From positions 1-35,385 of the forward strand of contig DAOORA010000047.1 in assembly GCA_035389045.1 (NCBI GenBank): a stretch of DNA of 35,385 nt, in the 5' to 3' direction. Source of the DNA: Bacteroidales bacterium. GTDB taxonomy: Bacteria > Bacteroidota > Bacteroidia > Bacteroidales > CAIWKO01. The notes beneath the pieces were generated by a model, which was not told where the DNA came from, ran no database searches, and saw only the letters and a list, made by a program, of their open reading frames with translations. Below are positions 1 through 35,385 of this stretch, piece by piece; position 1 is the stretch's first letter, and every line of letters begins with the position of its first letter. A program made the translations under genes and the position numbers.

Positions 1-169
1 CCAACCAAAATTTGGGCTATTTTTGATCCGAAATTTTTTGCATGCGGATTTAAGGGAATGTATTAATGCCATTTCAATAATTTTAGTTACCCCAAAAGGC
101 AGGTAAAATTATACTTTTTACCGATAAAACAGCTGAAAAATTATGTGTAACGAATAAAAGAATTTGTTT

Positions 170-1930
170 TCAGTAATGCAGAATCTTCTGTGTTTCCTGA
201 TGTTCGGCTTTGGATAAAAATTCGCGGTACACGGTGTTTAAAGCCACGTTTTCGTGTGCTTTTTTAACTGAGGCAACCTCATCGAGGGCATATAAAACCG
301 ATGATCTGGCTTTAATAAGTTCGTTTGAAACAGGTATTGGTTGCCCGCCGCCGCCAATACATCCTCCGTGACAGACCATTACTTCAACAAAATGACATTC
401 GTGTTCATTCTCTTTCAGATCATTGAAGAATTTAGCGGCATTACCACTGCCATTAACCACAGCAAAACGGATTTCTTTATCTTTTAAAAACTCCCAGCCG
501 GCTCTGACCTCGGTGAATTTTATGGTGGTTTCTTTGATACCGTTTTCACCACGTAACGAATTAATTTTCAGCCATTCCGGGCTTAACTCATTGCCAGTGA
601 CCAGTTCCGAAAGGGTTCTGATAACAGCTTCGGTGGTTCCGCCCGATACTTCTGTGAGTACAGAAGCACCGGAATGCATCGACATCAGGGTGTCATAAAC
701 ATCCGGCTCCAGTCTTTCAATATCAATACCGGATTGCCGTATCATACGCACTAATTCCCTTGTGGTAAGAGCATAATCAACCTCTGCAGCGCCCTGTGAG
801 GAACCATTAGCCGTTTCGTTTTTTGCAGCAGTACAGGGTGTTACAGAAACCGTTATTATATCTTTAGAATCCAGAGCTTTTTTGTCGGCATAATACGTCT
901 TGATCAGCGCACCATAAATAAGTCCGGGTGATTTGCAGGTAGAAAGCAGCGGTTCGTTTTCAGGAAATAAGGTTCTGACAAAACTGACCCATCCCTGCGA
1001 ACAGGAGGTTATAAATGGTAATACCTTTTTATTTTTTTCTTCATTATCCTGTTTCATTCTCAGCATGAATTCCGTGCAGAGTTCCATGATATAAATATCA
1101 TTGAAATAACCGGAATCGACTACCGTGTCAAAGCCTAGCAACTTCAAGGCAGCAACTATTTTGGCATCAGAATGTTTATTGTATTCAAAACCTAATTCCT
1201 GGCCTATGGCCACACGCACCGAAGGAGTGGCCGATATGACCACATGCTTTTGAGGTTCGGCAAGGGCATCCCAAACTTCTTCGTATAGCGGTTTTTCAGT
1301 AAGTGCAGCCGTAGGACAACGGCTGGTGCATTGTCCGCAGTCAATACAAAAGACATCTTTTAATGATTTACCAAAAAATGTAGATACTTTTTGTTTTTTT
1401 CCTTTACTGACAACTGAAAAAGTCCCTACCCCCTGCATGTCGGTGCATGTCCGCACACAGCGCTGGCAGCGAACACACTTGCTGTCATCCTTAACAATGG
1501 AGGATGATGAGGTATCAGGCAGTTTTTCTTCTTCTTTCACCAGGTCGTGATAAACATGATCACCGATACGGTATTCACTGGCCAGCCATTGTAACTCGCA
1601 ATTGCCATTGCGGTAACATTTGGTGCAGTCGGCATTATGCTCAGACAGAAGAAGTTCCACAATAGTTTTACGGGCTGTCCTCACTTTGGGACTGTTGGTT
1701 GAAACAACCATGCCTTCGGTAACAGCAGTAGAACAGGCCGTAACAAGTTCTTTTTGGCCCGACAGTTCCACCACACATACGCGACAATTGCCAGCCACCC
1801 TTAAGTCCGGATGATAACACAGTGTGGGAATATGCATATTGATCCTGTGTGCAGCATCCAGTATGGTGGAGCCGTCCTCAACGGAAACGGGTATATTATT
1901 TATTGTCAGGTTGATAAGTGATTTTTCCAT
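170..1930 (-). CDS. [FeFe]-hydrogenase group A large-subunit homolog (HydA/HndD-like) with degenerate H-cluster pocket
   Basis: N-terminal [2Fe-2S] motif (CYHP...CRVC...C), His-ligated cluster HNADCTKC...C, two CxxCxxCxxxC motifs; H-domain motifs TSCSQGW, TPCTAAKNE and EVMVCHGGCIGGGGQP; C-terminal small-subunit-like KAHEN...ILH. Confidence 0.9.
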   Translation of the reverse strand: MEKSLINLTINNIPVSVEDGSTILDAAHRINMHIPTLCYHPDLRVAGNCRVCVVELSGQKELVTACSTAVTEGMVVSTNSPKVRTARKTIVELLLSEHNADCTKCYRNGNCELQWLASEYRIGDHVYHDLVKEEEKLPDTSSSSIVKDDSKCVRCQRCVRTCTDMQGVGTFSVVSKGKKQKVSTFFGKSLKDVFCIDCGQCTSRCPTAALTEKPLYEEVWDALAEPQKHVVISATPSVRVAIGQELGFEYNKHSDAKIVAALKLLGFDTVVDSGYFNDIYIMELCTEFMLRMKQDNEEKNKKVLPFITSCSQGWVSFVRTLFPENEPLLSTCKSPGLIYGALIKTYYADKKALDSKDIITVSVTPCTAAKNETANGSSQGAAEVDYALTTRELVRMIRQSGIDIERLEPDVYDTLMSMHSGASVLTEVSGGTTEAVIRTLSELVTGNELSPEWLKINSLRGENGIKETTIKFTEVRAGWEFLKDKEIRFAVVNGSGNAAKFFNDLKENEHECHFVEVMVCHGGCIGGGGQPIPVSNELIKARSSVLYALDEVASVKKAHENVALNTVYREFLSKAEHQETQKILHY

Positions 1931-1941
1931 CAGATAAAAAA

Positions 1942-3108
1942 TTAATACAAAATTTCTTCCTTAAAATTTTCCAATATTGAAATGAACGGGTTGGCTACCG
2001 ATTGTCCGAGGCCGCATTTGGCAGAAGTTTTCATGTTCAATGCCAGCTTTTTCAGCACCTCAATATAGGTGACCGGTTTTTCGCCTTTTTTCACCGCTTC
2101 GATACCCAGCAGCAGTTGTTGAGTCCCCACCCTGCAGGGCGTACACAGCCCGCACGATTCTTCCGCAAAAAAACGCAGATATTCATGTAACAACTTATAC
2201 ATTGACCGGGTGTTGTTGAAGAATATCATAGAACCGCCTGTCGTGAGACCTTCAAATCCGATCACTGTTTCGGCAAAAAGTCTTTGCGGGATGCAATAGC
2301 CTGATGCACCGCCAACCTGTACCGACTTGATGTTTTTATCACCAAACTCATTAACCACATCTTCAATAGTAGTTCCAAGTTCCAGTTCGTGAATACCCGG
2401 ATTCCTGGTATCGCCGGATATGGAGAATAACTTGGATCCGGCGGAATATGCGGTGCCGAGTTTCAGAAATTCTTCAGCACCGATCCTGAAGATGACCTGG
2501 GCGGTGGCAAAAGTTTCCACATTGTTGACCACTGTCGGACAGCCATACAATCCCCGGCTGACCGGAAAAGGCGGTTTGTTGCATGGTTCGGCACGATAAC
2601 CTTCCATGGATTCAATCAGGGCGCTTTCTTCGCCGCTCACATACGACCCGCTGCCCATAAAAAGTTCTATGGTAAAATCAAAATTAAACTGCCGGACATG
2701 CTCATGAAAAATCCCGAGTTCTTTTAAAATATGCTCTTTCATATAGCCGTATTCGTGCCGGAGATATATGATGCCTTTTTTAGCCCCGATACAGTAACCA
2801 CAAACGGCCATACCCGACAAAACCTTGCGCGGGACACGCTCGAGGATTTCACGGTCCTTAAAAGTACCCGTTTCGCTTTCATTGGCATTGCAGATCACAT
2901 ACTTTGTGTCTGAGACTTCCCTGCGGGCAAATTTCCATTTCATACCGGTAGGAAAACCCACATTACCGCGGCCTTTAAGCCCTGAATCCATCAATTCCGA
3001 AATGATATCATCGGGTGTCCGCTCCAGGGTACGTTCGAGCGTTTTGTATTTCGACGATGTATAATCGCTGAAAATCAATTCAATGCGTTTCTGACTCTGT
3101 AATTCCAT
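1942..3108 (-). CDS. NuoF/HydB-like flavoprotein subunit, short form (no extra ferredoxin domains)
   Basis: GLKGRGNVGFPTG, NANESETGTFKDR, GEESALIESMEG, KPPFP, NNVET, SLBB-like region and ESCGLCTPC...CGLG N3-type cluster motif; 388 aa. Confidence 0.9.
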   Translation of the reverse strand: MELQSQKRIELIFSDYTSSKYKTLERTLERTPDDIISELMDSGLKGRGNVGFPTGMKWKFARREVSDTKYVICNANESETGTFKDREILERVPRKVLSGMAVCGYCIGAKKGIIYLRHEYGYMKEHILKELGIFHEHVRQFNFDFTIELFMGSGSYVSGEESALIESMEGYRAEPCNKPPFPVSRGLYGCPTVVNNVETFATAQVIFRIGAEEFLKLGTAYSAGSKLFSISGDTRNPGIHELELGTTIEDVVNEFGDKNIKSVQVGGASGYCIPQRLFAETVIGFEGLTTGGSMIFFNNTRSMYKLLHEYLRFFAEESCGLCTPCRVGTQQLLLGIEAVKKGEKPVTYIEVLKKLALNMKTSAKCGLGQSVANPFISILENFKEEILY

Positions 3109-3114
3109 AGCCTT

Positions 3115-3579
3115 TTATTTTTCCTTGTACTCCTTTATGATTTGAACTGCCTTCTGGGGTGTCAGTTCCGTAAAAACCTCATTGTTAATCATCATGGCCG
3201 GGGATTTGTGACACCAGCCGAGACAATTGGCCTGAAGCAACGTAAATTTCCTGTCGGTGGTGGTTTCGCCCACTTTGATCTTGAGCAACAGGCTTATAGT
3301 ACTCAACACCTCAGCCTGCGACTGCATCATACATGATATATTGCGGCAAAGGCGTATGATGTATTTTCCCCGGGGAACCGTGTCCAGGTAAGTATAAAAT
3401 GATGCGGTTCCGTAGACTTCCGAGGAAGGTATTTCTAATGATTCAGCCACTTCAAGCAGCGCATCCTCACTCAGGTAGTTTTCATGTTGAACGATCTCCT
3501 GAAGCAGCGGCAACAGATTATTGCGCGCTTTGCCATGCACTTTCACATATTCCTGTATTAACGATTTTACTTCCTGCAT
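3115..3579 (-). CDS. NuoE/HydC-like thioredoxin-fold [2Fe-2S] subunit
   Basis: LLPLLQEI, VYGTASFY, CRNISC...CLGWC..SPAMMIN motifs; first gene of the operon. Confidence 0.92.
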   Translation of the reverse strand: MQEVKSLIQEYVKVHGKARNNLLPLLQEIVQHENYLSEDALLEVAESLEIPSSEVYGTASFYTYLDTVPRGKYIIRLCRNISCMMQSQAEVLSTISLLLKIKVGETTTDRKFTLLQANCLGWCHKSPAMMINNEVFTELTPQKAVQIIKEYKEK

Positions 3580-3614
3580 AAAAGATATTTATAAAGTTTC
3601 CTCAAATAATTTTC

Positions 3615-3622
3615 CAAAATTA
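3615..3622 (-). promoter_or_regulatory. Bacteroidota sigma-A -7 element for the hyd-like operon
   Basis: Minus strand reads TAATTTTG (TAnnTTTG consensus), about 35 nt upstream of the 3579 start. Confidence 0.55.
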
Positions 3623-3685
3623 TAAATTGTATGGTATAAAAAAGGAAACCAGATTATATTTTTAACAATATGATCATACGAAAAC

Positions 3686-4006
3686 TTATTTTCCAACTTT
3701 TTCGATGGTATAGCCAAGCGCTGATCCCAGAATACCAGTTATGATGATGACCGGTATCAGCGTCAGAGGCTCCTCAAAGGCGATGAGTACAGCACAAGGT
3801 ATTAATAATGCGTATCCCAGCAGCATGCCCTTCAACACCGGGTGAATTTTGATATAAGTAACTGCAATAAGCAACCCACAGACCACCCACATGGTGAATG
3901 CCGACAAATCAGCATCCCATGGAAGTTTCTGAATTATCATAGGGACAACATCGATAATGCCTGCAAGCACTCCGAAAATGAGTCCGGTTAAAATGCGTTT
4001 TTTCAT
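3686..4006 (-). CDS. Small hypothetical integral membrane protein (about 4 TM helices)
   Basis: 106-aa ATG-initiated ORF, nearly all hydrophobic, with AT-rich leader. Confidence 0.8.
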   Translation of the reverse strand: MKKRILTGLIFGVLAGIIDVVPMIIQKLPWDADLSAFTMWVVCGLLIAVTYIKIHPVLKGMLLGYALLIPCAVLIAFEEPLTLIPVIIITGILGSALGYTIEKVGK

Positions 4007-4400
4007 AGTGTCAATTTTTTTTGTAAAAATAAGAAACTGATTTGATATGATTGTTTTTCATTTTCAGATTATTTCCCGCAGTCCGCCATTGCATAACGTA
4101 GATTGATGTAGATAAAAAATATATTCTGATTCCAAAGGAGAATAAGAACATGTATTTCACTCGGAAGCGCAAACGCAGATAAAAAGCAGATATTTCGGTG
4201 CGTTGCACATTGATATGCCACCAGGTTTTGTAATGTTTTATTAAAAACTACTATGATAACATAATTTTTGTATTTTTGTACGGATTTTTTAAGGCTTGTC
4301 TGGAATCTGAAAGTGTGCATCACATTGCTGTCCCCTCTTAGAGGGGATATGGGTTTTACAACCTGAAATTTCAAAAAAAAGTATAATTTTTACATTTATT

Positions 4401-5744
4401 ATGAAGAAATTGATAGAACCGGATAATATCATGAAGTTTAAGAGCATGCGGGAGCCCTTAACGCTCGAAGCGGCTATAAAAGAATCAAACCGCTGCCTGC
4501 TGTGCTACGATGCTCCGTGCAGCGCAGGATGCCCGGCAGGAACTGATCCCGGGAAATTTATCAGACAAATAAAATTCCATAACTATAAAGGCGCCGCAAG
4601 AACCATACGCCGAAACAATATCCTGGGGAGCAGTTGCGCATTTATTTGCCCCGTGGAGAACCTTTGCGAAAAAGCCTGCAGTAGTAAGGCTATTGATAAT
4701 CCTGTAAATATCAGCGGGTTACAGCGTTTTGCCACGGAATACGGAAAAAACAACAGACTCGAACCCCTGGAAAAAAGCAGAAAAGACAATGGAAAAATAG
4801 CGGTGATCGGTTGCGGCCCTTCGGGTATGGGATGCGCTTCTGCACTGGCCAAAATGAACTATGATGTAGTAATTTTTGAAAAACAGCCGCAGGCTGGCGG
4901 TGTCCCAAAGTGGAATATTCCTGAATACAGGTTACCTGAAGACGCTATCCATTATGACGTTAAAAATTTGCTCGATCAGGGCGTAGAGATCAAATACGAA
5001 ACCGCCGTGGACACGACCGGCGCCGTTGAAGCCCTTCTTGATAAAGGCTTTGACGCCGTATACATCAGCACAGGGCTTGCTGAGGCATTCAAACTCGATC
5101 TGTTTAATGGCTTTTCCAATGCCATGGATTATAATACTTTCTTGCGTCAGGTTAAATTTGAAAGGCCTGATACCGGTCTCAAAGGAAAAAATGCAGCCAT
5201 CATCGGAGGCGGAAGCGTGGCCATTGACTCGGCCGTTTCAGCCAAAGCCTGCGGCGCAAACAAAGTCTATCTGATCTCGCTGGAACAACTGCATGAATTA
5301 CCGGCTGATGAGGAAGAAATAAAACTGGCTCATATCATGAATATCATTTTTAAAGCCGGTTGCTCAATCATCCGTGTTGATGCAGATAAAAACAGAATTA
5401 CAGGCCTTCAGGGCATCGAAACCGAGTGGATCGAACCCGGGAAATATACTCCTGACAATGCCCGGCAGATTCCGGGGACAGAATTCTCGATTCGGGTTGA
5501 TCTTGTTGTACAGGCTATCGGAACCAGGCCGGGTAACGAAGTGAAGGGCTTTGGACGGAATCTACAGACTTGTGGTAAAGGAGTCATTGTTGTAAATGAG
5601 AACATGGAGACAAATATACCCGGTGTTTTTGCAGGGGGCGATGTGATAAACGGCGGCAACACGGTAGTTCAGGCCGTCGGCGACGGAAAAAAAGCCGCCG
5701 GGCAAATAGATAATTATTTAAAAAACAGGAGGACTACTATATGA
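4401..5744 (+). CDS. preT: NAD-dependent dihydropyrimidine dehydrogenase subunit PreT (GltD-like)
   Basis: RCLLCYDAPC...CPAGTDPGKFIR, CAFICP...CE..C, FAD-binding VIGCGPSG, second Rossmann IIGGGSVAID, C-terminal GVFAGGD; overlaps preA by 4 nt (ATGA). Start could be Met11. Confidence 0.9.
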   Translation: MKKLIEPDNIMKFKSMREPLTLEAAIKESNRCLLCYDAPCSAGCPAGTDPGKFIRQIKFHNYKGAARTIRRNNILGSSCAFICPVENLCEKACSSKAIDNPVNISGLQRFATEYGKNNRLEPLEKSRKDNGKIAVIGCGPSGMGCASALAKMNYDVVIFEKQPQAGGVPKWNIPEYRLPEDAIHYDVKNLLDQGVEIKYETAVDTTGAVEALLDKGFDAVYISTGLAEAFKLDLFNGFSNAMDYNTFLRQVKFERPDTGLKGKNAAIIGGGSVAIDSAVSAKACGANKVYLISLEQLHELPADEEEIKLAHIMNIIFKAGCSIIRVDADKNRITGLQGIETEWIEPGKYTPDNARQIPGTEFSIRVDLVVQAIGTRPGNEVKGFGRNLQTCGKGVIVVNENMETNIPGVFAGGDVINGGNTVVQAVGDGKKAAGQIDNYLKNRRTTI

Positions 5745-6982
5745 TAAAACAGGCCGATCTCAGCATCAGTTTTTGCGGTGTTAAATTTGAAAATCCTTTC
5801 TGTCTTTCATCCTCACCGGTAGGCTATCATGCCGAAATGTGCGCCAGGGCCTATGAAGCCGGATGGGGCGGTATTGTATACAAAACACTGGGACTGGAAA
5901 AGAGTTTTAAAGTTGTTATGCCCTCACCGCGTTTAAATGCTTTTCATAGTGGTGATAAACGTTTTATCGGGCTGCAAAATGCGGAACAAATAACCGACAG
6001 GCCTATCACGGACAATATCAGGGATTTAGTCTGGCTTAAGAAAAACTATCCCGGTAAAGTACTAATCTCAAGCATCATGGGATACAACGACCAGGACTGG
6101 ACAGAACTTGCAAAAATGTCGGAGGATGCCGGAGCAGATTTACTGGAGCTGAATTTTTCGTGCCCGCAGATGGCGCATAAGCGAGCCGGACACCGTGTCG
6201 GACAGGATTTTCACGCTGTGGCCGCATTTACGGAAGTAGTGAAAAAGGCCAGCAAACTCCCTGTTATTGCCAAAATGACACCGAACATCACCGATATGGT
6301 ACCGGTTGCCCTGGCAGCCAAAGAAGGCGGCGCCGATGCCATTTCGGCGATCAACACCATACGTGCCATTACGGATATTGATATAGATACCTTCACCCCG
6401 CTGCCAAACATCAAAGGAAAGTCTTCCCCGACAGGTTTTTCAGGACCTTCGGTCAAACCTATAGCATTGCGGTTTGTTTCCGAGCTGTACAACGCAAAAA
6501 ACCTTAATCTGCCTATCAGCGGTATTGGCGGTATCGAAACATGGGTTGATGCCCTGCATTTTTTGTTGCTGGGCGCCTCCAACCTGCAGGTCACCACGGG
6601 AATCATGAAATACGGTTACCGCATCGTTGAAGATATGATCGAAGGATTGAGCGATTATATGCTTGACCGCAACATTCATTCACTGGAAGAAATCATAGGA
6701 AAAGCAGCACAAAAAATCGTTGACCCTTCGGAATTCAATACCAGGTACCAGGTAGTTTCAAAGGTTGATGAAAACAAATGTATCGGATGCGGGCAATGTT
6801 ATATTTCATGCCAGGACGGAGCCAACCAGGCCATGAATTTCGATACCGTAACACGAAAAGCTTCTGTCAATGAAGAACGATGCCTGGGCTGTATGCTTTG
6901 CAAACATGTCTGCCCCGTATGGGACTGCATATCGTACAAAGAGGTGGATACGATGACAACAAAACACGCTGCAATTTTTTAG
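5741..6982 (+). CDS. preA: NAD-dependent dihydropyrimidine dehydrogenase subunit PreA
   Basis: ENPFCLSSSP, catalytic LNFSCPQM, AKMTPNITD, ISGIGGI, C-terminal 2x[4Fe-4S] motifs CIGCGQCYISC and CLGCMLCKHVCP. Confidence 0.93.
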   Translation: MIKQADLSISFCGVKFENPFCLSSSPVGYHAEMCARAYEAGWGGIVYKTLGLEKSFKVVMPSPRLNAFHSGDKRFIGLQNAEQITDRPITDNIRDLVWLKKNYPGKVLISSIMGYNDQDWTELAKMSEDAGADLLELNFSCPQMAHKRAGHRVGQDFHAVAAFTEVVKKASKLPVIAKMTPNITDMVPVALAAKEGGADAISAINTIRAITDIDIDTFTPLPNIKGKSSPTGFSGPSVKPIALRFVSELYNAKNLNLPISGIGGIETWVDALHFLLLGASNLQVTTGIMKYGYRIVEDMIEGLSDYMLDRNIHSLEEIIGKAAQKIVDPSEFNTRYQVVSKVDENKCIGCGQCYISCQDGANQAMNFDTVTRKASVNEERCLGCMLCKHVCPVWDCISYKEVDTMTTKHAAIF

Positions 6983-7008
6983 CTGCGAACGCGCGCATGC
7001 GAGGGAGT

Positions 7009-7304
7009 TTATTCTTTTCCGGAAGTTTTAATATCTATTCCTTTCCGGGTAGCTTGTTCTAATTGCTGTTGTTTGAATTCTTGCAACTGTTTCAGGTATT
7101 CGAAAATCAACAGTATTTTCTTGTCTTATTCTTTATCTTTTTTTTGTAACTGCTCTAATTTTTGTAATATTTCCTTGTGAGTTGCTAAGATTACCATCAT
7201 TTTATTAAATTAAATACACGCATGATTTGAAGATTAACCATGATGGCCTTGGTACTCTTTTAGGCTGTCGAAAGTTGGGAAACGCCAATGCTTTGTTGTG
7301 TGAA
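7009..7304 (-). pseudogene. Degraded C-terminal remnant of an ORF6N-domain protein
   Basis: Manual minus-strand translation gives FTQQSIGVSQLSTA*KSTKAIMVNLQIMRVF, a frameshift near 7200, then LATHKEILQKLEQLQKKDKE*DKKILLIFEYLKQLQEFKQQQLEQATRKGI...KE*. Resembles the ORF6N pattern FTExGVxxLSxVLxSxxAIxVNxQIMRVF and its coiled-coil tail. Stops at 7260-7262 and 7126-7128. Confidence 0.75.
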
Positions 7305-7375
7305 GTTTGCCAATTCGCACGCACTTCATCTTATTCCTGATCATAGTCATCAGATGGCTTATAAAAGAAAAACTG

Positions 7376-7383
7376 TACCTTTG
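7376..7383 (+). promoter_or_regulatory. -7 promoter element for pfkA-priA
   Basis: TACCTTTG, 21 nt upstream of ATG 7405. Confidence 0.6.
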
Positions 7384-7404
7384 TCTTACTATAAAATATC
7401 AGAA

Positions 7405-8385
7405 ATGAATACTATCAGAAAGATTGGCGTATTAACTTCGGGAGGCGATGCCCCCGGCATGAATGCTGCCATACGGGCTGTTGTTCGTGCAGGAGTGTAT
7501 GAAAAATATGAAATAACCGGTATCTGCAGAGGATACGAAGGGCTTATCAATAATGAATTCACGCCTTTGTACCGTCATTCCGTTTCCAATATCATACAAC
7601 GCGGAGGCACTATTCTGAAAACTGCCCGCAGCGAACGTTTTATGACCGAAGAAGGCAGGGAACTTGCCCATCAGAACCTTATAAAAGCCGGGGTCGATGC
7701 CCTCATCGTTATTGGCGGCGACGGTACGTTCAGAGGCGCCATGGCTCTAGGCAACACATACCAATATCCTGTTGTAGGTGTGCCGGGCACTATCGATAAC
7801 GACCTTTACGGGACGGATTTCACAATCGGTTATGACACAGCAATTAACACCGTTGTGGAGGTTGTGGATAAACTCCGCGATACAGCAGCCTCGCACGACC
7901 GCCTGTTCTTTGTTGAGGTAATGGGCCGTGACGCCGGATTCATCGCCCTGCGCAGCGGCATTGCCTGCGGAGCCGAAGAGATTTTGGTACCTGAAACTGA
8001 AACCAGCATAGATGACCTTATTGCCAAGCTGGAGAACGACTATCGTGAAAATAAAACCTCAGGTATCATTATCGTGGCCGAAGGTGATGACCAGGGCGGC
8101 GCTTTTGATGTGGCTAAAAAAGTAAAAGAGAAATTCAGTTTTTATGACACCCGCGTATCCATAATAGGCCACATGCAACGGGGAGGTTCGCCCACATGCA
8201 TGGACAGGGTTCTGGCGAGCACCCTGGGTTACGAGGCCGTAATGGCGCTGAAAAAAGGCGAACGTGGCGTGATGGTCGGGCAGATAAATAAAGTTATTGC
8301 CTGCACACCTTTTGAAAAAGCCACCAAACACCACCTGGAGATCAACAAAAATATGCTGAAAATGGCCAGGATATTATCGCTTTAG
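7405..8385 (+). CDS. pfkA: ATP-dependent 6-phosphofructokinase
   Basis: IGVLTSGGDAPGMNAAIR, GGDGT, PGTIDND, EVMGR, GHMQRGG. Start moved from 7288 to 7405 (MNTIRKIG) because the -7 element lies inside the longer ORF. Confidence 0.96.
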   Translation: MNTIRKIGVLTSGGDAPGMNAAIRAVVRAGVYEKYEITGICRGYEGLINNEFTPLYRHSVSNIIQRGGTILKTARSERFMTEEGRELAHQNLIKAGVDALIVIGGDGTFRGAMALGNTYQYPVVGVPGTIDNDLYGTDFTIGYDTAINTVVEVVDKLRDTAASHDRLFFVEVMGRDAGFIALRSGIACGAEEILVPETETSIDDLIAKLENDYRENKTSGIIIVAEGDDQGGAFDVAKKVKEKFSFYDTRVSIIGHMQRGGSPTCMDRVLASTLGYEAVMALKKGERGVMVGQINKVIACTPFEKATKHHLEINKNMLKMARILSL

Positions 8386-8386
8386 C

Positions 8387-10879
8387 ATGGAGCGTATCAC
8401 CCTTTTTGCCGATGTCATTCTCCCGCTGCCCTTACCCGGTTTTTTTACCTACCGGGTGCCTTATGAACTGAACAATGCTATAAAACAAGGGGTAAGAGTG
8501 GTCGTGCAGTTTGGTAAAAAAAAGATATACACCGCATTAGTCTATCGAATACATGAAAATGTCCCGCTTGACTATCAGGCAAAATACATTTTATCTGTCC
8601 TGGATGATTTTCCGGTTGTCAATGCGTTACAATACAGCTTCTGGGACTGGATCTCAAAGTATTATATGTGCCGTCCGGGCGAAGTGATGAACACGGCCCT
8701 TCCCTCCTCCCTGAAACTCGAAAGCGAGAGCTGCGTGGCGCTAAATCCGGCATTCGACAAGAATTTCGGGGAACTGAATGAAAAAGAATACCTGATTGCA
8801 GAAGCCCTCGAAATCAGGCAGAAACTTACCTTAACAGAGATTTCCAACATCATTGAACAGCAGAAGATCATCCCCCTGCTGAAAAACATGATGGAAAAGA
8901 ATATTATTCTTCTCGAGGAAGAACTGCACGAAAAATTCAAACCACGTACAGAAGTCTGTGTTAAACTTTGCGACAAGTACCATGATGACATACAGCTCCA
9001 CAAAGCCTTTGATGAATTAAACCGGAAAGCATACAAACAGCTGGAAGTGCTGATGGCTTTTATTCAATTGACGCGTGATGCCGACCATCCTGCACCCCAT
9101 ATCAGCCGGACGTTGCTTCTTGAAAAATCAAAGGCCGCAACTTCACAGATTCATGCGCTGATAAAAAAAGGCATCTTTGAGACCTATACTATAAACCAGA
9201 CAAGACTGAAGGATTTTGAATGTACCGATCCTGTTGATTCTATTATACTTACTGATGAACAGGAACGCGCTATGGATGAAATCAAAACCCATTTTAGTAA
9301 TAAAGATGTGGTGCTGCTTCATGGCATAACTTCGAGCGGTAAAACAGAAATTTATATCAAACTTATCAGTGAAACACTCGCTCAGGGCAGACAGACTCTG
9401 TTCCTTTTGCCCGAAATAGCCCTGACCACCCAGATCATCAACCGCCTGAGGAAGTATTTCGGCAAGGAAGTCTGCGTTTATCATTCAAAATACAGCAACG
9501 AAGAACGGGTGGAAATATGGAACAGGGTGTTAGGCGATAATAACGAAAACGGCCTGAACAGTAAGCAGTATAAGGTTATTTTAGGCGCCCGCTCAGCCCT
9601 GTTCCTGCCGTTCAGCAATCTCGGGCTGGTCATTGTAGATGAAGAACACGACACCTCGTATAAGCAGGCCGATCCCCCTCCACGCTATAATGCACGCGAT
9701 GCGGCTATTGTCCTTGCCCGTATGCATCAGGCAAAGACCTTACTCGGCTCAGCAACACCGGCTGTGGAAACCTATTACAATGCACTGAGCGGAAAATACG
9801 GGATAGCGGAACTCAACAAAAGATACGGAGATATGCTGTTGCCTGAAATCATCATCGCCAATATCAAAGAGCAGACCCGTCAGAAAAAAATGAAGTCCCA
9901 TTTTTCAGAAACTTTGTTCAACCTGGTAAATGAAGCATTAATAAACAAGGAACAGGTTATCCTTTTCCAGAACCGCAGGGGCTATTCAACGCGCATTGAA
10001 TGCAGCGACTGCAACTGGGTTCCCGGATGCAAAAATTGTGACGTAACCCTGATCTACCACAAACATATCAACCTGCTCAAATGCCATTATTGCGGCTATA
10101 CGCTGGCCATCCCGGAAACCTGCCCTGCCTGCAACAGCAGAAATCTGCATACCAAAGGGATGGGCACCGAGCGCATCGAAGAAGAAACCGAACTGGTGTT
10201 CAGCGGCGCCCGTATTGCACGTATGGACCTTGATTCGACCCGAACCAAAAATGCGTACCTCCAGATATTAAATGATTTTGAAGACCGAAAAACCGACATA
10301 CTCATTGGTACTCAGATGATCACCAAAGGCCTGGATTTTGACAACGTAAACATTGTGGGCATATTAAATGCCGACAACATGCTCAATTTTCCCGATTTCA
10401 GGGCACACGAACGCAGTTTTCAGCTTATGGCTCAGGTAAGCGGACGTGCCGGACGCCGCAACAAACGCGGAAAAGTAGTCATACAAACCTATAACCCGGA
10501 ACATCCGATTATTAAATTGGTTTTAGACCATAATTATTTAGAAATGTGCACCCAACAACTCCGGCAGCGTCAGCAATTCCACTATCCTCCTTACAGCCGC
10601 CTCATCCAGATAACTCTCAGGCATCAGGATAGCAACAAACTCAATGAAGCCGCATCTTACCTGGCACAAAACCTCAGGAGGACGTTCGGAAAAAAAGTTT
10701 TCGGCCCGGAATACCCTATGGTTTCGCGCATCCGTACCTATTACCTCAAAAACATCCTTATCAAACTCGACCGCGACAATGCTATCCCTGCCCACAAAGA
10801 AACTATATTACGGCTTGTGGATGAATTCAATAAAAAATTCTCATCGGTGAAAGCAGCTATTGATGTAGATCCGAACTAG
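8387..10879 (+). CDS. priA: Primosomal protein N' (replication-restart helicase)
   Basis: GITSSGKTE Walker A, DEEH, GSATP, NRRG, four CxxC pairs, GTQMITKGLDF, QVSGRAGR. Confidence 0.96.
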   Translation: MERITLFADVILPLPLPGFFTYRVPYELNNAIKQGVRVVVQFGKKKIYTALVYRIHENVPLDYQAKYILSVLDDFPVVNALQYSFWDWISKYYMCRPGEVMNTALPSSLKLESESCVALNPAFDKNFGELNEKEYLIAEALEIRQKLTLTEISNIIEQQKIIPLLKNMMEKNIILLEEELHEKFKPRTEVCVKLCDKYHDDIQLHKAFDELNRKAYKQLEVLMAFIQLTRDADHPAPHISRTLLLEKSKAATSQIHALIKKGIFETYTINQTRLKDFECTDPVDSIILTDEQERAMDEIKTHFSNKDVVLLHGITSSGKTEIYIKLISETLAQGRQTLFLLPEIALTTQIINRLRKYFGKEVCVYHSKYSNEERVEIWNRVLGDNNENGLNSKQYKVILGARSALFLPFSNLGLVIVDEEHDTSYKQADPPPRYNARDAAIVLARMHQAKTLLGSATPAVETYYNALSGKYGIAELNKRYGDMLLPEIIIANIKEQTRQKKMKSHFSETLFNLVNEALINKEQVILFQNRRGYSTRIECSDCNWVPGCKNCDVTLIYHKHINLLKCHYCGYTLAIPETCPACNSRNLHTKGMGTERIEEETELVFSGARIARMDLDSTRTKNAYLQILNDFEDRKTDILIGTQMITKGLDFDNVNIVGILNADNMLNFPDFRAHERSFQLMAQVSGRAGRRNKRGKVVIQTYNPEHPIIKLVLDHNYLEMCTQQLRQRQQFHYPPYSRLIQITLRHQDSNKLNEAASYLAQNLRRTFGKKVFGPEYPMVSRIRTYYLKNILIKLDRDNAIPAHKETILRLVDEFNKKFSSVKAAIDVDPN

Positions 10880-11053
10880 TCATGCGTGCAAGCACCTCAT
10901 ATAAAGAAAAAATATCTATATTCGACCTGAATTATCATAAAATATAAAAATAAGATGTAAATTGATTTTTATCAAAAGTCAGGCAACCACTTGTTGTTTT
11001 CCGGTGTTTCAATAACAAAAACGTTTTATAAACCAAACTAAACCTTATTAACT

Positions 11054-12829
11054 ATGAAAAAGATCAATGTTGTCTTGTTATTCATTGTGCTTTGTACAAT
11101 TAATGTATTCCCTCAAACATGTACGCTTCAATCCATATACTCTTCCCCCGCAAATGTGCAGGTGGAATTGACAATGACCGGTTTTACCGGCCAGGTAACT
11201 GCATTTCAATGGTCTATTGACTATGATCCGGCTATTTTGACTTATGTGAGCACGGGTAATTGGTTTCCCCCTATTTCTGGCGCTATTGTTGAAAACCCGA
11301 CTCCCGGAAAATTGAATTTTATCTGGGGTGATATGCCTGTTGCCGTCAATGGGATACTATGTAAAATAAATTTTACTTATAACGGGCCCGGCTGTTCTTA
11401 TTTAAACTTTACGAGTAATCCGGTCACCCAATTAGTCGCCGATGAATATTACAATACCTATTATGTAACATATGTAAACGGCCAAGTTTGCGGGGGGTCT
11501 TGTTCAGGGGCAAGCATCAGCACCCAGCCATCAAATCAGCATATGTGCGCTGTCTATGGCAACGCCGATATCTCTGTTACTGCAGCCGGCCCAGCGCCAT
11601 TCACTTATCAATGGCAATATTTTAATGGCTCCTCATGGATCAGTGTGTTAAACGGAACGCCCTCCGGTGCAGTTTATAGTAACGCAAACACAGCAACATT
11701 AAATGTAAGCGGAATCTCTGCCGCTAATACGTATAATTACCGGTGCTATATTACAAATTGCAGCGGCGCAAATAATGTAACCTCAAATGCGGCCACCCTG
11801 ACGGTGTATTCGAATCCTCCCGTACCTTCAATTACAGAAACCTGCATTGGCAGTGGCGTTACGCTGGCGACATCAGCCGGCGCTTCTTCCTATCTCTGGT
11901 CAAACGGAGACACTACCCAAAGCATTACTGTTACCACAGCGGGCAACTTTTCGGTGCAGACCAGCGATGCAAACGGGTGCAGTACGCAGTCGTTGCCCTG
12001 GTATGCCGGTTCATCCCTTCCTTTTAACATATGCATAGTAAGTGTTGACAGCATTTCAGGATATTTAAAAATAATCTGGAACGAGCCCCCTGCAAATGAC
12101 ATAGATCATATTAATATCTATATTGAAGGCGCTCAGCCCAATACTTTTAGCCTGCTGGATACGGTAAATTATTATTCACTGAGCGTTTACATCGACAGCC
12201 TGGCTGATCCGATGCAACAGGCCTACCGCTACAAAATATCAGCGGTTGACACCTGCGGTGTAGAAACAGTTTTAAGTAATCCCCACAAATCAATTCATCT
12301 GACAATCAGTCCGGGCACCTATGATCTGAACTGGACAAATTATGAAGGGTTTACGTTTGCTTCCTACCATATCTACCGGGGTACCAGCCCTTCAGATATG
12401 ACATGGCTGGCAACCGTACCCGATACCATTAACTTCTATACCGACCTTAATCCTCCGGCCGGAAATCTGTATTATCAGGTCGAAGCAGTGAATCCAACGC
12501 CTTGTAGCCCTTCAAAATCAAAAACTTATGCTGCAAAATCAAACAGAGTCCAAAATGAATCATGCGTTGGAATTAACACAACTGAGGCCCATAATTCTTT
12601 CAGGCTTTTCCCAAACCCTGCTGATGAATTGCTTACCATTATTTTTACTGAAAATATTGATTATAAGACTACTGCTGAAATATTCAGCATGGAGGGTAAA
12701 CTATTAAAATCCATTTCAATCAACCATAAGATCACACAAATGAATATATCGGATCTGCCATCCGGTGTTTTTATTATTAAAATAGCTGATAACAAAGGAG
12801 TTGCTGTCAGAAAGATCATTAAAAAATAA
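11054..12829 (+). CDS. Secreted T9SS type-A CTD protein with cohesin-like, Ig-like and FN3-like modules
   Basis: Signal peptide; FQWSIDYDPAILTY cohesin-like strand; ISTQPS...YQWQ...YRC Ig module; C-terminal LFPNPA...ISDLPSGVFIIKI...KIIK. Confidence 0.85.
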   Translation: MKKINVVLLFIVLCTINVFPQTCTLQSIYSSPANVQVELTMTGFTGQVTAFQWSIDYDPAILTYVSTGNWFPPISGAIVENPTPGKLNFIWGDMPVAVNGILCKINFTYNGPGCSYLNFTSNPVTQLVADEYYNTYYVTYVNGQVCGGSCSGASISTQPSNQHMCAVYGNADISVTAAGPAPFTYQWQYFNGSSWISVLNGTPSGAVYSNANTATLNVSGISAANTYNYRCYITNCSGANNVTSNAATLTVYSNPPVPSITETCIGSGVTLATSAGASSYLWSNGDTTQSITVTTAGNFSVQTSDANGCSTQSLPWYAGSSLPFNICIVSVDSISGYLKIIWNEPPANDIDHINIYIEGAQPNTFSLLDTVNYYSLSVYIDSLADPMQQAYRYKISAVDTCGVETVLSNPHKSIHLTISPGTYDLNWTNYEGFTFASYHIYRGTSPSDMTWLATVPDTINFYTDLNPPAGNLYYQVEAVNPTPCSPSKSKTYAAKSNRVQNESCVGINTTEAHNSFRLFPNPADELLTIIFTENIDYKTTAEIFSMEGKLLKSISINHKITQMNISDLPSGVFIIKIADNKGVAVRKIIKK

Positions 12830-12975
12830 GCTTTGCCTATCGAATAAAAGGTATGGTTGATAATTGAACTGTTTTAAATAATAAGTATCCGCGCGAACAG
12901 AGAGAATTCATTAATTGCTGATAACCTTATAGTTGTAAAATCAACAATTTGACAAAAGCTTTCTGAATTTCTGAT

Positions 12976-12983
12976 TATCTTTG
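12976..12983 (+). promoter_or_regulatory. -7 promoter element for the ABC exporter gene
   Basis: TATCTTTG ending 4 nt before the GTG start. Confidence 0.6.
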
Positions 12984-12987
12984 CCGG

Positions 12988-14811
12988 GTGAAAAAACTAT
13001 ACAAAATTTTACGGTTTGCCAGGCCTTACTGGAGAGAGGCCTTATATACCATTTTTTTCAATATCCTTTCTGTACTGTTTTCGGTGGTATCCTTCGTTTT
13101 GTTTATCCCGATGCTGAATATATTGTTCAAGCAAATCGGTATGGTATCCTCTGCCCCACCTCTTGAACTGACACCCGAATCCATAAAACTTAATTTTTAT
13201 TACTGGATCAGCTCTGTAATCCAGAACAGCGGAGAATTTGCCGCACTCATGTATATTTGTATTGCCATTGTTATTCTGTTTTTCCTTAAAAATTTCTTCC
13301 GCTATATGGCCATGTTTTTTTTGGCACCTATCCGAAACGGTGTGGTCAAAGACATACGCAACGAACTGTACCTGAAAATAATGATACTCCCCCTGGCGTA
13401 TTATACCGAACAACGTAAAGGAGATATCATGTCGAGAATGACCAACGATGTACAGGAGGTTCAGTGGACCATCATGACCTCGCTGGAAATGATTTTCCGT
13501 GAACCCATCGCCATCGTAACCTACCTGGTATCTATGTTTTTGATCAGCCCCCAGCTCACCCTGTTTGTCTTTGTCCTGTTCCCTGTCAGCGGGTTTATCA
13601 TAGCAAAAATAGGCAGCAGCTTAAAACGCACTTCGGCCAAAGGACAGGCCAAAATGGGGGAATTACTCTCCAACATTGAAGAAACCATCGGCGGCCTCCG
13701 TATTATTAAAGCTTTTAACGCTATAAATCCTGTCAACGAGCATTTCAAAGAAGTTAACAACAGCTATACCCGGCTTATGGTACGTCTTTTCCGCAAGCGC
13801 GACCTTGCCTCGCCCCTGAGCGAATTCATGGCTATAATTGTGGTGGGCGCTGTCCTGCTTTATGGCGGCACCTTAATCCTCTCAAAAGGTTCTCAGGAAC
13901 TTTCGGCATCAGTCTTCATCACCTACCTGGTTATGTTTTCGCAACTCATCAATCCGGTAAAATCTTTTACTGACGCTTATTCCAATGTGCAGAAAGGCGC
14001 CGCATCCGTCGAACGGATTGAACAGGTGCTCAATGCCGAAGAAGTCATTACAGAAAAACCTGATGCAAAACCCATCAAAGATTTTTCAAAATCTATCATA
14101 TATAATAATGTAAGTTTTACTTACGAAAAAGAAGAAGTTCTCCACAACATCAACCTGGAGATCAGCAAAGGTAAAACCATTGCGATAGTTGGCCCTTCCG
14201 GCGCCGGCAAATCAACTATAGTCGACCTGCTGCCTCGTTTTTATGATTGTACCGGAGGAGAATTATTGGTCGATGGTGTAAATGTTAAAGACTATATCAT
14301 CTCGGATCTGCGGCAGCTTATGGGCATTGTGACGCAGGAAACGATATTGTTTAATGATACGGTTTTCAATAACATTGCCTTCGGGATGGAGAAAGTGAAT
14401 GAAGCCGATGTGATAAGAGCTGCCCAAATCGCCAATGCGCATGGATTTATCTCACAGATGGAGAAAGGATATCAGACCAACATCGGCGACCGCGGCATGA
14501 AACTTTCGGGCGGGCAGAAGCAGCGGATAAGCATTGCACGTGCCGTACTGTTAAATCCCCCTGTGATGATCCTTGACGAAGCCACCTCATCACTCGATAC
14601 CGAATCGGAACGCCTTGTACAGGAAGCGTTGGAAAAACTGATGCAAAACCGCACCTCGGTCGTCATCGCCCACCGCCTTTCCACGGTTCAGTTTGCCGAC
14701 GAGATCATCGTGCTGCAAAACGGGCGTATCGTAGAACGCGGAACCCATAATGACCTCATAGCGCTCAAAGGCACGTATCACAGGCTCTGCGAAATGCAGA
14801 CCTTCACCTGA
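12988..14811 (+). CDS. MsbA-like ABC exporter (fused TMD and NBD)
   Basis: Hydrophobic N-terminal half; GPSGAGKST, LSGGQKQR, ILDEATSSLD, IAHRLST; GTG start. Confidence 0.93.
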   Translation: MKKLYKILRFARPYWREALYTIFFNILSVLFSVVSFVLFIPMLNILFKQIGMVSSAPPLELTPESIKLNFYYWISSVIQNSGEFAALMYICIAIVILFFLKNFFRYMAMFFLAPIRNGVVKDIRNELYLKIMILPLAYYTEQRKGDIMSRMTNDVQEVQWTIMTSLEMIFREPIAIVTYLVSMFLISPQLTLFVFVLFPVSGFIIAKIGSSLKRTSAKGQAKMGELLSNIEETIGGLRIIKAFNAINPVNEHFKEVNNSYTRLMVRLFRKRDLASPLSEFMAIIVVGAVLLYGGTLILSKGSQELSASVFITYLVMFSQLINPVKSFTDAYSNVQKGAASVERIEQVLNAEEVITEKPDAKPIKDFSKSIIYNNVSFTYEKEEVLHNINLEISKGKTIAIVGPSGAGKSTIVDLLPRFYDCTGGELLVDGVNVKDYIISDLRQLMGIVTQETILFNDTVFNNIAFGMEKVNEADVIRAAQIANAHGFISQMEKGYQTNIGDRGMKLSGGQKQRISIARAVLLNPPVMILDEATSSLDTESERLVQEALEKLMQNRTSVVIAHRLSTVQFADEIIVLQNGRIVERGTHNDLIALKGTYHRLCEMQTFT

Positions 14812-14823
14812 TGAGAAAAAAAT

Positions 14824-15267
14824 ATGAATCCTATTGATAAACGGATACTGAAACTGATCAGGAAACACCATATTTTTACTTTAGCCACTGCTGAAGACAA
14901 CAAACCTTATTGCAGTACGTGCTTTTATACATATATTGAACAAAAAAATGTTTTTGTTTTCATTTCTGAACATAAAACACGTCATATCGGTCAGGTCATG
15001 AAACAGCCGGTGGTGGCCGGATCCATAGCGCTGGAGACGCGCATCATCGGAAAAATAAGGGGGTTGCAGTTTACGGGAAAAATGACAGAGCTGAAAGATC
15101 AGGATTTACAGGCAGCACGAAAGGCATACCTGCTGAAATTCCCTTATACACTGCCCTTCCTGAAAGACACCCCGTTTTGGGGGATCACTCCCGATTTTAT
15201 AAAACTTACAGACAACCGTATGGGCTTTGGTACAAAACTCATATGGAGTGTTTTAGACCGGTTATGA
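14824..15267 (+). CDS. Pyridoxamine 5'-phosphate oxidase-like split-barrel protein (YhbP/UPF0306 type)
   Basis: HHIFTLAT...PYCSTCFY...TRH...IRGLQFTG...IKLTDNRMGFGTKLIW pattern. Confidence 0.8.
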   Translation: MNPIDKRILKLIRKHHIFTLATAEDNKPYCSTCFYTYIEQKNVFVFISEHKTRHIGQVMKQPVVAGSIALETRIIGKIRGLQFTGKMTELKDQDLQAARKAYLLKFPYTLPFLKDTPFWGITPDFIKLTDNRMGFGTKLIWSVLDRL

Positions 15268-15355
15268 ACTTTTTTATCAACAAACTTTCCTCCCCGGTAC
15301 GGCCAATAAAATTTTTCTTTCGTTAATAAAAAGCACAATTTGTTAATAAAATTGA

Positions 15356-15387
15356 CTTGTTTCACGGGACGACTTTGTATAATTTAG
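15356..15387 (+). promoter_or_regulatory. Putative promoter of the class II RNR gene
   Basis: CTTG (15356-15359), 20-nt spacer, TAATTTAG (15380-15387); a variant of TTTG-N19-21-TAnnTTTG. Confidence 0.45.
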
Positions 15388-15470
15388 CCATCCTTTTTCC
15401 CTAATCAAAAAAAGCAAATTTTAAAAAAATTTAACAATTAATTAATTATATTCCGAAAACTCATATATTT

Positions 15471-18173
15471 ATGGAAGAAAAGTTCTCGCCCTTTAACCTG
15501 GAAAAATCAGAAGAAGATCAAAAAGAACAAGACTACAGAACCGATTCGTCCTACAAAAAGTTTATTGAAAACCGTGTTGCACCGGAAATACCGGAAAGCG
15601 CATTCATAACTGAAGAAACCAAAAATACAGAGATGGGGACATCATCAGATCAAAAAATTTATTCTCATGAACTGGCATTAAAAAAAACAATCGAGTATTT
15701 CAAGGGGGATACCCTGGCCGCCGATGTATGGATCAATAAATATGCGCTGAAAAACAGCGACAGCGAACTGTTGGAATGTACTCCCGACGATATGCACCGC
15801 AGGATTGCAGGAGAAATTGCCCGTATAGAAAACAAGTATGAAAATCCAATGACTGAAGATCAGATCTTCGATCTTCTGAAAGATTTCAAATACATAATCC
15901 CCCAGGGAAGCCCCATGGCCGGAATAGGTAATGATTTCCAGATATCTTCACTCTCTAACTGCTTTGTTATCGGCAACGATACCCCCTCCGACTCCTATGG
16001 GGGAATAATGAAAACAGACCAGGAACAGGTACAACTTATGAAAAGACGCGGTGGCGTGGGACATGATCTGTCGCATATCCGCCCCAGCGGCAGCAAAGTA
16101 AAAAACAGCGCGCTGACTTCCACAGGAATCGTTCCTTTTATGGAACGGTACTCGAACTCAACCCGCGAGGTTGCACAGGATGGTCGCCGGGGCGCACTGA
16201 TGCTCAGCATTTCGATAAAACACCCAAATGTAGAAAACTTCATTGACGCCAAACTCGAACAGGGCAAAGTAACCGGCGCTAATGTTTCCGTGAAAATTGA
16301 CGATGAATTCATGCGCGCAGTAAAAAGCGGAGACCCTTACATACAAAAATACCCGATAAATTCTGACCATCCTTCCTGTACTAAAGAAACCGACGCAACA
16401 CAATTATGGAATAAAATCATCCATAATGCATGGAAATCTGCCGAACCGGGAATCCTGTTCTGGGATACCATACTCAGAGAATCCGTTCCCGACTCTTATG
16501 CCGATGTGGGTTTTACAACGGTTTCAACCAACCCCTGCGGCGAAATACCCCTATGCCCATACGATAGCTGCAGATTGCTGGCTATTAATCTGTACAGTTA
16601 TGTTGAAGAACCCTTTACCGAAAATGCGTATTTTAATTCGGATCTGTTTACAAAGCACATTTATTATGCACAGCGCATTATGGATGACATCATAGACCTC
16701 GAAGCCGAAAAAATTGACAGGATCCTTGCAAAAATCGATTCAGACCCGGAAGATGATGAAACCAAACAAATTGAACGAAGGCTCTGGGAAAAAATAAAAG
16801 ATAAGACCATGAAAGGACGGCGTACCGGTATCGGTATCACCGCCGAAGGTGATATGCTTGCCGCGCTTGGCTGCCGTTATGGTTCTGACGATGCAATAAA
16901 TTTCTCCGTTGAAGTTCATAAACAATTAGCCATTGTTGCTTACAGGGCATCCATGTATCTGGCCAAAGAACGCGGGCCTTTCCCTATATATAATGCTGAA
17001 AAAGAGAAAAACAACCCCTTCATTCAGCGTATCCGCGAAGCTGCGCCTATGGTTTACGACGATATGGTAAAATACGGGAGGCGCAATATTGCCCTGCTCA
17101 CCATTGCCCCCACCGGAACCGTGAGTATTTGTACTCAAACAACTTCAGGTATTGAACCGGCCTTTAAAGTTAACTATAAACGCCGCAGGAAAGTGAATCC
17201 CACCGACCAGAATGCCAAAATCACCTTTACTGACGAAACCGGTGATTCGTGGGAAGAATATAATGTGTTCCACCCCAAATTTTTAAAATGGTTGAAAATA
17301 AAAGGCTATGATGTTGAGGAGGTAAAACTTTATAGTGACGAACAACTTAACCCGATCATCAAAAACTCCCCTTATTACAAAGCAACAGCCAATGATATTG
17401 ACTGGCTGGCAAAGGTCAAGATGCAGGGCGCCATTCAAAAATGGGTTGACCACTCTATCAGTGTCACTGTCAATGTCCCGGCTGAAACTACCGAAGAAAT
17501 GGTGAGTAAAATTTATTATACCGCCTGGGAATCGGGTTGTAAAGGAATAACCATTTATCGTGATGGTTCCCGCGCCGGCGTTTTGGTTTCAGACACTCCC
17601 AAAAAGGACGACATCCTGGAATTCAGAGAAACACGTGCTCCCCAACGCCCCAAACGCCTCGAAACAGACGTGGTCCGTTTTCAGAACGATTACGAACAAT
17701 GGATTGCTTTTGTGGGACTTATCAATGGCAAACCCTATGAAATATTTACAGGTAAAGCCGACGATTTTTATTTACCCCCGTTTGTAAAAAAAGGCTGGGT
17801 GATAAAAAGCAAGGAAAACGACGACAACTCGCGTTATGACTTTCAGTATGAAGACAAACAGGGCTATAAAACCACCATTGAAGGACTATCCCGCTCTTTT
17901 GATGAAGAATACTGGAATTATGCCAAACTCATTTCCGGCATTTTACGTCACGGTATGCCGCTGCCTTATGCGGTAGAGCTTATCTCAAACCTGCGCCTCG
18001 ACAGCGACTCTATCAACACCTGGAAAAATGGCGTGGTAAGGGCATTGAAAAAGTTTATTCCCGAAGGCACCAAGGCACCGGACACCAAATGTCCCAAATG
18101 TGGTGCAGACTCAGTAATATATACCGAAGGCTGTTTGAAATGCACCAGCTGCGGCGAATCCAAATGCGGATAA
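15471..18173 (+). CDS. nrdJ: Adenosylcobalamin-dependent (class II) ribonucleoside-diphosphate reductase
   Basis: SNCFV, NPCGEI, SCRL, TIAPTGT, DHSISVTVN, KGITIYRDGSR; C-terminal domain with CPKC...CLKCTSCGESKC; no adjacent beta subunit; no intein seen. Confidence 0.92.
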   Translation: MEEKFSPFNLEKSEEDQKEQDYRTDSSYKKFIENRVAPEIPESAFITEETKNTEMGTSSDQKIYSHELALKKTIEYFKGDTLAADVWINKYALKNSDSELLECTPDDMHRRIAGEIARIENKYENPMTEDQIFDLLKDFKYIIPQGSPMAGIGNDFQISSLSNCFVIGNDTPSDSYGGIMKTDQEQVQLMKRRGGVGHDLSHIRPSGSKVKNSALTSTGIVPFMERYSNSTREVAQDGRRGALMLSISIKHPNVENFIDAKLEQGKVTGANVSVKIDDEFMRAVKSGDPYIQKYPINSDHPSCTKETDATQLWNKIIHNAWKSAEPGILFWDTILRESVPDSYADVGFTTVSTNPCGEIPLCPYDSCRLLAINLYSYVEEPFTENAYFNSDLFTKHIYYAQRIMDDIIDLEAEKIDRILAKIDSDPEDDETKQIERRLWEKIKDKTMKGRRTGIGITAEGDMLAALGCRYGSDDAINFSVEVHKQLAIVAYRASMYLAKERGPFPIYNAEKEKNNPFIQRIREAAPMVYDDMVKYGRRNIALLTIAPTGTVSICTQTTSGIEPAFKVNYKRRRKVNPTDQNAKITFTDETGDSWEEYNVFHPKFLKWLKIKGYDVEEVKLYSDEQLNPIIKNSPYYKATANDIDWLAKVKMQGAIQKWVDHSISVTVNVPAETTEEMVSKIYYTAWESGCKGITIYRDGSRAGVLVSDTPKKDDILEFRETRAPQRPKRLETDVVRFQNDYEQWIAFVGLINGKPYEIFTGKADDFYLPPFVKKGWVIKSKENDDNSRYDFQYEDKQGYKTTIEGLSRSFDEEYWNYAKLISGILRHGMPLPYAVELISNLRLDSDSINTWKNGVVRALKKFIPEGTKAPDTKCPKCGADSVIYTEGCLKCTSCGESKCG

Positions 18174-18182
18174 AATAAACCC

Positions 18183-18267
18183 TACCCAATCAATAGTTCA
18201 CAAGATCCTAATGTTTTAGGTTAATACCTGCAGGCTTTCATAAGAAAGTTACCACTTCGATTGGGTA
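18183..18267. repeat. 85-bp element bounded by 9-bp inverted repeats (possible MITE remnant or structured RNA)
   Basis: TACCCAATC (18183-18191) and GATTGGGTA (18259-18267); internal hairpins CCTAA/TTAGG and CTTTC/GAAAG. Confidence 0.5.
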
Positions 18268-18311
18268 TAAAAAAATCAGGGCAGGATTACTTGGTAATCC
18301 TGCCCTGATTT
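18268..18311 (-). terminator. Intrinsic terminator between convergent genes
   Basis: Perfect 18-bp stem AAATCAGGGCAGGATTAC-ttg-GTAATCCTGCCCTGATTT with a T-run on the minus strand; may be bidirectional. Confidence 0.85.
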
Positions 18312-18328
18312 ATGCATTTAATATATCA

Positions 18329-18796
18329 TCATGGCTTGGGAACTGACACCGGCGTGACAAGATCGGTATCAATTTTAACAAACTCGCCCTTAAGATTATA
18401 TAACAGTGATTTACTTTCTTTCTTCTTTTTCAGTTCAACAACATAATAATCCCCGTCGGTACGGTATTGTATTGATGATTTAAAAACCTTATACCCCTCA
18501 TAGTTGGCCAGGACATTATCTTTTATGCTTTGCGGTACATATTTATAGGGCATTGTCCAGACTGTTTTAACCCATTCGCCGCTTTGCTTGATATCTACAG
18601 TCGCTATTAACTCATCCTTGGTGAATGACGCCTTATAGATTTCTCCTGTCAACTCCCACGCTGGAGTTATGGTATCATTAACTTTGTTAAAAAGCATATT
18701 CATTACAGCAGGAGGCACCTGCCCCTTAGTGATTTTTTGAGCAAATGCGGTATAGCTCAAAATAACACAAGCAAAAAGAACAATTGATTTTTTCAT
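18329..18796 (-). CDS. Exported PepSY-like / beta-lactamase-inhibitor-like domain protein
   Basis: Signal peptide ending AFA-Q; two repeats of VPxAV/VPQSI...W...Y, ending in YNLKGEFVK. Confidence 0.7.
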   Translation of the reverse strand: MKKSIVLFACVILSYTAFAQKITKGQVPPAVMNMLFNKVNDTITPAWELTGEIYKASFTKDELIATVDIKQSGEWVKTVWTMPYKYVPQSIKDNVLANYEGYKVFKSSIQYRTDGDYYVVELKKKKESKSLLYNLKGEFVKIDTDLVTPVSVPKP

Positions 18797-18851
18797 CTTA
18801 TTTTTTTTACGAAATTACTATTTCTTAGAACTCAAAGAATATTTTTACAAA

Positions 18852-19661
18852 TTAATTTACAAGAGAGGTGAAAGGATTTTTCAGTCCGGCATATTCCATA
18901 AGTTCCATTTTTACCTTGCCGACAATAACTTCTGATTCGCCCATGATCGGGATCCTGTTTTTATCGTCCGTAACCCATATTAATACCGGGTAAGGGTCTT
19001 TGAAAACCGTTCCTGTGAGCACCTGTGGTTTTATTTTAATACATCGTACTTTACCGAAACTGGTTTTAATGGTTTCTTTTCCCATGTAAATCACCTTAGT
19101 GGAATATATTGTATCGTCCAGCATGAATTTTATTTTAAAATCACCACTTTCATCAATTTTTGTGATGTCTACTGTCCGGCAGTAATAAATGGCGGAGAGA
19201 ATATCGTGAATGTACTCCGGGGTTGGCATGTCAGATGTCCTGGAATTCTTGTTATCAACAAAATATGCAACATTTTTATTCTGATTAAACGTGATGTCCT
19301 GGTTGATAATGTATCCTCCTTCATCGACCCGCCGCATAAAAAGCCAGGGAGCCAGTGTCTGTACATCCACATAGGTTTCGTAACGGTCGTAAACTTTGAA
19401 AAACCAGTTAAAAGCGCCCTTGGTCTTTCCGACAACCGAGATATGATAGGTGTCGCGGTCTTTAATTTTCTTGTTTTCATCCTTGACTTCAAATGTGCAT
19501 GTCCCTGCTGTAACTTCGCCGGTAAGAAAGGAATCATAATAGGCTTTATACTTTAAGAATTCTCCTCTCTGGTAGGCGTCGTTTTTCTCGACTCTTAACT
19601 GCGCGAAGCCTGCTGTGACCATTAAGCTAAAGACTATCGCAAAAAACATTTTTGTTTTCAT
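18852..19661 (-). CDS. DUF3108-family exported protein
   Basis: Signal peptide from MKTKMFF (start moved from 19703); GEFLKY, FFKVYDRYET, HDILSAIYY, GKETIKTSFGKVRC, IWVTDDKNRIP. Confidence 0.82.
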   Translation of the reverse strand: MKTKMFFAIVFSLMVTAGFAQLRVEKNDAYQRGEFLKYKAYYDSFLTGEVTAGTCTFEVKDENKKIKDRDTYHISVVGKTKGAFNWFFKVYDRYETYVDVQTLAPWLFMRRVDEGGYIINQDITFNQNKNVAYFVDNKNSRTSDMPTPEYIHDILSAIYYCRTVDITKIDESGDFKIKFMLDDTIYSTKVIYMGKETIKTSFGKVRCIKIKPQVLTGTVFKDPYPVLIWVTDDKNRIPIMGESEVIVGKVKMELMEYAGLKNPFTSLVN

Positions 19662-19733
19662 TTCGGTTTTAATTTGAAAGCATAAAGACAAAATCTGTTC
19701 CAAAAAATTTTATTTTGATGGTCATAAAACTTT

Positions 19734-22499
19734 TCAGACAACAATATTGATGATTTTTCCCGGAACAACGATCACTTTCCTGGGGGATTTTCCGGTAAGC
19801 CATTTTTCGGCATCCTTATGCTCCAGAACTGTTTTTTCAATATCAGAAACCGGCATATCAACGGGTAATTCGAGTGTAAAACGCATTTTACCGTTAAAGG
19901 AAACAGCATAAGTGCAGGTATTTTCAACAATATATTCATGATTAAATTCGGGAAAAGCAGCCTTACTGATACTTTCTTTATTACCCAGCAAACACCATAA
20001 TTCTTCTGAGATGTGCGGTGCATAAGGCGATAGAATAATTGCCAGGTCGCACAGTATCGCCCGCTTGTTGCATTTCAGATCAGAAAGTTCATTTACGCAG
20101 ATCATGAATGTGCTAACGGCTGTATTAAAAGAAAAACGCTCTATATCCTCCTGCACTTTTTTAATGGTTTTGTGCAGCACTTTCAGTTCTTCTTTAGTGG
20201 GTTGTTCGTCCGAAACCGTGAAATTATTCCCCTGGTCATGATAAAGTCTCCATAGTTTGCGGATAAAACGGAATACACCTTCAATACCTTTGGTATCCCA
20301 GGGTTTATGCTGTTCAATTGGTCCAAGGAACATTTCGTACAATCTCAGCGTATCAGCGCCATATTTTTCAATCAGGTCGTCAGGAGAAACAATGTTATAC
20401 TTTGATTTGGACATTTTCTCGACCTCGGAGCCACAAACATATTTACCATCCTCCAATATAAATTCCGCATCGGCAAGGTCGGGGCGCCAGGTCTTAAATT
20501 CATTGGTATCGAGAATATCGTTATTCACCATGTTGATATCCACCAGTAAGGAATCTGTTTCGTAGTTATTCTTCAGGTTTAATGACACAAATTTGTTTGT
20601 TCCTTTGATCCGGTAGACATAACTTGATCGTCCCTGTATCATCCCCTGATTGATCAGTTTTTTAAACGGTTCATCCTTACAGGCAAGGCCGAGGTCAAAT
20701 AAAAACTTGTTCCAGAAACGCGAATACATCAGGTGTCCCGTAGCATGTTCGGCACCACCAATGTATAAGTCCACATTTTCCCAATAATGGTTGGCTTCTT
20801 TTGAAAAATATTCCCTGTCGTTATGAGGGTCCATATAGCGCAGGTAATAGGCGCTGCTTCCTGCAAAACCGGGCATGGTATTCGTTTCGAGCGGATAACC
20901 CTCTTTTGTTTTCCAGTTTTTGGCCCGTGCCAGAGGCGGTTCACCTGTTACAGTAGGCAGGTAAGCATCAACAGCGGGTAATTCCAGCGGCAACTCTGAT
21001 TCATCCAGCACGCTGGGAATACCATCCCGGTAGTACACGGGAAATGGTTCGCCCCAGTAGCGTTGCCGGCTGAAGATAGCATCACGCAGGCGATAATTGA
21101 TTTTTCGGTAACCGATGCCAGTTTCTTCGGCTTTAGCTATCACTGCCTTAGCGCCTTCCAGGGCACTCAGGCTATTGATAAATCCCGAATTGATACATTT
21201 TCCTTCTTTGGACTCAAAGGCTTCTTTGGTAATTTCCCCACCGGAAATAACTTCTTTCAGTGGCAGACCGAAATGATTTGCGAAAGCCCAGTCGCGGCTG
21301 TCGTGGGCAGGAACAGCCATTACAGCGCCTGTTCCATATCCTGCCAGCACATAATCGCCTACCCAGACAGGGACTTCTTCCCTTGTAAAGGGATTAACAG
21401 CAAAAGCCCCTGTAAATTCACCGGTAATTCGTTTCACATCAGCAATACGTTCGCGTTCGCTCCGGTTTTTGGTTTCGGTAATATAATGGTCAATGATTGC
21501 TTTGCGGTCGGGAGTTGAAATGATGTTAACATATTCGTGCTCCGGCGCCAGGGTTAAATAGGTGACGCCAAATATGGTATCGGGACGGGTGGTAAAAACC
21601 TCAATAAACAAATCCTCATGGCCCTTTACAGGGAATTTTATCATGGCGCCTTCCGACCTTCCTATCCAGTTTCGTTGTATTTCCTTAATAGAATCGGGCC
21701 AGTCGATGATGTCGAGGCCGTTTAGCAGCCTGTCAGCATAAGCCGCAATACGGAGCAGCCATTGTTTCATGGTTTTTCGCACCACCGGATGCCCGCCGCG
21801 CACGGAAAAGCCATCGGCAACCTCATCGTTAGCCAGCACACAGCCCAATGCCGGGCACCAGTTTACTATAGAATCAGCAAAATAGGCCAGGCGAAAATTC
21901 ATAAGCATATCCCGTTTTTCTTTTTCCGAAAAAGCGTTCCATCCTGCTGCATCAAAAGCGGCAAAAGGTGAACAGGCGGCCTGCACTCCTGAGGAGCCAC
22001 AGCTTTCAAATTCAGCGATCAGGTCATCTATGGGTTCGGCCTTATCCGTTTTTTTGTTATACCAGGTTTGGAAAAGTTTAATAAATGTCCACTGTGTCCA
22101 TTTATAATATTTCGGATCGCTGGTACGTACTTCGCGGTCCCAGTCGAAAGAAAATCCCATTTTGTCTAATTGTTCGCGATACCGGGCAATATTATTTTCG
22201 GTGGTCACTGCCGGATGCTGGCCTGTCTGTATGGCATATTGTTCAGCAGGCAGTCCAAAGGCATCATAGCCCATAGGATGAAGTACATTAAAGCCTTTCA
22301 GCCTTTTATACCGTGCAAAAATATCTGATGCAATGTATCCCAGGGGATGCCCCACATGTAAGCCAGCGCCCGACGGATAAGGGAACATGTCAAGTACATA
22401 GTATTTCGGTTTGGTGTTATCGGCATCCGCTTTGAAAGTTTTATGAGCGCTCCAGTACTGCTGCCACTTCTTTTCTATTTCTGCAAAATTATAATCCAT
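19734..22499 (-). CDS. leuS: Leucine--tRNA ligase
   Basis: [41 protein letters not shown]. Confidence 0.98.
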
Positions 22500-22517
22500 A
22501 AATTAAATATATACTTA

Positions 22518-22676
22518 GAAATTGTTTTGATTTTATCTTTTCATATCTTTATGCGTTTTTTTTGCTGCAACTTCGTTAGATTTTTCGACATAGGGTAAAC
22601 TATGTCTGCAAAATCTGCCTTGTTTCGCTAAAAAATCCATCATAAATCTTATGTAACATAAAATCAAAACAGTTTC
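22518..22676. mobile_element. MITE-like palindromic element upstream of leuS
   Basis: 19-bp terminal inverted repeats GAAATTGTTTTGATTTTAT and ATAAAATCAAAACAGTTTC (1 mismatch); TTA on both flanks (22515-22517, 22677-22679); central hairpin GACATAG-ggtaaa-CTATGTC; no transposase. Confidence 0.78.
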
Positions 22677-22939
22677 TTATAAAAATAAAATGCGAAATTA
22701 TGAAAAGATTTTGAGTTGAGGCAGATGATATTACCGGCAGATGACATTTTATTCAGGAAAGCTGTAAAAATATATGATCCCATCAGTGTCATATCTGTTT
22801 CGTATGGTACAGTCATAACCCTGCATAAGTGATTCGCCTGAACAACAATAATCAAATAGTGATCATAACTGATAAAAGCAGTGCCATCAGGTGCCGCCTG
22901 CCCATTTAAACCTACTGCCTGAAGTGCCGTCCGGATAAA

Positions 22940-24952
22940 TCATTGCTGAGTTTTATTCTTAAGACTGTTTCCCTTTTCCGCATAATATTGTGCATTAGCT
23001 TCGTCTCCGATATTCTTATAGGCAATACTCAGCAACCGCATACATTCCATATTTGACGATTCAATCTGTAATGCTTTATTCAATTCCTCTATTGCCTTTT
23101 GATGCTGCATCATATTGATGAAGCATGCGCCCTTATAAATGTATGCCATAGCGACATTATTGTCGATCGACAACAGTTTATCACATTCGTCAATCGCCTG
23201 CTGATATTGACCCATCGCCATATGTGCATGGCTTTTTTTAATGTAAGCATCAATATATTGGGGATAATACTGGAGCGATATATCAAGAACTTCCAGCGCT
23301 TTTAAGGGTTGCCCGTTGTTGGCATACAAAAATCCCAGGTCACACAAAACATCCGGACGGGGCACGGTCTTATAGGTAAGGTTTTTTTCATAACATTTTA
23401 TGGCATTTTCAATATCTCCTTTATAATTATAAGCTCTTGCCAGGTGAGTATAGGCAATGGGGAGATCATAAATCGTGAGGGCTGTTGAAAAATGTTTTAT
23501 AGCGGTATCAAGCAGGCGGTTTTGTTCTTCTTTAGTTTTCGCCCTGGGATATTGGTTATACAGTAATTCCTCGCCATAAAAATCATGAGCCCTTGCACTG
23601 TGAGTGGCTACCTTAACATCATGAGCGTATAAAGTCGCATTGTCTTTCCAGACGGGATTTCTTGTAACAGTTCTGAAAGAATACAATCCGGTGATAACGA
23701 ATACGATTGAAAATAAAACCAGGTTTTTCCGAATATGCTGGTTAAAGGGTGTGTTCTTATTTTTAAAGACATCGGTTTTAGTGATTTTCACCAACAAGAG
23801 TGTCAAAACCAGACAAAAGCCCAACGAAGGCATGAACAAGAAGCGTTCGGCCATGGTACAATTGATCAGCAGGAATATATTTGATACCGGAACAAGCGTC
23901 AGGAGGTAAAATAATATAGCATATGCATAAATATTTTTTTTCCATATTTTTATTATCGCATAACTCCCGATGGCCAGATAAAACAACAAGCCGATTATGG
24001 CTCCGGGGCTTGACATGTGCTGGAAAGGTATTTGTTCAATAGAATAATCATACGAAAGCTGACAGGGAAAAAACAGCAGTAGTATATAGCGGAGCAATAT
24101 ATAAAAAGCGGTTGCTTTCTGGATGACAAAATCCGGGGCAGCCCTAAGGGCATTGATAAAAGGGTCGTTCTGAGCAATGGCAACGCTGTCGGGAAGTGAG
24201 GCCAGGACTTTGGCGCGTATCAAAAAAAACACTCCGGTAATAAGTACCATCGTGGTTGTAATTATTATTATTTTTTTATTGTCTTTTTTAGTAAAAACAA
24301 ACAATGTCAGTGGCGTCAGTATTAAGTATACGATACCGGTCTCTTTAGATAAAACCGATAAAAAATAACAACAGGAAGCAAGTACAAATTTAAAGACAGA
24401 TTTTTTTTCTTTTTCTGAAATAAAAAAGTACAGAGAAAGCAGGGCAAAAAGGAAACATAATACTTCATCCAGACTCTTGATATTAACCACTACTTCGGAA
24501 TGAAGAGGGTGAGCCGCATAGAATAAGGAACAGATAAAGGGAACGATATAGTTCTGGTTTTTAAACAGTTTGCAAAGCAAGATGAACAAAAGCCAGCATG
24601 TTATTGCATATATGAGTGTATTAAAAAAATGATACGCATGAGGGTTGTCCGGGAAAAACTGAGACTCTGCAGCAAAAAAGGCCATAGGTACGGGGCGATA
24701 TTCCGGCATTCTTACGGATTCGTCGTTAAGTCCGAGATACCTGTCGGTAACAAAAAGTATCGGGATAGCAGCAAAGCCTTTGCTCACCAGTGTATTTCCC
24801 TTAATAACCGAGTAGTCGTCCAGAGCATAATCATAGGAAACACTTTGAATGTAAAGACAAAAAGCAAAAACAGCAATAACTGCACTCAGTATATACCGCT
24901 GCTTTTTTGATGCGGACATGTCGGCCTGCAGATCCTTTTTATTTTTTTTCAT
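22940..24952 (-). CDS. TMTC-family (DUF1736-like) membrane protein with C-terminal TPRs; putative GT-C protein O-mannosyltransferase
   Basis: LDD motif after TM1, YRP, FYAAHPLHSEVV, LSKETG, LSYDYS, MAERFLFMPSLG, RNPVWKD, then TPR repeats. Confidence 0.88.
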   Translation of the reverse strand: MKKNKKDLQADMSASKKQRYILSAVIAVFAFCLYIQSVSYDYALDDYSVIKGNTLVSKGFAAIPILFVTDRYLGLNDESVRMPEYRPVPMAFFAAESQFFPDNPHAYHFFNTLIYAITCWLLFILLCKLFKNQNYIVPFICSLFYAAHPLHSEVVVNIKSLDEVLCFLFALLSLYFFISEKEKKSVFKFVLASCCYFLSVLSKETGIVYLILTPLTLFVFTKKDNKKIIIITTTMVLITGVFFLIRAKVLASLPDSVAIAQNDPFINALRAAPDFVIQKATAFYILLRYILLLFFPCQLSYDYSIEQIPFQHMSSPGAIIGLLFYLAIGSYAIIKIWKKNIYAYAILFYLLTLVPVSNIFLLINCTMAERFLFMPSLGFCLVLTLLLVKITKTDVFKNKNTPFNQHIRKNLVLFSIVFVITGLYSFRTVTRNPVWKDNATLYAHDVKVATHSARAHDFYGEELLYNQYPRAKTKEEQNRLLDTAIKHFSTALTIYDLPIAYTHLARAYNYKGDIENAIKCYEKNLTYKTVPRPDVLCDLGFLYANNGQPLKALEVLDISLQYYPQYIDAYIKKSHAHMAMGQYQQAIDECDKLLSIDNNVAMAYIYKGACFINMMQHQKAIEELNKALQIESSNMECMRLLSIAYKNIGDEANAQYYAEKGNSLKNKTQQ

Positions 24953-25254
24953 TTATTGATCAATGATTATTCATGAATAAATATCCACGCAGTAACAAAT
25001 CCCTTTGATTCCCTGCTGAAACAATATTTTTAAACTTTTGCGTATAAAATTATACATATTTTAGAAAAACAGGTTTTGCTTTATTTGATTTTAACATATA
25101 GTCATTCACAAAAACCGCCACGCCTTACATACCTATCCCGCATATGCATTTGACTGAATAATGCCTGACCATAAAAAGTTCTGGACAATTATTACTTCTC
25201 CTGATTTTTTTCTTTTACATGAAATTTACTAATTTAGCAGCCAAATCGAATTCG

Positions 25255-26136
25255 ATGTCCAGGAAAGAAGAAAGGTTTTCGAGGCGCAGGCTCAACAGTT
25301 CAAGGGTTACGACCATTGTCAGCATATCGCTTGTATTGTTTGCTATCGGGCTGGTCGGGTTGTTGTTGCTTCACACTAAAAAACTTTCTGATTATGTAAA
25401 AGAAAACATCGGCTTTACCGTTTACATCAATAAAAATGTTAAGGAAGCCGAGATCATGCAGTTGAAAAAAGAACTTGACACAATGGAATATGTTCGTTAT
25501 ACCGATTACATCAGTGAAGAGAAGGCGGCCGAAGCATTTCAGAAGGAGCTGGGCGATGATTTTGTCAGTTTCATCGGATATAATCCTTTGCATACCTCCA
25601 TTGAGGTGCATCTGAAAGCACAATATGCCAAGGATTTCTATTTCGACCAGATGGAAACCATGCTCAAAGATAAGCCCATCGTCAAAGAAATATCATATCA
25701 GAAATCACTGGTCAACACCATCAATGACAATGTAAGAAAAATCTCAGTAGTGTTACTGGTGTTCAGCCTGCTGTTGCTCATAATAGCAGTCACCCTGATC
25801 AATAACACCATCAGACTGGCGGTTTATTCCAAGCGTTTTCTGATAAAAAGCATGCAACTGGTCGGCGCTACCGAAGGATTTATACGTAAGCCTTTTCTTA
25901 CCGTAAGCATTATTCATGGACTTATATCCTCATTCATCGCTATCGGGATGCTGGTACTTGTAATTTATATTTCACGAAAAGAAATTCCCGAAATCATAAG
26001 CCTGCAGAGCCTTGACCTTTTTCTTATATTATTTGTTTTTGTCATTCTGATAGGTTTTATCATTTCGCTTATTTCGACATTTATCGCTGTGAGAAAATAT
26101 CTAAAACTCAATATAGATTACCTTTATCTGCAATAA
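25255..26136 (+). CDS. ftsX: Cell division permease-like protein FtsX
   Basis: YISEEKA, NPL, LINNTIRLAVYSKRFLIKSMQLVGAT..FIRKPF. Start moved to MSRKEE because TAATTTAG (25230-25237) lies within the longer ORF. Confidence 0.92.
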   Translation: MSRKEERFSRRRLNSSRVTTIVSISLVLFAIGLVGLLLLHTKKLSDYVKENIGFTVYINKNVKEAEIMQLKKELDTMEYVRYTDYISEEKAAEAFQKELGDDFVSFIGYNPLHTSIEVHLKAQYAKDFYFDQMETMLKDKPIVKEISYQKSLVNTINDNVRKISVVLLVFSLLLLIIAVTLINNTIRLAVYSKRFLIKSMQLVGATEGFIRKPFLTVSIIHGLISSFIAIGMLVLVIYISRKEIPEIISLQSLDLFLILFVFVILIGFIISLISTFIAVRKYLKLNIDYLYLQ

Positions 26137-26165
26137 ATTTTTGATTTATTAAAACTTGAAGTAAA

Positions 26166-26531
26166 ATGGCACAAAAAAGAAAACCAAACATAGTAAAGAA
26201 ACCCGTTCCCGCGGAAACCATAAAAGTTGAAAATACAATTGCACCCAAAACGGTGGTACCTAAAGCAATTATTAAACAGAAACCGTCTGAAAGTAAAAAA
26301 TCAGGTTTTTTATTTGACAAAAGAAATTATGTACTGATGCTGGCAGGTATTGTGTTTATCATTGTTGGGCTGATTGTTATGTCGGGCGGCGGATCAAAAG
26401 ATCCGAATGTTTTCAATCCTGATATTTTTAACACCCGCAGACTGACGGTGGCTCCGCTCCTGATATTATCAGGATTTGTTATTGAGGTTTTTGCCATCAT
26501 GCTTAAACCTGTGCAGAAATCGGAAGCATGA
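26166..26531 (+). CDS. DUF3098 membrane protein
   Basis: LFDKRNY...[19 protein letters not shown]...RRLTVAP; usual position between ftsX and uppP. Confidence 0.85.
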
Positions 26532-27331
26532 CCTATCCGGAAGCCATTATCATTGCCATTGTGGAAGGGATCACGGAGTTCTTACCCATTTCCTCCACCG
26601 GGCATATGATCATAACTGAAAAATTACTTGGCCTTGAGAGCACCGAATTTATCAAAGCATTTACTGTAAACATTCAGTTCGGTGCTATTTTGTCCGTCGT
26701 GGTGATGTATTTCAAACGCTTTTTTCAGTCGTTTGATTTTTATCTTAAGCTACTGGTGGCCTGTATCCCTTTGATAATCGCCTTTTTACTGGAAAAGTTC
26801 ATTGATCAGATGCTGGAAAGTGTTCTGATTGTGGCCATCGCTCTGTTTGCCGGAGGAATCATACTGATTTTTGTTGATAAATGGTTCAAAAATCAGGAGG
26901 GGGCAAATAAAGCGCTGTCAAATAAAAATGCGTTTCTGATCGGATTGTTTCAGATTATTTCTGTAATTCCGGGTATCAGCCGTTCGGCAGCCACTATCAT
27001 TGGCGGCATGACACAGGGATTAAACCGAAAGCAGGCAGCCGAATTCAGTTTTTTTCTTGCTGTACCTACCATGCTTGCAGCATCGGGATATAAACTGTTA
27101 TCAAATTACAAAACACTCTTTTTTAATACTGACCAACGTTTAAACACTCATAATATATCCCTGCTGTTGGTCGGAAATCTTGTTGCCTTTGTGGTTGCCA
27201 TGGCCGCTATAAAATTTTTAATTGCCTTTCTTACCAAACACGGGTTTAAATTTTTCGGATATTACAGAATCGGGTTGGGACTCCTTCTTATTATCCTGTT
27301 ACTATCCGGCATTGACCTGAAAATCTCCTGA
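26528..27331 (+). CDS. uppP: Undecaprenyl-diphosphate phosphatase
   Basis: [43 protein letters not shown]. Confidence 0.96.
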
Positions 27332-27332
27332 C

Positions 27333-28031
27333 ATGTTTTTTAATTTCCAGGAAGGCGAAATACTATACATTGATAAGCCCTATAAGTGGACTTCCTTTGA
27401 CGTGGTAGGTAAAATCAGGTATATGCTTAAGTACCAATTAGGTATAAAAAAGATAAAAGTGGGGCACAGCGGAACCCTTGATCCGCTGGCCACGGGCTTA
27501 TTGATTATTTGTACCGGGAAGGCCACAAAAAGAATAGAAGAATTCCTGAATCTCGACAAGGTATATTCCGGCACCATGATTCTTGGGGCAACGACGCCTT
27601 CGTATGACCTTGAAACAGAAATAAATCAAACCTTTGATATTTCGGGGTTGACCGAAGAAGACATCATACAAAGCACCTGCCGGTTTATCGGGATACAGGA
27701 TCAAATACCGCCTGTTTATTCTGCCATAAAAATAAACGGCAAAAGGGCTTATGAGATGGCACGAAACAAGCAGGAATGTATACTGGAACCCAAGAAAATT
27801 GAAATCCGCCGTTTTGAGATAACAAATATCAAATTACCGGCGGTTGAATTTATCGTTGAATGTAGTAAAGGCACGTATATCCGCTCGCTGGCCAGTGATT
27901 TCGGAGCGTCACTGGGATGTGGCGCCCACCTGAGCACCCTTTGTCGCGATTTCATAGGAACAATATCACTTAAAGATGCCCTGAGCATTGAACAGCTTGA
28001 GTTTCTGGTATCGCAGCAGCCCAAACCATAA
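27333..28031 (+). CDS. truB: tRNA pseudouridine(55) synthase
   Basis: DKP..WTSFDVV, KVGHSGTLDPLATGLL, PPVYSAIK, CSKGTYIRSLA. Confidence 0.96.
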   Translation: MFFNFQEGEILYIDKPYKWTSFDVVGKIRYMLKYQLGIKKIKVGHSGTLDPLATGLLIICTGKATKRIEEFLNLDKVYSGTMILGATTPSYDLETEINQTFDISGLTEEDIIQSTCRFIGIQDQIPPVYSAIKINGKRAYEMARNKQECILEPKKIEIRRFEITNIKLPAVEFIVECSKGTYIRSLASDFGASLGCGAHLSTLCRDFIGTISLKDALSIEQLEFLVSQQPKP

Positions 28032-28116
28032 ATTCTACAGTGGGGAGGATTTACTGTTTGAAATTTTATTGATGCGAATCCTTATAATTATTGCAGGTTT
28101 ATAAGAGCGTTTTATT

Positions 28117-28144
28117 AAAAAAAAAGCCTCCATGCGGAAGCTTT
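28117..28144 (-). terminator. Intrinsic terminator for the DUF2795 gene
   Basis: Minus strand AAAGCTTCC-gcat-GGAGGCTTT followed by a T-run. Confidence 0.75.
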
Positions 28145-28171
28145 GTCATTGGTGAATAACCAAAATATCTA

Positions 28172-28393
28172 TTAATATTCATCTTCATGAAAGAAAAAAT
28201 CTTCTTTAGTTGGATAATCCGGCCAGATATCTTCAATACTCTCATATATCTCACCTTCATCTTCAATTTCTTTAAGATTTTCGATTACTTCCGAAGGTAA
28301 GCCGGTACGCACTGCATAATCTATCAATTCGTCTTTGGTTGCTGGCCAGGGCGCATCCTCCAATTTTGAGGCTAATTCTAATGTCCAATACAT
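28172..28393 (-). CDS. DUF2795 small acidic protein
   Basis: MYWTLELASKLEDAPWPATKDELIDYA...IWPDYPT; -7 element TATTTTTG at 28417-28424 (minus). Confidence 0.92.
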   Translation of the reverse strand: MYWTLELASKLEDAPWPATKDELIDYAVRTGLPSEVIENLKEIEDEGEIYESIEDIWPDYPTKEDFFFHEDEY

Positions 28394-28574
28394 ATTTCCT
28401 GGTTTTAATTTTTTTGCAAAAATATATTAATTAAAGTAAAAAAGGCAAGCAAAAATTGTAAATATTTATGCTTTCATGTTAAAAGTATGATTATCAAGTT
28501 GTTGACTATAACAAATCCGCGTGATTTGAAAAATAACGAATATAAATTGAATTTTATTGAGTATGCCGCGTTAA

Positions 28575-29138
28575 TTATTTTCCAGGATTCCAGAAATTCT
28601 CTTCGATTCCAAGTTCTTTTGCAATGAAACGAGCCAGTACAAAAAGATAATCCGACAGGCGGTTAATATATTTCAGCGATAACATGTTTTCAGGTTCTTT
28701 CCTTCCCGACCGGGCTATGGCTCGTTCAGCCCTGCGACACACGGTACAAGCAATATAGCAGTATGAAACTGTTGGATGGCCTCCCGGTAAGATAAAATAT
28801 TGCTGTATCGGAAGTTGTTCATTCATCCGGTCGATTTCATGTTCCAGCATTTCCACATCCTGTTCACGCAGTACGGAAATGCCGGCAAGGACTTCAGCAC
28901 TTGCGGCAGCCATAACAGATTCAATAATAAATATGTGGGACTGAATGGATAACAATGTTTTTTTCACTTCTTGTTCGAGTGCAAAATCGCGTATCAGTCC
29001 GATAAAAGAGTTCAGTTCATCCAATGTGCCGCAAGCTTCTATTCTTGGATCGTATTTTTCTACGCGGACACCTCCGATCAATGATGTCTGGCCGGAGTCC
29101 CCAGTTTTAGTATAAATTTTATTTTTATGTGTTTTCAT
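28575..29138 (-). CDS. PduO-type ATP:cob(I)alamin adenosyltransferase
   Basis: [46 protein letters not shown]. Confidence 0.92.
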
Positions 29139-29878
29139 TCTTCTTCTTCAGCCACAATATCTTTTTTATAAAACTCCATTTTACGGATTTTTTCATTGGG
29201 CAAGTCGGTATCAACAAAACCATCTTTAAGCCGGATGATGCGATGTGCATGACGGGCAATATCTTCTTCATGAGTGACCAGGATGATGGTATTTCCCTGT
29301 TCGTGTATCTCTTCAAATAATCCCATAATTTCCACTGATGTTTTCGAATCCAGATTCCCTGTAGGTTCATCTGCCAGAATAATAGATGGTTTATTCACCA
29401 GTGCGCGGGCAATAGCCACACGCTGACGTTGTCCTCCCGATAGTTCATTTGGTTTATGCGTAATACGGTCGGCAAGTTGTACCTGCTCCAGCACCTGCCC
29501 AGCTCTTTCGATACGCCTTTGCTTATTATACCCGGCATATACCAGCGGCAAGGATACGTTTTCCAGCGCCGTAGCCCGCGGCAGTAAGTTAAATGTCTGG
29601 AATACGAATCCGATTTCCTTGTTGCGGATCTCGGCCAGTTCATTATCATCAAGCTGGCTTACATCTTTATTGTTAAGGATATATTTGCCGTTTGTGGCCG
29701 TATCCAGGCATCCGAGTATATTCATCAGGGTGGATTTTCCTGAGCCGGAAGGCCCCATAAGGGCAACATATTCATTTTTGCAAATAGTAATAGTAATATC
29801 CTGTAGGGCTTTTACAATATGTGTCCCGACTTTATAATACCTGGTAATACCCTCCAGACTTATGATCTCCTGCTTCAT
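29135..29878 (-). CDS. ABC transporter ATP-binding protein (LolD/MacB-like)
   Basis: [43 protein letters not shown]; -7 element TACTTTTG at 29896-29903 (minus). Confidence 0.93.
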
Positions 29879-29905
29879 AGAACATGATTCTTGAACAAAA
29901 GTAAC

Positions 29906-30688
29906 TTAATACTTCAAGATAAAATGTTGTTTGGCTATTTTTTTATTAAAAAACACAATTCCTAAACGGAATAAATCAATACTTGTAATTACCTTTGGAT
30001 GTGCAGCAATTTCATTCCAGGCATCCTTCATTTCAGGCGACCAGTATATATCATCAAAAATAAAAACTGATTTATCATCAATATACTGCAGACACTGATC
30101 AAAATATCTTAATGTGGCCTCCCGTGTATGATTGCCATCAAAAAAAAACAGACAGTTTTTTTTTATGTTTTTCAAAACCGGACTTAATTGTTCATCAAAA
30201 TCCCCGACCACCAAGTCAATGTTTAATGAAAGTTTTTCAAAATTTGATCTTGCCGCTGCTGCTGTTTGCGGGCAGGCCTCAATTGTTGTCAAAGGAATAC
30301 TTTTATCCGCCACAGACATATACATGGCACTTATGCCCAGAGAAGTTCCTAATTCAAGTATCTGGCCGGGCTTCAGGTATTTTATCATACGATACAGCAA
30401 AAACACATCTTTGGGCGGATTGGCGTATTGGCGCATTATGTCTGAAATCCGCCGCTCAAACGGTTTCGACGCACCTCCTGTTCCACGATCATTCACAATA
30501 ATAGATTTAGCGGACTTAAAACAGGCTTTTCTAATTTTTTCTATATCTGAAAGTGTCTTTGGAAGTCGTTGATTTGACCGGATGACCTGTGTATAAAACT
30601 CATAAACAAAAGGCGAATGAATTTTATATTCAGATTGTGCTCTGAACTTGTACCTTAGAAATTCCCGGATACGAAATACGGTATGCAT
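29906..30688 (-). CDS. Class I SAM-dependent methyltransferase (Methyltransf_24-like)
   Basis: IHSPFVY, ILELGTSLGIS, FFDGNH, FDDIYWS. Confidence 0.88.
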   Translation of the reverse strand: MHTVFRIREFLRYKFRAQSEYKIHSPFVYEFYTQVIRSNQRLPKTLSDIEKIRKACFKSAKSIIVNDRGTGGASKPFERRISDIMRQYANPPKDVFLLYRMIKYLKPGQILELGTSLGISAMYMSVADKSIPLTTIEACPQTAAAARSNFEKLSLNIDLVVGDFDEQLSPVLKNIKKNCLFFFDGNHTREATLRYFDQCLQYIDDKSVFIFDDIYWSPEMKDAWNEIAAHPKVITSIDLFRLGIVFFNKKIAKQHFILKY

Positions 30689-30789
30689 AACATTTTTTAT
30701 CCGTGTAAAAGTAATTTTTTTCTTAAAAACACAGTTTTATTATGTCAATTTACTAATTTCGTCAACTCAATAAAAATAAATTTACCTTT

Positions 30790-33700
30790 ATGAATGTCCT
30801 GAAAAATTTCAAAATATTGAATAACCTGCTGGGATGGCTGGTTTTTATAGTTGCTGCCGGCGTATATCTTCTCACTAAAGAACCAACGGCAAGCTGGTGG
30901 GACTGCGGCGAATATATTTCCACTGCCTTTAAACTTGAGGTGGGGCACCCGCCCGGAGCGCCGATGTTCCAGCTTATGGGACGTTTTTTCACACTGTTCG
31001 CCGGCAATGATGTAACTAAAGTGGCGATGATGGTGAACAGCATGTCGGCTATTTTAAGTGGTTTTACCATATTATTTCTTTTCTGGTCTATCACAGCTAT
31101 CTCAAAGAAATTATTTGTAAAAAGTAACAGCTATGATTTATCCACGCCACAGATATTCATTATTCTGGGCGCCGGCCTTGTGGGAGCTATGGCTTATACA
31201 TTTACCGATTCTTTCTGGTTTTCCGCTGTTGAGGGCGAGGTGTACGCCACTTCGGCCTTTTTCACCGCACTGGTTTTCTGGGCCATGCTTAAGTGGGAAG
31301 TGGTTGCTGACGAACCTCACGCCAACCGATGGATCGTTTTCATTGCCTTTATGATGGGCTTATCCATTGGTGTGCATTTATTAAACCTCCTTTGTATCCC
31401 CGCCATGACTGTGATCTACTATTTCAGAAAAATGAAACAATCCCGAAAAAACTTCATTCTCGCCCTGTTGCTCTCTGTTGTCATACTCGGACTTATACAA
31501 TCGGGCATTATCCCATGGACGGTGAAAATGGCCGGATATTTTGAATTATTCTTTGTGAACACTGCGGGCATGCCTTTCAATTCAGGCACCATCATTTATT
31601 TTGTCTTACTTGTCGGATTGATCATCCTGGGCCTGGTATTATCAAAAAAACGGGGAAAAACAGTATTGAATACAATTATTTTATGTTTCACTTTCATCAT
31701 TATCGGCTATTCTTCATTTTTGGTTCTGATAGTCCGCGCCAATGCCAACACCCCTATCAATGAAAATGCGCCCAAAGATGCACTGACGATGCTTACCTAT
31801 CTGAACCGCGATCAGTACGGTGACTGGCCTGTGCTGTACGGGCAATATTTCAATGCAAAAGTGATAGACACCAAAGAGGGAGCCTATAATTACATAAAAG
31901 GAAAAGACAAATATATTCCTACCACCCGAAAGGTATCATACAAGTATGATCCGAATGGCTGTGGTTTGTTCCCGAGAATGTGGAGTGAACAGGAAAAACA
32001 CATACGGGCCTATAAAGCCTGGACCGGAACCAAAGGCAACCGGAAACCGACTTTTGGTGAAAACCTGGCTTTCTTTTTCAAAAACCAGATCGGCAATCAG
32101 TATTTGCGTTATTTTATGTGGAACTTTGTAGGCCGCCAGAATGACATACAGGGTTTTGGCATCGATGAAGCCGGAAACAAAGATATCTCAAACGGAAACT
32201 GGATCAGTGGTATTAAGTTTTTAGATGCGGCACGCCTGGGAAATCAGGATCTCATAACTGAAAAAATGTCGTCAAACAAAGGGCGGAATACATATTACTT
32301 TTTGCCTTTCTTACTCGGCCTTGCAGGACTAATCTATCATTTCTGGAAAAACAAAAAAGATGCTTTTATTGTTACTTTGCTTTTCTTACTCACCGGCCTG
32401 GCCATCATCGTGTATCTGAACCCCACACCCTACCAGCCCCGTGAAAGAGATTATGCCTATGCCGGATCTTTTTATGCTTTTGCAATTTGGATAGGCATTG
32501 GCGTCGTGGCTCTCTACGAGCTTCTGTCAAAGAAAATACCGAAAATGGTCAGCGTGGTCATTGCTACGGTGTTATGTTTCCTGCTCGTCCCGGCAATCAT
32601 GGCCAAACAAAACTGGGATGACCACGACCGTTCGGATAAATATGCCTGTCGTGATTATGCCAAAAACTACCTTGCCTCGTGTGCTCCGAATGCTATTCTT
32701 ATCACTAATGGCGATAACGACACTTTTCCTTTATGGTACGCCCAGGAAGTTGAAGGATTCAGAACTGACGTCAGGGTTGTTAATTTCACCCTTGCTTCAG
32801 GAGATTGGTATATTCACCAATTGTTCAATAAGATATACGAATCCGACCCATTACCTTTTACCATACCCTCTGATAAGTACACGGCCGGCACCAACGATTT
32901 TGTTCCTTACTATGAAAAAGATCCGAACAATGTCTGGGATCTGAAAAAGCTGATCAACTTCATCAACAGTGATATTGAAGACAGTAAAGTTCAACTGCAG
33001 GACAAACGCAGAGTGGCTTTCATGCCTACCAAAAATCTATCCCTCAAAGTTGATTCTGCCAAAGTATGCAATAACGGTACCGTTCCCCGCTACCTTGCCG
33101 ACAAAGTAGTAAACGCCATTACCTGGAAGGTAAAAAAGAACACTTTATACAAAAACGACCTGATGCTCCTCGACCTGATCGCTACAAATAACTGGGAACG
33201 TCCGATATATTTTGCAAGCCCTTCAAGTGTGGACGACTTTATCAAAGTTGATGATTATTGTTTTCTTGAAGGCTGTGTATACAGATTTATGCCGGTTAAA
33301 GGCGATGCCCGGAGAGGCGGAGTGCTTACCGATGAAACTTATGATTGTATTACTAAAAAGTTTGCTTACGGCAATCTTAATGACCCCACAGTTTATGTGG
33401 ATAAAGAAAGCTACGGGATGTCCTTATACCTGAGAAATAATTTTGCTCGTCTTGCACAGGGTTTGATCGCAGAAGGCAAAAAAGACAAGGCAATAAAAAT
33501 TCTTGACCAGGGTATCGAACTGCTTCCCGACAGAGCTGTGCCCTATGATTTATATATGATAGGTTACGGCGAACTTTATTTTCTTGCAGATGCACCTCAA
33601 AAAGCAATGGAAATATTCCGCATCATCGGGGATATTTACGACCAGAATCTAACATATTATCAAAGTGTTGATCCGAAAGTTTTTGAAAAAAATGTGTTCT

Positions 33701-33924
33701 TCATGCTCAACGGTATGGATCAATCGGTAGGATTTCTGGGTGAAGACACACAGCAGGCACTTCAGATACTTCAGGCGTTGATGTCCTATTCAGAAAAATA
33801 TGAGCAAAAAGAAGAAAGCAAAAAATACCGTGATATGCTCATGAAATATGTGCCGGGACAACAGCCGCAAACAGGCGGACAGGAAGAAACGACAACCGGA
33901 GGCCAGCCTGCAACCGACAACTAA
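30790..33924 (+). CDS. DUF2723 / TMEM260-like multi-pass GT-C glycosyltransferase
   Basis: WDCGEYI, HPPGAP, FWFSAVEGEVY, GVHLL, RERDY, GDNDTFPLWY; helical C-terminus; TAATTTCG at 30754-30761 upstream. Confidence 0.9.
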   Translation: MNVLKNFKILNNLLGWLVFIVAAGVYLLTKEPTASWWDCGEYISTAFKLEVGHPPGAPMFQLMGRFFTLFAGNDVTKVAMMVNSMSAILSGFTILFLFWSITAISKKLFVKSNSYDLSTPQIFIILGAGLVGAMAYTFTDSFWFSAVEGEVYATSAFFTALVFWAMLKWEVVADEPHANRWIVFIAFMMGLSIGVHLLNLLCIPAMTVIYYFRKMKQSRKNFILALLLSVVILGLIQSGIIPWTVKMAGYFELFFVNTAGMPFNSGTIIYFVLLVGLIILGLVLSKKRGKTVLNTIILCFTFIIIGYSSFLVLIVRANANTPINENAPKDALTMLTYLNRDQYGDWPVLYGQYFNAKVIDTKEGAYNYIKGKDKYIPTTRKVSYKYDPNGCGLFPRMWSEQEKHIRAYKAWTGTKGNRKPTFGENLAFFFKNQIGNQYLRYFMWNFVGRQNDIQGFGIDEAGNKDISNGNWISGIKFLDAARLGNQDLITEKMSSNKGRNTYYFLPFLLGLAGLIYHFWKNKKDAFIVTLLFLLTGLAIIVYLNPTPYQPRERDYAYAGSFYAFAIWIGIGVVALYELLSKKIPKMVSVVIATVLCFLLVPAIMAKQNWDDHDRSDKYACRDYAKNYLASCAPNAILITNGDNDTFPLWYAQEVEGFRTDVRVVNFTLASGDWYIHQLFNKIYESDPLPFTIPSDKYTAGTNDFVPYYEKDPNNVWDLKKLINFINSDIEDSKVQLQDKRRVAFMPTKNLSLKVDSAKVCNNGTVPRYLADKVVNAITWKVKKNTLYKNDLMLLDLIATNNWERPIYFASPSSVDDFIKVDDYCFLEGCVYRFMPVKGDARRGGVLTDETYDCITKKFAYGNLNDPTVYVDKESYGMSLYLRNNFARLAQGLIAEGKKDKAIKILDQGIELLPDRAVPYDLYMIGYGELYFLADAPQKAMEIFRIIGDIYDQNLTYYQSVDPKVFEKNVFFMLNGMDQSVGFLGEDTQQALQILQALMSYSEKYEQKEESKKYRDMLMKYVPGQQPQTGGQEETTTGGQPATDN

Positions 33925-33951
33925 AATATAATTAAATTAAATTATTTCTAT

Positions 33952-33985
33952 AAGTCATCTGTTAATAAACGGATGACTTTTTTTT
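33952..33985 (+). terminator. Intrinsic terminator after the DUF2723 gene
   Basis: AAGTCATCTGTT-aata-AACGGATGACTT (one G-U pair) followed by a T-run. Confidence 0.8.
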
Positions 33986-33997
33986 AAATAAAGACCT

Positions 33998-34672
33998 ATG
34001 AAATCTCAAATTCTTATTTTTGCATTTACCCTTTTATTTTTGAACAATTATGCTCAAAAAACCGGATGTATTGAAGGCAATTGTGCCAATGGCACAGGCA
34101 CCTTTTCGTACCCTAACGGGAATACCTATAAAGGTGAATTCGTAAATCATAAACTCAACGGAACCGGTACCTTTACCTTTGCCTCAGGGATATGGAAAGG
34201 CTGCCGGTATGTTGGTCAATGGAATAATAATGTCATGAGCGGAACCGGTATTTTTTATTATGCCAATGGTGATATATACGAAGGCCAATTTGAAAACAAC
34301 AAACTCAACGGAACCGGTACCTATATCTTTAAAAACGGCGATGTTTATACCGGAGCATGGCTGGATAACAAATGCAACGGCAAGGGTGTTTTTTCTTATG
34401 CAGACGGGGAATACAAAGGGTGCACCTACGAAGGAGACTGGAAAAACAGCAAAATGGACGGACAGGGAACGTTCAGCTGTGCAAACGGTAAAAAATATAC
34501 CGGACAGGTTAAAAATAACATGAAAGACGGCAAAGGGCTGCTGATATTACCCGATGGCTCACAATACGATGGTTTTTTCAGACAGGACAAATTTCATGGC
34601 CAGGGTTGTTTCACCTACCCCACAGGAAAAAAAGTCTGTGGCAAATGGAAAAACAACGAATACCAGGAATAA
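33998..34672 (+). CDS. Exported MORN-repeat protein
   Basis: Signal peptide, GCIEGNCANG cap, repeated YxGxF/WxNxKxxGxGxFxYxNG units. Confidence 0.9.
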   Translation: MKSQILIFAFTLLFLNNYAQKTGCIEGNCANGTGTFSYPNGNTYKGEFVNHKLNGTGTFTFASGIWKGCRYVGQWNNNVMSGTGIFYYANGDIYEGQFENNKLNGTGTYIFKNGDVYTGAWLDNKCNGKGVFSYADGEYKGCTYEGDWKNSKMDGQGTFSCANGKKYTGQVKNNMKDGKGLLILPDGSQYDGFFRQDKFHGQGCFTYPTGKKVCGKWKNNEYQE

Positions 34673-34700
34673 AAAAACCGACCAAAACAAGCCGGTTTTT
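34673..34700. terminator. Weak, possibly bidirectional terminator
   Basis: AAAAACCG...CGGTTTTT directly after the MORN stop, between convergent genes. Confidence 0.5.
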
Positions 34701-34724
34701 CATTTATCCTGGTTAATTCACAAA

Positions 34725-34817
34725 CTTTGAGAACTTTTGTGCAAACCTTTGTGACCTTAAGTGGTTAATAATTTTTAACACAAAGTCACTCAAAGTACAC
34801 CACAAAGTAACACCAAG
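34725..34817. repeat. Inverted pair of short tandem CTTTGTG / CACAAAG arrays (REP-like)
   Basis: Left arm CTTTGAG..TTTTGTG..CTTTGTG..TAAGTGGTTAA; right arm TTAACACAAAG..CTCAAAG..CACAAAG..CACCAAG; 10-13 nt spacing. Confidence 0.65.
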
Positions 34818-34871
34818 ATAAATAATCAGTTAAAACAATTTGTGAATTAATCAGGTTATATAAGTACATCC

Positions 34872-35384
34872 TTATTTTTTCATTTTTGACGTTTCTGCAA
34901 TACCTACCGATTCTGAAACAAACTCAAGGGAAGGCCGCCCCACCCACATTCCTGTGGTAACGCCGCACTTCAGGTAATAGGTTTTTCCAGGCTCCAGATT
35001 CATAGATGCAGTAACCTTGGGCGGTTCTGTCTGAGCTGAAAAAGTAACCAGCCCAGGGTCGAGTTTGGTGGCAAAATATGTATTATTCTGTACTTTAGTA
35101 ATATATTTTGAATCAGCATACACATCATAAAACACGGTAAGTCCCGATGGCGAATTTCTTCTATATATTATTACTGTTGCCTGATCCAGCACGGCGGGTT
35201 CAGCGATCACTTCATTCGTGACCGGAGCATCGGTTCTGCTCTCTGCATTAAAAACTTCCTTAGTGCCGTTTTCGAATTTGATCATAAATATTTCCGATTT
35301 CAAAATAGTATACAACGGACCTTCCTGATTGTCAAATTTTTTATATTTTACATCAGAAATGCCAACTTCCTGAATTTTAGCATA
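34872..35384 (-). CDS. DUF2846-like domain protein, 5' end truncated by the window edge
   Basis: Frame stays open to the window end (YAKIQEVGISDVKYKKFDNQEGPLYTILKSEIFMIKFENG...); C-terminal ATVIIYR...LDPG...LEPGKTYYLKC. Confidence 0.75.
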   Translation of the reverse strand, partial: YAKIQEVGISDVKYKKFDNQEGPLYTILKSEIFMIKFENGTKEVFNAESRTDAPVTNEVIAEPAVLDQATVIIYRRNSPSGLTVFYDVYADSKYITKVQNNTYFATKLDPGLVTFSAQTEPPKVTASMNLEPGKTYYLKCGVTTGMWVGRPSLEFVSESVGIAETSKMKK

Positions 35385-35385
35385 A

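Follow-up and report, generated by a model that had tools for sequence, protein, structure and literature searches.

The closest described counterpart of the locus analysed here is the non-bifurcating NADH-dependent [FeFe]-hydrogenase of the S. wolfei Hyd1ABC / S. aciditrophicus HydAB type, represented by the family model NF040763 ("group A6"). Canonical A6 loci encode subunits of 154, 389 and 596 aa; the HydA subunit is M3-type, with a length of about 590 aa, and the NuoF-like subunit of about 389 aa has no extra Fe-S domains. The best solved match to the protein of interest is HydA1 of A. woodii HydABC (PDB 7q4v; 454 bits over residues 7-585). HydA1 belongs to an active enzyme with a typical H-cluster and a long, bifurcating HydB, and one of the ligands of its [4Fe-4S]H cluster is a serine. 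HylA of the FdhF2-HylABC formate dehydrogenase is a HydA homolog within a NuoE/NuoF-type complex and is thought to serve in electron transfer only; its L1-L3 motifs are unconserved as a whole, it is encoded beside FdhF2 and a long HylB, and it has been reported only from Firmicutes. In A. mobile, the NuoEF-type complex NiFe-HydABCSL includes a HydA homolog that has no H-cluster and serves as its Fe-S wire. Eukaryotic Nar1/NARF have an H-domain fold with conserved Fe-S cluster sites and no hydrogenase activity. TamHydS, a putative sensory hydrogenase of group D, has a Ser or Thr in place of M353, no group A proton pathway and a conserved pocket Glu for proton transfer, located at the V423 position; it is capable of H2 turnover with a bound [2Fe]H.

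The window, that is, the whole stretch of 35,385 nucleotides that was analysed, belongs to a sludge Bacteroidales bacterium. It contains a minus-strand operon of three tightly packed genes with the same layout as the A6 loci: a nuoE-like gene (3115..3579; 154 aa), which comes first and encodes a thioredoxin-like [2Fe-2S] protein, a short nuoF-like gene (1942..3108; 388 aa) and, last, the hydA-like gene (170..1930; 586 aa). The spacers are 6 and 11 nt, the longer one lying between the nuoF-like stop and the hydA-like start. By Pfam, the nuoF-like subunit consists of an FMN/NADH domain and the N3 [4Fe-4S] domain only, and is the short form without extra Fe-S domains, in contrast to the HydB of A. 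woodii. All four cysteines of N3 are retained, as is the GEE motif, while its FMN-site motifs are changed (G49N, D76N, G78S, P80T). Full-length nuoE and nuoF genes were found immediately upstream in 10/10 related loci that reach that far. From N- to C-terminus, the hydA-like protein carries a [2Fe-2S] domain, a His-ligated [4Fe-4S] domain, a 2x[4Fe-4S] ferredoxin domain, the H-domain and a small-subunit-like tail; the corresponding Pfam matches are Fer2_4, NADH-G_4Fe-4S_3, the 2x[4Fe-4S] ferredoxin domain, Fe_hyd_lg_C (PF02906; residues 228-528, 3.7e-69) and Fe_hyd_SSU. The 586-aa frame is free of stops, in agreement with the earlier note on this sequence.

In a quick ML tree, the window protein fell within a monophyletic clade of 16 sequences (SH-aLRT 100). 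Its sister group consisted of the 16 A6 sequences sampled from Bacteroidales, and the clade lay outside them (99* and 98*), on a long stem branch of 0.36. Its members are 54-81% identical to one another. A contig scan for relatives, in which the automatic search patterns lay in the shared N-terminal domain, returned at least 80 loci; the best three of these by identity were L047, a clade member interrupted by a run of N, and L058 and L071, both canonical, with L071 frameshifted. A search of the ESM Atlas returned generic H-domain clusters and nothing more specific.

We aligned the hydA-like protein with phmmer (HMMER) to the C. pasteurianum CpI chain that carries the CpI numbering. All 16 accessory-cluster ligands are present (C38, C49, C52, C66; H98, C102, C105, C111; C152, C155, C158, C162; C195, C198, C201, C205) and are invariant in 14/14 clade members, as expected from the earlier note, which had described an intact set. 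It had also listed the cysteines C299, C355, C499 and C503 of CpI as kept, and the alignment agrees (C310, C366, C520 and C524). The [4Fe-4S]H ligand set is complete, comprising C366, C520, C524 and, at position 300, Ser311; C355, C499 and C503 are invariant across the clade.

The pocket that surrounds the di-iron cofactor is, in contrast to this wiring, extensively rebuilt. On the proximal-CN side, the motif ATPS (residues 234-237, CpI 229-232; 1220..1231, minus strand, as are all the following) carries A230T in T235, followed by P236 and S237 at P231 and S232; T occupies this position in 12/14 clade members and A in 100% of A6. In NDIYIMELCTE (residues 277-287; 1070..1102), L284 replaces E279 and C285 occupies the A/G280 position (A280 in CpI), both changes being clade-invariant, while E287 preserves E282. 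R291 preserves R286 in the window protein, a position that is relaxed elsewhere in the clade. The L1 motif TSCSQGW (residues 308-314; 989..1009) keeps C299, has S311 for C300 and Q312 for P301, and S330 corresponds to the conserved S319. KSPGL (residues 333-337; 920..934) includes G336 at Q325; the Q325 and Q326 positions are relaxed across the clade. In the L2 motif TPCTAAKNE (residues 364-372; 815..841), M353 is replaced by T364 and K358 by A369, whereas C355, K359 (K370) and E361 are kept. The segment GASVLTEVSGGTTEA (residues 421-435; 626..670) carries F417T (T426) and G418E (E427), both invariant, along with V423T and M424T (T432/T433). The L3 motif (residues 515-531; 338..388) retains M497 (M518), C499, C503 and GGGGQP. 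Of the group A proton pathway, only E279 has been lost, and C299, S319 and E282 remain.

These results bear out the replacements A230T, E279L, Q325G, M353T, K358A, F417T and G418E, each of which had been proposed from a by-eye alignment; the nucleotide ranges given then, 815-841 and about 1070-1100, correspond to residues 364-372 and 277-287. A proper alignment restores neither Lys358 nor Glu279, and their functions are lost. One proposed defect fell away: the serine of TSCS is found at position 300 in all canonical A6 sequences, TSCSPGW-type motifs with Ser300 are common to A6 and the clade, and the same serine is a ligand in the active A. woodii HydA1. What is peculiar in TSCSQGW is P301Q, found only in the window protein and in P0004. 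AlphaFold2, run on the 14-sequence clade alignment, gave a mean pLDDT of 60, with values below 50 in the pocket loop 418-430 and in residues 123-212 and 520-586; with the pocket loop modelled so poorly, the model says nothing about the pocket geometry.

The extent of the remodelling is best seen against the canonical relatives. E279, M353, K358, F417 and G418 each show 100% conservation among the 105 canonical A6 sequences, and all five are replaced here; A. woodii HydA1, too, retains all of them in the alignment, unlike the window protein. Position 358 is A, S, N or V in 14/14 clade members and nowhere Lys. Thus, a clade sharing K358A and E279L, for which the earlier note had suggested to look, exists as far as the loss of Lys358 and an invariant L279 are concerned, whereas alanine is not a shared state. 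Clade-invariant new residues are L279, C280, T417 and E418, and T423/T424 are near-invariant. Within the H-domain, 82 of the 213 A6-conserved columns (38%) were altered in the clade, 31 to a new conserved state and 51 relaxed, compared with only 12/137 in the Fe-S wire domain; the substitutions are thus concentrated in the H-domain. On this alignment evidence, the pocket substitutions are not chance. The window protein scored 655.1 bits against NF040763, its best family match (cut-off 765), and 367.5 bits against the group A model TIGR02512 (cut-off 405.95). The expectation that pipelines would miscall it as a hydrogenase was borne out in part: both NCBI models leave it below cut-off and one clade member is annotated as a "domain-containing protein", while another bears the JGI name "HndD".

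Pairwise comparison within the clade gave dN of 0.12-0.24 with saturated dS; since no pair of species gave a dS that was both defined and unsaturated, these values only bound dN as far below dS and provide no ratio. They nevertheless indicate purifying selection. The clade is under purifying selection, with the constraint on the H-domain relaxed. The reading frame was open in the window and in 8/8 other full-length clade loci compared.

We propose, with a probability of roughly 0.6, that the trimer is an NADH-linked Fe-S electron-transfer complex that holds no [2Fe]H and performs no H2 chemistry. The iron-sulfur wiring is kept and the residues that hold the di-iron site are lost, and the protein therefore probably does some other redox job. 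The complex would descend from a non-bifurcating NADH-dependent [FeFe]-hydrogenase of Bacteroidales whose di-iron [2Fe]H subcluster is no longer held, so that H2 would be neither made nor used. NAD(H) would react with the FMN that the short NuoF-like subunit carries; the use of NADH is an assumption, because the FMN-site motifs of NuoF are themselves altered. From there, electrons would pass through the N3 cluster to the chain of the HydA-like subunit, namely its [2Fe-2S], its His-ligated [4Fe-4S] and two ferredoxin-type [4Fe-4S] clusters. The chain would end in a plain [4Fe-4S] at the former H-cluster site, held by C355, C499, C503 and Ser300, from which electrons may leave for a partner or substrate. 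The earlier note had called the protein a candidate pseudo-hydrogenase. Its intact wire and dismantled [2Fe]H pocket are well supported; from the sequences we infer that [2Fe]H is absent and H2 chemistry lost, and likewise the route and direction of the electrons and the existence of an external acceptor.

The same data could be read in other ways. The gene might be a neutrally decaying hydrogenase at an early pseudogene stage, as in the clade the H-domain outpaces the N-terminal domain about 1.9-fold, against 1.15-fold in A6, and as the L1 Cys is gone from one subclade (P0007 and L136 read SSGSPGW). We regard this as very improbable. It is not a lone decaying copy, because its close orthologs form a clade with the same pocket loss. 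Frames are open, dN lies far below saturated dS, 31 new states are conserved among members as divergent as these, and the partner genes are intact in 10/10 loci. Contigs from an RNA library are no more than a weak hint against decay: pieces from one metatranscriptomic library, which may contain DNA and cannot demonstrate expression, match parts of all three genes at 99% identity or more, and one piece spans the nuoF/hydA junction (1860-2007). A livelier alternative, still unlikely in our judgement, is that the protein continues to activate H2 despite its unusual second coordination sphere, as a slow or sensor-like enzyme that would bind [2Fe]H without Lys358 and move protons via Glu418 instead of Glu279. 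The maturation genes were pertinent here. Although hydEFG are absent from the window, as the earlier note had observed, the genome check that it had suggested revealed a canonical hydCBA-hydS-hydGFE cluster in the same genome, with hydG, hydF and hydE on contig C4. Moreover, hydG occurs in 3/3 genomes that carry the hydA-like gene (G000, G045, G301), and gene content therefore leaves maturation possible. The cluster ligands, C299, S319, E282 and M497 are all kept, and in active enzymes of group D a hydroxyl residue at M353 is the rule. The invariant new E418 could act in proton transfer by analogy with the group D pocket Glu, whose position, V423, is near 418 but not identical to it; the domain architecture of TamHydS differs as well. 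Against an active hydrogenase stands the lysine, which is present in 100% of the 105 A6 sequences and in the sensory HydS proteins that we compared, including the genome's own HydS (CIAKK motif). We take K228 of CrHydA1 to be the equivalent of CpI K358. One report describes the L2 lysine as fixing the distal CN and being needed for H-cluster assembly, with K228 of CrHydA1 extremely well conserved and its variants preventing assembly (PMC9516953). On the other side, a mono-cyanide cofactor can remain active in CrHydA1 (PMC9516953). Along with the lysine, seven more residues of the pocket have been exchanged, 38% of the conserved H-domain columns are changed, and the scores fall under both curated cut-offs. 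For its H2 metabolism, the organism can rely on the canonical hydCBA encoded at another place in the genome.

A second HydA lineage (L140-L145) bears on the active-hydrogenase reading and on one further reading. Its pocket is very similar, again without Lys358, and 14/36 of the new conserved clade residues recur in it. It is the only HydA-type subunit in the sampled stretches of its hydCBA-hydS loci; hydG lies further along in 3/6 of them. These loci, along with the M353S/T and pocket Glu of group D, keep the atypical hydrogenase alive as an explanation. The further reading is that the di-iron site was lost and the cavity beside the terminal [4Fe-4S] became a new active or cofactor site for a small molecule or metal. 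The cavity lining of invariant L279, C280, T417 and E418 and near-invariant T423/T424 argues for it, as do the 31 H-domain positions that moved to a new and then conserved state rather than drifting. The recurrence of 14/36 states in a separately placed lineage points the same way; over the full length, an AU test rejected a common clade of the two lineages (p = 0.0047). In addition, the flavin site of the partner NuoF has been remodelled as well, the operon has no conserved partner gene beside it, and a NikR gene with Ni/Co-transporter-like genes lies 3' of the hydA-like gene in three loci. This adjacency is a lead only, occurring in just 3/13 clade loci that extend beyond the 3' end. On the other side, this reading can specify neither a substrate or cofactor nor a chemistry, position 358 is simply relaxed, as are 50 others, and with the H-domain alone a shared origin was unrejected (p = 0.85), so that the recurrence may equally reflect common descent or long-branch attraction. 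We therefore hold a new site to be quite doubtful, and an NADH-linked electron-transfer complex remains our preferred explanation.

The surroundings of the operon were compared across the clade loci. No conserved acceptor gene was found beside the operon, a molybdopterin or Fdh gene was absent from all 16 clade loci, and no conserved regulator was seen nearby. We considered the divergent PreT/PreA-like pair (4401-6982) as a functional partner and rejected it because it is limited to the window and the identical locus L127. The downstream genes were also rejected as partners; their products, a PEMT-like methyltransferase, an M13 peptidase and proteins with a T9SS tail, include no redox protein. 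A search for Rex operators gave 3 matches against 3.3 expected, none of them near the operon.

Each of the known H-cluster-free or sensory relatives differs from the window protein. Compared with HylA, it keeps the L1-L3 cysteines and most of L3; the L2 Met and Lys are gone, and the more distant members of the clade show partial decay of L1. Its operon has a short NuoF and no adjacent formate dehydrogenase gene, and the hosts are recorded as Bacteroidales. Nar1/NARF are eukaryotic cytosolic Fe-S assembly factors with neither a NuoG-like N-terminal wire nor NuoEF partners. In A. mobile HydA (7t2r_A), the N-terminal approximately 210 residues alone match the query, and catalysis takes place in added NiFe subunits, none of which is encoded beside the window operon. 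Sensory HydS proteins (groups C/D) have a PAS or C-terminal cluster domain, regulatory neighbours and Lys358, whereas the hydA-like protein has neither a PAS domain by Pfam nor a conserved regulator nor Lys358. In the open main texts that we searched, no description of this clade or of such a bacterial pseudo-hydrogenase was found; the analogues found were HylA, Nar1 and the NiFe-HydABCSL HydA. The clade would be a bacterial case in which a complex organometallic enzyme shed its cofactor pocket while all of its electron-input machinery stayed under selection, in parallel to eukaryotic Nar1 and clostridial HylA, although the parent differs, being here the NADH-dependent enzyme of the non-bifurcating type. 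It suggests that sludge Bacteroidales possess an NADH-linked redox module, and it offers a natural experiment for finding out which residues of the second sphere are truly required by the H-cluster.

The loss of the lysine extends beyond the clade. Lys358 was missing in 31/103 of the nearest 50%-identity clusters, and the H-site cysteines were kept in 30/31 of these. A phylum-wide search found close relatives of the second lineage in 0/400 other genomes. It is conceivable, if rather unlikely, that a pocket of T/S353, non-K358, L/I279, T/A417, E418 and T424 represents a defined alternative H-domain architecture and not a ruin, fixed in the clade, recurring at 14/36 signature positions in the second lineage and perhaps with a large hidden population. 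If so, either there would be new chemistry at the cavity adjacent to the [4Fe-4S] cluster or the H-cluster would be bound without its supposedly indispensable lysine, and either outcome would revise the definition of an [FeFe]-hydrogenase. Metagenome-based surveys of H2 metabolism recognise [FeFe]-hydrogenases from homology and the presence of the L1-L3 cysteines. Since the clade passes such a filter and nearly a third of these clusters have no Lys, H2-producing capacity may be overcounted.

The hydA-like gene (170-1930, minus strand) is an uninterrupted open reading frame of 586 residues and the last gene of an operon, preceded on the same strand by a nuoE-like gene (3115-3579, 154 aa) and a short nuoF-like gene (1942-3108, 388 aa), with intergenic spacers of 6 and 11 nt. 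According to Pfam, the HydA-like protein has the full M3 architecture: Fer2_4, a NuoG-type His/Cys [4Fe-4S] region, a 2x[4Fe-4S] ferredoxin domain, Fe_hyd_lg_C (3.7e-69) and a small-subunit-like tail; the NuoF-like protein consists of an FMN domain and an N3-cluster domain and nothing else. The canonical A6 operon of two complete Bacteroidales genomes has the same architecture (NuoE 154 aa, NuoF 389 aa, HydA 596 aa). PMC9304861 and PMC7311640 describe short HydB homologs of this kind, without extra clusters; they typify NADH-dependent enzymes that neither bifurcate nor depend on ferredoxin, S. wolfei Hyd1ABC among them. The top NCBIfam model for the HydA-like protein is “NADH-dependent [FeFe] hydrogenase, group A6”, with a score (655 bits) under the cut-off of 765; the group A model is likewise failed (367.5 vs a cut-off of 405.95). 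All ten related loci that reach upstream carry nuoE (1-154) and full-length nuoF directly before the hydA-like gene, with a start or frame irregularity of nuoF in two of them (L128 and L137). Immediately before nuoE, a gene in the same orientation (3686-4006, minus strand) encodes a predicted membrane protein of 106 aa that belongs to no Pfam family; it is conserved in four loci: the window, L127, L131 and L132.

Among solved structures, A. woodii HydA1 (7q4v) is the best match, at 454 bits. The alignment with CpI chains runs from end to end (about 353 bits), and residue equivalences were read from one CpI chain printed with native numbering. This alignment confirmed all the substitutions that the earlier note had read by eye, at correctly given nucleotide positions: A230T, E279L, Q325G/Q326L, M353T, K358A, F417T and G418E. 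It added V423T and M424T. C299, S319, E282, R286, M497, C355, C499 and C503 are kept. The alignment restores neither Lys at 358 nor Glu at 279; because the C355-x5-E361 spacing is unchanged and K359 is present, a register shift cannot place a lysine at 358. The accessory-cluster ligands, also claimed to be intact, are present (16/16) and invariant across the clade of remodelled proteins. One detail had to be dropped: the Ser of TSCS, taken for a pocket defect, is common to every canonical relative of the subgroup. According to PMC10021017, Ser301 of A. woodii HydABC stands in for one of the Cys ligands of the [4Fe-4S]H cluster without apparent change of the infrared signature, and the complex is active; a TSCSPGW variant is also mentioned in PMC3787301. 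In a subclade formed by the database match P0007 and locus L136, the L1 motif reads SSGSPGW, with Gly for the C299-equivalent Cys, and the rest of the pocket signature is kept.

The gene is no lone copy, and a clade sharing the pocket loss was found. The best 120 database matches fall into two sharply separated sets: P0001-P0014 (54-100% identity) share the remodelled pocket, and matches from P0015 onward (53% or less) are canonical. In a reference set of 105 canonical A6 sequences, E279, M353, K358, F417 and G418 are each 100% conserved. All 14 clade members carry Leu at 279, Cys at 280, Thr at 417, Glu at 418 and Thr or Ser at 353; Thr occurs at 424 in 13/14 and at 423 and 230 in 12/14. Position 358 is Ala, Ser, Asn or Val, never Lys. 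In a quick maximum-likelihood tree of 72 sequences, the clade (16 rows, including two distant representatives) is monophyletic (SH-aLRT 100), on a stem branch of 0.36, and its sister is a group of 16 Bacteroidales A6 sequences (support 98).

The hydA-like gene is under strong purifying selection, since dS between species is saturated while dN is 0.12-0.24. The two halves of the protein are unequally constrained: the ratio of H-domain to N-terminal wire divergence is 1.9 in the clade vs 1.15 in canonical A6. Within the clade, 31 of 213 A6-conserved H-domain columns acquired a different state that is again conserved, and 51 relaxed; the corresponding counts in the wire are 5 and 7 of 137 columns. 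The NuoF partner keeps its four N3 cysteines and GEE motif. Of its 176 columns conserved in A6, 13 show clade-specific changes that are themselves conserved. Those in the flavin-site motifs are G49N, D76N, G78S, P80T, A155S and C158S (GRGG to GRGN, NADEGEPG to NANESETG, GAYICGEE to GSYVSGEE). Properties of the flavin or nucleotide site may have changed. Thus the whole complex has shifted, beyond the pocket alone.

Both hydEFG and a canonical paralog are encoded on contig C4 of the window's genome. This hydrogenase island (L013:3908-15440) comprises hydC, hydB (639 aa), hydA (574 aa), hydS (664 aa, PAS/kinase), two response-regulator genes, then hydG, hydF and hydE. At the pocket motifs that were checked, its HydA is orthodox (TSCCPAW, MPCTAKKFE, IFGATGGVMEA), and the lysine of L2 is retained in HydS. 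The congener G045 carries a matching set. In a third host genome, G301, hydG is present and the pseudo-type H-domain is the only one found, in a genome that is possibly incomplete.

We take lysine K228 of CrHydA1 to correspond to CpI K358. PMC9516953 describes K228 as extremely well conserved, H-cluster assembly as prevented in K228 variants, and variants with mutations disturbing K228 as defective in cofactor incorporation. Besides Lys358, the proton relay E279 and seven further residues of the pocket are lost, which makes absence of [2Fe]H the most economical reading. Selection still maintains the FMN/NAD(H) module, the whole Fe-S chain and the terminal cubane's cysteines, and the complex is for this reason read as an electron-transfer enzyme. 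With a probability of roughly 0.6, judged from sequence, it would be NADH-linked, its last cluster a plain [4Fe-4S] that gives electrons to, or takes them from, a putative acceptor. The pseudo-hydrogenase of the earlier note is upheld in its observations, apart from details such as the TSCS serine, and its core interpretation, a probable loss of H2 chemistry, is supported. The analysis establishes the residues, domains, conservation and operon; the missing cofactor, the path and direction of the electrons and the acceptor are inferred from these.

Alternatives to electron transfer seem unlikely to us, including the boldest, in which the altered H-domain pocket is a recurrent architecture that performs new chemistry or holds an H-cluster independently of the lysine. 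They would draw on active group D enzymes, which conserve Ser or Thr in place of M353 (PMC8163306) and move protons by way of E252, a Glu of the pocket at the V423 position (PMC10407848); five residues from that position, within the same loop, the clade has its invariant E418. The presence of hydG in 3/3 host genomes points the same way. So does a second lineage (lineage 2: L140-L145 and representative P0186), uncovered by the metagenome scan, which carries 14 of 36 clade-specific conserved residues where its canonical relatives keep the ancestral ones. Its HydA (e.g., L141:2145-3869, plus strand) has K358M, C299A, M353T, G418E and M424T, with the motifs ISACPAW, TPCxAMKFE and L[A/T]E[V/I]SGGITEA, and is the sole HydA-type subunit encoded in the sequenced stretches of its loci. 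The L141 gene order is nuoE, long hydB, hydA, hydS, regulators, Rex, then hydG; hydG-like genes lie further along in 3/6 lineage-2 loci.

Joining the clade and lineage 2 was rejected by an AU test on the full-length alignment (delta lnL 135, p = 0.0047), for a group chosen with the tree already known. When the H-domain was analysed by itself, the joint clade was not rejected (p = 0.85) and scored better than the quick free search. Raw identity of the clade H-domain is 0.42 to A6 vs 0.32 to lineage 2, which favours an A6 origin. Because the two tests disagree and identity favours A6, convergence and an old shared H-domain are both possible. No close relative of lineage 2 turned up among 400 further genomes from the phylum.

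Read as an NADH-linked electron-transfer enzyme, the complex is akin in its proposed working to non-bifurcating NADH-dependent hydrogenases and descended from their sister, but it fails their catalytic criteria. HylA of FdhF2-HylABC is also a HydA homolog and is thought to act in electron transfer only; unlike the window's protein, it shows no conservation of L1-L3, has been reported from no group but Firmicutes, and adjoins a formate dehydrogenase and a long HylB (PMC6085437). Eukaryotic Nar1 similarly keeps its cluster sites without hydrogenase activity. A further likeness is the H-cluster-less HydA of A. mobile NiFe-HydABCSL, whose match to the window's protein is limited to the N-terminal 210 residues or so. 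A literature search, covering sources other than subscription journals and supplements, found no description of this clade.

No conserved redox partner stood beside the operon in the clade loci compared. The genes downstream encode a PEMT-like methyltransferase, T9SS-tailed proteins and an M13 peptidase; three loci instead have a NikR gene and transporter genes. In these three, the hydA-like gene is directly followed by the gene for a NikR-type nickel regulator and by an unnamed conserved gene (L044:7300-9850; L133:854-2204; L134:1582-2932). The genes further downstream in L044 are, from their first residues, presumably CbiM/N/Q/O-like Ni/Co uptake genes. In the window, genes for a GltD/PreT-like protein (447 aa) and a PreA dihydropyrimidine dehydrogenase (413 aa; NF006183, 560 bits) run divergently from the operon (4401-6982, plus strand), inserted between it and PFK/PriA. 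This pair adjoins the operon only in the window and the identical locus L127; the remaining window genes are housekeeping genes.

The clade is narrow. Among 301 genomes evenly drawn from the order, its gene occurred only in the window's genome and one congener (69% identity), and the other matches listed were all at 55% identity or less. A motif-directed metagenome scan added 13 loci and the genome collection at least one more (L047). Near-identical DNA was present in activated-sludge and anaerobic-digester runs of three studies. The window's contig ends about 169 nt past the hydA-like stop (1-169), and L127, an independent metagenome contig of the same organism, also ends just past it. That two independent contigs both stop there suggests a downstream repeat or hard-to-assemble region.

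More widely, Lys358 is missing in 31 of the 103 nearest 50%-identity cluster representatives (P0121-P0270, full-length HydA homologs). Thirty of the 31 keep C355, C499 and C503, 20 have Thr or Ser at 353, and 26 lack E279. Lys358-less H-domain proteins are possibly a large, undescribed population. One representative, P0121, is a predicted protein of 4122 aa with seven separate matches to the query's H-domain.
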